Source: Campylobacterales bacterium (GTDB lineage: Bacteria > Campylobacterota > Campylobacteria > Campylobacterales > QNZT01). Taken from it: 60,000 nt of DNA. The DNA is taken from positions 85,333 through 145,332 of the forward strand of contig JALVVN010000038.1 in assembly GCA_027023405.1 (NCBI GenBank), read 5' to 3'. The number at the start of each line of letters is the position of its first letter. The first letter of the stretch is position 1. Positions 1 through 60,000 of the stretch are shown in pieces. The translations under genes and the position numbers were made by a program. The notes beneath the pieces were generated by a model. It made no database searches. It was not told the origin of the DNA and saw nothing but the letters and a program-made list of their open reading frames with translations.

Positions 1-1194
1 GCTTCAGATATTATCGGGGCGGTGAAAGAGGAGGGTGATCGTGCGGTTGTACGGGACATTGAACGCTTTGATAAGTGGGAGGTGAAGGAACATTTTCGTA
101 TCGACGGTGATGAGATGAAGCAAGCCTATGAAGCGTTGGATGATGCGCTCCGATCGGCACTTCAACTGGCTTATGATCGCATCCGTGCCTATCATGAAAA
201 GCAACTTCCCAAATCGTGGATTGATTTTGAATCCAGCGGTGCAATGTTGGGACAGAAGATCACGCCGGTGGATCGGGCAGGGCTCTACATTCCCGGAGGT
301 AAGGCAGCCTATCCGAGTTCACTCTTGATGAATGCTATTCCTGCGATTGTGGCAGGTGTGGAGGAGATTGTGGTTTGTACCCCCACACCGGAGGGGGAGA
401 TCAATCATCTGCTTCTTGCGGCGATGCATCTGTGTGGTATCAAAGAGGCGTATCGGGTTGGCGGTGCGACGGCAATCGCCATGATGGCACACGGGACTGA
501 GAGTGTCAAAAAGGTGGATGTGATCACGGGACCTGGGAATATCTTTGTCGCAACGGCAAAAAAACTTCTCTTTGGAGAGGTCAATATCGATATGATAGCA
601 GGTCCGAGTGAGATTGGGATTATTGCCGATGATCGTGCAAGAAGTGACTATCTGAGCATCGATATGCTCTCACAGGCGGAACATGATGAGATGGCGAGTT
701 CGCTTTTGATTACCACTTCAGAGCATGTTGCGACTGAGACCTTGGCACAAATTGAATCTGATCTCAAGCGCCTACCAAGAGAGGAAATTGCCAGAGCCTC
801 GATTGAAAATCGAGGAGCGATTATTGTGGTGAAGGATTTGGATGAAGCGGTAGCGTTAATGAATCGTATCGCACCGGAGCACTTGGAGTTGATGATTGCC
901 AACCCCTTTGACCTTCTGCCTAAGATCAAACATGCAGGAGCGATCTTTATGGGTGATTACACGCCTGAGGCGATCGGGGATTATATTGCTGGTCCCAATC
1001 ACACGCTTCCGACAGGTGGAAGTGCCAAATTTTACTCACCGCTTGGGGTTGAAAACTTCTTGAAGCGATCCTCGCTGATTAGTATGAGTGAAACGAGTTT
1101 GGATGAGATTGGCGAAGCGTGTGCGCTTTTGGCGAATGTGGAAGGATTGGATGCCCATCGAAAATCGGTCGAGATTCGTCTCAAAAAGGATTAG
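1..1194 (+). CDS. hisD: Histidinol dehydrogenase (5' end outside the window)
   Basis: Motifs GLYIPGG, VDVITGPGN, IDMIAGPSE, QAEHD, APEHLEL, GDYIAGPNHTLPT. The frame is open from base 1, so the N-terminus is cut off. Confidence 0.97.
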   Translation, partial: ASDIIGAVKEEGDRAVVRDIERFDKWEVKEHFRIDGDEMKQAYEALDDALRSALQLAYDRIRAYHEKQLPKSWIDFESSGAMLGQKITPVDRAGLYIPGGKAAYPSSLLMNAIPAIVAGVEEIVVCTPTPEGEINHLLLAAMHLCGIKEAYRVGGATAIAMMAHGTESVKKVDVITGPGNIFVATAKKLLFGEVNIDMIAGPSEIGIIADDRARSDYLSIDMLSQAEHDEMASSLLITTSEHVATETLAQIESDLKRLPREEIARASIENRGAIIVVKDLDEAVALMNRIAPEHLELMIANPFDLLPKIKHAGAIFMGDYTPEAIGDYIAGPNHTLPTGGSAKFYSPLGVENFLKRSSLISMSETSLDEIGEACALLANVEGLDAHRKSVEIRLKKD

Positions 1195-1196
1195 CC

Positions 1197-2381
1197 ATGC
1201 GAAAAATGTACCCTCTGACCCTTCTCTTTTTTCTCCTGCTCTTAGGTGGAGTCTGGGGGTGTGGAAATAGCAATCACCATACAGCAACATGTGATTTGCA
1301 CTATCGGAAACAGTTTGTGTATGCATTTTTAAAGGATGGTTACTATTGGGCGGATGAAGTACCTAGAGGGATCGATGTGAGTCGTTTTGATGATGAGAGT
1401 GATCTTTTGGAACATCTAAAAAATCCAAAGGATCGCTTCTCCTTTATTATCAAAAAAAATGTGTATGATGATCTGTTTGTCTCCGATACAGCACAGGATT
1501 TTGGCTATATGAACTATCCTTTGGAGGATTCGAATCGTTCAGTCGTTCTCTTTGTTTATCCCAACTCTCCTGCTGATCGTGCAGGTATCAAACGCTCTGA
1601 TTTATTGACACCGATTGCCTATTTGGATCACAATAAAAGTGTGCTATTTGATGTTCTCTCGAATGATGGAAGCCAAAGAGAGGTGACGCTTCGTAGTGGC
1701 TCATATGTCAAAAAAGAGGTGGCAAATGCGAAAATTTTTGATCAGAATGGAACAAAAATCGGTTATTTTGTCCTCAATTCCTTTATTGGACAGCATATCA
1801 ATGATAGCTTGGATCAACTTTTTGGTGAATTTAAACGCAATGGTGTTTCGGAATTAATTGTTGATCTTCGCTATAACGGCGGTGGAAATCTCGATATCGC
1901 CAAACATCTTGCGACACTGATAGGCGGTGAGCATGTCTATGGACATGTCTTTGAGTATTTTCGGTTTAATCAAAAATATAGCAACCAAAATGAGACAAGT
2001 TATTTTGAAAAGCCGTCACAAACCCCCAATGCTTTAAATCTTGATAGAGTCATCTTTATTACGACAAACAATACTGCTTCTGCGAGCGAGTCGGTCATCA
2101 GTACACTGCGCGCGCAGGAGAATCATATAGATGTGGTGACTGTGGGTGATCGCACCTATGGGAAGCCTTACAGTATGTATCCTGTTCCCTATTGTGATTA
2201 TGTTTTTTTTCCTATTATGATGAAAAACTTCAATAGTGATTTTGCAGAAGATTATGATGAAGGATTTACACCCACTTGTAAAGCGCCGGATGATGCGCGT
2301 TATGATTTTGCCGATAGCCGTGAACGATCACTCAATGAATCACTCTACTACCTCTCTCACGGTCACTGTTCATCCAAATGA
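1197..2381 (+). CDS. S41 family C-terminal processing peptidase with PDZ domain, probable lipoprotein
   Basis: ATG 1197 just after the hisD stop; hydrophobic signal ending VWGC; PDZ-like VYPNSPADRAGIKRSD; DLRYNGGG, TASASE (Ser) and TYGK (Lys). Confidence 0.88.
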   Translation: MRKMYPLTLLFFLLLLGGVWGCGNSNHHTATCDLHYRKQFVYAFLKDGYYWADEVPRGIDVSRFDDESDLLEHLKNPKDRFSFIIKKNVYDDLFVSDTAQDFGYMNYPLEDSNRSVVLFVYPNSPADRAGIKRSDLLTPIAYLDHNKSVLFDVLSNDGSQREVTLRSGSYVKKEVANAKIFDQNGTKIGYFVLNSFIGQHINDSLDQLFGEFKRNGVSELIVDLRYNGGGNLDIAKHLATLIGGEHVYGHVFEYFRFNQKYSNQNETSYFEKPSQTPNALNLDRVIFITTNNTASASESVISTLRAQENHIDVVTVGDRTYGKPYSMYPVPYCDYVFFPIMMKNFNSDFAEDYDEGFTPTCKAPDDARYDFADSRERSLNESLYYLSHGHCSSK

Positions 2382-3781
2382 AAAATATACTTGTCATTGC
2401 CAAAGGCAATAGTGCGAAAGCATTTTTAGAGAAGATAAAACAGATTGATCTCTCTAAAAAACGCTTCTATATCCTCTATTATGATGAAGCATTGGGAGAG
2501 GAGTATTTACATGAAAATTTTCTACTTTACAAATTTGATCCCACTTCTAAAGTGAAGTTACATGCATTGTTAGAGACGCACAATTTTCGTCAAGTCTATA
2601 TTATTCTTTCAAATAAAACAGATACACAAGCGACATATGAAAATATTCGTCTTTTTAGTAAAGAGTTGGAGATTGTACTCAATGACAGATGGCAACTTGC
2701 TTTGGAAGATCCGGCATTAACCTGCTTGGAGCCCGATGAAATTCTTGCTAATATGCTGGCGAATCATCTTCCTGATATGCCGTTATATGCCCATAATATC
2801 GGTTTGGGAGAGGGGGAGTTGGTTGAGATTAAAATACCTTTTGGAAGCCCTTTTAGTTATCGTTATGTTACGAATATTGAGCAGAAACGGTGGCGAATCG
2901 TGGCACTTTATCGTCACCATAAATTGATATTGCCAAGCTATAATACAACGCTTGAACCCAATGATTCCATTATTGTTGTGGGAAATCCTAATGTTCTCAA
3001 GAGTGTCTATAAGAGTATCTATAGAGAATTTGGTCAATTTCCTATTCCTTTTGGTGAAAATATCTATCTTCCTATTGATATGGCAGAAATGGAACCGCAG
3101 GCAATCGAGAAGTTATTGAATGATGCGATGCTTTTTCACTCACATCTTAATTCACATCAATTGATCTTTCGGGTTATTAATCCAAGTGTTGGTCCACTGC
3201 TTGATAAGTTGAGATCATATAATAAAGGGAGTATGCAGGTAGAGATCGACTTTTATCATCATCACATAAGTGAAGTGATAAAAGAGGATATTGCACATTT
3301 ACAAGTTGGATTTCTTATTACAGATGAATCATTTTTTATGAACCATATTGAAGCATTACATGCACTACATACCCCTATTCTCAAAGTTGGAAGAGGGAGT
3401 TTTTATCAGATTAAGGAGGCAGCGATTTTAAGTAGTGAGAGTCAAAAGATTGAGAAGATTAGTTCCACTATATTTGACCTCTCATCCCAACTAAAACTTG
3501 GTATTTCTATCTATGCATTTGAGAATGAGGATAGTGAGTTTGACAAAGTGGTTGAACATTTTAAAAATCTTTCGAAGCTTTTTGAAGAGAAGGTAGAGGT
3601 GATCAAAAGTCGTCGAAATCCACTCAGGGAGTTGAGTGACAGAGAAGATTTGTTGCAGTTTATCCCCTTTGATCATCACATTAAACGCAAAAATTTTTTT
3701 ACTTTATTTAGTAGAAATGTCAATAGACTCTATTTTAAACTCTCAAACAACTATCAACTTTTTCTCCCTTCAGATGAATAA
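2378..3781 (+). CDS. COG3400 family protein (TrkA-N/TrkA-C, RCK-like domains)
   Basis: NIGLGEGELVEIKIPFGSPFSYR...WRIVALYR...PNDSIIVVGNP...GQFPIPFG is typical of the Campylobacterota protein upstream of aroB. Confidence 0.8.
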   Translation: MKNILVIAKGNSAKAFLEKIKQIDLSKKRFYILYYDEALGEEYLHENFLLYKFDPTSKVKLHALLETHNFRQVYIILSNKTDTQATYENIRLFSKELEIVLNDRWQLALEDPALTCLEPDEILANMLANHLPDMPLYAHNIGLGEGELVEIKIPFGSPFSYRYVTNIEQKRWRIVALYRHHKLILPSYNTTLEPNDSIIVVGNPNVLKSVYKSIYREFGQFPIPFGENIYLPIDMAEMEPQAIEKLLNDAMLFHSHLNSHQLIFRVINPSVGPLLDKLRSYNKGSMQVEIDFYHHHISEVIKEDIAHLQVGFLITDESFFMNHIEALHALHTPILKVGRGSFYQIKEAAILSSESQKIEKISSTIFDLSSQLKLGISIYAFENEDSEFDKVVEHFKNLSKLFEEKVEVIKSRRNPLRELSDREDLLQFIPFDHHIKRKNFFTLFSRNVNRLYFKLSNNYQLFLPSDE

Positions 3782-3831
3782 AAACTTTTTTGAGTATAAT
3801 CTATCTTAATAAGAAAAAAATAAGGAAAGTC

Positions 3832-4878
3832 ATGAATGTAGAGATTGTGTTTAGCCCTAAGAAGAGTCAAGACTACACGATTTTTATCGATTCAGATTTT
3901 CAGATTAGATTAGATGGACGGGTTGCTATTGTCACTAATCCCAAGGTTGCGGGCTTGCATCTTCAAGCGCTTCTTTCTCATCTTGTAGCTGATGAGATTT
4001 TTATTATTACACTGCCTGACGGGGAAGCATATAAAAATCAACAGAGTATTGATCTCATTCATGAAAACCTTTTTAACCATCGGTTTAATCGAAAATCGAC
4101 GCTCATTGCACTAGGTGGCGGGGTGATCGGTGATATGTGCGGATACGCCGCTGCGACCTATCAGCGGGGGATCGATTTTATCCAAATCCCTACGACTCTA
4201 TTGGCTCAGGTGGATGCAAGTGTCGGGGGGAAAACAGGCATCAACAATCGTTTTGGAAAGAATCTTATCGGTGCTTTTCATCAGCCTAAGGCGGTCTATA
4301 TTCAGACCGCATTTCTCGAAACACTCCCAAGTCGGGAGTTTGCCGCGGGAGTAGCTGAGATCATCAAAATGGCGGTGATGTTTGATCGCGATTTTTTTGA
4401 ATGGTTGCAATGCCACGATTTACATGAGGATGAACATCTTCGTTATGCAATTAAGCGATCAGTGGAGATCAAGGCGGAAGTTGTTGCACAGGATGAGAAA
4501 GAGCAGGGTGTTCGTGCGGTGCTCAACTATGGACACACTTTTGGACATGTGATTGAGAATGAGACGGGCTATTCTCAATATTTACACGGGGAAGCGGTTG
4601 CAATCGGTATGGTGATGGCAAATATGCTTGCGCAAAGTTTAGCAGATATGCGTCAAGAGGAGGCAGATGCAATTTTGAAACTGTTGCAAAGATATGACTT
4701 GCCCACCTCCTATGAGATTGATTCAGTGGAGCAGTTTTATCAAGCTTTTTTTCATGATAAAAAGGCATCAGATCATGCGATTGCTTTCATTTTACCCAAA
4801 GGGATTGGAGCGTATCAAATACGACAGGATATTTCAAAAGATCAGTTGCTAAGTGTGTTGAGAGAGATGGAGGCATAA
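3832..4878 (+). CDS. aroB: 3-dehydroquinate synthase
   Basis: ALGGGVIGD, PTTLLAQVDASVGGKTGIN, LNYGHTFGH, HGEAVAIGM. ATG 3832 follows AAGGA; TATAAT at 3795-3800. Confidence 0.97.
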   Translation: MNVEIVFSPKKSQDYTIFIDSDFQIRLDGRVAIVTNPKVAGLHLQALLSHLVADEIFIITLPDGEAYKNQQSIDLIHENLFNHRFNRKSTLIALGGGVIGDMCGYAAATYQRGIDFIQIPTTLLAQVDASVGGKTGINNRFGKNLIGAFHQPKAVYIQTAFLETLPSREFAAGVAEIIKMAVMFDRDFFEWLQCHDLHEDEHLRYAIKRSVEIKAEVVAQDEKEQGVRAVLNYGHTFGHVIENETGYSQYLHGEAVAIGMVMANMLAQSLADMRQEEADAILKLLQRYDLPTSYEIDSVEQFYQAFFHDKKASDHAIAFILPKGIGAYQIRQDISKDQLLSVLREMEA

Positions 4879-4880
4879 GC

Positions 4881-6575
4881 GTGAGTCTATCTACTGCATT
4901 ATTTCATATGATTTGGGTTTTTGTACTGTTCGCACTGTCACTGCATGCGGATGATGCAAATCGTTCACTCCCGGTCAGTGCACCCATACAAGAACAGAAC
5001 CAAACAAAAAGCGTTGAGACTCTACAGCCTCCTAAAAAAAACCAAAATCTTCAAGAGACTCGGGCTCGAGTCAAAGAACTCAATGCGAAACTTGATCAAG
5101 TCAATGATTATTTGAACAAAGATGTAATGTATGCAAAGTATAACAACCATCAAACCTATCTTCAAGTAGAAAAAGAATTGTTGAAGACAATTCATTTGCT
5201 TCAAAAGGCAAAAATGCGTCGAGTACATGAAGAGATAGCTAAATTGGAACTTGAAAAGCGTGCACTCCAAAATCAAGTAAGTCTACTAGAAGATTTCAAG
5301 GAACCCCCTTTTATTTCATTGACCAAACCGAGTGACTTACCTAAAGCACCGGAAGTCACTTCACCCTTTCAACTTTTTAGTGCTTTTGCCTATATCAAAC
5401 AGTTAAAACTGGCGAAAGAGGAGTATAAAAAGGAGTTGGATAGACTACATACTCTTATCGGAAAATTGGAGGAGAAAGAGACTCTATTACTTGCACTGCA
5501 CAATATTTTTGGTAATAATAGTTATGAAAATATTATCAAGCAGATTAAATTGGAGAAAGAGTCTATCGAATCTGCCTATAATATTGCAAGTGCAACGAAT
5601 CAACTCTACAATAAAAAGGTAGATGATTCGATTCGCAATATGACCGATTTGATTAAGGAGCAGATTAAGAAACTGATCAATATGGGTGTGATTATTCTAC
5701 TCATCTTTTTGCTCTCCTTCCTCTTTAAATTTTTTGCCAAAAAGACCATTACTGACAATCAGCGCTACTATATGGCGCATAAGATTATCAACTTTACCAA
5801 TCTCTTTTTGGTCTCCTTGGTGTTGCTCTTCTACTTTTTGGAGAATGCTACCTATCTGGTGACTGTTTTGGGATTTGCCTCAGCGGGTATCGCGATTGCG
5901 ATGAAAGATCTCTTTATGAGTATGCTGGGGTGGTTTGTCATTGTCTTTGGCGGAAGTTTTCATGTCGGTGATCGAATTAAGGTCTATAAGGGTGGTAAAT
6001 CGTATGTGGGGGATATTGTTGATATCTCCTTTTTGCGCATGACTATTTTAGAGGATATCACGCTTACCACTTATGTGGAAAACCGCCGTTCGGGTAGGGT
6101 TGTCTTTATCCCAAACAACTATGTTTTTACTGAACTGCTTGCCAACTATACACACGGTAAGATTAAGACCGTTTGGGATGGGATCGATATCACGATTACC
6201 TTTGACTCTAACCACAAAAAGGCGGCGCATATCGTCAAAGAGATCGTTAAAAAATACTCCAAAGGATATACCGATATCTCACGCAAGCAACTCAACCTCC
6301 TGCGTAATCAATACAGTCTCAAAAATATCAATGTCGATCCGCGTATTTATACCTTTATTGAAAAGTACGGTGTGGTGATTAGTTGCTGGTATATGACAAA
6401 CTCTTATGCCGCACTGACCCTTCGATCAAATATCTCTGCACTGATTGTTGATGAGTTTAATAAGGAGGAGGATATTAAGATCGCTTACGATACACATGTG
6501 GTCAATATCAAACGAGACTATCCACTTAGAGAGCTACGCCAAGAAGAGGGGGCAGATGAAGAGAGTTTATCTTAA
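4881..6575 (+). CDS. MscS family mechanosensitive ion channel with long N-terminal coiled-coil region
   Basis: Signal peptide, coiled coil, TM helices, then GFASAGIAIAMKD, FHVGDRIKV, VFIPN. Confidence 0.9.
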   Translation: MSLSTALFHMIWVFVLFALSLHADDANRSLPVSAPIQEQNQTKSVETLQPPKKNQNLQETRARVKELNAKLDQVNDYLNKDVMYAKYNNHQTYLQVEKELLKTIHLLQKAKMRRVHEEIAKLELEKRALQNQVSLLEDFKEPPFISLTKPSDLPKAPEVTSPFQLFSAFAYIKQLKLAKEEYKKELDRLHTLIGKLEEKETLLLALHNIFGNNSYENIIKQIKLEKESIESAYNIASATNQLYNKKVDDSIRNMTDLIKEQIKKLINMGVIILLIFLLSFLFKFFAKKTITDNQRYYMAHKIINFTNLFLVSLVLLFYFLENATYLVTVLGFASAGIAIAMKDLFMSMLGWFVIVFGGSFHVGDRIKVYKGGKSYVGDIVDISFLRMTILEDITLTTYVENRRSGRVVFIPNNYVFTELLANYTHGKIKTVWDGIDITITFDSNHKKAAHIVKEIVKKYSKGYTDISRKQLNLLRNQYSLKNINVDPRIYTFIEKYGVVISCWYMTNSYAALTLRSNISALIVDEFNKEEDIKIAYDTHVVNIKRDYPLRELRQEEGADEESLS

Positions 6576-7797
6576 GACATTCGGGTGTCGAACCAATCTT
6601 TACGACTCCTCGTTGATGCTTCAAAATATCAAAGATTTTGAGATTGTTGAGTGTGAAGAGGAGGCGGATATTGTTGTGGTAAACTCCTGCACGGTGACCA
6701 ATGGAGCGGATAGTAGCGTAAGACACTATATACATCAACTCAATCGTCAGGGAAAACAGGTGATATTAGCCGGATGCGGTGCGATGAGTAAAGGAGAAGA
6801 ACTCCTACAAAGCGGGAAAATATTCGGTTATTTCGGTCACTCTGAAAAGAGCAAGATCAACCAACTTCTCAAAGAGGAAAAACCTTTCTCCGCAAGAGGT
6901 GATTTGGAGAGTATCGATACGCAAATTGTTACCGATTTTGCTTCTCACACCAAAGCCTTTGTCAAGATTCAAGAGGGGTGCGATTTTAACTGTGCCTACT
7001 GCATTATCCCATTTGTGCGTGGTCGTGCACGAAGTATGGATGAGGCAATGATCCTGGAGCAGGTGCGTACACTGGCACAAAACGGCTATGGGGAATTTGT
7101 CCTCAGCGGTACCAATCTCGGTAGTTACGGGAAAGATAGCGGTAGTTCGATGGCGAAACTGCTCAAACGACTCTCTGAGATCAAGGGAGTCAAGCGAATA
7201 CGACTCGGATCACTCGAGCCGGTACAGATCGATGCGGAGTTTCAGGAGATTTTGGGTGAGCCTTGGTTGGAGAAGCACCTGCATATTGCACTGCAACATA
7301 CCAGTGATGCGATGCTTCGTATCATGCGACGGCGGAATATCTTGCGGGATGATTTGGCGCTTTTTGAATTGATTAGTGAGAAAGGTTTTTCGCTTGGTAC
7401 CGACTTTATCGTGGGGCATCCGGGAGAGAGTGAATCGATTTGGCATGAGGCGCTGGAGAACTTCAAATCCTTTCCTATTACACATCTACACGCCTTTACT
7501 TACAGCAAACGAGACGGCACACATGCGGCGACGCTACCCGATACTGTAAGAGGGGATATTGCTAAGGAGCGCATGAAAATTTTAGAAGAGATTGTGGCAC
7601 AAAACAATTACCGCTTTCGCCAAAGCCGTACGGAACCGCATCTTGTACTTGTCGAGGAGCGAAAAGGGGAGTATCAGGTCGGGTATGATCAATTTTTCAA
7701 TAAAATGCAGATCCAAAGTGAGCTCAACCTAGAGAAAGAGTGGGTAGTTATTGAGAGATTTGAGGCACGATCGGAGGGGAATTTTGCAACGATCTAG
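6556..7797 (+). CDS. mtaB: tRNA t6A37 methylthiotransferase (radical SAM)
   Basis: TFGCRTNLYDS, VNSCTVT, KIQEGCDFNCAYC, RIRLGSLEP. Start placed at ATG 6556. Confidence 0.93.
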   Translation: MKRVYLKTFGCRTNLYDSSLMLQNIKDFEIVECEEEADIVVVNSCTVTNGADSSVRHYIHQLNRQGKQVILAGCGAMSKGEELLQSGKIFGYFGHSEKSKINQLLKEEKPFSARGDLESIDTQIVTDFASHTKAFVKIQEGCDFNCAYCIIPFVRGRARSMDEAMILEQVRTLAQNGYGEFVLSGTNLGSYGKDSGSSMAKLLKRLSEIKGVKRIRLGSLEPVQIDAEFQEILGEPWLEKHLHIALQHTSDAMLRIMRRRNILRDDLALFELISEKGFSLGTDFIVGHPGESESIWHEALENFKSFPITHLHAFTYSKRDGTHAATLPDTVRGDIAKERMKILEEIVAQNNYRFRQSRTEPHLVLVEERKGEYQVGYDQFFNKMQIQSELNLEKEWVVIERFEARSEGNFATI

Positions 7798-9283
7798 CCA
7801 TTCACGCTGGTGGAGTGGGATTGGTGTCGTAATCTTGGTAACGATCGCGACACTCATTTACTTGCCCAAATTGGAAGTAGAGAGATACCTTGAACAGATT
7901 CCTACTTCTCTTACGGTTGGTATGCTGACCCTGTTCTTTGGGCTCTTTTTTTACCTCTTTTTTCTCTCTCCCTCAACATCGGATCGAGAGAGCGTCTATG
8001 CGAAGGATCGCATCGATAATGATTCAATGCAGATGGAGCGCATTGCTCCTGTGACTCCCTCAGTGACTTTTGATGATCTAGCCGGAATTGATGAGATCAA
8101 ATCGGATCTTTATGAGATGGTCGATTTTTTAAATCATCCTCAAAAATATCGAAAGTTTGGTATTACACTCCCCAAAGGGGTACTCTTGATCGGACCTCCG
8201 GGTGTGGGAAAGACACAGATAGCCAAAGCGATTGCAGGAGAATCAAAACTTCCTCTCTTTTATCAAAGCGGTGCGGCATTTGTGCAGATCTATGTCGGAA
8301 TGGGAGCCAAGCGGGTGAGAGAGCTGTTTGCCGAGGCGAAAAAGGTAGCACCGGCGATTATCTTTATCGATGAGATCGATGCAGTCGGTAAACAGCGTGT
8401 GCATACGAGTCACAATGATGAGCGAGAGGCGACCCTCAATCAACTCTTGATTGAGATGGACGGTTATGATGCGGATAGTTCCATTTTGGTCATCGGCGCG
8501 ACCAATCATTATGAAGGATTGGATGATGCGCTTTTGAGGGCAGGGCGCTTTGATCGGCGGGTCTTTGTGCCACTACCAAATCCCGCAGATAGAGAAGCTA
8601 TTTTGGCGCTACTTTTAAAAGAGAAATCGCATCAACTTGATCTGTCAAAACTGGCAAAGTGGAGTGTCGGATTTTCGGGTGCGATGCTACGCACTTGGGT
8701 GAATGAAGCGGCACTACATGCTCTAAAGAGAGAGGCAAAGGCGATCGATGAGAGTGATTTTTCCGCTGTGAGGGAGAGGGTTGTCGATGGAAAATGGCAT
8801 GCACCGAGCTTGGATGAGATGCAGAAAGAGGTATTAGCTCTCTATCAATCAGCCAAAGTAGTAACAGCTGTCAATGAGAAAATATCATTTGATAAAATTT
8901 CTCTTTTGAGTGAGAATTTTGATTTGACTGAACAGGAGATTGAGAGTAGGGGAGTGCTCTTTTCAAAATTGAAACTCTATTTGAGTGGGCTCTGTGCTTT
9001 GGAGCAGTGGTACCGCGAGAGTTATAGTTTTGTCAAGCATGATCTTGCGGTAGCCAAAAAACTTGCTCAGAGGATGAGTCACGACTATGCGATGTGTGAA
9101 GAGAGTCCGTGGGATGCTTCAGGGACACAGATGCTCTTAGATGAAGCCAAAGCGTCTGCTTTGGAGTTTGTAAAGCAGGAGAAGGGATTAATTCAGGTAG
9201 TGGCAACAGCACTATTTGAAGAGGAGTCACTCTCTTATGATCGTGTGGTTCAAATTATCGCTGAAGAGAAGAGAAAAGATTGA
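7751..9283 (+). CDS. FtsH-like membrane AAA+ ATPase lacking the HEXXH protease motif
   Basis: Two TM helices; Walker A GPPGVGKT, Walker B IIFIDEID, SRH LLRAGRFDRR; ALYQSAK where FtsH has AYHEAGH. Exact start uncertain. Confidence 0.87.
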   Translation: MRDLRHDRRGILQRSSHSRWWSGIGVVILVTIATLIYLPKLEVERYLEQIPTSLTVGMLTLFFGLFFYLFFLSPSTSDRESVYAKDRIDNDSMQMERIAPVTPSVTFDDLAGIDEIKSDLYEMVDFLNHPQKYRKFGITLPKGVLLIGPPGVGKTQIAKAIAGESKLPLFYQSGAAFVQIYVGMGAKRVRELFAEAKKVAPAIIFIDEIDAVGKQRVHTSHNDEREATLNQLLIEMDGYDADSSILVIGATNHYEGLDDALLRAGRFDRRVFVPLPNPADREAILALLLKEKSHQLDLSKLAKWSVGFSGAMLRTWVNEAALHALKREAKAIDESDFSAVRERVVDGKWHAPSLDEMQKEVLALYQSAKVVTAVNEKISFDKISLLSENFDLTEQEIESRGVLFSKLKLYLSGLCALEQWYRESYSFVKHDLAVAKKLAQRMSHDYAMCEESPWDASGTQMLLDEAKASALEFVKQEKGLIQVVATALFEEESLSYDRVVQIIAEEKRKD

Positions 9284-9795
9284 AGTACTTTAGCGGTTTT
9301 ATGCTTCAAAATGAGTCATCGCTCTTTGAGGAGATTTGTACGCAATGTGGGGAGTATAGTATGGTCGGTTTTAGTCGCGGTGCGATAGATGCGATTGAGT
9401 ATCTGCAAGGATGTGATGATCGTGTGGATGTGCTTGTGTTGATCTCACCCGCTTTTTTTGAGGATCGAGATGAGGCATTTAAACAATCACAGCTTGAAGT
9501 CTTTGCCAAAGATAAAAATGCTTATGCCAAAGCTTTTTATCGAAATATCGCCTCTCCATCACGCCTAGATCTCAGTGCCTACAAAAAAGATGAAGGAATT
9601 GAAGCATTAATGCGACTGCTCTATTATCGTTATGATAGTACACAACTACAAAAGATACGCGATAGCGGTACCCATATAGAGGTTCATTTAGGTGGTCGTG
9701 ATCGTATTATTCATAGCGATGTTGCGGGAAAATATTTTGAACAATTCGCAACAGTTTATTACTACAAAGAAAGGGGACATTTACTCAATGGATAG
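9280..9795 (+). CDS. bioV: Pimeloyl-ACP methyl ester esterase BioV-type alpha/beta hydrolase
   Basis: YFSGF start, GFSRG nucleophile elbow, LISPAFF, GGRDRII, terminal GHLL; position between the ftsH-like gene and mog. Confidence 0.8.
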   Translation: MKYFSGFMLQNESSLFEEICTQCGEYSMVGFSRGAIDAIEYLQGCDDRVDVLVLISPAFFEDRDEAFKQSQLEVFAKDKNAYAKAFYRNIASPSRLDLSAYKKDEGIEALMRLLYYRYDSTQLQKIRDSGTHIEVHLGGRDRIIHSDVAGKYFEQFATVYYYKERGHLLNG

Positions 9796-10318
9796 ATTAA
9801 AGTTAGGTATCATTACCGCGTCAGATCGTGCAAGTAGCGGGGTCTATGAAGATATATCGGGTAGGGCGATCATGGAGACTCTCAAGGAGTATCTGAAAAA
9901 TGATATAGAGGAACTTTATCGCTGTATTCCTGATGAGCAAGCGATGATTGAGCAAACGATGATAGAGTTGGAGGAGGCGGGGTGTAGTCTCATCGTCACG
10001 ACCGGTGGTACGGGACCGGCTCCTAGAGATGTGACTCCCGAAGCGACCGAAAATGTGTGTCAGAAGATGTTACCCGGATTTGGGGAGCTGATGCGAAGTG
10101 TCAGTCTCCAATATGTACCCACTGCGATCCTCTCGAGGCAGAGTGCCGGTATCCGAAATAGGGCGCTTATTATTAATCTCCCCGGTAAACCAAAATCGAT
10201 ACGAGAGTGTCTCGATGCCGTTTTTCCGGCAGTACCCTACTGTATCGATCTCATCGGTGGAGCCTATTTAGAGTGCGATGAAAGCGTAATGAAAGCTTTT
10301 CGACCCAAAAGTAAATAG
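9788..10318 (+). CDS. mog: Molybdopterin adenylyltransferase
   Basis: SDRASSGVYEDISG, TTGGTGPAPRDVTPEAT, NLPGKPKSIRECL. Start at ATG 9788. Confidence 0.95.
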   Translation: MDRLKLGIITASDRASSGVYEDISGRAIMETLKEYLKNDIEELYRCIPDEQAMIEQTMIELEEAGCSLIVTTGGTGPAPRDVTPEATENVCQKMLPGFGELMRSVSLQYVPTAILSRQSAGIRNRALIINLPGKPKSIRECLDAVFPAVPYCIDLIGGAYLECDESVMKAFRPKSK

Positions 10319-10366
10319 AAATTGTATTATAATAGAGATCAAATTTCATAATAAAGGAGAAAAAGA

Positions 10367-10810
10367 ATGGGATTTTTTGATTTTATCAAAGATGCTGGTA
10401 AGAAGATCTTGGGTAAAGGTGATGACAATGAGGCAGTCAAAAAGGAGATAGAGGCACATCAGGAGACAATGCCGATAGATAATTTGGATGTGGTCGTTGA
10501 CGGTGATACAGTGGTGTTAAAAGGTACTGCTAAAACAGCGGCAGATAAAGCCAAAGCTGCATTGATCGCAGGAAACATTGAGGGAATTGCGAAAGTCGAT
10601 GCTGAAGCATTGGAGACACAAGAGCCATCTGTGATTGATGATATCTTTTATGAGATCCAAAAAGGTGATACTTTGTGGAAAGTTGCTGAAATTTACTACA
10701 AAGACGGCTCTCGCTATCCTGAGATTTTCGAAGCCAATCGCGAAGTGATCAAAGATCCTGATCTTATCTATCCGGGACAAATGATTCGTATTCCAAATTT
10801 TGTCGCTTAA
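10367..10810 (+). CDS. BON + LysM domain protein (Kbp/YgaU-like)
   Basis: MGFFDFIKDAGKKI N-terminus, BON-like core, LysM YEIQKGDTLWKVA...IFEANR...DPDLIYPGQMIRIP; SD AAGGAG and upstream TATAAT. Confidence 0.9.
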   Translation: MGFFDFIKDAGKKILGKGDDNEAVKKEIEAHQETMPIDNLDVVVDGDTVVLKGTAKTAADKAKAALIAGNIEGIAKVDAEALETQEPSVIDDIFYEIQKGDTLWKVAEIYYKDGSRYPEIFEANREVIKDPDLIYPGQMIRIPNFVA

Positions 10811-10827
10811 ATTATATCATATATCTT

Positions 10828-10851
10828 CGACTCCCTCTTTATGGGGAGTCG
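10828..10851 (+). terminator. Probable intrinsic terminator after the LysM gene
   Basis: CGACTCCC-tctttatg-GGGAGTCG 8-bp stem, followed by a short T run. Confidence 0.65.
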
Positions 10852-10993
10852 CGTTTCTATCATTAATAATCAAAGTAACACTCCAGTAACACTATCCTCC
10901 TCTTATTCTTATAAGGAATATCAGGAATAAAATATTATAGAGAATATATATTATGTTAACCAATTAAACCAAATTTAAACAAAACCTTTTTAC

Positions 10994-11026
10994 ACCATCT
11001 ACTCCCATATTTTACGAGCAGATGGT
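10994..11026 (-). terminator. Probable terminator hairpin of the 11035-11703 gene
   Basis: Minus strand ACCATCTGCTC...GAGTAGATGGT pairs fully with one G-U; it starts 8 nt after the stop codon. Confidence 0.55.
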
Positions 11027-11034
11027 TTTGTGCT

Positions 11035-11703
11035 CTAGTTTGTAAAGTAGTATTTTCCTGAAGTGTAATCACTTACATCATTGGCTCTTTTTTCTGGGCT
11101 TGAACCGTCATTTGTTGCCGTAGGTTTGGCGATACCCATTTTTATCTCACTTTTTGACGCATCTCCGGAAGCGACAATTGTGGTATAAAATGTTTGAGTG
11201 ATATCATTTCCTAACATATGATTTGGTATTTTATCTACAATATCATCACCATGATCAAACTTTAAATTTACCTCAAGTGCCTTCCCTCCGTTGATCGTAT
11301 CTCCCGTCGTTAAACTATAGTAAGAGAGAAGCATCTCTGTTTCGTCACCGGTACATTGTGGATTATCATACTCTTTATACTGAAATTGCACAGTAGATCC
11401 GTAACTAATTTGGGAAATGACTTTACCCCTCCCGTCACCGGTAGGTAAACAACTCGTTTTTTGTTCACCAGTCACTAGTTTACGAGCAAGTCCTAAATAG
11501 TTTTTCAAAGGCTCAATATCATCAATACCATTTACCGCCTGCGTAGAGCTACCGTCATTATGACTTGCATTACTATTCCCATTTTGATTGATACTATTCT
11601 CATTTCCACTTGAGCCTTGACTACCGCCGTCACCTCCGCCACCACATCCAAGCAGTGTCAATACGGAAATCGCAACAAGACTTAATTTTAAGTGATTTAA
11701 CAT
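11035..11703 (-). CDS. Hypothetical lipoprotein
   Basis: Lipobox LLGC, then a Gly/Ser/Asn-rich tether and a beta-rich domain with two Cys; SD AAGGA and upstream TATAAT. Confidence 0.8.
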   Translation of the reverse strand: MLNHLKLSLVAISVLTLLGCGGGGDGGSQGSSGNENSINQNGNSNASHNDGSSTQAVNGIDDIEPLKNYLGLARKLVTGEQKTSCLPTGDGRGKVISQISYGSTVQFQYKEYDNPQCTGDETEMLLSYYSLTTGDTINGGKALEVNLKFDHGDDIVDKIPNHMLGNDITQTFYTTIVASGDASKSEIKMGIAKPTATNDGSSPEKRANDVSDYTSGKYYFTN

Positions 11704-11759
11704 AGATATCCTTTATGTTTTTTGAGATGAAATTATACAAGAAAGGAATAAAATTAAAC

Positions 11760-13094
11760 TTATTTCCCCAAACAAAAGTTTCCAAACATTTGATCGAGTA
11801 TCTCATCTCGTTCAAAGGGTTTGGTGAGGGAGGAAATGGCTTCGATAGCTTCGTTGATCTCGTAGGCGAAGAGTTCGATTTCGCCCTCCTCTAGTTGTAT
11901 TTTTGCTCTTTTGAGTGCGTCGGATGCCTGTTGTGTGGCGTCTATTTGGCGCTGGTTGATGAGGATGAGATCATCTTCAAAGGATTGTGTATCGAGATAG
12001 GCTTGAAGTGCCGTGATGAGCGGGGCAGTGTCATCTTTGGAGAGAAGGATCGGATGGTAGGCTTGTAGGATATTAGGATCGAGTTTTGGAGGGAGATCGG
12101 CTTTGTTTTCGATGATGATACAGGTTTTTTCCTCTTTGTAGCGATTGATAAGAGAGAGAATGGTCTCATCATCCTCATCAAACGCCCTACTTCGGTCAAA
12201 AAGTGCCAAGACGATTTCACTCTCCTCGATCGCCTGAATACTTCGCTCAATGCCGATCTTCTCGATCTGCTCCCCACTCTCTCGAATACCGGCGGTATCG
12301 ACGATCTTGACTAGATGCGTACCGATTCTGATCTCCTCTTCGATGGTATCCCGCGTCGTACCGGCGAGATCGGAGGTGATGGCACGATCGTAGCAAAGTA
12401 GTGCATTGAGTAGTGAGCTTTTTCCGACATTGGGTTTGCCAATGATGCAGATACGAAAGCCCTCTAGCAGACCTCTTCGTCGTCTGCTTGCCTCTACACT
12501 TTTGTCTAGCAAGGCGATATTTTCTTGTAGCATTGCATCTATTCGCTCAAGGAGTTTGGGATCGAGATCCTCTTCCGCATAGTCGATCCCTACTTCGACA
12601 AAGGCAAGTGTCTCGACAAGTTCCTCTCGTAGTTTGTGGATAAATTGACCCAGATTACCCTTGAGTTGCTTGGCGAGGATTTTAACGCTATCTTCACTTT
12701 TACTCTCAATCATTGCTGCGATGGCTTCTGCTTGGGCAATGTCAATTTTACCGTTGAGTACGGCGCGCTTGCTAAATTCACCCGGTTGTGCGAGTCGTGC
12801 ACCGTGAATCATACAAGCATCAACAATCATTTGGGCGATCATCTGTCCGCCGTGGGTTTGAAACTCCACGATACACTCTCCAGTGAAGCTCTTTGGCGAT
12901 TGAAAATAGATCACGATCGCCTCATCGATGAGTGTATTGTCATGATAGAGAGCTGTGAGAGTAGCGGTACGAGGGATGAGTTTTTCTCGTCGGGTGATTT
13001 TTTGAGCAATTTGGAGTGCTAGAGAACCGCTCAATCGCACGATAGCGATTCCCCCTACTCCGTGTGGTGTGGCAATAGCGACAATGGTATCTAT
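11760..13094 (-). CDS. mnmE: tRNA modification GTPase MnmE (proposed non-canonical ATA start)
   Basis: GKPNVGKSS, GTTRD, DTAGIR, NKAD, C-terminal FCLGK. The conserved DTIVAIATPHGVGGIAIVRLSG extends in frame upstream of the ORF-track GTG at 13040. Confidence 0.95.
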   Translation of the reverse strand: MDTIVAIATPHGVGGIAIVRLSGSLALQIAQKITRREKLIPRTATLTALYHDNTLIDEAIVIYFQSPKSFTGECIVEFQTHGGQMIAQMIVDACMIHGARLAQPGEFSKRAVLNGKIDIAQAEAIAAMIESKSEDSVKILAKQLKGNLGQFIHKLREELVETLAFVEVGIDYAEEDLDPKLLERIDAMLQENIALLDKSVEASRRRRGLLEGFRICIIGKPNVGKSSLLNALLCYDRAITSDLAGTTRDTIEEEIRIGTHLVKIVDTAGIRESGEQIEKIGIERSIQAIEESEIVLALFDRSRAFDEDDETILSLINRYKEEKTCIIIENKADLPPKLDPNILQAYHPILLSKDDTAPLITALQAYLDTQSFEDDLILINQRQIDATQQASDALKRAKIQLEEGEIELFAYEINEAIEAISSLTKPFERDEILDQMFGNFCLGK

Positions 13095-13768
13095 CGATCC
13101 TCTCCATAGCGCTCTGCGACGATCACCTTTTTTCTACCGTCTTTGAGCGATTTGATAGCGACATATTTATCAGGATAACGCGCTCTGAGTTTTTGGAGTG
13201 CGATCTTGACCAAGATGCCGTCAAGCGGTTTGGTGTGTGCATATCCTTGAGCTTCGACGCGCTCTTCAACCTCCTGGAGGTAGTGCTCAATCATCTCCTC
13301 TTGGTTTTTTAAAAAGGAGCCGATCTCAAGTGAGATATTTTTTTGATACTTTATCTTGATCCAGTTGTGAAGCATATAGGAGAGTGCTTTGTATCGATAC
13401 CCCTCTTTACCGATCAGCAGTGCTGCATCTTTACCGTCAAGTTTGATGTAGATTGTATCATCTTGCAAAGAGAGTTCGACGAGTGATATCTCAAAACAGC
13501 TATCATTCAAAAGTGATATGATCCCCTTTTTGATCGCATTAAGAGAAGAATCCTCTTTGCTTGTCTCACTTTTTTCAACCTCATTTTTGGGTGGTTGAAC
13601 ACCCCGCTTCGCATCTGCGGTGATGATCGCCTCTTTTTTAAAGAGCCCCAAAAAGCCTCTACTTGGTGCTTGAATAATCTCTACATCGAGATCGACGACA
13701 GAGAGTCCTAACTCTTTCGAGGCTTTGGTGTAAGCCTCTTCTAAACTATCTGCTGTAATTCGAATCAT
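13091..13768 (-). CDS. Jag/EloR (KhpB)-type RNA-binding protein
   Basis: Jag-N domain (SLEEAYTKAS...EIIQAPSRGFLGLFKKEAII), KH-like AALLIGKEGYRYKAL; position between yidC and mnmE. Confidence 0.88.
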   Translation of the reverse strand: MIRITADSLEEAYTKASKELGLSVVDLDVEIIQAPSRGFLGLFKKEAIITADAKRGVQPPKNEVEKSETSKEDSSLNAIKKGIISLLNDSCFEISLVELSLQDDTIYIKLDGKDAALLIGKEGYRYKALSYMLHNWIKIKYQKNISLEIGSFLKNQEEMIEHYLQEVEERVEAQGYAHTKPLDGILVKIALQKLRARYPDKYVAIKSLKDGRKKVIVAERYGEDR

Positions 13769-15384
13769 GCTTTGATTTTCTCTTTCTCAAAAAGTTTATT
13801 GACATAGTATTGTTGGGCAACGCTAAAGAGGTTATTGACAAACCAGTAAAGCGTCAAACCGGCAGGAAATGTTACAAAGAAGAAGGTAAAAATAAGCGGT
13901 AAAAACTTCATGATCTTCTCTTGCATCGGATCAGTAAAATTGTTAGGTGTAAGATGTTGTTGCCAAAACATCGTTGCTCCCATCAAGATCGGCAGGATAA
14001 AATAGGGATCCATCACGGAGAGATCGTGAATCCATCCGATCCACGGTGCATGTTTGAGCTCAACGGTATTCAGAAGCACACGATAGATGGCAAAAAAGAT
14101 AGGGATTTGCAGAAGCATCGGTAGACATCCGCCCATTGGATTGGCACCGTGCTTTTTGTAGAGTTCCATCATTTTTGCATTCATCTTTTGTGGTTCACTC
14201 TTATATTTTTCTCGAATTTCTTTGACTTTAGGGCTGAGTGCTTTCATTTTGTTCATACTAACCATTCCCTTGTAGGTGAGTGGATAGAGAAGTAATCGAA
14301 GTAAAATCGTGATAATCACAATCGCCCATCCCCAGTTTCCTACAACATGATAGATTGCTTTAAGCGCACTAAAAAGCGGTTTGGAGATAAAAGTGAAAAA
14401 ACCGTATTCAATCACCTCAGTCAAATGTGGATCGATAGCAGCAAGCGTGTCATACTCTTTTGGACCGATGTAGCCCTCAAGCTTCATTGCTTGTGAACCT
14501 TTGACAAACGGTAGAGGATTCTCCTCTTTGTCTCGGTCAATGACGACATTGAAACCCTGATCAAAGTTATAAAAGACACTACTGAAATATTTATTGGATG
14601 AAGCGACAATTTTTGCTCCGGGGAAACTCTCCCCTCCTTTGGCTTTACCGTCATCGATCATCTCTCTTTTCCCGTCAGCTTTCTCAATCAAAACTCCGTT
14701 AAAGGTGTAGCGATCGGTGTCTATGGTAGGTCGTGAACCGTTGGTAATGTAGTACTCTTGCGGATTGGTGAGTGAGACCTCTACATCGTAATTTCCGAGC
14801 TTGTGAAAGGTGATTTTTTTGGTAACGGTGGTTTTACTCAACTTTTGTGTGAGGGTCAAGGTGGCGGTACCGTTGTCAGAAACGGTGATCTCATCTTTAT
14901 CTGCTGTATACGGAGTAGAAAACGCCTCTTGATTGAGTTGCGGATCACTAAAACGAACCTCTAAAGGCAATAGCGTATTCTCTTTTGAGATAATAACCGG
15001 GAAAGTACCGTCCGCTTCAAGAAATTTTTTCTCTTTAAACTCAAAGTGCTCGACTCTCCCTAGCGCATCGATTTTTGCCATAAATTTCTCTGCATGAATG
15101 GTAGAGATGACCTTTGTCGAGGTAGCACTTTTCGTATCAGCCGATGCGGGTGATGCGAGTCTGTTCGAGACTTGTGACGATGCCATACTCGGTGTTTGTG
15201 CATGTGGTGCAGCATGTAAAGTTGTGGCGCTCGTAGCGGATTGCGTAATTTGAGTGGTTTGTGCGGTTTGATTCAGATCAGCATATTGCGGTTTTGGCAT
15301 AAAGGCTTCGTAGACTATGAAAAAGAGTACACTTAGCACCATTGCTAAGATCATTCGTTGCTGTTGTGACATATTATCTATCAA
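13765..15384 (-). CDS. yidC: Membrane protein insertase YidC
   Basis: GNWGWAI, NPMGGCLPMLLQIPIFFAIY, WIHDLS.MDPYFILP, FPAGLTLYW. Likely start TTG 15384 after AAGGA. Confidence 0.96.
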   Translation of the reverse strand: MIDNMSQQQRMILAMVLSVLFFIVYEAFMPKPQYADLNQTAQTTQITQSATSATTLHAAPHAQTPSMASSQVSNRLASPASADTKSATSTKVISTIHAEKFMAKIDALGRVEHFEFKEKKFLEADGTFPVIISKENTLLPLEVRFSDPQLNQEAFSTPYTADKDEITVSDNGTATLTLTQKLSKTTVTKKITFHKLGNYDVEVSLTNPQEYYITNGSRPTIDTDRYTFNGVLIEKADGKREMIDDGKAKGGESFPGAKIVASSNKYFSSVFYNFDQGFNVVIDRDKEENPLPFVKGSQAMKLEGYIGPKEYDTLAAIDPHLTEVIEYGFFTFISKPLFSALKAIYHVVGNWGWAIVIITILLRLLLYPLTYKGMVSMNKMKALSPKVKEIREKYKSEPQKMNAKMMELYKKHGANPMGGCLPMLLQIPIFFAIYRVLLNTVELKHAPWIGWIHDLSVMDPYFILPILMGATMFWQQHLTPNNFTDPMQEKIMKFLPLIFTFFFVTFPAGLTLYWFVNNLFSVAQQYYVNKLFEKEKIKA

Positions 15385-15727
15385 AATTGTTTCCTTTGAA
15401 TCGTTTGATGAGGAGGAATCGAGACTCATCCTTTGGAATAAGAAAGTATTTTACATCAAGAAGCTTTTTGTCTTGATTAGGCAGGCAAAGAGGATTTTTT
15501 TTTAAGTCTCTTTTTACAATCGGATAGTCAAAACCACCCTCAAAGAGTGTATTGCAAGTGAGTATGCGTTTGAGTGTCAAAAGGGAGGCTTTCACGACTC
15601 CGTTATTTTCAAATTGCCACTTGCTATACTCGGAACAGGTGGGGTAGTAGCGACAACTACCTGGAGTGAGTGGACTAATATATCGCTGATAGAGGAAGAG
15701 TAGCTTCAAAAAAAATTTTTTGATCAC
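15374..15727 (-). CDS. yidD: Membrane protein insertion efficiency factor
   Basis: YQRYISP...SCRYYPTCSEY...RILTCN...GGFDYP. Confidence 0.93.
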   Translation of the reverse strand: MIKKFFLKLLFLYQRYISPLTPGSCRYYPTCSEYSKWQFENNGVVKASLLTLKRILTCNTLFEGGFDYPIVKRDLKKNPLCLPNQDKKLLDVKYFLIPKDESRFLLIKRFKGNNFDR

Positions 15728-16062
15728 CTGGTGAGTGCTCCCACATTTTTGAGTGCATAATCAAACGATCGTTCAAGCTTATCAAAGGAGATGGTTAGTA
15801 TCTCTTTTTTGGCTACCAAGATGTAGGAGCCTTGAGTGAATTGCGCTTGTCTCTTTAAAAAGAGTGCGCGCATGCGCCGTTTTGCAAAATTTCTCTCAAC
15901 GGCATTCCCTACTTTTTTACTTGCTGTAAAGCCGACTTTATGCTTATTTGAGGGCTGAAAAAAGAGTAGGAATGCATTGGTATGACACTTGTTTGCACGG
16001 TTATAGAGTCGTGCAAACTCGCGAGTGGATTTGAGTGTCGTGTAGTGCTTTAGACGGCTAAT
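15724..16062 (-). CDS. rnpA: Ribonuclease P protein component (absent from ORF track; proposed ATT start)
   Basis: Manual translation [22 protein letters not shown]...[27 protein letters not shown]...YILVAK...; RNR-type motif; lies between rpmH and yidD; TGA overlaps the yidD GTG. Confidence 0.92.
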
Positions 16063-16184
16063 CTCTTTCTACCTTTTGCGCGTCTTGCTTTGATCACTCT
16101 TCGTCCGTTTTTGGTTTTCATTCGAGCGCGAAAACCGTGTGTGCGTTTTCGTGGTGTGTTGTGCGGTTGATAGGTTCTTTTCAT
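16050..16184 (-). CDS. rpmH: 50S ribosomal protein L34 (absent from ORF track)
   Basis: Manual translation [44 protein letters not shown]; SD AAGGA. Confidence 0.97.
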
Positions 16185-16261
16185 AATCTCATCCTTCTTT
16201 CTCTTAAATAGTCGCGAATAGTACTCAAAATTGGCTTAAGAAAAGCTCAAACGGTACAACG

Positions 16262-16495
16262 CTATCCGTGCATCTCTTTGGCAAGTTTCAGCGCATCTAT
16301 CAAATCATCAAGATTTGCGTAAGGTATATGTGCCTTCCAGTCAGGTTCACTACTGTCTCCCTTGAGGGAAATGCCGATACTGACGACCGGATCACTATCC
16401 TCTCCATAAGGCTCTTGAAGATGTGATACAGAGATTGTACCCGTTTTCGTACCTGCTAATTTGAAAGTTTTTAATACTTTTGATTGTTTACTCAT
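16262..16495 (-). CDS. Small hypothetical protein (77 aa)
   Basis: ATG with SD AAGGA, 4 nt after the lpxD stop; plausible globular beta/alpha sequence. Confidence 0.75.
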   Translation of the reverse strand: MSKQSKVLKTFKLAGTKTGTISVSHLQEPYGEDSDPVVSIGISLKGDSSEPDWKAHIPYANLDDLIDALKLAKEMHG

Positions 16496-16499
16496 ATTG

Positions 16500-17462
16500 T
16501 TATCCTTTTTTAAAAAATTTTTGAATTTTGGCTTGAAGTTTCAGCCAGTCACTGTGAAGCATCAAGGGAAAACCGCTATACACTTTTCCCCCTTCGATAC
16601 TCTTTGTCACACCGCCACGCGCTGCAACAGTTGCAAAGTCACCGATACTCAAATGACCGGCAGTTGCGCTCTGCCCACCCATTACGACATTTCTTCCCAA
16701 TCGAGTGGAGCCAGATATTCCACTCTGCGCAACGAGAATTGAGCCTGCTCCAATGTCGCAATTGTGTCCGATTTGGACCAAGTTGTCAATCTTGGTTCCA
16801 CTTTGTATACGCGTCGTACCGAATACAGCACGATCGATTGAGCTATTAGAACCGATCTCGACATCGTCTTCAAGTATAACGCATCCGTTATGGATGATTT
16901 TGATATGCTCTCCTGTTTTGGTGTGGGCATACCCAAAGCCGTCACTGCCGATAACAGAATTGGCGTGAATGATGCAGAACTTACCTACGATCGTATCGTT
17001 GTAGAGGGTGACATTGGGATAGATGATGGTATTGTCACCTATATGCACATTCTCTCCAATAAAGGCTCCATCGAAAATATGGACATTCTCACCGATAATT
17101 GCTCCGTTTCCAATATGTACCCTCTCTCCAATCTGCGCTGTAAGCGCGATGATCGTCTTTTCACGGGGACGAATGAGCGGTTTGGCAAAGAGGTGTGTCG
17201 CTTCAGCCATCTTAAGATAGGGCTCTTCACTCACAAGTGCCCCAACCCCTTCCGGTAAGAGTGACAGTTGATCTGGGCGTATCAAGACGGCACCCGCCTT
17301 GGTCTCTTTGAGTTGGGAGAGATATTTGGAGTTTTCTAAAAAGGAGATCTCCTGAGCTGTTGCCTCTTGGAGGGTATTGATCCCGACCACCTCAAAAGGC
17401 TCTCCGACATAATCGACCTCTAGCTTTTTAGCAAGTGTATCAATTGCGATAGTTTGACTCAT
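16500..17462 (-). CDS. lpxD: UDP-3-O-(3-hydroxyacyl)glucosamine N-acyltransferase
   Basis: Hexapeptide repeats, IGSDGFGYA, IDRA, KIDNLVQIGHN. Confidence 0.96.
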   Translation of the reverse strand: MSQTIAIDTLAKKLEVDYVGEPFEVVGINTLQEATAQEISFLENSKYLSQLKETKAGAVLIRPDQLSLLPEGVGALVSEEPYLKMAEATHLFAKPLIRPREKTIIALTAQIGERVHIGNGAIIGENVHIFDGAFIGENVHIGDNTIIYPNVTLYNDTIVGKFCIIHANSVIGSDGFGYAHTKTGEHIKIIHNGCVILEDDVEIGSNSSIDRAVFGTTRIQSGTKIDNLVQIGHNCDIGAGSILVAQSGISGSTRLGRNVVMGGQSATAGHLSIGDFATVAARGGVTKSIEGGKVYSGFPLMLHSDWLKLQAKIQKFFKKG

Positions 17463-17935
17463 GCCTTCTCCATTGAGACGGAACCACCCCGTACAATCTC
17501 AGTTGGATGAAACTTTTTGATGATCTTGATAAAATTTTCGATGCGATTGGCATCATCCACCGCCATCAAGATGAGTGAATCCTCTGTGGCATTGGCAACA
17601 ATGCCGTTATATCCGCCCAATATCGCATCCAAACCGCTAAGATTTGCTGAGAGCGGGATCTTGACCAATACCATCTCCTTCTCTACGACATCTTGATTTT
17701 CGATCACTTTGTAGGTCGGAATGAGCTTGTGAAGCTGTTTGACAATCTGCTCAAAAACCCGTTTATTCCCCTCTGTAACGATAGTAAAGCGGGAGTAGTC
17801 GGTATCGGGAATCGGCGCGACGGTGAGAGAGATGATGTTATACCCGCGACCGGCAAAGAGTCCGGAGATGCGAGAGAGTACACCATGCTCATTTTGAACG
17901 ATGACCGAAAGCACTTTTCTGACCTCTTGACTCAT
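17459..17935 (-). CDS. ilvN: Acetolactate synthase small subunit
   Basis: NEHGVLSRISGLFAGRGYNI.SLTVA ACT domain; overlaps the large subunit. Confidence 0.95.
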   Translation of the reverse strand: MSQEVRKVLSVIVQNEHGVLSRISGLFAGRGYNIISLTVAPIPDTDYSRFTIVTEGNKRVFEQIVKQLHKLIPTYKVIENQDVVEKEMVLVKIPLSANLSGLDAILGGYNGIVANATEDSLILMAVDDANRIENFIKIIKKFHPTEIVRGGSVSMEKA

Positions 17936-19632
17936 CTCTGCTCCTTGTACTCTAATAGCATATTATACAGCGATCCGCCACTTGGTACCATCGGTAAGAC
18001 ATTTTCAAGTCGTGAGACTTTGACATCGATCATTGCCACCCTCTTTTGTGCGATTGCGTCGTTGAGAGCCTCTTCAAATGCCTCCTTTGTCTCGACTCGA
18101 TATCCGATAGCACCGAAACTCTCACAGAGTTTGACAAAATCGGGTTGCATACTCAAATCGGTTTCTGAATAGCGTTTGTCATAGAAAAAGGTTTGCCATT
18201 GGCGCACCATTCCCAGATAGTTGTTGTTGAGAATAATATTGATGACGGGGATCTGCTCTTCGACAGCGGTCATCAACTCTTGAATATTCATCAGAATTGA
18301 GCCGTCTCCGGTAAAGTTAATGACCACTTTATCAGGATTTGCTACCTTTGCACCTAATGCAGCCGGAAATCCAAATCCCATCGTACCCAATCCCCCGCTG
18401 GTGATGAGTTGTCGCGCTCTATCAAAAGGATAAAACTGTGCCGTCCACATCTGATGCTGTCCGACATCGGTGGAGATAATCGCTTCATCTCCTACCATCT
18501 CCCCTACTTTCTCAATCACCCACTGGGGTTTGATCACCTCTTGGCTATCTTCGTAGGAGAGTGGATGTACCTCATTATATCGTTGGAGTAGATCGCGCCA
18601 CGATTGGTAGCGCCCACTGTCAAAATTTTCATCAATAAGATGGTTCATTTGCTCCAAGACATACTTGAGATCGCCGACAATTGGATAGTCAATATCGATA
18701 ATTTTTCCAATGCTACTGGGATCGATATCGACATGGATTACTTTGGCGTGTTTGGCAAACTCGGCCACCCTTCCCGTAACACGATCATCGAAGCGGCTTC
18801 CAAGTGCGATAATCAAATCCGCCTCACTCATCGCCATATTGGATGCATAGTTGCCGTGCATTCCCACCATTCCTAAAAGATAGGGATTATCCGCACCGCA
18901 TACACCACGCGCCATGAGTGTTTCGACTGCCGGGATAGCACTCTTTTGTATAAATTCGCGCAACGCTTCACTTGCATTGGAAAGGACGATTCCGCCACCA
19001 AGATACAAGAGCGGTTTTTTAGCGCTTTTGATTGCCTCGATTGCCTTTTTGATCTGTTTGGCACTCCCTTTGTAGGTCGGTTTATAGGTTTCTAGCTTCA
19101 CCTCTTTGGGGTAGAAAAACTCACCCATCTGTGCCGTGATATCCTTAGGAATATCGATATGAACGGGTCCCGGACGACCGCTCTTTGCCAGATAAAACGC
19201 CTCTTTAATGGTAGGGGCTAGATCGTTGATATCCTTGACGAGATAGTTGTGTTTGGTGCAGGGACGACTGATGCCTACTGCATCGATCTCTTGAAAAGCA
19301 TCGGTACCGATGACACTGAGCGGTACTTGACCGGAAATGACGACAAGCGGGATTGAATCGGTGTAGGCAGTCGCCAAACCTGTTACGGCATTGGTAAAAC
19401 CGGGACCGCTTGTCACAATGGTGACCCCCACTTCACCACTAGAGCGAGCATAGCCGTCTGCGGCATGTACTGCAGCTTGTTCGTGTCTTGTGAGTATGTG
19501 GCGAAAATGATCTTTTTGTTTGTAGATCTCATCATAGACATTCATAATCGCACCGCCGGGGTAGCCAAAGGCGATCTTTACCCCCTCCTCTTTTAGCGAT
19601 TCTAATACAATCTGTGAACCGTTTAGTTCCAT
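17932..19632 (-). CDS. ilvB: Acetolactate synthase large subunit
   Basis: FGYPGGA, RHEQAAVHAADGYAR, TDVGQHQMW, ThDP motif GDGSILMN...NN. Start at ATG 19632 (or TTG 19635) after AAGGA. Confidence 0.96.
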   Translation of the reverse strand: MELNGSQIVLESLKEEGVKIAFGYPGGAIMNVYDEIYKQKDHFRHILTRHEQAAVHAADGYARSSGEVGVTIVTSGPGFTNAVTGLATAYTDSIPLVVISGQVPLSVIGTDAFQEIDAVGISRPCTKHNYLVKDINDLAPTIKEAFYLAKSGRPGPVHIDIPKDITAQMGEFFYPKEVKLETYKPTYKGSAKQIKKAIEAIKSAKKPLLYLGGGIVLSNASEALREFIQKSAIPAVETLMARGVCGADNPYLLGMVGMHGNYASNMAMSEADLIIALGSRFDDRVTGRVAEFAKHAKVIHVDIDPSSIGKIIDIDYPIVGDLKYVLEQMNHLIDENFDSGRYQSWRDLLQRYNEVHPLSYEDSQEVIKPQWVIEKVGEMVGDEAIISTDVGQHQMWTAQFYPFDRARQLITSGGLGTMGFGFPAALGAKVANPDKVVINFTGDGSILMNIQELMTAVEEQIPVINIILNNNYLGMVRQWQTFFYDKRYSETDLSMQPDFVKLCESFGAIGYRVETKEAFEEALNDAIAQKRVAMIDVKVSRLENVLPMVPSGGSLYNMLLEYKEQR

Positions 19633-19717
19633 CAACTTTTCCTTTGTATTTGAAGCAGTCATTATAGCTAATTTAGTTGAAGGGCACCTCTAAAGTCATT
19701 GATCAAAAGATCTTGTT

Positions 19718-20152
19718 TTACTGCCCCTCTACACGATTGAAAAGTTTTTTGACACTCTTTTGATTGCTACAACATCCTTGCTTTTTGAGTGCTTCTATCA
19801 ACTCATCGATATCGGTGATGGTATGAATCTGTACCATCTTGAGAATATAGAGATCGTTGATGGGGACTTTGTATCGTTTTTTCATAAATTGGATAAAACT
19901 CTTTTTAAAACCCTCTTTGCCTTTGGAGGTGAGAAGATCTTCGAGGTAGTAACTAGAGAGGAGGATGTTGAGTCCATCCTCTAGGGCATAAGTTTTGGCT
20001 TGAAGCCCATTCCCCTCCAAATGGAGAGAGACGCTGACCTTTTTCATGAAGCGGCTCTCTTTCGAAAAAAGTTCCGCTTCAAAATCGAGCATATCTACAC
20101 TATCTGCATAGAGACTCAAGAGCAGTAGTGAGAGTGCTAGGAGAATTTTCAT
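19718..20152 (-). CDS. FliL-like exported protein
   Basis: Signal peptide; DGLNILLSSYYLEDLLTSKGKEGFK resembles the FliL C-terminal domain; overlaps the htpG stop. Confidence 0.65.
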   Translation of the reverse strand: MKILLALSLLLLSLYADSVDMLDFEAELFSKESRFMKKVSVSLHLEGNGLQAKTYALEDGLNILLSSYYLEDLLTSKGKEGFKKSFIQFMKKRYKVPINDLYILKMVQIHTITDIDELIEALKKQGCCSNQKSVKKLFNRVEGQ

Positions 20153-21984
20153 TGACCCAGACTCTGCTCCATGAGTTTGGTGACTTTTTGACTAAATTGG
20201 GCGATATCGTTGATCTTCATTCCCTCATTGAGTTTAGCAAGATCGAGAATGACCGGTGCAATATCGATCAATTTATTGTACGCCTTCTCTTTATTGATAG
20301 ATGCAAAGATTGTGTGATATGAATTGATCTCTAAAATCGGTTTAACTTGTGGGAGATCGCTTTGTCCCATCTGTTTGAGCATCTGTTGCATCATGAGATC
20401 GGGATCATCTTTGTCATAGACCAAACAGCTAGGAGATTGTTTAAGACGAGTGGTGACTTTGACATCCTTGACTTCATCTTTAAGTAGCTCTTTGAGTTTG
20501 AGAAGTAGTTCTGAAAACTCCTCCTCTTTTTTCTTGAGACTCTCTTCATCCTCCTCGAGTTCAGCTTGATTGACCGGTGTCAATTTGAGATCTTGATAGG
20601 TTCCGATCTGAGGTACAACGATGGTATCGACTTCATCATCCATGAGTAGCACCTCAATATCTCGCTCTTTAAAACTCTCTAATAGCGGTGAATTTTTCAG
20701 CGTATCGGCATCCTCACCGACGATATAATAGACCTCTTTTTGATCCTCTTTCATACGATCTTTATAGGTTTGTAGATCGATGGGTTCATCACTTTTTGTG
20801 CTTTTGAACATCAAGAGATCCAGTAGAAGATCACGATTTTCGAACTCACTCATAATTCCCTCTTTGAGTACCTTTCCAAAAGTTTGGTAAAAGGTTTGAT
20901 ACTTTTGGGGATTATTGGTCTTGAGCTTTTTGAGTTCACTCAAAATCTTTTTCACAGAAGCCTTTTTAACTTTGGTGAGAACAATATTCTCTTGTAGGAT
21001 CTCTCTGGAGACATTGAGCGGAAGATCTTCGACATCGATGATACCGCGTACAAAGCGCAGATAGGTAGGTAGTAGCTCTTTGTCATCATCGGTAATAAAG
21101 ACCCGTTTCACATAGAGTTTCACTCCCGACTGATAATCGACGCGATAGAGATCAAACGGGGCGGTTTTGGGAATATAAAAGAGTGTGGTATATTCGAGTG
21201 TACCCTCCGCTTTGGTGTGAATATAGAGTAGTGGATCATCATTGTCGTGAGAGATACTTTTATAAAACTCATTGTATGCCTCTTCGTCGAGTTCACTTTT
21301 GGGAAGACGCCAAAGAGCTGAGGCTTTGTTGATTTGCTCCTCTTGCTTCTTACCCTCCTCCTCACTCTCTAAAAAGATGGGAAAGGGGATATGGTTTGAG
21401 TACTTCTCAACAATCGATTTGAGACGATAGGGCTCTAAAAACTCCTCTTCGCCCTCTTTGAGATGGAGGATGATTGTTGTTCCCTGTTCGGTTTTCTCAA
21501 TCTCCTCTATCTCAAAGGAGTCATCGCCACTACTGATCCATCGGTAACCTTGATCTTCGCCAGCCTTTCTACTCTCAACCTCAATTTTGTCTGCAACCAT
21601 AAATGCAGAGTAAAAACCGACACCAAACTGTCCTATGAGTTCATTGCTGTTTTTCTCATCTTTACTAAGGGCTTCGATAAAGGATTTCGTACCACTTTTG
21701 GCGATGGTTCCTAGGTTTTGTACTAAATCCTCTCGATTCATACCGATACCGTTATCTGAGACGATAAGCACCTTTTTCTCTTTATCGACGGAGAGCGTAA
21801 TCTTTGGATCAAAAGCTAAATTTTTAAATTTTTCATCAGTAAGTGTTAAATACTTTAATTTATCTAAAGCATCTGATGCGTTTGAGATAAGCTCCCTTAA
21901 AAAGATCTCTTTGTTGGAGTATAGAGAGTGAATCATCAAGTGCAAGAGCTGACTCACCTCTGTTTGAAATGTATAAGTTGACAT
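20149..21984 (-). CDS. htpG: Molecular chaperone HtpG (Hsp90)
   Basis: SLYSNKEIFLRELISNASDA, DNGIGM, IGQFGVGFYSAF, LPLNVSRE. ATG 21984 after AAGGAG. Confidence 0.97.
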   Translation of the reverse strand: MSTYTFQTEVSQLLHLMIHSLYSNKEIFLRELISNASDALDKLKYLTLTDEKFKNLAFDPKITLSVDKEKKVLIVSDNGIGMNREDLVQNLGTIAKSGTKSFIEALSKDEKNSNELIGQFGVGFYSAFMVADKIEVESRKAGEDQGYRWISSGDDSFEIEEIEKTEQGTTIILHLKEGEEEFLEPYRLKSIVEKYSNHIPFPIFLESEEEGKKQEEQINKASALWRLPKSELDEEAYNEFYKSISHDNDDPLLYIHTKAEGTLEYTTLFYIPKTAPFDLYRVDYQSGVKLYVKRVFITDDDKELLPTYLRFVRGIIDVEDLPLNVSREILQENIVLTKVKKASVKKILSELKKLKTNNPQKYQTFYQTFGKVLKEGIMSEFENRDLLLDLLMFKSTKSDEPIDLQTYKDRMKEDQKEVYYIVGEDADTLKNSPLLESFKERDIEVLLMDDEVDTIVVPQIGTYQDLKLTPVNQAELEEDEESLKKKEEEFSELLLKLKELLKDEVKDVKVTTRLKQSPSCLVYDKDDPDLMMQQMLKQMGQSDLPQVKPILEINSYHTIFASINKEKAYNKLIDIAPVILDLAKLNEGMKINDIAQFSQKVTKLMEQSLGQ

Positions 21985-22033
21985 GACTCGCTCCTTATTG
22001 ATTGATATTTTGCGCAATTTTAACACAAAAAGA

Positions 22034-22732
22034 TTAATGTTTCTTTAATAGTTGAAGCTCTTCGACTAAAGTTTCTTGCATTTTCTTGCGCAACTTCTCA
22101 AACCATTTGGGATCATTTTTGGGATCAACGCTCTCCAAATAGATAACGGTAACAAGACCGCTTTTTGCGACGAAGTTTTGTGAATCCAAAATAGCACGGG
22201 TATTGACGATCACCACCGGTTGTACCTTGAGGTGGAGCTTCTCTGCAATTATCTTTGCACCGCTTTTAAATTTTAGAAGTTTTTCACCTCTACTTCGTGT
22301 TCCCTCTGGGAAGATACCGATGATGCGTCCTTCATTGAGGCGTTTTTTAGCACCTTTGAAAAGGGTTACAAGAGATTTTCGATCCTCTCTATCAACGATA
22401 ATCATATCGGGTAGGGTAAGGATTTGCCCGAAAAAAGGAATATCGGCGATCTCTTTTTTTGCAACCCAGGCGATATCTTTGGGATAGTTTGCCTCCATCA
22501 CAACAATATCCAAAAGGCTTTGGTGGTTCATCAAAAGCATCTGTGCCTCCGGATCGGGTTTGCCTTTGATTGTGAGTTTATAGCCGATGAGCCATGCTTG
22601 AAGTTTCGCCCACGCTTTGCGAAATTTCCAGTGGTGTGTGTTAAAACACTTCATCAATCCGATGACAATTGTCACAGTGATGACAAACTGAATTAATATA
22701 AAGAATGCTTTAATTTTTTGTAAGATCATCAT
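22034..22732 (-). CDS. plsC: 1-acyl-sn-glycerol-3-phosphate acyltransferase
   Basis: NHQSLLD and FPEGTRS motifs. Confidence 0.92.
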   Translation of the reverse strand: MMILQKIKAFFILIQFVITVTIVIGLMKCFNTHHWKFRKAWAKLQAWLIGYKLTIKGKPDPEAQMLLMNHQSLLDIVVMEANYPKDIAWVAKKEIADIPFFGQILTLPDMIIVDREDRKSLVTLFKGAKKRLNEGRIIGIFPEGTRSRGEKLLKFKSGAKIIAEKLHLKVQPVVIVNTRAILDSQNFVAKSGLVTVIYLESVDPKNDPKWFEKLRKKMQETLVEELQLLKKH

Positions 22733-23942
22733 CTTTTATCCATCCGATTTTTCCTGAAGGGAGTATAATCTTTCGGTAGCCCTCTTTGTGTAGGAGAACT
22801 TTTGCTTCAAGTGGTTTTGCTGTTTTAAAAAAGACGGTCGAATTGTGTGTCGGCAAGATACGAATGTTTACCCCTTTGGGAATGGTAATATGGGGTGTAA
22901 AGATTTTTGTCACGACGGTATAACCCAAAATAAGTAGCGCTAGAATCAGAAAGAGGAAGTTTTTATAGCGCCAATAGAGTAGTGCAAAAAAGAGAGCCAG
23001 CAAGAGGAGTGCTATAACTTTGTAGAGAAAAAATTTGCTCTTTTTGGGGTTAAGTCCCAGTTGTGTGCTCAATGTCGCATCCTCCAAAATAATAGGGAAG
23101 GAGACTTTGTGGAAGCGATTGGTATGAAGATTGAAATATTTGAATTTAAAGATCTTTTGATAGCGCGGTACCACAGAGACATAATAGACTTTTTGATAAG
23201 TGAGATGCTCTTCAAAATCATCTAACGCTTCTCGTTGCACAGAGGTGAGGTGAAAATCTTCCAAGTTAGAGAGTGTAGCGTTGATTTCCATCAAAACAAG
23301 TATCGATTGGTTGTCATAGCGTTTCTCTTTGTGACTGAGAATCTGAAGATCGTTGGCTATCACATGACTAAAAAGAGGATTCTCTTTGAGTGCTATCAGT
23401 TTGATAGGCTTAGGTGCAATCTTCTCTTGGTAACGGTTTTCGTCATTGCCGGCAATAACCTTGATTGTTGGAAGTTTTGCCTGTCGATTGATCGCTTTGA
23501 AATAGATTTTAGTTTGATAGGTATGGTCATCAATCTGTTTCCATTGTGGATTGGGATTGATAATTTTAATCCCCTCCCCTCCCAAAAAGTGTGTTTGAAA
23601 TTTTTTGATGTGATTAGCAACGACGATTGCCTTCAGTCCAATGACAAAATGTTGATTGAGATAGAGGCGTTTGGGATAGGTTTCATATTGTAAAAAGAGT
23701 TGCCTTTGTGATGTGGTATGTTCGTTCTCATCTGCTTCCGATGAAGTATCATCTTCTTCAAAGACTTTTTGGGGTTGTATCACAGGCTCTTGTCGCTCTA
23801 TTTGCCTTGGCTCCTCTTGTACTCTGACATCTTCACTGGCACGGTTTTGGTGTGTGAGGGATTCAAATAGATCAGAGAAGAAGCCTCCATAGAGCTGAGA
23901 AGCCAAAAGGAGGATAAAGAGGGAAGTGAGGCGTAGTCTCAT
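22710..23942 (-). CDS. Exported/membrane protein with C-terminal SH3-like domain
   Basis: Signal peptide, C-terminal TM pair, IRILPTHNST...KIILPSGKIGWIK; position between purQ and plsC. Confidence 0.75.
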   Translation of the reverse strand: MRLRLTSLFILLLASQLYGGFFSDLFESLTHQNRASEDVRVQEEPRQIERQEPVIQPQKVFEEDDTSSEADENEHTTSQRQLFLQYETYPKRLYLNQHFVIGLKAIVVANHIKKFQTHFLGGEGIKIINPNPQWKQIDDHTYQTKIYFKAINRQAKLPTIKVIAGNDENRYQEKIAPKPIKLIALKENPLFSHVIANDLQILSHKEKRYDNQSILVLMEINATLSNLEDFHLTSVQREALDDFEEHLTYQKVYYVSVVPRYQKIFKFKYFNLHTNRFHKVSFPIILEDATLSTQLGLNPKKSKFFLYKVIALLLLALFFALLYWRYKNFLFLILALLILGYTVVTKIFTPHITIPKGVNIRILPTHNSTVFFKTAKPLEAKVLLHKEGYRKIILPSGKIGWIKDDDLTKN

Positions 23943-24613
23943 CCTCCTAAAAATCCCTCTAGCATTTTAATACCGTCACTACTGCCCAAAAGATCTTCCA
24001 TAGCTCTTTCAGGATGAGGCATCAACCCAAAAACATTATGGGTATTATTACAGATACCGGCAATGGCATCTACCGAACCGTTGGGGTTGTCAATTACACC
24101 GTCGGCATCACAATATTGCAGGAGGATTTGACGGTTTTGGTACATCTGTTCAAGAGTCTCGGGATCGACATAATAATTTCCTTCGGCATGTGCGATAGGA
24201 ATATTGAGGATCTCTCCCTTTTGGCACTGAGAGAGGAATCGATTGCTATTCTCGATCACTTTAAGATGGTGAAATTTCGAAATAAAGTGAAGATTTTGAT
24301 TATGCTTCATCGCGCCGGGAAGCAGATGTGATTCTAACAGTATCTGAAATCCGTTGCAGATACCAAGCACATAGCCACCCTTTGCAGCGTGTTCACTCAC
24401 AGCTTGGATAATCGGTGAAAATCTTGCGATTGCGCCACTTCTTAGGGCATCACCGTAAGAGAACCCGCCCGGCAGAATAACGAGATCATATTTTTGTGGG
24501 AGTTTGCTCTCTTTGTGCCAAATGAGATCAACCTTTGCATTAAGCTTTTCATAGGCATATTGGGTATCATACTCGCAGTTGGTTCCTGCAAATTGAATGA
24601 CAGCGACTCTCAT
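23939..24613 (-). CDS. purQ: FGAM synthase glutaminase subunit
   Basis: PGGFSYGD, LGICNGFQIL, GLMPHPER. Confidence 0.97.
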   Translation of the reverse strand: MRVAVIQFAGTNCEYDTQYAYEKLNAKVDLIWHKESKLPQKYDLVILPGGFSYGDALRSGAIARFSPIIQAVSEHAAKGGYVLGICNGFQILLESHLLPGAMKHNQNLHFISKFHHLKVIENSNRFLSQCQKGEILNIPIAHAEGNYYVDPETLEQMYQNRQILLQYCDADGVIDNPNGSVDAIAGICNNTHNVFGLMPHPERAMEDLLGSSDGIKMLEGFLGG

Positions 24614-24852
24614 TAGGCGATCTCTATCTCATAATCTTCGATCACCGTATTGGCAAGTAACTCTTCGCACATCTGCTTAACGCGCTCAAGTGCGACAGCT
24701 TTGTCACTCTCATCGAGATCTAAGACGATCTGTTTTCCGATACGCACTTGATTGACCTGGTCAAATTTTAGTGCTTTTAGTGCGTGATGCACAGCTTTGC
24801 CTTGTGGATCCAATACACCCTCTTTTAGATAGATATTGACAATTGCCTTCAC
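24613..24852 (-). CDS. purS: FGAM synthase subunit PurS
   Basis: LDPQGKAV and [10 protein letters not shown]. Confidence 0.96.
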
Positions 24853-25574
24853 ACTCTCTCCTCATTGATTCGTTTTAATACCTCTTCATAGGCATCTTTT
24901 ACACTCCCGTCTTCCAGCCGAAAAATATCTTTATCCAACTTTTGGCGTGTATCCATATCCCAAAATCGACAACTATCGGGGCTGATCTCATCACTTAAGA
25001 GTATCTCACCGTTTGCATCAATACCAAATTCCACTTTAAAATCGATCAAATCAAGTTTCCGATTGGCAAAGAATGCTTTGAGTATTTTATTGATCTTTCG
25101 ACCCTTCTCTTTAAGTAAGTCGAGGGTCTCTTGATCTTTGACAAGGTTGAGGAGTAGGCAGTGCTCATCATTGAGGATAGGATCACCTAGATCGTCATTC
25201 TTGAGATAGAACTCTACAAGAACAAAGGGAAGCTCCGTACCGTCAGCGATACCGAGTCGTCTTGTCAATGAACCCGTAGCCACATTTCGCACGACCACTT
25301 CAATGGGGATAATTGAGACCTTTTTGACCAGTTGATGCGTAGAATCTAGCCTCTTGACAAGATGGGTTTTGATGCCGTTTGCTTCAAGCAGTTTGAAGAG
25401 TTGGGCACTAATGGCGGCATTAAGCGCACCTTTGCCCTCCTCTCGACTTCTCTTTTCTGCATTATTGGCAGTTAGGTCATCTTTAAATTCAGCGATGAGA
25501 AGGTTTTCATCTTCACATTTGTAGAGGCGCTTCCCCTTCCCTTCATATAAAAGTTCGCCCTTTTGCATCATCAT
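24849..25574 (-). CDS. purC: SAICAR synthase
   Basis: [38 protein letters not shown]. Confidence 0.97.
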
Positions 25575-25580
25575 CCTTTA

Positions 25581-26936
25581 CTATTTCTTGAGCAGTTGTA
25601 TCACTTTGAGGCTATCCAATGCCGTCTTGAGTTGAATATCGTTAAGTATATCATCTTTTGATATAAATTTCTTTTTACGCTCAGACTCTTTGAGTTTTTT
25701 GGTGCTGTTTTCATCTTTTTTTCCATCCACTTTGGCAAGCTCAACCTTAAGATGTTTTTTGAGATCAGCTTCTTTAATAGAGAAATCATCTTTCTCTTGC
25801 GGTACTTTCCCCGGAGCGATTTCAATATCGGGAGTCACACCTTTGGCTTGAATCGTTCGTCCGCTAGGTAGATAGTATCGTGCGATCGTGAGTCGTAATG
25901 CCTCTTCGTGACCGATTGGTAAAATAACCTGTACACTTCCTTTACCAAAACTCTTTTGACCGATAATGACGGCGCGTTTGTGATCTTGGAGTGCTCCACT
26001 GGTAATCTCACTCGCGCTCGCACTTCCCGCATTAATCAAGACTGCCATAGGAATATCTTTGTAGGTACCCTTTTCGTGTGCGTTGTAGACCTCATTTTCA
26101 CTCGCTACCCGACCCTTTTGAGAGACAATAACCCCTTTATCAACGAAAAGATCGACAAGACCTACCGCTTGATTGAGCAAACCTCCCGGATTGTTTCGTA
26201 GATCTAGGATGATTCCTTTTGCATGAGGATGCGATTTGAGCGCTTTTTTTACCCCATCAACAACCTTTTTGTCAAATGAGGTAATACGAATATAGAGTAC
26301 ATTACTATCTTCGATCGTTTTGACATATACAGAGTCGATTTTAATGATATCCCTAATGATTTTGATGGTGAGAGGTTTGGGCTCTTTTTTTCGTACGACT
26401 GTGAGTGTAATCGGCGTTTTAGGTTTGCCGCGCATTAAATTGACCGCTTCGTCGATCGTCATATTGAGCGTGGATTTATCATCGATCTTGAGGATGATAT
26501 CCCCTGCTTTAATGCCCGCCTTGTCTGCCGGTGTGCCGTCAATAGGTGAGATGACGGTTAATGCGCCGTCACGCATTCCGACAGTGATACCGAGTCCACC
26601 AAACTCACCGTTCGTCTGTATTTGCATATCTTTATATTTTTTGGCTGTCATAAAGGAGGAGTGTGCATCGAGATTGGACATTAATCCTTCGAGAGATTTA
26701 TTGACAATATCGGTAATATTCTCCTCATCGACATAATATTGCTCAATTGTCTGAATCACCTTCGTATATTTTGCCAAAGCGTCGAGTCTTGTCTGTGAAA
26801 GAGTGGAGCTAAACTTTGCTGGAGAGACCGTTTGCGAGGCGGTAGTCGATTTTGCCTTGAGTGAAGAGCTACTAAGCAGACCTGCACTTAAAGCGATAGA
26901 TAGAAAACCCATTGTCATATAGCGTTTTTGTTTCAT
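25581..26936 (-). CDS. ctpA: Carboxyl-terminal processing protease (S41A, PDZ)
   Basis: LDAHSS, FGGLGI, DLRNNPGGLL, SASASEI, SFGKGSVQ. Start at ATG 26936 is approximate. Confidence 0.92.
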   Translation of the reverse strand: MKQKRYMTMGFLSIALSAGLLSSSSLKAKSTTASQTVSPAKFSSTLSQTRLDALAKYTKVIQTIEQYYVDEENITDIVNKSLEGLMSNLDAHSSFMTAKKYKDMQIQTNGEFGGLGITVGMRDGALTVISPIDGTPADKAGIKAGDIILKIDDKSTLNMTIDEAVNLMRGKPKTPITLTVVRKKEPKPLTIKIIRDIIKIDSVYVKTIEDSNVLYIRITSFDKKVVDGVKKALKSHPHAKGIILDLRNNPGGLLNQAVGLVDLFVDKGVIVSQKGRVASENEVYNAHEKGTYKDIPMAVLINAGSASASEITSGALQDHKRAVIIGQKSFGKGSVQVILPIGHEEALRLTIARYYLPSGRTIQAKGVTPDIEIAPGKVPQEKDDFSIKEADLKKHLKVELAKVDGKKDENSTKKLKESERKKKFISKDDILNDIQLKTALDSLKVIQLLKK

Positions 26937-27055
26937 TTTTTTCTGACCTTTGTGTTGTAAATTTCTTTTTATTGTAGTCAAAATTTCTCCCATTGTGTTA
27001 ATTTTGATTTAAAAAGTTATAAAAAACTTTTTTTAGTGCAAAAAGTAAACATTTT

Positions 27056-29077
27056 TTAAATAGTAATCTCTTTGATGTCGGCAATCTCTCTAAAACCAAG
27101 ATAGATCGCATGAATGAGATTTTTTCTGTTTGCTTTGATCTTCGGATCATCGACATTGACCATCACAGCATCAAAAAAGGCATCAATCACCTCTTTAAGA
27201 CCAAAAAGTGCCTCTAACTTTGCTTCATAACTCTCAAATGTGGTTGTATTAATCTGCTCATAGGCAGTATAAAGCGTTCGCTCCTCCTCTTGTGTAAAGA
27301 GGCTTGGATCGACTCTCTTGGGACTTAAATCCATATCTTTGATAATATTGGCAACCCGTTTAAAGGTGCTAGAGAGGGATTTGAAGTCGCTCTGTTTGAC
27401 GATACCATCCAGTGCCTCAATCTTTTTGGATATTTCAACGATATCTCGCTCTCCGCTTTGGAGGACAGCATGGATCAGTGAGGGATTGACTTTGAAGTAT
27501 TGGTTGATTCGCTCAATAATAAAAGCATCGATTTGTGTTGCATCACATTGGGGATAATAGGCTTGGATTAATGAGGCAATATCCTTTTGAATATCGAAAT
27601 GAAACGACTCGTTCAGAGCAATTTTGATGATGCCTATCACGGCTCTACGAAGCGCAAAGGGATCTTTCGTTCCGGTGGGAATTTTCCCTAGCGCAAAGAT
27701 TGTTAAGAGTGTATCGAGTTTGATACTCATTGCTACTATTGCACTGAGTGTTTGACTTGGAAGTGCAGCATGTTCACCCGTAGGTAGATATTGCTCTTTG
27801 ATAGCGAGTGCTACATCCTCATCCTCTCCCATTGCTTTGGCATAGTAGTAGCCCATTAAGCCTTGTAGTTCTGTAAATTCATAGACCATATCGGTCAAGA
27901 GATCAGCTTTGGCAAGATCGAGTGTACGATCAAGCTTTTGACGATCGATAGGAGTATCAAAGCGATCTGATAAATAGTGTGCGACTTTTTTCTCCCGACC
28001 TATCTTTTCATAGAGTGTACCGCCTCCGTGAATAAAGGTGATCTCTTTGAGCCCCTCATTGGAGAGTCCGCGTTTGAGATCATTTTGGTAGAAGAAGAGT
28101 GCGTCGCTAAGTCTTGGACGAAGTACCTTTTCATTTCCCTCAATGATTTGCGAATAATCGTCACAAATCGCATCCGCAACAACCACAAAGGCATTTTCCA
28201 GTGTAGCATTTTTGAAAACGGGGAAGTAGCGTTGATGTTCACGCATTGAGAGGATAATCACTTCTGGTGGAAGTGTTAAAAAGTGCTCTTCAAATTTTCC
28301 CATTAATGCTTTGGGGTGTTCGGTAATGGCAACGACTTCCGCCAACAACTCCTCGTCAATATCGACACTACAACCGCTCTCGATTTGGATCGTATCGATC
28401 TGCGCTAAGATCTGCTCTTTGCGTTTATCGGGATCGATGGTGACTCCATTCTCCTTGATTTTCTTGAAATACTCTTCACCGTTTTGATACCCAAAGGGTT
28501 CATAGGAGAGACTTCGATGTGGATAGCTCATGGGAGCACTTTTGACGCCATAGAGTGTCACATCGATCGGGGTGTCACCCAAGAGGACACCGATCCAGCG
28601 AATCGGTCGTATAAAGGCTTCTTTGCAACTACCCCAGCGCATCGATTTGCCAAATTGAAGCGAGGAGAGAAATTGTGAGAGCATCTCTTGGAGCAGTGTA
28701 TGGCTCTCTACCCCTTTTTCTACCTTTTTAAAATAGAGTACCTCTTTGCCACCTTTTTCACGACGCTCTAACGCATCCACTGCCACTCCGCATTTTTTAG
28801 CAAATCCGAGAGCTGCGGGTGTGGGCTCTCCCTCTTTATAGGCGATATCGACAGGTGCACCATAGAGTTCTATCGTTGTATCCTTTTGCTTGAGCGGAAA
28901 GGCTTCATGCCATAATATCATTCGTCTTGGGGTGTAGAAAAATTCAAAAGAGCTCTCAACTCTTTTTTCTTGAAGGAGCTTTTGCCACTTCTGTTTAATA
29001 TACGGTAACTCTTTGAGGAAAGGGATTGCCGGAAGCTCCTCTACGCCGATTTCAATCAGTAGGGATTTTGTCATCAC
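27056..29077 (-). CDS. glyS: Glycine--tRNA ligase beta subunit
   Basis: LIEIGVEELP, TPRR, KSMRWG, FIRPIRW, EFTELQGLMG, DPFALRR. Confidence 0.97.
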   Translation of the reverse strand: MMTKSLLIEIGVEELPAIPFLKELPYIKQKWQKLLQEKRVESSFEFFYTPRRMILWHEAFPLKQKDTTIELYGAPVDIAYKEGEPTPAALGFAKKCGVAVDALERREKGGKEVLYFKKVEKGVESHTLLQEMLSQFLSSLQFGKSMRWGSCKEAFIRPIRWIGVLLGDTPIDVTLYGVKSAPMSYPHRSLSYEPFGYQNGEEYFKKIKENGVTIDPDKRKEQILAQIDTIQIESGCSVDIDEELLAEVVAITEHPKALMGKFEEHFLTLPPEVIILSMREHQRYFPVFKNATLENAFVVVADAICDDYSQIIEGNEKVLRPRLSDALFFYQNDLKRGLSNEGLKEITFIHGGGTLYEKIGREKKVAHYLSDRFDTPIDRQKLDRTLDLAKADLLTDMVYEFTELQGLMGYYYAKAMGEDEDVALAIKEQYLPTGEHAALPSQTLSAIVAMSIKLDTLLTIFALGKIPTGTKDPFALRRAVIGIIKIALNESFHFDIQKDIASLIQAYYPQCDATQIDAFIIERINQYFKVNPSLIHAVLQSGERDIVEISKKIEALDGIVKQSDFKSLSSTFKRVANIIKDMDLSPKRVDPSLFTQEEERTLYTAYEQINTTTFESYEAKLEALFGLKEVIDAFFDAVMVNVDDPKIKANRKNLIHAIYLGFREIADIKEITI

Positions 29078-29140
29078 GAATCATAGCCTTGCGTAAAAAA
29101 TTTGCCGTGATTCTATCAAAAAGAGCTTTAGAGGTTCTAA

Positions 29141-29254
29141 CTACTCTCTTTTATCACGGTTTTTTGCTTGGGATTGGAGCATAAAACCACGAACTAAGAA
29201 GATCATAAAGAGGACAAAAAGTATAAGGATAATGGTATCAAGTACTGTTTTCAT
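29141..29254 (-). CDS. Small single-TM membrane protein (37 aa, absent from ORF track)
   Basis: MKTVLDTIILILFVLFMIFLVRGFMLQSQAKNRDKRE; hydrophobic helix plus basic tail; TG-C-TATACT 6 nt upstream of the ATG. Confidence 0.7.
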   Translation of the reverse strand: MKTVLDTIILILFVLFMIFLVRGFMLQSQAKNRDKRE

Positions 29255-29269
29255 AAGAGGAGTATAGCA

Positions 29270-30070
29270 CTACTCCTCTTCAAAAACCAACTCAAAAGCG
29301 GAAAGTGCTGTGATAGGTTCAAGATAAATTGAGAAGTGGCGCATACGATCTTCAATCAGTCGTCTCCCCAGTGTGGGGGTTGTATTGAGAATCAAAAAGT
29401 GAACGATACCCTTGTTACTATCGTAGTAGATCGTGTCATACTCTCGTACGATTTTTTGAATATTATAGCTCTCAATCGGCAGATCGGACTCATAGTGATA
29501 TTTGATAAGTGAGAAGTAGATTCTCTTCTCAAGGAGCTCTTTGATTCGGTTTTCAAAAAGATCCGATGAATTGATGATTCGTTCTGTGTTCTCTTTGAGT
29601 GAGAGGAGTCGTTTAGTGTAAAAGTTGCTTTTGAGAAACATCTCAATACTCATCATATACTCTTCGATCATGAACTCCTTCTCGAAGAGTTTGTGGACAC
29701 CGCTATTGTGTGCCATGAGATGATCTTTTTGTCGTAGATATTTTTGATCGGAAATTTCAAAAAATTTAAGATCGAGTTTGTGAGATTGGATGAGGTTCAG
29801 GATAGGCTCACGAATTTGAGGATCCTTCTTTTGATTGATCACGATATCCATATCATATACCAATGAAAGATCCTCCGCAGATAGATCTTCAGGGGTATAG
29901 TAATCTACATCATCAGCAGATGAGAAGATATAGTAGTGGAGTTTCTTGATCTCTTCACTATCGCTTAGTAGCATCAGTTGGATGTTTCTCGTTCTCTTTT
30001 GCTTTATCTTTTCTAAGATCACCAATTCATCTAAAATATTTTTACTTTCATCTATCTTATGTGACTCCAT
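29270..30070 (-). CDS. Hypothetical protein: pseudo-receiver domain plus degenerate GGDEF-like domain with RxxD
   Basis: REC-like pattern LMLLSD...MDIVINQ...FFEISD...AHNSGVHKLFEKEF; GGDEF-like IVREYDTIYY...FLILNT; SD AAGGA. Domain call is by eye. Confidence 0.6.
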   Translation of the reverse strand: MESHKIDESKNILDELVILEKIKQKRTRNIQLMLLSDSEEIKKLHYYIFSSADDVDYYTPEDLSAEDLSLVYDMDIVINQKKDPQIREPILNLIQSHKLDLKFFEISDQKYLRQKDHLMAHNSGVHKLFEKEFMIEEYMMSIEMFLKSNFYTKRLLSLKENTERIINSSDLFENRIKELLEKRIYFSLIKYHYESDLPIESYNIQKIVREYDTIYYDSNKGIVHFLILNTTPTLGRRLIEDRMRHFSIYLEPITALSAFELVFEEE

Positions 30071-30124
30071 GCGCTTTCCTTGATTAAACTTTCATCTCTC
30101 ATATAGAGTTATCTATTGAAAAGG

Positions 30125-30151
30125 ATATCGTCAAATGAGAAAAAAGTTTTA
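30125..30151 (-). promoter_or_regulatory. Putative sigma28 (FliA) promoter of the 29270-30070 gene
   Basis: Minus strand TAAA-acttttttctcattt(15 nt)-GACGATAT versus consensus TAAA-N15-GCCGATAA. Confidence 0.65.
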
Positions 30152-30922
30152 GACAGATGCGTGACTTTTTTTGTGTAGAGTAATAATGCGTGAATCTTTA
30201 CCATCAATTTGAAGCATACGAAAAAAATTTCGTTTATAGACTCCACTATCAAGCCCAATCTTATCAGCTTTCATAAATGGTGCATAAAAGGGAGTGTGAC
30301 CAAAGACAACTGTATAGTCAAGTTTTTTTTTAGAAAAGAGAAAGGGATCGCGTATCCAGTAGAGTGTCTCATCATCGACTTGTTGATCTAAATCTTTTTG
30401 GCGGGGATCGATACCGGCATGCACGAAAAGGTAGCGGTTTTTGCGATCAAGATAGTAAGGTAAGAGATCTTGAAAAAATTTTTCAAAGGCATTATAAAAG
30501 TCGGGTTCCTTTTGAAACATTGCATCAAAACAGTCAAAGGAGTGTTGAAGAAACGGGTAACGATTTTTGATATCGTAATCATCTTGAAAATAGTATGCTT
30601 CATAGAAGAGTTCATGATTTCCTCGCAAAAAGAGCATCTCTCTTCCCTGCTCCTTTGCCCACTCTTTAAGAGAGATTAAATCCCGAAGAACGAGGTAGGA
30701 GCCCGCATCTTTATAAAAAACAGAATCGATCTCTCCACTCTCACCGCGATCAAGATAATCACCTAAAAAAATAATCGTGCGATCAGGCTCACACTCCTTT
30801 TTGATATAGTGTTCCACCTGCTGATAGATAGAGTAGGTTCCATGTAGATCAGGTATAACCAAATAGCGACACGATGCACTCTGTTTGAGAGGATGAAAAA
30901 GTGTCGTAAGTTTTTTGATCAT
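30149..30922 (-). CDS. Calcineurin-like metallophosphoesterase (Ser/Thr protein phosphatase family)
   Basis: PDLHG, LGDYLDRG, LRGNHE, FVHAG, VVFGHTP, GLDSG. Confidence 0.9.
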   Translation of the reverse strand: MIKKLTTLFHPLKQSASCRYLVIPDLHGTYSIYQQVEHYIKKECEPDRTIIFLGDYLDRGESGEIDSVFYKDAGSYLVLRDLISLKEWAKEQGREMLFLRGNHELFYEAYYFQDDYDIKNRYPFLQHSFDCFDAMFQKEPDFYNAFEKFFQDLLPYYLDRKNRYLFVHAGIDPRQKDLDQQVDDETLYWIRDPFLFSKKKLDYTVVFGHTPFYAPFMKADKIGLDSGVYKRNFFRMLQIDGKDSRIITLHKKSHASV

Positions 30923-30934
30923 AGGAGTATGCCT

Positions 30935-31792
30935 CTAACTTTTTTTACATATTATATCACCAATTTGACGATTGAGTGAATGTGCAACGACTCCGCACTT
31001 GACTTTGAGTAGAAAAAAGAGGGGGAGATCATCTCTATCGCTTAAGCACTCATAGTTGCCCATCCCTTTGGAGATGATGCAATCGGCACGATCAAAAATC
31101 TCTCGCGCCTCTTGATTCATCAATGAATAGACAAGTCCGGGAGTAGGTACACCGCTATCGACAATGCGCGTTAATTTCACTAGTGGATCCCCCTCCAAAT
31201 CTTTGAGTGTCAAATCGTTGATAATCGGCTCACCTCGAACAAAATAGTAGATCTCTAATTTTGGGAAAAGGCGTTTGAGCAGTGAGATATAGATGCCATC
31301 AAAGATATTTTCTCCGGCATTATCTGCAAGATAGACTACATTTTCAGCATGTTGAAGTTGTTGATAGAGTGATGAGGTGTCATCGATTGCAAAGTGATCC
31401 AGCAACACTGTTTCCACCGCTTTGTCAAGGTCAAATTGTACTTCACTGGCAAGATCGATTACATTTCCCAAGACGGCGATCTTCGTTCCAGTCACAAAAT
31501 CATCATGAGAGGCTTTGAGTATCGTTTCAAGCTTTTCTCTGAAGCGTTGTGCATGTGCAATAGACTCTTTTTTGATTTGTGCATAGAGGTCATCTCGCTT
31601 GAGATAGGTTGCAATCTCTTGGTAGAGAGGTGTTGCATTTTGTGGAGGGGTGAGATCAAAGCGAAATTGCGGTACATGTCTGGCAGCGATATCCAAAACA
31701 GCTTTGGATTGGTCTTGATCCAAGCCAAGCACCTTCGTGACTCGTAGTGCTTGGTTGAAGATGCAGGCGATGCAGTCGGTCTGAATATTCAA
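30935..31792 (-). CDS. DUF89/ARMT1-like damage-control phosphatase
   Basis: CIAC, GNVID, DNAGE, PIINDLT, ISKGMGNYE, LLKVKC. Confidence 0.9.
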   Translation of the reverse strand: MNIQTDCIACIFNQALRVTKVLGLDQDQSKAVLDIAARHVPQFRFDLTPPQNATPLYQEIATYLKRDDLYAQIKKESIAHAQRFREKLETILKASHDDFVTGTKIAVLGNVIDLASEVQFDLDKAVETVLLDHFAIDDTSSLYQQLQHAENVVYLADNAGENIFDGIYISLLKRLFPKLEIYYFVRGEPIINDLTLKDLEGDPLVKLTRIVDSGVPTPGLVYSLMNQEAREIFDRADCIISKGMGNYECLSDRDDLPLFFLLKVKCGVVAHSLNRQIGDIICKKS

Positions 31793-31795
31793 GGG

Positions 31796-33148
31796 CTAAA
31801 ATTTTCCGTTTTTGATAGAGTCGGCAATCAAAAAGGAGAGTTCGAGTGCTTGCGAAGCATTGAGTCTCGGATCGCAGTGGGTGTGGTAACGAGAGGAGAG
31901 ATTCTCTTCTGTAATCGCTTGTGCACCACCGATACACTCTGTTACATCTTTACCTGTCATCTCGAGGTGGACACCGCCGGCAACCGTCCCTTCCGCCTGA
32001 TGAATCTGCATAAAGTTTTTCACCTCTTTGAGGACATTATCAAACTCTCTTGTTTTGTAGTTATTGCTGGTCTTAAAGGTATTGGCATGCATCGGATCGG
32101 ATGACCACAAGACTTTGAGCCCTGCCTCTTTGACCGCACGAAGTAGCGGTGGAAAATGCTCATTAATCGCATCCGCTCCCATTCGTACGATGACATTCAG
32201 CTTACCGGCTTCATTATCAGGGTTGATCGCTTCAATCAACTGAAGTAAATCCTCTTTTGTAGTAGTTGGTCCTGCTTTAATTCCTACCGGATTTTCAACA
32301 CCGCGCAAAAACTCTACATGGGCATGATCAAGCTGTCTGGTACGATCACCGATCCAGAGCATATGGGCTGAACAGTCATAATATTTACCGCTCAAACTAT
32401 CTTGTCGTGTCAATGCCTCCTCATAGTTGAGAAGTAGCGCTTCATGTGAAGTATAGAGTACGGTTTGGTTGAGAAGCGGTGTATTCTCACTATTAATCCC
32501 GATTGCACGCATAAAGTCAAGCGCTTTTTTAATGTCATTTGTCAGCTCTTTATAACGCTTAGTCGCATGAGAACCCTCAGCAAAATCAAGATTCCATTGA
32601 TGCACTTTTTGGAGATCCGCATATCCGCCTCTCGCAAAAGCACGGATCAGGTTGAGTGTCGCCGCCGATTGATTGTAAGCGCTAAGCATCCGATAGGGAT
32701 CGGGTTCTCGTGCCTCAAGCGTCGGTTCGATAGAGTTGATAATATCTCCACGATAACTGGGGATTTTCTCTCCGTTGATCTCCTCAAAGTCACTACTTCT
32801 CGGTTTGGCAAACTGTCCGGCGATGCGCCCTACTTTGACGACCGGTTTTCCTCCAGCAAAGGTAAGTGCCACAGACATTTGTAAAAAGACTTTGAAAAAG
32901 TCGCGAATATTGTCAGCATTAAACTCTAAAAAACTCTCCGCACAATCACCCCCTTGGAGTAGAAAGGCTTTGCCCTCTGTGACTTGGGCAAGAGATTTTT
33001 TTAGACTCTCAACCTCCTCTGCAAAGACAAGTGGCGGATAGTGTGAAAGCTTCTGCTCTACTTGTGTCAATAGTCTCTTGTCATTATATGTTGGTTGTTG
33101 GAGAATAGGTTTTTCTCTCCAGCTACTTTTTGTCCATGCTTGTCTCAT
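31796..33148 (-). CDS. Class II DAHP synthase
   Basis: [46 protein letters not shown]. Confidence 0.96.
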
Positions 33149-33465
33149 ATTATCTCTTTTTTCTCTCTATCGTTTTATTCTTACTAAAGGGCAGCTACTC
33201 TTTGAGATGTGCCTAAATGTAAAGAAGTATTATAGTGGTTCTTTTTTTAAGGGAACCTCTAATCCTCCACTAAGAGTTGGATAAATAATCTCTTATGGCT
33301 TTTAAAGGAAAATGATTATTAACAAAAAGTGCTACGAATAGTAATGAAAGTAATAATTTATTTACTTATAATAGTAAAAACTTCTCTTTATCTCTTTATT
33401 TAAGTTATACTAATTTGTACTCAAGAGTAGTAAATTGAATTTAAATATAAGGAGAATTTTCAAGA

Positions 33466-35685
33466 ATGAAAATAGATATTCGGACAATAGCTTTCTCATT
33501 AGCCACGGTGGCGACACTCATAGGTTGTGGTGGATCTAATGTGGCAAATGAACGGAGTTCACTCAGTGAACCGATTGTGCCGTTGGCAACAAAAGTGACT
33601 AGGGCTGACTGGACAGGTGTAGAACCGGTTGCAAACGGTTTTTTTATCACGAACGACAATTCACTTTTGTCATTTAAAATAAAAGATCAACATATTGCTG
33701 ACAATAGTTACCATAGTGAAATTATCCTAATTGATGCAGATCATAATGCACAAACCGGTTATCACAATCAGAGATGGGGAGATATCGGTGCAGAGTATTT
33801 GATCGAAGGGAATAGTCTTTATAGTTATACGGGAACACGAGAGGAGTGGAGTTGGAATTTTGTGGCTCGTGTTTCTCGAAGAGTCATTGATGGTCAGAAT
33901 GATGAGCTAGAGGTTGAGTTCCCTCGTTCACTTATTCAAACGCCTGACAACCAAATTAGTGCGGAAGCTGCATTAACCGATGAGAATTGGGCGACATTGA
34001 CTGCTACGGATATTGTCAATTATGAACTTACCGGTGACGGTGTTGTTGAAAATAGCTTTCAGCTAACAGATAGCGAACAGCAGATTGATTTTACCATGCA
34101 AAGCGCTTTTATCACATCTGCTGATTTTAGAGCCACTGCAATTTTTATCGATGCAGATAATAATCCTCAAACGGGGTATCGTAATGAGAGATGGGATAAT
34201 ATCGGTGCAGAATATTTAATCATTGACGGTGCGGTTTATAGTTACGGCGGAGAGGGATGGAGTTGGAATTTTCTCTCTAATGTTCAGAGAGATATTCAAG
34301 ATACAAATGCTCATATTGTAGTGAATAAAGAGGGATTAACCTTAGGAAATACAATCCGAACGGTTGCAGGTATTTTGGATCAAAATTGGCAAGTAATGTT
34401 CCGATACGATCTGAGTTCAGCAACGATTACAGGAAATCAACCGGAACCACTTCCGCAAGCTACTATTCAAGATAGCATGAGCCAAATGCAAATTGTTCTT
34501 CAAAGTGAGGAGATTGCAAACGGTAATGCGGCACTAGAAACGATCTTTATTGATACAGATAATAATCCTCAAACCGGGTATAGTAATGCTAGACTTGATT
34601 ATGGTGCGATGGGCGCGGATTATATGATCCAAGGTGACATTGTCTATCACTACAACGGTGAGGGATGGAGCTGGAGTCGTATCGGAAATGCCACCGTTAC
34701 AAGAGAAAATGATACGATGCATATCGTTTTTGACAAACTACCGCTTCATTTTGGTGCAAACATTCGTCTGTTCCCTACTTTGACCGATGCCAATTGGCAA
34801 ACAGTTACGCGTTATGCGGAAGTAGATGTCACACCGATGCAACCTGCAGAGGGAGTGACCGTACGACATGATCTCAACTTCTTTTGGTTTGGTATGCAAA
34901 ATGACAATCTTACACTCAATGATACAATGCAAACCGAAATTTATATTGATGAAGATGACAATCCCAACACCGGATTTGAGATTAACGGTATCGGGGCAGA
35001 GTATCGTATAGTCAATGATCGTGCATTTGCGCTCAGAGGTAACGGCGAATGGGGAGATCTGCTCAACGGTGAAGATAGTGCTGTTGTCTATCAACGAGGA
35101 GAACATGGTGTCAATGTTCGCACACGAAGATCGCAGCTTCGTTACACACATAGACATATTGCGGTAACTGGAAGAGTAGTTGATGAGAATAACAATGAAG
35201 TCTTTGCTTTCACACCGACACACTATGTCGTTCAAGCGGATAATGATGAGATTACGCTTAATCTTGACAATCCTGACTATTATACATTTGAATTTCATTC
35301 ACCCCTGATTCAAGAAGCGCATTTTGGTCACGATGCCGTAGATGATTTGGTGACTAGTCTACATTTGGCAATCGATTTGGATAATAATCGTTTTACAGGG
35401 AACCAAATGAATGCGGTAGGTGCAGACTATTTTACAGGATCTTGGTCATCTCATAGAGAGCTTTATCACTTTATCGGTACAGAAGGTACACATAGTTGGT
35501 GGGAGCGATGGGAAACTGTAGATGACAGTGATACGATTGTAACCGTGCAAGATGGATTGGTCACGATTGCTATTCCAAGAAGCGCCCTACCAGTTAGCGG
35601 TCCTTTTACGGTAGCGAGTACTTTCAATGACAGCCACGGTCATTTTTACTGGACTAACCACTATGAGTTTGATTTAGGAAATTAG
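33466..35685 (+). CDS. Large lipoprotein with five tandem ~130-aa beta-rich repeats
   Basis: Lipobox LIGC; five copies of ID.D.N..TG...GA[ED]Y; SD AAGGAG. Confidence 0.85.
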   Translation: MKIDIRTIAFSLATVATLIGCGGSNVANERSSLSEPIVPLATKVTRADWTGVEPVANGFFITNDNSLLSFKIKDQHIADNSYHSEIILIDADHNAQTGYHNQRWGDIGAEYLIEGNSLYSYTGTREEWSWNFVARVSRRVIDGQNDELEVEFPRSLIQTPDNQISAEAALTDENWATLTATDIVNYELTGDGVVENSFQLTDSEQQIDFTMQSAFITSADFRATAIFIDADNNPQTGYRNERWDNIGAEYLIIDGAVYSYGGEGWSWNFLSNVQRDIQDTNAHIVVNKEGLTLGNTIRTVAGILDQNWQVMFRYDLSSATITGNQPEPLPQATIQDSMSQMQIVLQSEEIANGNAALETIFIDTDNNPQTGYSNARLDYGAMGADYMIQGDIVYHYNGEGWSWSRIGNATVTRENDTMHIVFDKLPLHFGANIRLFPTLTDANWQTVTRYAEVDVTPMQPAEGVTVRHDLNFFWFGMQNDNLTLNDTMQTEIYIDEDDNPNTGFEINGIGAEYRIVNDRAFALRGNGEWGDLLNGEDSAVVYQRGEHGVNVRTRRSQLRYTHRHIAVTGRVVDENNNEVFAFTPTHYVVQADNDEITLNLDNPDYYTFEFHSPLIQEAHFGHDAVDDLVTSLHLAIDLDNNRFTGNQMNAVGADYFTGSWSSHRELYHFIGTEGTHSWWERWETVDDSDTIVTVQDGLVTIAIPRSALPVSGPFTVASTFNDSHGHFYWTNHYEFDLGN

Positions 35686-35698
35686 ATTAGCTTGTTTT

Positions 35699-35728
35699 TG
35701 CAAACCCTCAAACTTTTGAGGGTTTGCA
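35699..35728. terminator. Perfect inverted repeat / terminator after the repeat lipoprotein
   Basis: TGCAAACCCTCAAA-ct-TTTGAGGGTTTGCA, 14-bp arms. Confidence 0.7.
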
Positions 35729-35778
35729 TTGAAACCATTTTTATAGTATACTATCTATAAAAAAGGTTACTTATAGTT

Positions 35779-36228
35779 ATGGTTGATATCTTTTCCGTTA
35801 TTTTGATAGGATCTCTCGTGACCTTTTTGATGTATCAAAACATCAATAAAGTGACACAAAAGATCGAACAAAGTAGCAACGACAAACACCCCAGCTTTTC
35901 TAAATTTGCCACCAAAATTATCGAGACGATCCGAGAAGTAAAAAAAGATCTTGATAGCGATATGGAGTGTGAAAATCCTCACTTTTGCAAAAATGATCAG
36001 TGTGATGAAAAAGAGGTAATTAAAGCCTTAAACGACTTGATACGAAGAGCCTCCTTTTATGAGGGTGAGCGAGCGAAAAGTTTTTCTCGCAGAGAGGCGG
36101 AGGCGGAATTTGTGGATATTCTGCAAAAGTTTGAAGAGATTGTTCGGCACTCCTGCATAAATGGTCAAGAAGAGGCCTTAAAACTTAAAGATGAACTCCA
36201 TAAATCCTATCAAGAACTTATAGGATAA
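35779..36228 (+). CDS. Hypothetical membrane-anchored helical protein
   Basis: N-terminal TM helix and helical body with four Cys; 3 nt before the arginyltransferase gene. Confidence 0.75.
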   Translation: MVDIFSVILIGSLVTFLMYQNINKVTQKIEQSSNDKHPSFSKFATKIIETIREVKKDLDSDMECENPHFCKNDQCDEKEVIKALNDLIRRASFYEGERAKSFSRREAEAEFVDILQKFEEIVRHSCINGQEEALKLKDELHKSYQELIG

Positions 36229-36231
36229 GTT

Positions 36232-36975
36232 GTGCAAAAGATCCCCTTTTGCAACTATGATGTCATAGAGTTTACGACACTGGAGACACAGTGTGTCTAT
36301 CTTCCGCAAGAGCGTATGCAGATGCGTTACAAATATATCTACAATGCTCCCAAGAGTGTTGCTTCACAATTGACAGTGCAAGGGTGGCGCCGTTTTGGTC
36401 ACTACTTCTCCAGACCGGCATGTCAAGCGTGTCATGCATGTTTGAGTCTTCGAATTGATGTCAATCGTTTTTCGTTTAGCCGATCAGCCAGACGCACAAT
36501 GCAAAAAAATAGTCACACCACACATCGTATCACGACGCCGCAGATCAGTGATGCGCATTTGGCACTCTATGAAAAATATCATCTCTTTAAACAGAAAAAA
36601 GAGGGGTGGGACTACTATCCGATTACACAAGAGGGGTATGAAGATCTCTATCTCAAAGGTGATCCGTCTTACGCACGAGAGGTCTCCTATTATCTTCACA
36701 ATCGGCTCATTGGTGTGGATTTGATTGATATACTTGAAGATGGTATTTCAGCGATCTACTTCTACTATGATCCGGATTTTTCGCATCTCTCATTGGGACG
36801 CTACTCGATCTATCGACAGATTGAGATGGCAAAAGAGATGGGATTAGCTTGGATCTATCTTGGGTATAGTGTGGATAGTTGTAAAAGTTTAAATTATAAA
36901 CTGCAGTTTAAACCTCACCAAATTCTTTACGATCGTCCTGAGCTTGAGCAAGTGGCAAACTGGCGGGTATCTTAG
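36232..36975 (+). CDS. Arginyl-tRNA-protein transferase family (Ate/Bpt)
   Basis: CVYLP, GWRRFG.YFSRPAC..C..C.SLRIDV, SAIYFYYDPD, YLGY...C.SL.YK. Confidence 0.92.
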   Translation: MQKIPFCNYDVIEFTTLETQCVYLPQERMQMRYKYIYNAPKSVASQLTVQGWRRFGHYFSRPACQACHACLSLRIDVNRFSFSRSARRTMQKNSHTTHRITTPQISDAHLALYEKYHLFKQKKEGWDYYPITQEGYEDLYLKGDPSYAREVSYYLHNRLIGVDLIDILEDGISAIYFYYDPDFSHLSLGRYSIYRQIEMAKEMGLAWIYLGYSVDSCKSLNYKLQFKPHQILYDRPELEQVANWRVS

Positions 36976-37361
36976 TAGCTCTTTTTTCGAAGGTAAGTGG
37001 GCAAATCCAAATCATCCTCTACCCTACTTTTATGTATAATATTACTTTGATGAATCGGTATTTGAATCTCCTCTAGTTTCATCTCTTCCGTTGCTTGTTG
37101 TGTTGCTTGCGGCGTTTTGTTAACTTCTACCGACTCAACCGGCTGTGTGGTAAGATCACGCTTTTTGCCGAGTCCCTGCATAATCTTTTGCGCCTCCTCC
37201 TGATCGATAGCACCCATTTTTATCAGGGCATAACTAAGCCCCTCACAAAAACCTTTGAGTCGCCATGAAGACTCCGGATCGTGATCTGCTTTGAGGGTAT
37301 AGAAGCGATCGACAACATCGATAAGAGAGTTGATAAGCTTCTTTTGTGTAAAATCATCCAT
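36972..37361 (-). CDS. Hypothetical protein with FtsZ-like C-terminal peptide
   Basis: Helical N-terminal ~67 aa, Q/T/E-rich linker, C-terminus EDDLDLPTYLRKKSY; TATAAT 6 nt before the ATG. Confidence 0.75.
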   Translation of the reverse strand: MDDFTQKKLINSLIDVVDRFYTLKADHDPESSWRLKGFCEGLSYALIKMGAIDQEEAQKIMQGLGKKRDLTTQPVESVEVNKTPQATQQATEEMKLEEIQIPIHQSNIIHKSRVEDDLDLPTYLRKKSY

Positions 37362-37393
37362 TCATCAATTATAACCAAAGGTAGATAAGTTTT

Positions 37394-38119
37394 ATGGCGC
37401 TACGAGAGATAGCATACCGCGACCGACACTTTAGTATCAGTTATTCGATTTACCACCACAATAAAGCAGACACCCTGCTCTTTTTGCACGGTTGGGGAAG
37501 CAACAAAGAGATTATGGCGCAAGCCTTTGCCAAACAGCTGCCGGAGTATCGGCTTCTCTTTGTCGATCTGCCCGGTTTTGGTCAAAGCCCCAACGACTAC
37601 CCCTTGACAACGGAGGATTATGCAAAGATTATGCAACTTTTTTTAGAGCAGATGCGTATCCGACCCTGTGCGATTGCGGGACACTCATTTGGCGGAAAGG
37701 TTGCGACACTGCTTCAACCACCGACACTAATCCTACTAAGTTCTGCCGGTATTGTCGTGCCAAAATCTCTCAAAGTGCGCCTGAAGATCAGACTTTTCAA
37801 GATGCTCAAACCTTTGGGCGGATCGGCGCTACGCAAATATTTTGTCTCAAAAGATGCCAATGAGATGAGTGAAGCGATGTATCAAACCTTCAAAAATGTG
37901 GTGGATGAGGATTTTACTCCTCACTTTCAATCCTATCAAGGTCGCGCACTTCTCTTTTGGGGAAAGCATGATCAAGCGACACCGCTTCATAGCGGAGAGA
38001 CGATTGCTTCACTGATCCAAGATGCAAAATTCTACCCTTTAGAGGGAGATCACTTCTTCTTCCTCAAGCACTCCCCCTTTATCGCCCAAACTATCGAACA
38101 GGAGCTATCATCTTGCTAG
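37394..38119 (+). CDS. Alpha/beta fold hydrolase
   Basis: LHGWG, DLPGFG, GHSFGG, GDHFFF; overlaps murF. Confidence 0.9.
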   Translation: MALREIAYRDRHFSISYSIYHHNKADTLLFLHGWGSNKEIMAQAFAKQLPEYRLLFVDLPGFGQSPNDYPLTTEDYAKIMQLFLEQMRIRPCAIAGHSFGGKVATLLQPPTLILLSSAGIVVPKSLKVRLKIRLFKMLKPLGGSALRKYFVSKDANEMSEAMYQTFKNVVDEDFTPHFQSYQGRALLFWGKHDQATPLHSGETIASLIQDAKFYPLEGDHFFFLKHSPFIAQTIEQELSSC

Positions 38120-39567
38120 AGACACTCTTTCAAATCACATCACACATCCTCTTTACCTTTGCCCTCGCCTACTACCTGATGACCAATCTCCAATGGTACC
38201 ACTACAAATTTGGTCGTGTGATCCTCCATCACAACAAAACGCTTTGGCATCTGCTCTACTTTTTGGTGCCCCTTTTTCTCTATATTCTCTTTTCGCTCAA
38301 AGGGATACTCAACTATTTTTGGATCGTCTTTTATCTCGGATATCTACCCGCTCTCTACCTTTGGCAGAAAAAACTTGACAAACCCCTTGTCCTAACTTCG
38401 AGAGTCAAGCGTTTTTTTGGCTTTTTACTGTTTGCACTACTGGTTTCCGATAGCCTCTGTGCGATGAGTAGCAAATGTGCCCATTTTGGGTCGATCCTAC
38501 CGCTGGTTGTCGCTTGGTTTGCTTCATTGGCATATGAAAAGATACTCTTTAGCGGTTTTTACAAACGCGCCCAAAAGCGACTCCAATCTGATCACAAACT
38601 CAAGATCATCGCCGTGACGGCAAGCTACGGCAAAACCAGCATCAAAAACTTTCTCTACCAAATCCTCTCTCAACAGTTTCACTGCTACAAAACCCCACGA
38701 AGTGTCAATACCCTCGCCGGACTTGTAAAAGATGTCAATGAGAATCTTAAAGAGGGGGTTGAGATCTATATCGCCGAAGCGGGAGCACGAGAGCGGGGAG
38801 ATATCGATGAGATCGCGCGTTTTTTAGAGGAGCACTATGCGGTTGTCGGCAGTATTGGTCCGGCACATATCGAGTATTTTAAAACTTTAGAGAATATTCG
38901 AAATACCAAGATGGAGATTTTGCACTCCAAACGCCTTAAAAAAGCGTTTGTACACCAAAGTGCCAATATCAAGCCGACTAAAAATATTGTCGTTTTTGGA
39001 GCTGAGATCAAAAATATTGAAGCTGATCTGCAAGGATTGCGCTTTGAGATGGAGCTGGAGGGCGAGATACATCGATTTGAGACACCGCTCTTGGGAAGCT
39101 TTCACGCGCAAAACCTTGCAGCCGCCATACACATCGCACGAGAGTTTGGACTATCTATCAATGAGATCCAAAAGGCACTCAAAAAGCTCCAACCCACGGA
39201 GCATCGACTCCAAAAGATCGAAGCGGGTGGTAAACTCATCATTGATGATAGCTTTAACGGTAATTTTGAAGGGATGAGAGACTCCTATGAGCTGGTCAAA
39301 AAGTATAAGGGAAGAAAGGTGCTGATCACGCCGGGGATCATTGAGAGTGATGATGAAACCAATATTAGACTTGCCAACAAGATAGATGAGGTGTTTGATC
39401 TGGTAATCATTACAGGAGAACGAAATCGACGCCTTCTAGATCATGAGATCACAAAGGCAAAAAAGATCATTCTCAAAGAGAAGGGAGAGCTTCAAGATCT
39501 ACTCGCGCAAGAGACACGAAGCGGTGATCTAATCCTCTTCTCCAACGATGCACCGACCTTTATTTAA
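38113..39567 (+). CDS. murF: Mur ligase (MurF-type) with N-terminal membrane segments
   Basis: VTASYGKTSIK P-loop, TPRSVNT, EAGAR, HRLQ, IIDDSFNGN; N-terminal TMs as in Campylobacterota MurF. Confidence 0.85.
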   Translation: MLETLFQITSHILFTFALAYYLMTNLQWYHYKFGRVILHHNKTLWHLLYFLVPLFLYILFSLKGILNYFWIVFYLGYLPALYLWQKKLDKPLVLTSRVKRFFGFLLFALLVSDSLCAMSSKCAHFGSILPLVVAWFASLAYEKILFSGFYKRAQKRLQSDHKLKIIAVTASYGKTSIKNFLYQILSQQFHCYKTPRSVNTLAGLVKDVNENLKEGVEIYIAEAGARERGDIDEIARFLEEHYAVVGSIGPAHIEYFKTLENIRNTKMEILHSKRLKKAFVHQSANIKPTKNIVVFGAEIKNIEADLQGLRFEMELEGEIHRFETPLLGSFHAQNLAAAIHIAREFGLSINEIQKALKKLQPTEHRLQKIEAGGKLIIDDSFNGNFEGMRDSYELVKKYKGRKVLITPGIIESDDETNIRLANKIDEVFDLVIITGERNRRLLDHEITKAKKIILKEKGELQDLLAQETRSGDLILFSNDAPTFI

Positions 39568-40148
39568 CCTTCTAAAGCAAGCTTTTTGAGTATCTCCTCA
39601 TCCGTTTCGACGACCCATTTGCCATCTTCAAAATAGAGTCGCTCTTTTGTTGCATCGTTGTAGGTATAGTAGCGGTTGAGTAGCGGTTGCTCTTTGACAA
39701 TCGTTCGTTGTTTACCTGATACGACAACGGCATTGTCGGGTACATCTTCATAGACGACCGCGTTGGCACCGATTCGTACATTGTTTCCCACTTTGATATT
39801 GCCGACGATCTTTGCACCCGCGCCGATATAGCAGTTATCTCCGATTGTCGGTGCACCGAGTCCTTTGGAGTCCGGCAGTGAGATAGATCCGATGGTCACT
39901 TGCTGAAAAATGACCGCATTTTTCCCCACCTTCGCCGTGCCGGAGATAAAGACACCCCGCTCTCCGTGAGGCATACAGGGTTCATTTTCAAAGTATGAAC
40001 TCACCGCGATATCGGCACCGTTTTCATAGAGATAGGTACGATAGATGAAGGTATAATACTTTCTTAGTAGTGGATTGAGATCGCCTTGTAGAGATTTTTT
40101 GACACGCCAAAAACCACCGTGTATACCTATCAAAATTTTTCCAATCAT
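39564..40148 (-). CDS. Serine acetyltransferase-like hexapeptide acyltransferase
   Basis: MPHGERGVFIS, IFQQVTIG, APTIGDNCYIGAGAKIVG, IGANAVV..DVP. Confidence 0.85.
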   Translation of the reverse strand: MIGKILIGIHGGFWRVKKSLQGDLNPLLRKYYTFIYRTYLYENGADIAVSSYFENEPCMPHGERGVFISGTAKVGKNAVIFQQVTIGSISLPDSKGLGAPTIGDNCYIGAGAKIVGNIKVGNNVRIGANAVVYEDVPDNAVVVSGKQRTIVKEQPLLNRYYTYNDATKERLYFEDGKWVVETDEEILKKLALEG

Positions 40149-40250
40149 GTTTTTACTCCTTTTAGATGTGTCCTTTATTGAAATCGTCCAATCTCACTTT
40201 TAATTCAATATAGGATACTATTATAATATTTTTTATTAAAAGGAGTAGAA

Positions 40251-41471
40251 ATGGGAGTTCTTTCCAGGGAGATGCTTAGCATCAGTGCAGCTATGATAGT
40301 TGTGATGTCAGGTTGCGGATATGATAATGAAAATCAAAATATTATGGGCAAGAGCGAGTTTATCTCGGCAACAAAACTCTTTGAAGTGCCTGGATCAGCG
40401 CTTCAGCCGACAGTTTCACAACTTGCTCCAGGGCATCCGGCTTTTGGACTCAAAAGCTATCGAATCCTCTACCGTACCCATGATCAAAAGGGTGCGGAGG
40501 TCAATGCTTCTGCTCTCCTAACGGTTCCGGTTCCCACACAAGCGATACTTGAGGGGTTAAAAAAGCAGGGCAAAAGCTTTTCACTTTCGATGGTGAGTGA
40601 TCAGCACGGTACCATTTTTCAAGATCTTGAGGCGCCGACTAGCAGTGTGATTGCGACCAAAAAACCCTCAACGATTTCAATGATCTTTTCAGCGATCGGA
40701 GGCTTTATGACACTTCAGCCCGATTATATCGGATATGGACAAAGTAAAGCACATCCACATCCTTATCTCTTGGAAGATGCCTCTGCAAACAGTGTTGTTG
40801 ATCTCATTGAAGCGGCGATTAAATTTGGAAATGATAAGCATCTGCCACTCAACGGACAAATCTTCCTCACCGGTTACTCTGAAGGGGGTTATGTCACACT
40901 TGCTGCTGAAAATGCGATTGAGAAAAAGCATCCCGATCTACGGCTCAAAGGGGTCGTAGCGATGTCGGGACCGTATGATCTAAATTTGATAGGAATGGGG
41001 GTCGTGAGCCAACCACAAATCCTTCGACCCGATTTTATCGGAGCGATCATTGATTCTTACGCAAGTAGTTATGATATCAAGCTTGATAAAATTCTCAACA
41101 CACAATATGCATCTAAACTCCCAACCCTTTATGATAAAAAGCGTGATTCACAAGAAATTATGCAGGAGTTGACCCACGAAACCAAAGATTTTTTCAATCC
41201 GCTTTTTATGCGTGATTTTTTGACCAATCCCAAAAATCCGTTGCGAGCAGCGTTTATCCAAAATAGTGTAGATGATTTCAAACCGCAAACACCCACCAAA
41301 CTCTTCTACTGCGGAGGAGATAAAACCGTGCCACCTACTATTACACTCAAAGCAAGTAAAGTCATGGGAGTGGATGCGATCGATATCAATAGCTCTTTGG
41401 GGCATGTGGAGTGTGCGCAAAAAGCCTATCCGGCAGTGTTAACATATTTTGATCAATTAAGGAGTAAGTAG
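40251..41471 (+). CDS. Secretory lipase-type alpha/beta hydrolase, probable lipoprotein
   Basis: MSGC lipobox; DQHGT, PDYIGYG, GYSEGG nucleophile, DKTVP, LGH. Confidence 0.82.
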   Translation: MGVLSREMLSISAAMIVVMSGCGYDNENQNIMGKSEFISATKLFEVPGSALQPTVSQLAPGHPAFGLKSYRILYRTHDQKGAEVNASALLTVPVPTQAILEGLKKQGKSFSLSMVSDQHGTIFQDLEAPTSSVIATKKPSTISMIFSAIGGFMTLQPDYIGYGQSKAHPHPYLLEDASANSVVDLIEAAIKFGNDKHLPLNGQIFLTGYSEGGYVTLAAENAIEKKHPDLRLKGVVAMSGPYDLNLIGMGVVSQPQILRPDFIGAIIDSYASSYDIKLDKILNTQYASKLPTLYDKKRDSQEIMQELTHETKDFFNPLFMRDFLTNPKNPLRAAFIQNSVDDFKPQTPTKLFYCGGDKTVPPTITLKASKVMGVDAIDINSSLGHVECAQKAYPAVLTYFDQLRSK

Positions 41472-42694
41472 TGAAAAAAATTCTCTTATTAAGTCTTTCG
41501 ACCTCACTTTTGGTTGCCAGCGGATATCGACTTCCCGAGGGTTCTCTCTCCTCTACGGCAATGAGCGGTGCCTATGTTGCCGGTGCGCACGGTGCGGATA
41601 GTAGCTACTACAATCCTGCCAACATGGCATTTAACTCCAATCAAAATCAATTTGAGGGGGATCTCACCTATATCAATCTAGCAGAGATTACATACAAAGA
41701 TGCGCAAAATCCGCAATTTAACGCCAAATCAAAAGAGGAGAATCTCCTCGCTCCCTCTCTCTACTTTAGTTCAGCCGATCTCAACGGATGGCGCTATGGT
41801 GTGAGCCTCAATGTTCCCGGTGGTTTGAGTAAGCGATGGGATGCTCCTTACGCCAAAGCAAGCGCCAAAGAGTTTAGGCTCAAAATTCTTGAACTCAATC
41901 CTTCGATTGCTTATAAGGTGAGTGATGCTTTTGCTCTCGGTGCCGGAGTCAGAGCGATCTATAGTGAGGGAAAAGTCAAAAGTGACGCAACCGATCTCGG
42001 CAAGCCGGTCAGAAGAGATATGGAAGCGGATACGACGGAGTTTGGATATAATTTGGCGCTTAGTTATAAGCCGGTAGAGCCGTTAACACTCTCTGCAACC
42101 TATCGATCCAAAGTTGATCTCAATCATGAGGGAAATGCCAAGTTACGACTCAGTGGTACCAAACTCTATGACGGTGGTGCAAGTGTCTCTGTTCCCCTTC
42201 CTGCAGTCATCGCATTGGCGGGTGCTTTCGATTTTGGTTCAACAGTTGTGGAAGTCGAGTGGGATAAGACCAAGTGGAGCGATTATAAGAGCTTGGATTT
42301 CCAGTTCAAAGATGCTGTTCCCGCAGCGCTCAAAGCTCCCTTCGATGATCCTAAGCCAAGAAATTGGGAAGATACTAACGCCTTTCGCATTGGTGTAACG
42401 CATCATTATAATGAAAAATTGACACTCATGGGCGGTTTTGCCTTTGATGAAAATCCCGCGACAAGTCGCTATTTGGGATTTGAGCTACCCGATAGTGATG
42501 CGACCATCTTCTCCGGCGGTTTTCACTATCAAGTCGATCAAAATCTCGGCTTTGGTGCTTCCCTACTCTACGACAAGAAAGATTCACGCAAAGTTTCACA
42601 AGGCAGAAGCGCTACCAATCCGCTTGCCATCGAAGGAACCTTCGATGATGCAAGTGCTCTACTTGTGACAACCGGTTTTACTTATCGCTATTAG
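41471..42694 (+). CDS. OmpP1/FadL family outer-membrane long-chain fatty acid transporter
   Basis: Signal peptide, YYNPANM hatch motif, LPDSD, C-terminal FTYRY. Confidence 0.9.
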   Translation: MKKILLLSLSTSLLVASGYRLPEGSLSSTAMSGAYVAGAHGADSSYYNPANMAFNSNQNQFEGDLTYINLAEITYKDAQNPQFNAKSKEENLLAPSLYFSSADLNGWRYGVSLNVPGGLSKRWDAPYAKASAKEFRLKILELNPSIAYKVSDAFALGAGVRAIYSEGKVKSDATDLGKPVRRDMEADTTEFGYNLALSYKPVEPLTLSATYRSKVDLNHEGNAKLRLSGTKLYDGGASVSVPLPAVIALAGAFDFGSTVVEVEWDKTKWSDYKSLDFQFKDAVPAALKAPFDDPKPRNWEDTNAFRIGVTHHYNEKLTLMGGFAFDENPATSRYLGFELPDSDATIFSGGFHYQVDQNLGFGASLLYDKKDSRKVSQGRSATNPLAIEGTFDDASALLVTTGFTYRY

Positions 42695-42696
42695 GC

Positions 42697-43320
42697 TCAG
42701 GAGAGGAGAATCTTTCGCAACTCCTCCACCTTTTTGATTGCATCCTGTAGATTGGAAAATCCCCAATCCACAAGGATGGTGTCGATCTCAGCGCGATCCG
42801 CCGCCTCTTTATCCTTGAGTGAATCTCCTATCATCAATGCTCTTTCACTAGGGCATTGAAACTGATCTAAAATCTTCAAGAGCATATCGGGATGGGGTTT
42901 GGAACGGGCGACATCATCCGCACATACGATGCTGTCAAAGAGCCGTGCAATCTTCAAATGCTCCAACATCTGCATGGCTGAGATTCGGTAGGCATTGGTG
43001 GCGAGTGTGAGTTTGTAGTGTACTTTTAGATCCTCTAAAAGCGCTCGCATACCCTCATAAAGCTTGGTATCTTGGGCATAGTGAGCGGTATAGTACTCTT
43101 GAAACCACTCAATATGTGACGCCTCAAACTCTTCAACTTCATAAAAGTAGCGAGGGGAATGAATATTCATTTCATTGACTGCATAGAGTAGTTTGTCCTG
43201 TGCCATGGGAGCCAAACCGAGTTTTGAGCGGACATAGTTGATAGCACCGCAGATTACGGCAGAGGAGTCGATAATGGTACCGTCCATATCAAAAATGAGC
43301 AATCTTATCCGATCTTGCAT
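42697..43320 (-). CDS. HAD family hydrolase (phosphoglycolate phosphatase-like)
   Basis: FDMDGTIIDS, ATN, KPHP, IGDSLKD. Confidence 0.9.
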   Translation of the reverse strand: MQDRIRLLIFDMDGTIIDSSAVICGAINYVRSKLGLAPMAQDKLLYAVNEMNIHSPRYFYEVEEFEASHIEWFQEYYTAHYAQDTKLYEGMRALLEDLKVHYKLTLATNAYRISAMQMLEHLKIARLFDSIVCADDVARSKPHPDMLLKILDQFQCPSERALMIGDSLKDKEAADRAEIDTILVDWGFSNLQDAIKKVEELRKILLS

Positions 43321-44915
43321 TTGACCGCCTCATTCATCAGTGCCTTTGCCATCTCTCTGCTTTGGTTGACAATATGGTTGATTTTGAGATCACGAATGAT
43401 CGCTTCATGAGAGTCATTTTTGACCATAACGACACTATTGATTTCACTCTCAAATGAAGCGATATTCTCACAGATGAGTCGCAATTTTTTTGCATTGGAA
43501 ATCGCAACCATAATGGCAAGAGACGCATCAATATTTACTGCTTCTAATACACTTTTTTGCGCGGCATTGGCAAGGAGTATCGGTTCGCCCTCCTTCTCAC
43601 CCTCCTCTACGAGTGTGATATCGTGCTCCAAGATGATATAAAAAAGCCCCATCTGTTTAAACTTTTTTGCTAAGCTTTTGCCCAAATCGCCGTACCCGCA
43701 AATGATGAGGTGATCTTTGTAGCTTGTGGAGTGTAAACTTTTTGGCTCTATGACCGGTTCTTTGACGAATGCATCGGCAATTTTCTTGATATTTTTGAGG
43801 ACAAAGGGGGCGAGGATCATCGAGATGACGACACTCATAATGAGAATCTGATCAGTTTGTGCATCGATCAGCGTATGGGTTCGTGCCAAGGCAAATATCG
43901 CCAAGGAGAACTCTCCGATTTGAAAGAGTGAAACAGCACTTTTGATAGCGGTTCGAGACTGGATAAAGAGGCGTAAAAATCCGTATATTACCGTTGCCTT
44001 GAGAGCCATAATCACTACTACAACCGCGATAATCGCAGGAAGATTCTTCCACGCTTCGATCAAATCAATCTGCAAACCGATACTGATAAAAAATATACCG
44101 AGCAAAATATCACGAAATGGGGTGAGATCCGCCTCTACACGATAACGGTACTTCGTCTCTGCAATCGTCATTCCAGCTAAAAAAGCACCTAATGAGAAAG
44201 AAAATCCAAAGAGTTCGGCCACCATAGCAGCACCTACGACAAGGAGTAAAATCGCAATTAAAAAGATCTCTTCCGAGTCGGCACGCAAAATGATCTCCAA
44301 AATCTTCTCGATCGTATAGCGACCCGCAACAAAGATAATAAAAAAGACCACCACCGCAGAGATGGAGGTTTTGAGTAGTAGAGGTAGAAGTGCCTGATTA
44401 GCATTGCTAAAGATGGAGATCATCAACAATATCGGGATCACCGCCAAATCTTGAAAGATCAAAATACCGACACTTATGCGCCCAAATTGGGTATGGATTT
44501 GGGCATTTTCATTGAGTACTTTGAGGACAATGGCGGTGGAGGAGAGGGAGAGTGCAAATCCAATTACAATCGCACTCTTGAGATCCAAGCCGGCAACCAT
44601 ATAGCTCAAAATGGAAAAGAGTATGCCTGAGAGGAGCACCTGCAACGATCCGTAGAGAAAAACCTCCTTTTTCATCGCCTTTAGATGGCTAATGGAAAAC
44701 TCCAATCCGATCGTAAACATCAAAAAGACGATCCCAAACTCCGCCACCTCATTGAGTGAGTGGTGAATATCATTTTGGAGATGAAAAAGATAGCGGATCA
44801 CTACACCGGCAAAGATGTAGCCTAAGATTGTCGGCAATCCAAAGCGTCTTAGCACAATATTCACAACCGTGGCAATACCGATAGTTGTAAGAAAAACGAG
44901 TAAAAGGTGCTCCAT
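43305..44915 (-). CDS. CPA2 cation:proton antiporter (KefB-like) with TrkA-N domain
   Basis: AEFGIVFLMFTIGLE, LSSTAIV, ILIFQD, LGAFLAG, ICGYG. ATG 44915 after AGGAGG. Confidence 0.92.
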   Translation of the reverse strand: MEHLLLVFLTTIGIATVVNIVLRRFGLPTILGYIFAGVVIRYLFHLQNDIHHSLNEVAEFGIVFLMFTIGLEFSISHLKAMKKEVFLYGSLQVLLSGILFSILSYMVAGLDLKSAIVIGFALSLSSTAIVLKVLNENAQIHTQFGRISVGILIFQDLAVIPILLMISIFSNANQALLPLLLKTSISAVVVFFIIFVAGRYTIEKILEIILRADSEEIFLIAILLLVVGAAMVAELFGFSFSLGAFLAGMTIAETKYRYRVEADLTPFRDILLGIFFISIGLQIDLIEAWKNLPAIIAVVVVIMALKATVIYGFLRLFIQSRTAIKSAVSLFQIGEFSLAIFALARTHTLIDAQTDQILIMSVVISMILAPFVLKNIKKIADAFVKEPVIEPKSLHSTSYKDHLIICGYGDLGKSLAKKFKQMGLFYIILEHDITLVEEGEKEGEPILLANAAQKSVLEAVNIDASLAIMVAISNAKKLRLICENIASFESEINSVVMVKNDSHEAIIRDLKINHIVNQSREMAKALMNEAVKCKIG

Positions 44916-45002
44916 ATTTCCTCCTGAATATGAAATTATTTTATCATAATTTTGGATCATATGCGCACAAAATTTGTGTATAATGAGACAAAGGAATAGA
45001 AA

Positions 45003-45371
45003 ATGATAAAAAAACTTTTGATAATGATAATCACGGCAACCGTTTTATCCGCATCTTCCTCGGCACCTACGAAATTGCTCCTGATTCTCATCACAAAGGA
45101 TGGGTGTCACTGGTGTGAGAAACTTGAGCGGGAGAGTTTTTACAATCCAATGATACGCAATCAAATCGAAAAGCATTTTATGGTTGCAAACATTTCAAGG
45201 GAAAGTGGGAATATTCCCTCTTTTTTGGAGCCGGAACTCTTTCCAACTATCTATATTCTAGATAGTGACGGAAAGAAACTTTTATTCACAATAGTCGGCT
45301 ATGAAAAAAGTTCTGAGCTACTCAATGAGATCGAAGAAGTTTATGAGACTCGATTCAGTAACGAGAAGTAA
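45003..45371 (+). CDS. Exported thioredoxin-fold protein (SoxW-like)
   Basis: Signal peptide, CHWC active site, FPT cis-Pro loop. Confidence 0.82.
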   Translation: MIKKLLIMIITATVLSASSSAPTKLLLILITKDGCHWCEKLERESFYNPMIRNQIEKHFMVANISRESGNIPSFLEPELFPTIYILDSDGKKLLFTIVGYEKSSELLNEIEEVYETRFSNEK

Positions 45372-45429
45372 CTATCCCCTTAAACTTCTTTCGATAAAAT
45401 ATCCCAAATTTTCATAAAGGCAAAAGCAA

Positions 45430-48066
45430 ATGAGTGAAGAGAGATCGACACACTACGATCCCAAAGAGGTGGAAAATAACTACTACCGCATTTGGGAGGA
45501 GAGAGGCTATTTTGAGATTGAGGGAAATGAGGCGATTCAGCAAGAGGGAAAAAATTTCTGCATCATGATGCCGCCTCCGAATGTGACGGGAGTACTGCAC
45601 ATCGGACATGCGCTCACCTTTACACTTCAAGATATCATGACGCGTTACAAACGGATGGACGGTTACAAAACACTCTGGCAACCGGGGCTTGATCATGCCG
45701 GTATTGCGACGCAAAATGTGGTCGAGAAACAGTTGCTCGCACAGGGAATTACCAAAGAGGAGATAGGACGAGAGGCATTCTTGGAAAAGGTGTGGGAGTG
45801 GAAAGAGAAGAGTGGCGGCGATATTATGCATCAGATGCGAAAGCTGGGTGCATCACCGGCTTGGAGTCGTGAACGCTTTACAATGGATGAAGGGCTCAAA
45901 AGTGCCGTAAGAGCCTTCTTCGTCGATCTCTATGAGAAGGGGTTGATCATCAAAGGCAACTATATGGTCAACTGGTGTACGCATGACGGCGCGCTGAGTG
46001 ATATCGAGGTGGAGTATGAAGAGGAAGCCGGGAAGCTCTATCATATCGCCTACCCTTTGAGTGACGGCAGTGGCGAAGTGGTGGTAGCGACGACGCGACC
46101 GGAGACCTATTTTGGTGATACGGCGGTGATGGTACATCCCGAAGATGAGCGGTACGGTGAACTCATCGGTAAAAAGGTGCGCTTGCCACTGTTGGATAAA
46201 GAGATCACCATCATCGCCGATGCGCATGTCGACAGGGAGTTTGGTACCGGTATCGTAAAAGTCACTCCCGCACATGACCCTAACGACTATGAGGTTGGAA
46301 AACGGCATGATCTGGAGTTTGTTACCTGTTTTGATGAGAAGGGAATACTCAATGATCTTTGTGGAGAGTTTGAGGGACTAGAGCGACTAGAGGCGCGAGA
46401 GAAGATTGTTTCTAAGCTTGAAGCTGAGGGATTTGTGCGCAAGATCGAAGATCATACGCATCAAGTGGGACACTGCTACCGCTGTCACAATGTGGTCGAA
46501 CCCTATATTTCCAAACAGTGGTTTGTCAAAAAAGAGATCGCCGATGAAGCGATCAAAAAGGTGAGAGCGGGAGAGAGTCAATTCTATCCGTCGCACTGGA
46601 TCAACTCCTTTAACGCATGGATGAATGAGCTTCGGGATTGGTGTATTTCACGGCAGCTCTGGTGGGGGCATCGTATTCCCGTCTTTACTTGTCAATCGTG
46701 TGGGCATGAGTTTGCCTCTCGTGAAGAGCATCCAGATAGCTGTCCGAAGTGCGGTAGCGATCAACTGCAACAAGATCCCGATGTCCTCGATACCTGGTTT
46801 AGCTCCGGTCTCTGGCCATTTTCGACACTGGGTTGGGAGAATGGTGATTTTGGCAAGGGGAGTCTGTGGGAAGAGGGAGATCTGGAGACATTCTATCCCA
46901 ATACGATGCTCATTACCGGTTTTGATATCCTCTTCTTTTGGGTTGCACGAATGATCTTCAGCGGTGTAGAGACGATGGGAGAGGTGCCTTTTAAGGATAT
47001 CTATCTTCATGCATTGGTGCGAGATGAACATGGTGCAAAGATGAGTAAATCGAGGGGCAATGTCATCGATCCGCTCGACATGGTAGAGGAGTTTTCCGCC
47101 GATACGCTTCGCTTTACACTGGCAGCTCTTGCGGTACAGGGAAGAGATATTCGTCTGAGCAAAGATCGACTCGGACAGTATCGAAACTTTACCAACAAAC
47201 TCTACAACGCCGCGCGTTTTTTGATGATGAATCACGATCGCTTTGAGGATCTTGACAAGATGGAGGTTAAGAGTGATTTAGGGCGCTATATGCTCTCTCG
47301 TTATCACGCTTGTACCCAAAAGGTGAGAGAAAATCTCGATAGTTATCGCTTTAATGATGCTGCGACGGAGATCTATCGCTACTTTTGGGGTGAGTTTTGC
47401 GACTGGGGAATTGAATTGAGCAAAGCCGATCCGCAAAGTATCGCGGAACTGGGTGCGATCTATAAAGACTCTCTCAAACTGATTCACCCTTTTATGCCCT
47501 TTATCTCCGAATATCTCTACCACGAACTCAACGGTACGACGCTTGAGGAGAGTGAATCGATCATGGTGATGCCCTACCCTCAGGCAGATCAGAATGATCA
47601 AGAGATTGAGCGAAAGTTTGAACGCATTAAAGAGGCGATCGTGGGTATCCGTCGTGCGCTGGCAACACTCGATCTACCCGCCTCTTCGATCGACAAAGTG
47701 GCGATCAAACTCAATGACGCAAGTGAAGATATCAGTAGTGGAGTCAATTTTATCTCCAAACTCACCAAGATCAAGCAGATCACATTTGTCGATGGGAAGC
47801 TAGAGAATGCCGTGACTGATGTAGGTGATCATTTGGAGGTCTATATTCCGCTTGATAATGTCGATATGACACCAATTATCAAGCGACTCGAGGCACAACA
47901 GGCAAAGTTGCAGAAGGAGTTTGACAAACTTGATCGCATGATGAGCAATGAGAAATTTGTCGCCAACGCACCTCAAGAGGTATTGGAGAAAAATCGCTCC
48001 CAACTAGCGCAAGTGAGTGAAAAACTTCAAAAGGTCACACAGGAGCTTGAGACACTTCGTCGCTAG
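45430..48066 (+). CDS. valS: Valine--tRNA ligase
   Basis: PPPNVTGVLHIGH, DWCISRQLWWGHRIP, KMSKS, C-terminal coiled coil. Confidence 0.98.
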   Translation: MSEERSTHYDPKEVENNYYRIWEERGYFEIEGNEAIQQEGKNFCIMMPPPNVTGVLHIGHALTFTLQDIMTRYKRMDGYKTLWQPGLDHAGIATQNVVEKQLLAQGITKEEIGREAFLEKVWEWKEKSGGDIMHQMRKLGASPAWSRERFTMDEGLKSAVRAFFVDLYEKGLIIKGNYMVNWCTHDGALSDIEVEYEEEAGKLYHIAYPLSDGSGEVVVATTRPETYFGDTAVMVHPEDERYGELIGKKVRLPLLDKEITIIADAHVDREFGTGIVKVTPAHDPNDYEVGKRHDLEFVTCFDEKGILNDLCGEFEGLERLEAREKIVSKLEAEGFVRKIEDHTHQVGHCYRCHNVVEPYISKQWFVKKEIADEAIKKVRAGESQFYPSHWINSFNAWMNELRDWCISRQLWWGHRIPVFTCQSCGHEFASREEHPDSCPKCGSDQLQQDPDVLDTWFSSGLWPFSTLGWENGDFGKGSLWEEGDLETFYPNTMLITGFDILFFWVARMIFSGVETMGEVPFKDIYLHALVRDEHGAKMSKSRGNVIDPLDMVEEFSADTLRFTLAALAVQGRDIRLSKDRLGQYRNFTNKLYNAARFLMMNHDRFEDLDKMEVKSDLGRYMLSRYHACTQKVRENLDSYRFNDAATEIYRYFWGEFCDWGIELSKADPQSIAELGAIYKDSLKLIHPFMPFISEYLYHELNGTTLEESESIMVMPYPQADQNDQEIERKFERIKEAIVGIRRALATLDLPASSIDKVAIKLNDASEDISSGVNFISKLTKIKQITFVDGKLENAVTDVGDHLEVYIPLDNVDMTPIIKRLEAQQAKLQKEFDKLDRMMSNEKFVANAPQEVLEKNRSQLAQVSEKLQKVTQELETLRR

Positions 48067-49222
48067 GAGGTGCAGAGGTTTGGAGCGCTTGGAGCTCCCT
48101 ACTCTGCTGAATAAGATTTCCTCGCCCTGTGCTTAAGCGCTTGTAGGCGAGGTCATAACTCTCCTGCGCTTTGGCAAGGTGTATATTGATCTGCTCCATC
48201 TCTTTGACAAAGAGTGAAAACTTCTCTAACAGTTGTGTCGCTTTTTTGGCGATGAGTTTTGCATTTTTATCCTGATAATCAAATCTCCATCCATTCTCTA
48301 TCACTCGAAGGACTGCCATCAGCGTTGAGGGAGAGACGATGATGATCTGCTTCTTGTACGCCTCTTCGATGAGCGCCGATCCCTTTTCATGAAGCAGTGC
48401 AAACGCCCCCTCAATCGGGATAAACATCAAAATAAAGTCAAGTGACTGCACCCCCTCTAAGCGATGATACTCTTTTTGATAGAGGGTATTGATATGTGTT
48501 TTGATAGAGGTGAGAAATCTTTCAAGATGTTCACTTTGTCGATCCGCACTATATTCGACATAGGATTTGAGTGTCAATTTGGCATCGATGATCACCTCTT
48601 TGTGCGTGGGTAGATAGATGATAGCATCGGGACGGTATCGCTCTCCTTTGCTATTGGTGAGTGTCACCTCTCTTTTGTACTCCCTATCTTTGACCAGTCC
48701 CGAATTCTCCAAAATACGCTCAAGGATCATCTCTCCCCAGATCCCTTGGAGTTTTTGATCCCCTTTGAGTGCTTTGGAGAGGGATTGTGCCTCTTTGCCC
48801 AAATGGTGGTTGAGTTCACGAAGTTTCTCGATCTCTTGGGTGAGAGAGTATCGCTCTTTGGACTCATTATGATAGAAGTGCTGTACCTGTTCGGAAAATT
48901 TTTCAAGTGCACCCCAAAAGGGTTTGATCCCCTCTTGAAACTCTAATTGTTGTGTTTTACTGTTTTGATAGAGAAGCTTGGAGGAGATTGCCTCAAAATC
49001 TTTTTGCAACTTCTCTTGTGTATTTTGACTTTGTGTAAGATGTGATTTGGTGAGGTTGAGTGATTCTTCGAGTAGCTTCACCTGTGATTGCAATTGGAGT
49101 GCTTTTTGATAGAGTCTGTTGTAGGCGTGATCTTTTCGTAGCAGTAGCCATCCAAAGAGGATGAGGGAAAGCAAAAATGCCGATAAAAAACCGTAACTAA
49201 AGTAGAGTAGTGTCGTATTCAT
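48035..49222 (-). CDS. rmuC: DNA recombination protein RmuC
   Basis: N-terminal TM and coiled coil; QGIWGEMILE, RPDAII.LP, IIDAK, FILMFIPIE, VSPSTL. 3' end overlaps valS by 32 bp. Confidence 0.92.
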   Translation of the reverse strand: MNTTLLYFSYGFLSAFLLSLILFGWLLLRKDHAYNRLYQKALQLQSQVKLLEESLNLTKSHLTQSQNTQEKLQKDFEAISSKLLYQNSKTQQLEFQEGIKPFWGALEKFSEQVQHFYHNESKERYSLTQEIEKLRELNHHLGKEAQSLSKALKGDQKLQGIWGEMILERILENSGLVKDREYKREVTLTNSKGERYRPDAIIYLPTHKEVIIDAKLTLKSYVEYSADRQSEHLERFLTSIKTHINTLYQKEYHRLEGVQSLDFILMFIPIEGAFALLHEKGSALIEEAYKKQIIIVSPSTLMAVLRVIENGWRFDYQDKNAKLIAKKATQLLEKFSLFVKEMEQINIHLAKAQESYDLAYKRLSTGRGNLIQQSRELQALQTSAPPSDEVSQAPV

Positions 49223-49283
49223 ATCCTACTCTACCCTAAAATATTGAAAACTTTAAAAAATATTTCATATTGAAATAAATTAT

Positions 49284-49967
49284 TTAAAAAGGCCATACAC
49301 TCTCAACCACTTTTGTACCCCACGGTTTTCTCATACTCTCTCTGATATCTCCTTCTGTTTCATAAAGGATTTTCGCATCGGCAATATATTTGGAGTCGAT
49401 GGTATTGTGCTCGTCGATATCATAACTACGCACGACACCCGTCACACGCACTATCTGTTTAATACCATTAAGTAGGAGTTGACGACTGCCTGCGATGAAG
49501 TAGTTACCGTTGGGCAGAATTTTAACCACTCTTGCTGTGACAGTTGTTTTAAAATTCTCTTTACGAGAGGCACTTCCGGCACCGCTATAAGTGGTATTGG
49601 TATTGGTCTTAAATCCCACATCGGTGATACCGTTGAGATTTTTGAGGACACCACCGGAGAAGATACCGCCACCCATATTGTTTTGGGAGTTGGTAGTGAC
49701 CTTTTTATTGCCGTTAGAGACTTGTGTCGTACTCTCATTGATGACGACCGTGATGATATCATTGACACGCATCGCTTTTCTATCGGAAAAGATGGGATTA
49801 TCACCCCTTCCGTAAAGACTACCCGCATAGGCGTGACACCGTCTCGGCTCTTGAGCTGCGGGGTGCTTTACATACTCAGGTGGACGCATATCTATTGAGG
49901 GTGAAGCGATATGTTTGCTACATCCGCTTATAAGCCATCCCAGTAGTAAGAGTGTTATCCATTTCAC
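49284..49967 (-). CDS. flgH: Flagellar L-ring protein
   Basis: Lipobox ISGC, FSDRKAMRVNDIITVVI, LPNGN, IDSKYIADAKI, C-terminal WPF. Likely start GTG 49967. Confidence 0.93.
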   Translation of the reverse strand: MKWITLLLLGWLISGCSKHIASPSIDMRPPEYVKHPAAQEPRRCHAYAGSLYGRGDNPIFSDRKAMRVNDIITVVINESTTQVSNGNKKVTTNSQNNMGGGIFSGGVLKNLNGITDVGFKTNTNTTYSGAGSASRKENFKTTVTARVVKILPNGNYFIAGSRQLLLNGIKQIVRVTGVVRSYDIDEHNTIDSKYIADAKILYETEGDIRESMRKPWGTKVVESVWPF

Positions 49968-50000
49968 AAACGATCCCCTAATATTCAATTGGATAAAATA

Positions 50001-50018
50001 AAGCATATTCTATTCCAA
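50001..50018 (-). promoter_or_regulatory. Sigma54 (RpoN) -24/-12 promoter of flgH
   Basis: Minus strand TTGGAATAGAATATGCTT = GG-N10-GC; flgH is RpoN-dependent in Campylobacterota. Confidence 0.75.
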
Positions 50019-50028
50019 AGGAGTTTTT

Positions 50029-50475
50029 ATGAGTCAACTTAAACAACAGTTACAAGCGGATCTCAAAGCCGCTATGGTGGCGAAGGATGCTTTTAAGCGC
50101 GATACGATTCGTTTTTTGATGTCGGCGATTAAGCAGATCGAGGTTGATGAGCGCAGAGAGTTAAGTGATGAGGATATTTTAAAAATCATTCAAAAATCGA
50201 TCAAGCAGAGAGAAGATGCTATCACCCAATACAAAGAGGCGGGACGAGAGGATTTGTGGCAAAAAGAGGAGGCAGAGGCGAACATATTGAAATCCTATCT
50301 TCCAAAGCAACTTACACCGGAGGAGTTGGAAGCGGAAATTTCAGAAATTATCAAAACAATCGGTGTAACTTCCATGAAAGAGATGGGTGCGGTGATGAAA
50401 GAGGCAAAGGAGAAGATCGGGTCACGATCGGATGGAAAACAGATCAGTGAGATGGTCAAAAAATTATTAAAATAA
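50029..50475 (+). CDS. GatB/YqeY domain protein
   Basis: LKAAMVAKD...IKQREDAITQYKEAGREDL...YLPKQL...MGAVMK. Confidence 0.93.
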   Translation: MSQLKQQLQADLKAAMVAKDAFKRDTIRFLMSAIKQIEVDERRELSDEDILKIIQKSIKQREDAITQYKEAGREDLWQKEEAEANILKSYLPKQLTPEELEAEISEIIKTIGVTSMKEMGAVMKEAKEKIGSRSDGKQISEMVKKLLK

Positions 50476-50537
50476 TTTGAATTAGTTGCGTTAGAATTGG
50501 ATATTATTCATTTTTTATCCAATTTATCGCACAATAG

Positions 50538-50627
50538 TTTTGCTGAGAAACCGCAAGCTTAGCAAAAGGATGTCTTGAATGAATGAGACTTGGCGAAACC
50601 GAATCCCGCAAGGTTTTGCCGACCTAC
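50538..50627. repeat. Multi-hairpin, GTAG-tagged REP-like element or small structured RNA
   Basis: Three adjacent imperfect palindromes (50538-50567, 50572-50589, 50590-50622); the minus strand reads GTAG-G-TCGGCAAAACC...GGTTTCGCCAA. Confidence 0.45.
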
Positions 50628-50664
50628 TAATGCGTTAATTTGAGAGTTTTTAGAGAGCGTTTGA

Positions 50665-50692
50665 ACAGTAAGTAGTTCAATCTACCTACTGT
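50665..50692 (-). terminator. Probable terminator hairpin of rpsF-ssb-rpsR
   Basis: Minus strand ACAGTAGGTAG-attgaa-CTACTTACTGT (one G-U), 15 nt after the rpsR stop. Confidence 0.55.
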
Positions 50693-50707
50693 CAAAATGA
50701 GTTGTTT

Positions 50708-50974
50708 TTACTTTTTCAGATCTGCAAACGGATTGTCAATCACTTTTTTACGAGAAGCTACATACGGTACGATTGCCGCGTGTCTTGCTCTTTTGATTGC
50801 TTGCTCAACCATCACTTGATGTTTTTTGCAGTTTCCTGTCAATCTTCTGGGCATAATCTTATATCTCTCAGAGAGAGAATTGAGGTAAGAGCTTGGATCT
50901 TTGTAGTCCAAAAACTCTACTTTTGCTTCACAAAATCTACAATATTTTTTAGAATATTTTCTTCTTTCTGCCAT
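50708..50974 (-). CDS. rpsR: 30S ribosomal protein S18
   Basis: [27 protein letters not shown]. Confidence 0.97.
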
Positions 50975-51017
50975 CTGTTTTATCCTTTATCTCTTTTTTA
51001 TCACTTTTCAATTTTAT

Positions 51018-51509
51018 CTAAAATGGAATCTCATCCTCATCGATATCGATTGAGGGAATTTCCGGTTCACTGCTTGGCATTGTCGGAGCCGGTGATGAAG
51101 GCGGTGTGTTAGCTGCGGGTTGTTGATAGTTTGACGGTTGTACGGGTGCCGCATTGTTGGGTTGATTGTACCCACTGTTCTCCCCTTTACTATCAAGCAT
51201 TGTCATATTTTCTACAACCACACTGTGTTTGCTTCGCTTCCCACCGTTTTGATCCGTCCAACTATCCAGTTTTAGACGCCCTTCGACCAAAACTTTTGAT
51301 CCTTTTCTAAGGTATTGGTTGGCAATTTCTGCGGTTCTACCAAAGAATGCGATATCAACAAAAAGCGTCTCCTCTTTCAGTTGTCCGTCACCACCTTTAA
51401 ATTTTCGTGTTGTCGCAATACCGGTATTTCCTACCGCTGTACCACTGGGTGTATATCGAAGCTCGATATCTCTTGTAAGATTGCCGACAATTATCACTTT
51501 ATTAAACAT
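51018..51509 (-). CDS. ssb: Single-stranded DNA-binding protein
   Basis: NKVIIVGNLTRDIELRY, KGSKVLVEGRL, acidic tail DEDEIPF. Confidence 0.97.
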   Translation of the reverse strand: MFNKVIIVGNLTRDIELRYTPSGTAVGNTGIATTRKFKGGDGQLKEETLFVDIAFFGRTAEIANQYLRKGSKVLVEGRLKLDSWTDQNGGKRSKHSVVVENMTMLDSKGENSGYNQPNNAAPVQPSNYQQPAANTPPSSPAPTMPSSEPEIPSIDIDEDEIPF

Positions 51510-51530
51510 CTGTTTTGCCTTTGTTAATGC

Positions 51531-51950
51531 TTACGCTTCGCCACTCTCTTGGGATGGTGTCTCGGCTTTTTCAGCTTCAGGAGCTTCCTCAGCTTTTGGA
51601 GCCTCTTTTTTCGGAGCAGCTTTTTTACCGCTGGCAAGCTTCTCCCATTGGGCTATCTCTTTTTTCTTCTCATATTTTACATTCAAGAAACGAAGAAGAT
51701 CTTCATCGAGTCGTAAATTTCTTAAAATTTCATCAATGGATGCCGGTGCGACTTGATAATAGAATACGAAGTAGTTTCCTCGTGCATGTTTTTCGATCTC
51801 ATAGGCGAGTTTACGAACACCCATTTCGTCAATCGTTTTAATCTCAGCGCCGTTTTTTTCCAATAGTGCTTTAAGCGAATCTTTTTTCGCCACTGCCTCT
51901 TCAGGACTAAGGGTCGGCTTTACGACCACTAACAATTCATAATGTTTCAT
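51531..51950 (-). CDS. rpsF: 30S ribosomal protein S6
   Basis: MKHYEL, GVRKLAYEIEK, DEDLLRF; first gene of the rpsF-ssb-rpsR operon. Confidence 0.97.
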   Translation of the reverse strand: MKHYELLVVVKPTLSPEEAVAKKDSLKALLEKNGAEIKTIDEMGVRKLAYEIEKHARGNYFVFYYQVAPASIDEILRNLRLDEDLLRFLNVKYEKKKEIAQWEKLASGKKAAPKKEAPKAEEAPEAEKAETPSQESGEA

Positions 51951-51954
51951 CTTT

Positions 51955-51991
51955 CTCCTTATGGATATAAAGCTCTTTATAGAGCAAGGGT
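51955..51991 (-). promoter_or_regulatory. S6:S18-binding ribosomal leader (translational autoregulation) upstream of rpsF
   Basis: ACCCTT-GCTC-tataaa-GAGC-tttatat-CCA-TAAGGAG: CCTT can pair with the SD AAGG, with an inner GCTC/GAGC stem and a CCR just 5' of the SD, as in described rpsF leaders. Confidence 0.65.
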
Positions 51992-52036
51992 TTTTGACAC
52001 TCCTTTTTCACTCTGGAGGTCAAGGGGGCGATTTTA

Positions 52037-53017
52037 CTACAAAAAAGTTTGAAGTTTTATTAAAGTAGCGATTAAAAAGCTCTCTTTATCCAGGTTGGTC
52101 GCTGTTTTGAGTGTGAGGTGGGCATCACTGAGGTGCCTCAGCAGTCGGCTATATTGTGCGAGAGAGAGTTTTGTGCTTTGTGCGGCTCTTGTTTTTGCTA
52201 AATGTGCCGGTAGCGGGTAGCCTAAGATTTCGACGACATCATAGGTGCCGTGTGCAGTGATATAGATACGAAAGAGTGCGAGTGTTGTGATGTAGCTCTC
52301 GATCTGCGTCAAGATAGCGATCTCCTCTACCCCTTCATGTTCCAGCAGTAGGGAAATCTCTTCATTGAGCATCTCCTTTTGTAGAAATTTACTCAAAAAT
52401 CGATCCAGATCAACGATTCCCATCCCGGCGACATGCTGATCGATATCTTGCACAGTGATCTTTTTATTGAGTAGAGCCAATTTAGGGAGTTCACTCTGTG
52501 CCAAAAGAAGATCCTCCTGTTCCAACTCCAGAAGATGGGTAAGTGCAAAGTGATCAATCTCGAGGTTGATCTTTCGTGCCTGTTTGGCAAGAATCTCCAC
52601 TCCCTGCGCCGGTGTCGGCTTGAAAAAGCGCACAAAATCTGCACCCTTTTTTTTACTAAAAGATCGGCTCATATCCTTGGCGGTTCGATCCTCCCCGCAA
52701 AATTCAAAGATAAAAAAACTTTTGGGTTGTTTCTGGCAAGTTTCGACTAAAACATCAAGCTCTTTTTTGGGAATTTTTTTATCCGTTTTGAGATAGAGTA
52801 GATTGGTATCGCCAAAGAGTGAAGCTTGGGAGAGATAAGTTTTGGCTTGTCTAAAATCATACTCATCATAGTAGAGTGTGAGGCGACTCTCTTTGGGGGC
52901 AAGTTTGTCTGCGATAAAGTGCGCATAGGTGGTGGTCGCATAACTCTCGCCATAAAGTAGCAGTGAGTGAGGAAGGTGACCCGATTGGATCATCTGATCG
53001 AGATCTTTTTTGTACAA
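52037..53017 (-). CDS. holA: DNA polymerase III delta subunit
   Basis: LLLYGE, YLSQASLFG, VRFFKP, ELPKL; position upstream of rpsF. Confidence 0.85.
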   Translation of the reverse strand: MYKKDLDQMIQSGHLPHSLLLYGESYATTTYAHFIADKLAPKESRLTLYYDEYDFRQAKTYLSQASLFGDTNLLYLKTDKKIPKKELDVLVETCQKQPKSFFIFEFCGEDRTAKDMSRSFSKKKGADFVRFFKPTPAQGVEILAKQARKINLEIDHFALTHLLELEQEDLLLAQSELPKLALLNKKITVQDIDQHVAGMGIVDLDRFLSKFLQKEMLNEEISLLLEHEGVEEIAILTQIESYITTLALFRIYITAHGTYDVVEILGYPLPAHLAKTRAAQSTKLSLAQYSRLLRHLSDAHLTLKTATNLDKESFLIATLIKLQTFL

Positions 53018-53058
53018 TCAACGCTCCCTTTTTGAGTGTTATTGTAGCCAAGAAGGGG

Positions 53059-54906
53059 TTAAACAACAATACTCTCTTGAGAGGTTTGAATAATTTGCGG
53101 TAATGGAGGTGAAAAGTAGAATCCCTGAGAATAATCAATTCCTAAACTTTTGACAATCTCATAAATCTCTTTGGAGTGCACAAACTCGGCAACTGTTTGT
53201 GCATCAAGACTTTTTGCAAGCAGGACGATTGACTCCACAATTTTTTTGCTATTGGCATCGGTATCGAGATTTTTGATAAATTGTCCGTCTATCTTGATAA
53301 TATCCGCTTTCAAGGTCATCAATCTGCTTAAGTTGGATGCTTCAGCCCCAAAATCATCAATCGCTAAAGCAAATCCAGCATCTTTAAGATCTTGAAAGGT
53401 ATCGTTGGCATAATAGGAGTCCTGTGCATTGATATTTTCAAGCACCTCTAAGAAGACACGGTTTGGTTTTATTGCATATTTGTTTGACATCTCTTTGAGA
53501 TAATCGACAAGATAACCGTCTTTGAGATCATCATCGGTGATATTGATTGAAAAATCATAGTGGTTATGGGAAAAGGTTGCAAAACTCTTCTCGATGACTC
53601 GTTTGCTGATCTCTACTAAGTATCCCCTCGATTTTGCGATAGGTAAAAATTGAAAAGGCGGTACTACGGTACCCTTATCGATGATACGCACAAGAGATTC
53701 ATATTTGACAATTTTTTGGTCACTGTTTCGAATAATGGGCTGATAGTAGACAACCAGTTGATCTTGTTCAATAAGACGAGGCAGTGTACGACTCCAGTAA
53801 AGATTCTGTTTTTGTCGCTTTTGTAACTTTTCGTCATGCACATAGAGTCGAATTTTTTCTGTATGGCTTTTTTGCAGTTGACGAAGTGTTATTTCAGCAT
53901 GAGAAAAGGGTGATTCTTCTCCTCTTGTGATGGCGATAAGGAAATTGATCGATACGAAGAACTCATTTTCATTGAGTGTTACTTTTTCAATCATTTGATT
54001 GATTTGATAAGCTAAGGCAATATCCTCATCTCCTTGCACATTGTCAATCAATACGGCAAACTTTTCTCCACAGAGTCGATAACAATGAATGCGTTCATTT
54101 TGAAGTGTTGACAAAATATCTCCTATATTGCCGTAAACACTGTTGAGCCACTTCTCTTCAAGTTCATAGGAGAGGATATCATGCTGCTCTAGCGAGAGGA
54201 GTAAAAAAGAGCTGTGTTGATTGACATTTTCCAAATCTTGTAACAATACTGTTTTATTGTTGAGTCCTGTAAGCGGATCGATACGCGCTTGTTGATAGAT
54301 CTGCTCTTTGGCTTGCGCCAATGCTGAAGCATTGGCGATAAGGTTATTGATATTTTCTTGATGCTCTCTTTCAGAATAGGACATAAAGACGGCAAATGTA
54401 AAATAGGAGATGAGTGTCAATACAAGCGTAATAACAGAAAAGTGTACATCAAAGAGTGAAAAAGTATCCAATACAAGTAGTGTTCCGGAGGTTAAGAGCA
54501 TATAGAACCACCCTACTTTTACTCCTCTGAGTAAAAAAGCCGCCATGATGAGGTTGCCGTACCATATCAATTTTGCGTTGTCATCGATCATCGCAACGAT
54601 TGCGCTCATAAAGAGATAAAAGAGACCCAACATAATATTGGAAATGCGGGTAAAGTAGGCTTTGTTCTGACGAAGATAGAGAAGTTGAATAAAAGCCCCT
54701 GCCATCATAACACCATCAATGACGGCAATCCCAACATACCCAAAGAGAAGTCTGAGTGTAGCAGTCACAAGAAGAATGATGGAGGAGGAGAAAAGCATGT
54801 AGCTTAAGAGCATATAACGGTACTGAAATCGTTGCTCTTCTTGAGATGAAAAGCGTTGATCTCCGATTAAAAAGGTATCGATCCGATCTACTATCTCTCT
54901 TAACAC
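53059..54906 (-). CDS. Membrane-bound degenerate-GGDEF + EAL protein (probable c-di-GMP phosphodiesterase)
   Basis: About 6 TM helices; DPLTGLNN with CGEKF in place of GGDEF; EAL residues ESLVR, SIN, EVLE, DDFG, KID, VAEFV, SQG all present. Confidence 0.88.
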   Translation of the reverse strand: MLREIVDRIDTFLIGDQRFSSQEEQRFQYRYMLLSYMLFSSSIILLVTATLRLLFGYVGIAVIDGVMMAGAFIQLLYLRQNKAYFTRISNIMLGLFYLFMSAIVAMIDDNAKLIWYGNLIMAAFLLRGVKVGWFYMLLTSGTLLVLDTFSLFDVHFSVITLVLTLISYFTFAVFMSYSEREHQENINNLIANASALAQAKEQIYQQARIDPLTGLNNKTVLLQDLENVNQHSSFLLLSLEQHDILSYELEEKWLNSVYGNIGDILSTLQNERIHCYRLCGEKFAVLIDNVQGDEDIALAYQINQMIEKVTLNENEFFVSINFLIAITRGEESPFSHAEITLRQLQKSHTEKIRLYVHDEKLQKRQKQNLYWSRTLPRLIEQDQLVVYYQPIIRNSDQKIVKYESLVRIIDKGTVVPPFQFLPIAKSRGYLVEISKRVIEKSFATFSHNHYDFSINITDDDLKDGYLVDYLKEMSNKYAIKPNRVFLEVLENINAQDSYYANDTFQDLKDAGFALAIDDFGAEASNLSRLMTLKADIIKIDGQFIKNLDTDANSKKIVESIVLLAKSLDAQTVAEFVHSKEIYEIVKSLGIDYSQGFYFSPPLPQIIQTSQESIVV

Positions 54907-54936
54907 GCTCTCTCACTTTCAAGTGGGTTTGTGTGT

Positions 54937-54963
54937 AGATCGGGAATTATAGAAAAAACTTTA
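54937..54963 (-). promoter_or_regulatory. Putative sigma28 promoter (overlapping a TATAAT) of the EAL gene
   Basis: Minus strand TAAA-gttttttctataatt(15 nt)-CCCGATCT. Confidence 0.5.
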
Positions 54964-54978
54964 AAAAATCACCAATTT

Positions 54979-56943
54979 TTAGGCATTCTCCCTATTTGAA
55001 CTCTCTTCTAGCACTTTTGCTATAATCTTTGTCGTTGCGATATCCACTTCAACAATCTCAAGCATCACTTCATCAAAGAGTGTCACATCACCCTCCCCTA
55101 TGAGGTAAACTCTCGCACCTGCAATCTCTCCGATAGTTTGAGCGATCGGCACACTACCACTCAGATCGATGATTCTAGCAGGTATGGGCTCATCTTTGTG
55201 TGCTTGCATCCATCTTGCATATTTGCGATCTTTGAAATCCCACTCCACTTTGGTGGCTTCTCGCTCCAACTCACTCACACGCATCGCAATCACTTCGGCA
55301 TTGCTGATGATCTTCTTCTGCTCATCGATATCATCTCGCAAGATCGCCTTGAGCAGTCGATGTACAATCAAGTCACTATATCGGCGAATCGGCGAAGTAA
55401 AGTGGGTATAGAGCGAAAATCCCAACCCAAAGTGACCACTAAGCGGTTCATGCGTATAGAGAGCCTGTTGTTGGGTTTTGATGATGAGAGTATCGACCTC
55501 TTTTGCAAGATTGTGCAAATTAGCCTTTGCCTGAATTGCACGAATGAGTTGGTATGGATCATCGTTTGGTTCGACTTCAATACCGATCTTCTCCAATTCA
55601 TTGCACAAAGTGTCAAGTTTTTGCGGATCGGGTGAAGCATGGGTACGAAATATACCTATCTCATAGCGTTTTGCCGCTGCCTTATTCGCCAAAAGCATTG
55701 CATCTTCAATGAGGGCATGTGAGGGGGTTTCGGGCTCCTCTCTGACACGAATCAGATTTTGATCCTCATCGAGGATCATGCGCACATCACTGGAGCGAAA
55801 ATCACATCCGTTGGCGAGTCGCTGCTTTTTGATTTTGAGTAGGAGTTGTTGTAGCGGGAGCAAAGTGGAGAGTATCTTTTCATCACCCTCTTTTAGTTGA
55901 CTCTTGTCTCCTGCAAGAATGGCGTCGATCTCATCATAGGTAAAACGCCTTTGTGAATGGATTACCGACTCAAATATCTCCTCTTCGATAGGTTGCAACG
56001 ACTGGGGATCGAGTCTGATTTTAATTGTAAAAGCGAGGCGATCGACATGGGGTTTGAGAGAGCAGATATTTTCACTCAAACTTCGTGGGAGCATCGGGAT
56101 AGATTTGTGCGGAAAGTAGATCGAAAAACCTCTCTGCTTCGCTTCTAAATCAAGCACACTATCCTCTTGGACATAGTAACTTACATCGGCGATAGCAACA
56201 TAGAGTGTCATCTTTTCTACATCAAAGTAGATAGCATCGTCAAAATCTTTCGCATCCGGCGGATCGATGGTGCAAAAAGGCAGATGGGTTAGATCGACTC
56301 TATCGGGATAACGACAGCGATCGACCTCCAACCCGAAGCGCTTGGCAAACTGCTCCGCCTCCTCCTCAAAAAACTCCCTTTTGTTATAGAGTCCCAATGA
56401 AATCTTCTCATCCACTTTGGGATCATTGAGTGATCCTAAATACTCCAAGATCTCTGCATTTTCATTCTCAATCTTGAGCAGATCATCCTCTTGATAGTTC
56501 CCCAGACTCATTTTTGCACGATCACTTAGTTGTAGCGGAAGTGCAGTGCGGATCTCCAGCACTTGCTTGATCCCTTGCCCCTCTTTGATTCTACCGATAC
56601 TCACGACACTTTCACGCTCAAGGATCTCGATCACTTTCGCTTTGGCACCGCGTTTGCTAAAGAGGCGCTTGACAACGACAATATCTCCTTTGTGTGCGCC
56701 TTCAAGATGATGGGGTTCGATCATCAAATCTTTGGAAAATCCCTCCCGAAGTTCATCCAAATAGCCAAATCCTTTGGGTGAGATATCGATCCTACCGATG
56801 CGATATTTGCTATCGAGTTTGAGCGTATCACCCTCTCGTTTGAGAATCCCATCCTGCGCTAATCGATCCAAACGATCCAATAAATAGGGAGGAACTTCTG
56901 AAAGCGGTAATCCATGGTAGAGTTTTTGAATGATTGTTTTCAT
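54979..56943 (-). CDS. rnr: Ribonuclease R
   Basis: TIDPPDAKDFDDAI, VAIADVS, LIEDAMLLAN, HFGLG, YTHFTSPIRRYSDLIVHR. Confidence 0.95.
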   Translation of the reverse strand: MKTIIQKLYHGLPLSEVPPYLLDRLDRLAQDGILKREGDTLKLDSKYRIGRIDISPKGFGYLDELREGFSKDLMIEPHHLEGAHKGDIVVVKRLFSKRGAKAKVIEILERESVVSIGRIKEGQGIKQVLEIRTALPLQLSDRAKMSLGNYQEDDLLKIENENAEILEYLGSLNDPKVDEKISLGLYNKREFFEEEAEQFAKRFGLEVDRCRYPDRVDLTHLPFCTIDPPDAKDFDDAIYFDVEKMTLYVAIADVSYYVQEDSVLDLEAKQRGFSIYFPHKSIPMLPRSLSENICSLKPHVDRLAFTIKIRLDPQSLQPIEEEIFESVIHSQRRFTYDEIDAILAGDKSQLKEGDEKILSTLLPLQQLLLKIKKQRLANGCDFRSSDVRMILDEDQNLIRVREEPETPSHALIEDAMLLANKAAAKRYEIGIFRTHASPDPQKLDTLCNELEKIGIEVEPNDDPYQLIRAIQAKANLHNLAKEVDTLIIKTQQQALYTHEPLSGHFGLGFSLYTHFTSPIRRYSDLIVHRLLKAILRDDIDEQKKIISNAEVIAMRVSELEREATKVEWDFKDRKYARWMQAHKDEPIPARIIDLSGSVPIAQTIGEIAGARVYLIGEGDVTLFDEVMLEIVEVDIATTKIIAKVLEESSNRENA

Positions 56944-57013
56944 AAGAGGTATCGTAACACAAAGGGGCTAAAAGTGCGTGTGATCGCTCTTATGAGCAAT
57001 CTGAGGGGTTCTA

Positions 57014-57196
57014 TCAAAAAGGGATAGCGGCATCTGCGGCATCTCCGATTTTGGAGATAGAGTCTCCTACCGCATCAGGAGCGACGACATTTGTGACGGC
57101 ACCGACTGCTTTAAAGGGGAGCGCTACAAGAGAGCCGACACCGCATCCATTTAGGAACAGTAGGCAAACCAGTGTAATAGTGAACAATTTTAGCAT
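57014..57196 (-). CDS. Small lipoprotein (DUF6726-like)
   Basis: Lipobox LNGC, ALPFKAVGAV...DAAIPF; SD AAGGA. Confidence 0.75.
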   Translation of the reverse strand: MLKLFTITLVCLLFLNGCGVGSLVALPFKAVGAVTNVVAPDAVGDSISKIGDAADAAIPF

Positions 57197-57374
57197 ATAT
57201 TTAATCCTTTTTTTAAGTTTCTACTATCATAGCATAAATTGATTTAGTTAAAAATTTTATATAAAAAGCATGAAAAATAAAATTATATGCAATAGGTGAA
57301 TTTTTTTGTTTTAAGACTTGCTTATTTAAAAATTTTAGTGTAAAATCTCAGCATCAAACTCGTAAATAAAGGTA

Positions 57375-58910
57375 TTGATTGTGTATAAAACACTCCTCCT
57401 CTTAGGTACATTAGGCACTTCACTTTTTGGCTCTTTTTTTTATAACGGTTCTCACAAAATCGCATTGACACGGGTAGTGGATACGCCACCGCTCAAAAAT
57501 GCTTCAAGTAAAATCAGTTATTTCAAAACTCCGTCGGGAGAGCGTTTGGGGGTAGGTGAAAAGATCATCGTCTGTTATAAGGATTTGAAACAAAAGAGAG
57601 ATATTGAGGCGAAATATGGGTTGGAGTCTCTTGATAAGATTACAGATACGATGGTGGTCTATCGCTTCAAAGAGCACAAAAGTGCTCAAGAGGTTTTAGC
57701 ACTAGCCAATGAGATCAACACTCTTGACGGCGTGAAATTTGCACATCCGGATTTTGCCATTCAAAAACGGAGACGATCAGTCGCTGAACCGACGAGAGAT
57801 CCGCTCTTTTGGAGTGAGTGGTATTTAGATCGTATGGATGTCTATGGCGCATGGCACTATAGTCGAGGTGCCGGAGTCATTGTGGGTGTTTATGATGAGG
57901 GAATTGATCTTGAGCATGAAGATCTTCGGCACAATATTATCGGGTTTGGGAATTATGCGTCTGGATATAAACAACTCACTATGATTAGTCGTTTATCGCA
58001 ATTGCGTGATGATGATCCCAATGCGCCAATCTCAATCTCCGGGTATTGGCATGGTACGGCATGCTCGGGAATTATCGCTGCCCAAGCCGATAACAATCGA
58101 GGAGGTGTCGGTATCGCGCCTGATACGAAGCTGATTGTGGCAAGGTACTCGAGTCAAAATATCTCTGATGACTCGAAAGCGTTAATCGATATGGCAAATG
58201 CCGGCGCGTCAATTATTACTAATAGTTGGGGTACAAACAATATGCTTCCATCATTGAATGAAACCTTTCGTATCCTTTCTGAGCGAGGTAGAGACGGCAA
58301 AGGTGTCATTGTGATTTTTGCCGCAGGGAATGACGGCTGTAATATGGATGGCTACTATCACGCTGATGCAGATGGTCACATTGAGTGTAGCAACAACCCT
58401 GATGATGTGCCAATTAATGATGAATCAGAGTCACCCTATGTGCTTTCAATTGCTTCGACAACCGGTGAAAATCAGATTGCTGATTATAGTAACTATGGAA
58501 GTGCTATAGATTTTACCGCTCCAGGTGGTATGCCGAGTAAGAGTATTGTGACAACCGATGCGATGGGTGCAAAGGGTTTTGGTCCCTATAATTATACTCC
58601 GCAGAGGCAGGGGTATAGAGATATAAATGATCGAGCGTTTAACGGTACCTCTGCCGCCGCACCGATGGTTGCAGGCGTCGTAGCCCTAATTCTCTCAACC
58701 AACCCCTCACTGAGCAAAGAAGAGGTGGTGGATATACTCAAATCCACTACACAAAAATTGGGTCGTTATGCCTATGACTCGAATGGGAAAAATGCACATT
58801 GGGGATATGGAATCATCAATGCGGGTGCCGCGGTAAAACTAGCGAGTGAGTATGGTCATATCGAGACACAAAATTTTGCAAAAACGATTTATAGCGATCT
58901 GCATCGTTAA
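57375..58910 (+). CDS. Secreted S8 (subtilisin-like) serine peptidase with propeptide
   Basis: Signal peptide; triad VYDEGID, HGTACSG, GTSAAAP; oxyanion AAGND. Confidence 0.92.
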   Translation: MIVYKTLLLLGTLGTSLFGSFFYNGSHKIALTRVVDTPPLKNASSKISYFKTPSGERLGVGEKIIVCYKDLKQKRDIEAKYGLESLDKITDTMVVYRFKEHKSAQEVLALANEINTLDGVKFAHPDFAIQKRRRSVAEPTRDPLFWSEWYLDRMDVYGAWHYSRGAGVIVGVYDEGIDLEHEDLRHNIIGFGNYASGYKQLTMISRLSQLRDDDPNAPISISGYWHGTACSGIIAAQADNNRGGVGIAPDTKLIVARYSSQNISDDSKALIDMANAGASIITNSWGTNNMLPSLNETFRILSERGRDGKGVIVIFAAGNDGCNMDGYYHADADGHIECSNNPDDVPINDESESPYVLSIASTTGENQIADYSNYGSAIDFTAPGGMPSKSIVTTDAMGAKGFGPYNYTPQRQGYRDINDRAFNGTSAAAPMVAGVVALILSTNPSLSKEEVVDILKSTTQKLGRYAYDSNGKNAHWGYGIINAGAAVKLASEYGHIETQNFAKTIYSDLHR

Positions 58911-58919
58911 AAGAGATTG

Positions 58920-58939
58920 TCGCGGGAACCAACCTGCGA
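58920..58939 (+). terminator. Possible terminator after the S8 peptidase
   Basis: TCGCGGG-aaccaa-CCTGCGA stem (one G-U) followed by ATTT. Confidence 0.45.
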
Positions 58940-59026
58940 ATTTAAAAGATTACAAGCTAAAAAAAGATAGAATATCTTCCAACTGATCGCTGATTATATT
59001 AAAAATATTTTAGGAGAGATAGATAG

Positions 59027-59287
59027 ATGCTATTGATACACGCACTCACTTCGACACTCATTATGGTACTTGAACTCTACAAATGGGTGATCATTATCGC
59101 CGCGTTGCTTACTTGGGTCAATCCCGATCCGCATAATCCTATCGTTCAATTCCTCTATCGTGCGACAGAACCGCTCTATCAAAAGATAAGACAATATGTT
59201 CCGACAGTTATAGGTGGGCTTGATCTTGCACCTATCTTTGTGCTCTTTGCCATCTTTTTTCTACAACAAATTCTTCGAGGCATTTAG
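59027..59287 (+). CDS. yggT: YggT family membrane protein
   Basis: LTWVNPDPHNPIVQFLYRATEP...GGLDLAP. Confidence 0.93.
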   Translation: MLLIHALTSTLIMVLELYKWVIIIAALLTWVNPDPHNPIVQFLYRATEPLYQKIRQYVPTVIGGLDLAPIFVLFAIFFLQQILRGI

Positions 59288-59293
59288 TACTAC

Positions 59294-60000
59294 TTGTCAC
59301 TACAAAAGCTACTCTGGTTCGGGCTTATACTCGGTACCGTTTCACTAGAGGCGAAGCTCTATACTTTCGATGAGCTTCGTACCCTCCCCGCATCCAACCA
59401 AAAAGATTTCTATATTTACCGTCTATTGGAGCAACCGGTGACAAAACCGCAAGCTAATGAACTACTCAAGCAGGTAAAACATCTCAATGCTAAACTCAAA
59501 AAGCGTTTGACTCCCTATATCGATAAATTTGCAAAAGAGCGCTATTGCGCTTCACTCAAGCCCAAGCAACTACTCGGACATTACAGTAGTTGCGTCAAGG
59601 TGGGATTAAGCTTCCACCGCGCGACACAAGTAGAATCTGCTCTCTTAGAAAAGATAGCAAACTCTATACAACTACAAGATCCCGAGCTCGCTCAGATCTA
59701 CCACACGATTGCACAAAAGAGTTTTCAAGCTCTCATCGCGCTTCCTCCCAAATCTCTCCTTGAGACATTCAACGGTGTGGGAAAGCGTTTTATTCAAGCG
59801 CACTACAATTATCCCATCCCTGCATCAACACTACAAACACTTCGCACACAACCGTGGGCACTCTTTAAGATGCTGGATAAAATTGTACGAAGCGAAAAAC
59901 TCGATTCGCTTCAAAAATCGCTCCTCACGCTTGAGGGCAGTGCTCTGGGTGAGCGAAGCAATTTTCTTTTGGGGCTTAATGCTATTCACTATGGTCAACT
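59294..60000 (+). CDS. Probable soluble lytic transglycosylase (Slt-like), N-terminal part, runs off the window
   Basis: Manual translation from TTG 59294: MSLQKLLWFGLILGTVSLEAKLYTFDEL...NQKDFYIYRLL...; signal peptide; yggT-slt order is typical of Campylobacterota. Catalytic domain not visible. Confidence 0.65.
   Translation, partial: MSLQKLLWFGLILGTVSLEAKLYTFDELRTLPASNQKDFYIYRLLEQPVTKPQANELLKQVKHLNAKLKKRLTPYIDKFAKERYCASLKPKQLLGHYSSCVKVGLSFHRATQVESALLEKIANSIQLQDPELAQIYHTIAQKSFQALIALPPKSLLETFNGVGKRFIQAHYNYPIPASTLQTLRTQPWALFKMLDKIVRSEKLDSLQKSLLTLEGSALGERSNFLLGLNAIHYGQ

Follow-up and report, generated by a model that had tools for sequence, protein, structure and literature searches.

A small protein of vent-dwelling Campylobacterales with an FtsZ-type C-terminal peptide on a disordered linker

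Membrane anchors and spatial regulators hold on to the Z-ring through a common hub, the C-terminal peptide of FtsZ, and all users of this hub that, to our knowledge, have been described are receptors of the peptide. The window analysed here, a stretch of 60,000 nucleotides of Campylobacterales DNA, contains a 129-aa open reading frame (ORF) whose product ends in a peptide of this type. This raised the question of whether the likeness to FtsZ is more than chance and, if so, what a small protein that presents the peptide would do in the cell.

The locus and the three-part protein

The ORF is convergent with an arginyltransferase gene, the two overlapping by 4 nt, stop against stop, and divergent from genes for an EstV-type hydrolase and a MurF-type ligase. 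The features of the window that are relevant here are as follows:

36232-36975, plus strand: arginyltransferase (ATE) gene, convergent with the 129-aa ORF
36972..37361, minus strand: whole coding sequence, 129 aa plus stop, with an ATG start and the stop codon at 36972-36974
36975..37013, minus strand: C-terminal FtsZ-type peptide DLDLPTYLRKKSY, residues 117-129
37014..37160, minus strand: disordered linker, residues 68-116 (pLDDT < 50 over 76-117)
37161..37361, minus strand: N-terminal domain, residues 1-67, three-helix bundle (AlphaFold2 pLDDT 82-94)
37368..37373, minus strand: TATAAT -10 hexamer, 6 nt upstream of the ATG, within the 32-bp gap shared with EstV-MurF
37394-38119, plus strand: EstV-family lipase/hydrolase gene, divergent neighbour (NCBIfam NF058580, 4.1e-105)
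38113-39567, plus strand: MurF-type Mur ligase gene, downstream of the EstV-type hydrolase (Pfam Mur_ligase_M/C)
37394..39567, plus strand: divergent EstV and MurF pair, given as context only, any role in the function of the small protein being putative

An earlier note, made from the letters of the window, had described the gene as divergent from a hydrolase-murF operon with 32 bp between the start codons, and the positions of the two starts (37361 for the 129-aa ORF and 37394 for the EstV-type hydrolase) agree with this. The divergent EstV-MurF arrangement was found at 23 of the 26 family loci and also in a remote short-linker branch of relatives. Presence or absence of the gene within the GTDB family concerns a single syntenic position, and in genomes that lack it ATE lies immediately next to EstV.

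The gene had also been said to appear leaderless, and comparison of the family loci pointed the same way. No Shine-Dalgarno sequence was found upstream of the 129-aa ORF, a Shine-Dalgarno-like sequence was present at 1 of the 26 family loci, and a -10 hexamer of the form TAYAMT is conserved 5-7 nt ahead of the ATG at 23 of the 26. The conserved position of this hexamer supports a leaderless mRNA, which would be transcribed from a putative -10-only promoter. A simple sigma-70 scan did not flag this promoter because the scan requires a -35 hexamer; it flagged a site on the plus strand at 37330-37357 that may be the EstV promoter, with 2 sites in all, a number not above the shuffle mean of 1.6. 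None of the runs listed for the stretch is of RNA; seven are listed, of DNA or guessed DNA from hydrothermal-vent metagenomes.

The protein, which ends ...RVEDDLDLPTYLRKKSY, was modelled with AlphaFold2 from an alignment of 36 rows. The model has helices at residues 3-25, 29-48 and 54-61, with pLDDT of 82-94 over residues 1-70 and < 50 over residues 76-117, and closes with a short helical turn at 122-124 (mean pLDDT 61 over the last 9 residues). This agrees with the helical domain of about 67 aa and the disordered linker that had been read from the sequence. Helix 2 of the N-terminal domain has an LKGFCEG (GxxxG) segment that is invariant, the domain finishes in GLGKK, and the core of the tail peptide is DLDLPTYLRK. 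The earlier description of the linker as rich in Q, T, E and P was right for the first three, residues 68-116 containing 7 E, 6 Q and 5 T (with 5 I), but not for proline, of which there are only 3.

Database searches placed the protein in no described family. Pfam and NCBIfam returned 0 families at E up to 1, the known Z-ring regulator families (ZapA, ZapD, SepF, ZipA, MinC, SulA, EzrA and similar Pfam entries) included, and a scan of 23 family members at E up to 10 gave no Pfam match and no recurrent family. A tubulin-type GTPase domain (Pfam Tubulin, FtsZ_C) is absent, in keeping with a model that consists of a three-helix bundle and disorder. A profile match to YnzC / UPF0291 (2hep), 35 residues long and with YLKGF at its centre (E 0.082), was not taken as a family assignment, as none of the 23 members scanned gave it Pfam support. 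Two database members carry the automatic name 'predicted ATP-dependent Lon-type protease'. PADLOC models of anti-phage defence gave 0 matches, PHROGs gave 0 for the window protein and one weak match of unknown function (E 0.0048) for a Sulfurimonas relative, and a tblastn search of 50,697 phage records gave no match.

Structural comparison of the N-terminal domain was similarly unspecific. Foldseek found no match in the PDB at E up to 0.001; the nearest rows for residues 1-64 (E 1.1, TM 0.61 when normalised to the target) were YlaN of S. aureus (2odm), bS20 and MIT-type three-helix bundles, at 18-20% sequence identity. A wide search with VIA-align gave a best Z of 8.4, to the p85 iSH2 coiled coil, in a range common for helical bundles; for YlaN, Z was 7.8 and the rmsd 2.1 over 63 residues, again in the score range of unrelated helical bundles. 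The best score in the ESM Atlas, 0.81, was under the lead threshold of 0.9. On these model-based comparisons no fold relative ties the domain to cell division, and no function for it is to be drawn from its fold.

Distribution and conservation of the family

The protein had been called an orphan, which proved too strong. Searches found 36 database relatives, 26 of the 32 genomes in the GTDB family (5 of the 8 genera) carry the gene, and the relatives form a small superfamily with three branches, a previously unnamed family of vent-dwelling Campylobacterales. The gene is real and under selection. Its absence from 6 of the 32 genomes (3 of the 8 genera), in which FtsZ has the same kind of tail, indicates that the small protein is dispensable.

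Across the family the two ends of the protein are held and the middle drifts, as the earlier note had suggested should be examined. The tail L[DE][LIVT]P[TSA]xxR is retained in all 56 distinct homologues, and the mean pairwise identity, 66% for the N-terminal domain and 71% for the tail core, falls to 12% in the linker that joins them. The linker varies from 21 to 69 aa among the 56 sequences, and is close to zero in the relatives P0051 and P0052 (76 aa and 80 aa). The whole alignment has 25 invariant columns, of which 22 lie in the N-terminal domain; within the tail, L118, P121 and R125 are invariant and D119, T122 and K126 are at least 90% conserved.

The same pairing of domain and tail extends to the remote relatives. 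An xKG[FYI][CS]xG domain and a D-x-P-[TSA]-I/F-x-R tail are both kept in P0048, P0049, P0051, P0052 and P0055, and in the Sulfurimonas branch in 20 of the 22 aligned sequences. When the A1 and A4 alignments were compared with hhalign for these remote relatives, they matched with a probability of 96.3% (E 1.7e-9), the tail falling within the alignment. Several other matches were set aside as spurious, namely P0050 (670 aa), P0054 (235 aa, with repeats), a weak match in a 663-aa ORF of genome G354, and matches in ORFs of about 650 and 480 aa in a profile search of the class genomes.

The tail compared with that of FtsZ

The FtsZ of this genome is a protein of 377 aa encoded on contig C31, outside the window, and ends ...TTDLDYPTFLRNQMD. 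In layout the small protein resembles the linker and C-terminal peptide of FtsZ, both having a disordered linker that evolves fast and varies in length and, after it, a conserved stretch of about ten residues, D-L-D-x-P-T-[FY]-L-R-[KRN], near the C-terminus. It differs in its head, where a three-helix domain of 67 aa that belongs to no known family stands in place of the tubulin/FtsZ GTPase domain. Within the tail, L, I or V stands directly ahead of the proline, a position mostly taken by Y in the FtsZ of the family, the two hydrophobic residues after P-T vary more, and basic residues follow, not QMD.

The pattern [DE][ILVYFM]P[TSAP][FYILVMW][LIFMV]R[KRNQ] occurs at exactly two sites in the six-frame ORFs of the genome (1,619,187 aa), in FtsZ and in the small protein, in both 3 residues from the C-terminus. 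A strict 10-residue motif ([DEN]L[DE]-hydrophobic-P-[TSA]-hydrophobic-hydrophobic-R-[KRNQ]), which was likewise confined to these two proteins, is expected 0.009 times genome-wide among six-frame ORFs that reach 50 aa, and 0.0005 times if it has to lie near a C-terminus; a looser 8-residue motif is expected 0.76 times per genome by chance, and alone is not significant. Alignment to the genome's own FtsZ tail, as had been proposed, made the tail of the small protein the top non-self match among 1,452,498 windows, with a BLOSUM62 score of 39 against 34 for the next and at an equal distance from the C-terminus. BLASTP against FtsZ, in a single comparison, aligned residues 60-127 with residues 314-375, the linker and tail of each (E 0.008). 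Judged by these counts, the match between the tail and that of FtsZ is more than chance.

Searches with the family profile led to the same place. Against 177,635 PDB sequences the best match was B. subtilis FtsZ, through its tail (E 0.072, which alone is not significant), and FtsZ tails made up 4 of the 11 matches listed. Over 401 genomes of the class there were 10 weak matches to linker and tail in ORFs of 371-436 aa, and the two that were inspected were both FtsZ. A literature search found no description of a protein other than FtsZ with an FtsZ-type tail.

The two tails do not vary together. FtsZ is nearly constant and reads DLDYPTFLR in 19 of the 27 genomes in which its tail was recovered, whereas the small protein has PTYL, PTFL, PTFI, PTFM, PTIF or PTVF, with L, I or V where FtsZ has Y. 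A search for co-variation between the two tails within a genome gave none. The Sulfurimonas FtsZ finishes in LDIPSYMRQQQD and the relatives of the small protein there end D[EQ]PTI[FL]R, which is polar where FtsZ is hydrophobic. The L, I or V of the small protein, set against the Y of its own FtsZ, puts it nearer to a generic bacterial peptide than to the FtsZ of its own genome, and a recent duplication of the 3' end of ftsZ is unsupported.

Candidate receptors, alternative readings and a proposed role

The reading that we prefer, and on present sequence evidence hold to be about an even call, is that the protein is a tethered mimic of the FtsZ tail that docks on FtsA, and perhaps on MinC, and so modulates the divisome. 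Of the known receptors of the FtsZ tail only FtsA and MinC were found in this genome; ZipA, SepF and ZapD had no match in it. The earlier note had suggested that the tail be co-folded with FtsA, and when residues 90-129 were folded with FtsA 1-390 the score was 0.50 (runs 0.50, 0.50 and 0.52), against 0.00 for the best of 3 controls, with at least 40% of contacts agreeing between runs and a partner pLDDT of 45-48. In calibration, 58 of 80 solved complexes passed, as did 2 of 110 mismatched pairs, and passes that scored 0.60 or below comprised 7 of the 80 solved complexes and both passing mismatches; these calibration counts are only rough, the co-fold having used its own alignments, and indicate that a pass of this kind is wrong more often than not if the interaction was not already likely. 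The co-fold lends weak support to docking of the tail on the genome's FtsA, and the pass may come from the model's memory of a solved complex of FtsA with the FtsZ peptide.

The tail could instead bind FtsZ itself, at the GTPase or polymerisation face, so that the protein would act as an assembly inhibitor or cap to which the N-terminal domain adds bulk or avidity. In one study, E. coli FtsZ fragments within residues 354-383 inhibit growth, and FragFold predicts free C-terminal fragments both at subdomain 2B of FtsA and at the GTPase site of FtsZ (PMC11831152). Such fragments are like the small protein in presenting the peptide off the polymerising domain and acting in trans, and unlike it in being laboratory-made, the small protein being a natural gene with its own conserved domain and promoter. 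A paper of 2025 reports that the tail of B. subtilis FtsZ autoinhibits by binding the FtsZ core (PMC12747378). The likeness and conservation of the tail fit this explanation as well as they fit docking on FtsA, and the absent co-variation with the FtsZ tail is neutral; we judge binding to FtsZ itself improbable. A partner outside division is also to be considered, the tail then being a linear motif for a protease, an adaptor or another hub, its likeness to FtsZ convergent or fortuitous, and the function residing in the N-terminal domain, perhaps that of a small regulator, as with other proteins of three helices. Several observations would suit this: the motif is short, and its loose form is expected nearly once per genome; the tail does not follow that of FtsZ, with E or Q in Sulfurimonas at a position that is hydrophobic in FtsZ; the nearest folds, such as YlaN and bS20, are generic helical bundles; the automatic name of two members invokes a Lon-type protease; and Sulfurimonas members lie in accessory contexts, among them a WYL-WCX regulator, a nearby AbiEii toxin-antitoxin gene and a 49.8-kb plasmid. 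However, the full 10-residue match lies at an FtsZ-like distance from the C-terminus, where chance would hardly ever place it, the unbiased profile searches yielded FtsZ tails and nothing else recurrent, and L, I, V and T, which occur at the variable position, overlap with the Y, I, V, T and M that are seen there when FtsZ tails are compared across the class. A partner outside division seems to us rather unlikely.

A further possibility, which is a special case of docking on FtsA, is a division brake of mobile origin that is triggered by stress or an invader, is normally off or low, halts division by titrating FtsA, and has become fixed beside EstV-MurF. Small, lineage-restricted division inhibitors such as SulA, MciZ, SidA, DidA, Kil and DicB offer the comparison: like the present protein they are small and of narrow taxonomic range, they are cytoplasmic or membrane-bound and directed at the early divisome, as the present protein would be, and some of them are controlled by stress regulators. 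We know of no description of an FtsZ C-terminal peptide in any of these six; the small protein differs from them in having no sequence relation to them (0 hits in Pfam and NCBIfam), and in the window no regulator is linked to it. Members of the Sulfurimonas branch occur sporadically, in 4 of 151 genomes; two of the four loci lie directly downstream of a WYL-WCX regulator and one is on the plasmid. In the window's family, genomes with and without the gene differ at a single syntenic position. In Caulobacter, the WYL regulator DriD reportedly drives the small division inhibitor didA (PMC9186387, PMC4211646). Against such a brake, the window's family has a strong consensus -10 promoter with no regulator beside it, the gene is vertically conserved in 5 of the 8 genera, and phages, PHROGs and PADLOC hold no match for the window protein, and we give a mobile brake little chance of being right. 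One precedent for a docking site common to the C-terminus of FtsZ and another protein comes from S. aureus, in which FtsZ and PBP4 are reported to share a GpsB-binding motif (PMC11062636); that case differs in motif, receptor and phylum, and in that PBP4 is an enzyme, not a small protein that offers only a tail.

The analysis shows a real gene under selection, its three-part build, the likeness, conservation and uniqueness of its tail, and its taxonomic range; what we propose on the binding partner, the effect on division and the expression of the small protein we infer. The product is bipartite, with a conserved three-helix domain to which a copy of the FtsZ docking peptide is joined by a disordered tether that varies in length. 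In the proposed mechanism the peptide would dock on a receptor or receptors of the FtsZ tail, FtsA being the first candidate and MinC the second, and docking would both place the N-terminal domain at the membrane anchor of the Z-ring and fill sites that FtsZ needs. Because the N-terminal domain is conserved as strongly as the tail, it probably makes a second specific contact, with itself or with another partner, and the protein would therefore be a modulator or adaptor of Z-ring anchoring rather than a passive decoy. Its effect could be that of a brake or of a recruiter, and we lean towards a competitive brake. The gene appears to have a -10-only promoter of its own, transcription from which would yield a leaderless mRNA, and it lies divergent from the EstV-MurF genes for cell-wall precursors.

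A fuller version of this reading, which we offer tentatively and regard as somewhat doubtful, would make the protein the first natural tail-only mimic of FtsZ, in which the linker-peptide module of FtsZ has been copied to, or kept on, a new head that competes with FtsZ for FtsA or rides on it, and so sets the attachment of FtsZ to the membrane. The chromosomal copies would then couple division to the supply of wall precursors through EstV-MurF, and the plasmid-borne and WYL-linked copies of Sulfurimonas would be inducible division brakes that serve mobile elements or stress responses.

Together the sequences define a protein family that had no annotation, and a cultured carrier, Sulfurimonas paralvinellae, in which the gene is on a plasmid and annotated as encoding a hypothetical protein, makes bench tests possible. 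If the proposed role is true, a cellular protein that presents the peptide would represent a new logic of divisome control, by competition or piggy-backing through motif mimicry, and the family, with linkers of about 0 to 70 residues, would let the effect of linker length be read from natural variants. Division in the Campylobacterota, where few Z-ring regulators are known, would also become more accessible.

The small gene, its putative promoter and its setting

The small protein is encoded between an arginyltransferase gene, with which its gene converges, and the divergent gene of an EstV-family lipase.

Features at the small-protein locus
36232-36975, plus strand: arginyltransferase gene, convergent with the small gene (Pfam ATE_N, ATE_C; NCBIfam NF002344)
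36972-37361, minus strand: coding sequence of the small protein, ATG start, 129 aa, C-terminus ...RVEDDLDLPTYLRKKSY
37368-37373, minus strand: -10 hexamer, 6 nt from the ATG
37394-38119, plus strand: EstV-family lipase, divergent from the small gene (NF058580, E 4.1e-105)
38113-39567, plus strand: MurF-type ligase (Pfam and NCBIfam scans)

Exactly 32 bp separate the start codons of the small gene and EstV, as the earlier note had read them, and the stop codons of the small gene and the arginyltransferase gene overlap by 4 nt (36972-36975), which leaves no room for a terminator, so that the 3' ends of both transcripts must overlap. The MurF-type ligase starts at a TTG that overlaps the EstV stop, and a hydrophobic N-terminal extension of ~140 aa, which looks membrane-embedded and is kept in the loci of relatives, precedes its Mur_ligase_M/C domains. 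On the other side, a 149-aa ORF (35779-36228, plus strand) with an N-terminal hydrophobic helix, a charged helical remainder and no Pfam family is conserved 5' of the arginyltransferase gene in most family loci (37-62% identity), and 33466-35685 (plus strand) encodes a 739-aa predicted lipoprotein of about five tandem repeats, each roughly 135 aa with a D-x-D-x-N-P-x-T-G-Y ... G-A-E-Y-L-I type segment.

Across the loci of the window's GTDB family, a TAYAMT hexamer ends 5-7 nt 5' of the ATG in 23 of 26 cases (10 of the 23 with a TG extension), and a Shine-Dalgarno-like sequence is present in one of the 26. Two exceptions are locus L014 (genome G426), whose 26-nt leader includes a GGAGG Shine-Dalgarno, and locus L006 (G406), where an inverted repeat lies within a leader of some 43 nt. 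The closeness of the hexamer to the ATG in the window, and its retention there in most other loci, make a leaderless mRNA likely, as had been supposed from the window alone.

The first profile matched only three of 401 sampled genomes of the class, the window's own included, and one of the three was a spurious weak match. Within the GTDB family the gene was found in 26 of 32 genomes (14 of the 18 of high quality) and in five of eight genera. It is dispensable in three genera: in two (loci L059 of G403 and L060 of G402) the arginyltransferase and EstV genes are direct neighbours on one strand and overlap at their ends, and in the third argG precedes EstV. The small gene is thus present or missing, by insertion or deletion, at a single constant position. 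It is divergent from EstV in 23 of the 26 family loci, two others lying at a contig edge and G428 having a different upstream region. The 23 loci from the named genome collection all belong to uncultured Campylobacterales MAGs, some labelled Sulfurospirillum, and in 20 of them EstV is the neighbour. Because the genomes are kin with conserved gene order, this EstV-MurF neighbourhood speaks only weakly for a functional link.

A conserved head and tail joined by a drifting linker

No Pfam or NCBIfam model matched the small protein at E up to 1, and neither these collections nor PHROGs and PADLOC hold a model for its family. AlphaFold2, run with a 36-row alignment, predicted helices at residues 3-25, 29-48 and 54-61 (pLDDT 82-94), an unstructured stretch at 76-117 (pLDDT below 50) and a short turn at 122-124, with pLDDT rising to 61 over the last residues. 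The layout of helical domain, linker and tail described in the earlier note therefore stands; its "P-rich" linker does not, since it is E, Q, T and I that abound there and P is not notably frequent. Fold searches with the N-domain returned generic helical-bundle neighbours only.

A word-indexed search of 5.8 billion proteins returned 40 candidates, of which 36, 97-147 aa long, were relatives; none has an informative name. In an alignment of the window protein with 35 relatives (P0001, 98% identical, was left out) 25 columns are invariant. The N-domain holds 22 of them, among which is the LKGFCEG segment, and the other three are L118, P121 and R125 of the tail, where D119, T122 and K126 are conserved to at least 90%. 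When the profile of this alignment was run exhaustively with HMMER against 1.84 billion representatives, no more than 24 proteins scored E 0.001 or better. With genome copies included there are 56 distinct sequences, and all 56 keep L[DE][LIVT]P[TSA]xxR, followed by 1 to 15 residues, while the length of the linker varies between 21 and 69 aa. Pairs of sequences are on average 66% identical in the N-domain, 12% in the linker and 71% in the tail core, which bears out the prediction of a conserved tail on a drifting linker. A second patch, 10-15 residues ahead of the tail, is conserved less strongly and in some members only (alignment columns about 130-150, window residues about 103-113; for example I-H-Q-S-N-I-I, L-H-S-S-L-I-S or E-E-I-F-x-P-Q) and is absent from the PTIF/PTVF subgroups; it could be a second contact site.

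The weakest true HMMER matches (P0048, P0049, P0051, P0052 and P0055, 76-132 aa) retain a helix with xKG[FYI][CS]xG and a tail of the form D-[TIV]-P-[TSA]-I-[FYL]-R, with next to no linker between the two parts in P0051 and P0052. In this short-linker branch the gene occupies the same position as in the window family; at locus L069 it lies between ddl and EstV-acylphosphatase-MurF. A profile search over 401 genomes of the class also reached a 110-aa ORF in G392 (C-terminus DFDEPTIFRKRR), the founding member of a sister family (~97 aa) from Sulfurimonas-type genomes, with 36 database relatives. D-x-P-T-I-[FL]-R is present in 20 of its 22 aligned sequences, and hhalign joins it to the window family with 96.3% probability (E 1.7e-9), the tail lying within the alignment. 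G392 carries, besides this tail protein, a second, shorter FtsZ-like ORF (locus L107, G392:C10:123657-127367; 323-aa frame) that has 40% identity to FtsZ over residues 85-321 and no C-terminal peptide.

The Sulfurimonas branch is sporadic (4 of 151 genomes) and sits in accessory settings: two loci lie directly 3' of a WYL-WCX regulator, with an AbiEii gene close to one of the two; a third, annotated 'hypothetical protein', is carried by the 49.8-kb S. paralvinellae plasmid NZ_CP041407.1; and the remaining one is in another variable region. Phage genomes and PADLOC gave no match, and PHROGs a single weak one of unknown function.

Likeness of the tail to that of FtsZ

The host genome (2.03 Mb, 44 contigs) encodes a 377-aa FtsZ on contig C31, adjacent to a 453-aa FtsA, with the C-terminus ...TTDLDYPTFLRNQMD. 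A scan of its six-frame ORFs of at least 50 aa (1,619,187 aa) for [DE][ILVYFM]P[TSAP][FYILVMW][LIFMV]R[KRNQ] found two sites, in FtsZ and in the small protein, both with three residues after the motif and thus equally distant from the C-terminus. By composition 0.76 chance occurrences of the loose motif are expected, so that alone it is not significant; for the strict 10-residue motif the expectation falls to 0.009 in the whole genome and to 0.0005 close to the end of an ORF. When the 12-residue FtsZ tail was scored over 1,452,498 windows (BLOSUM62), the small protein came top after FtsZ itself, with 39 against 34 for the next, so that the proposed alignment with the genome's own FtsZ tail singled it out. 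BLASTP placed its residues 60-127 on 314-375 of FtsZ, the linker and tail of each (E 0.008, a single comparison).

Searches outside this genome pointed the same way. Against all PDB chain sequences the top match of the family profile was B. subtilis FtsZ, on LDIPTFLRNRN (E 0.072), and four of the 11 PDB matches listed were FtsZ tails. In a class-wide genome search, 10 weak matches in ORFs 371-436 aa long fell in the profile's linker-tail region, and the two inspected were both FtsZ, with C-termini DVLDIPTFLRKQMD and DELDTPTYLRNQKD. FtsZ tails thus appear to be the sole recurrent type of match, no E-value of these searches being significant alone.

Candidate partners and function

The tail fits a tethered docking peptide: it is disordered alone, gains confidence only at the motif, forms the very end of the protein, is compatible with linkers of any length and shows purifying selection. 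Most economically, its partner would be whatever binds the same peptide on FtsZ, foremost FtsA here. Among known receptors of that peptide the genome (99.9% complete) encodes FtsA and MinC, and ZipA, SepF and ZapD were not found. A co-fold of FtsA 1-390 (23-row alignment) with residues 90-129 of the small protein scored 0.50 (runs 0.50, 0.50 and 0.52), the best of three controls scoring 0.00; the runs share at least 40% of contacts, partner pLDDT is 45-48 and no interface was reported. Of 80 solved complexes used in calibration 58 passed, as against 2 of 110 mismatched pairs, and passes at 0.60 or under comprised only seven of the 80 and both mismatches, counts that hold only roughly here since custom alignments were used. 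A complex of FtsA with the FtsZ peptide has been solved, so the pass may stem from the model's memory, and the co-fold lends the proposed FtsA docking weak support only. The head, with its polar invariant residues and GxxxG helix, is conserved as strongly as the tail, which suggests that it makes a second contact; this could be self-association, giving a multivalent protein, or another partner.

Against the mimic reading, the FtsZ tail is near-constant (DLDYPTFLR in 19 of 27 family genomes with a recovered tail), whereas the tail of the small protein differs among these genomes, and in Sulfurimonas FtsZ ends in LDIPSYMRQQQD as against D[EQ]PTI[FL]R in the sister family. No co-variation of the tail with that of the genome's own FtsZ was seen in the 27 family genomes or in Sulfurimonas. 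The small protein is closer to the generic bacterial peptide than to the FtsZ of its genome, a point against its origin by recent copying of the 3' end of ftsZ. The dispensability of the gene in three genera and the merely generic fold neighbours of the N-domain also count against mimicry. That the tail is a motif for an unrelated partner seems unlikely to us, if still deserving of attention. According to PMC11831152, free C-terminal fragments of E. coli FtsZ are inhibitory and are predicted to bind both FtsA subdomain 2B and the FtsZ GTPase face; the latter site would allow the small protein to act directly on the FtsZ core, which we regard as improbable. That the tail engages FtsA, or MinC, and modulates anchoring of the Z ring has in our estimate an even chance of being correct. 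An inducible brake on division would be a special case overlapping this FtsA/MinC reading; it is suggested by the WYL-linked Sulfurimonas copies and has a precedent in the DriD-didA pair of Caulobacter, a WYL regulator with a small division inhibitor, as outlined in PMC9186387 and PMC4211646, but we give it only a slim chance.

Open-access papers and bioRxiv yielded no description of a non-FtsZ protein with the FtsZ peptide or of an FtsZ-tail mimic, the design that the earlier note had put forward as a candidate for this linker and peptide without a GTPase domain. We rate the small protein as a putative regulator linked to the divisome that makes use of an already known docking motif.
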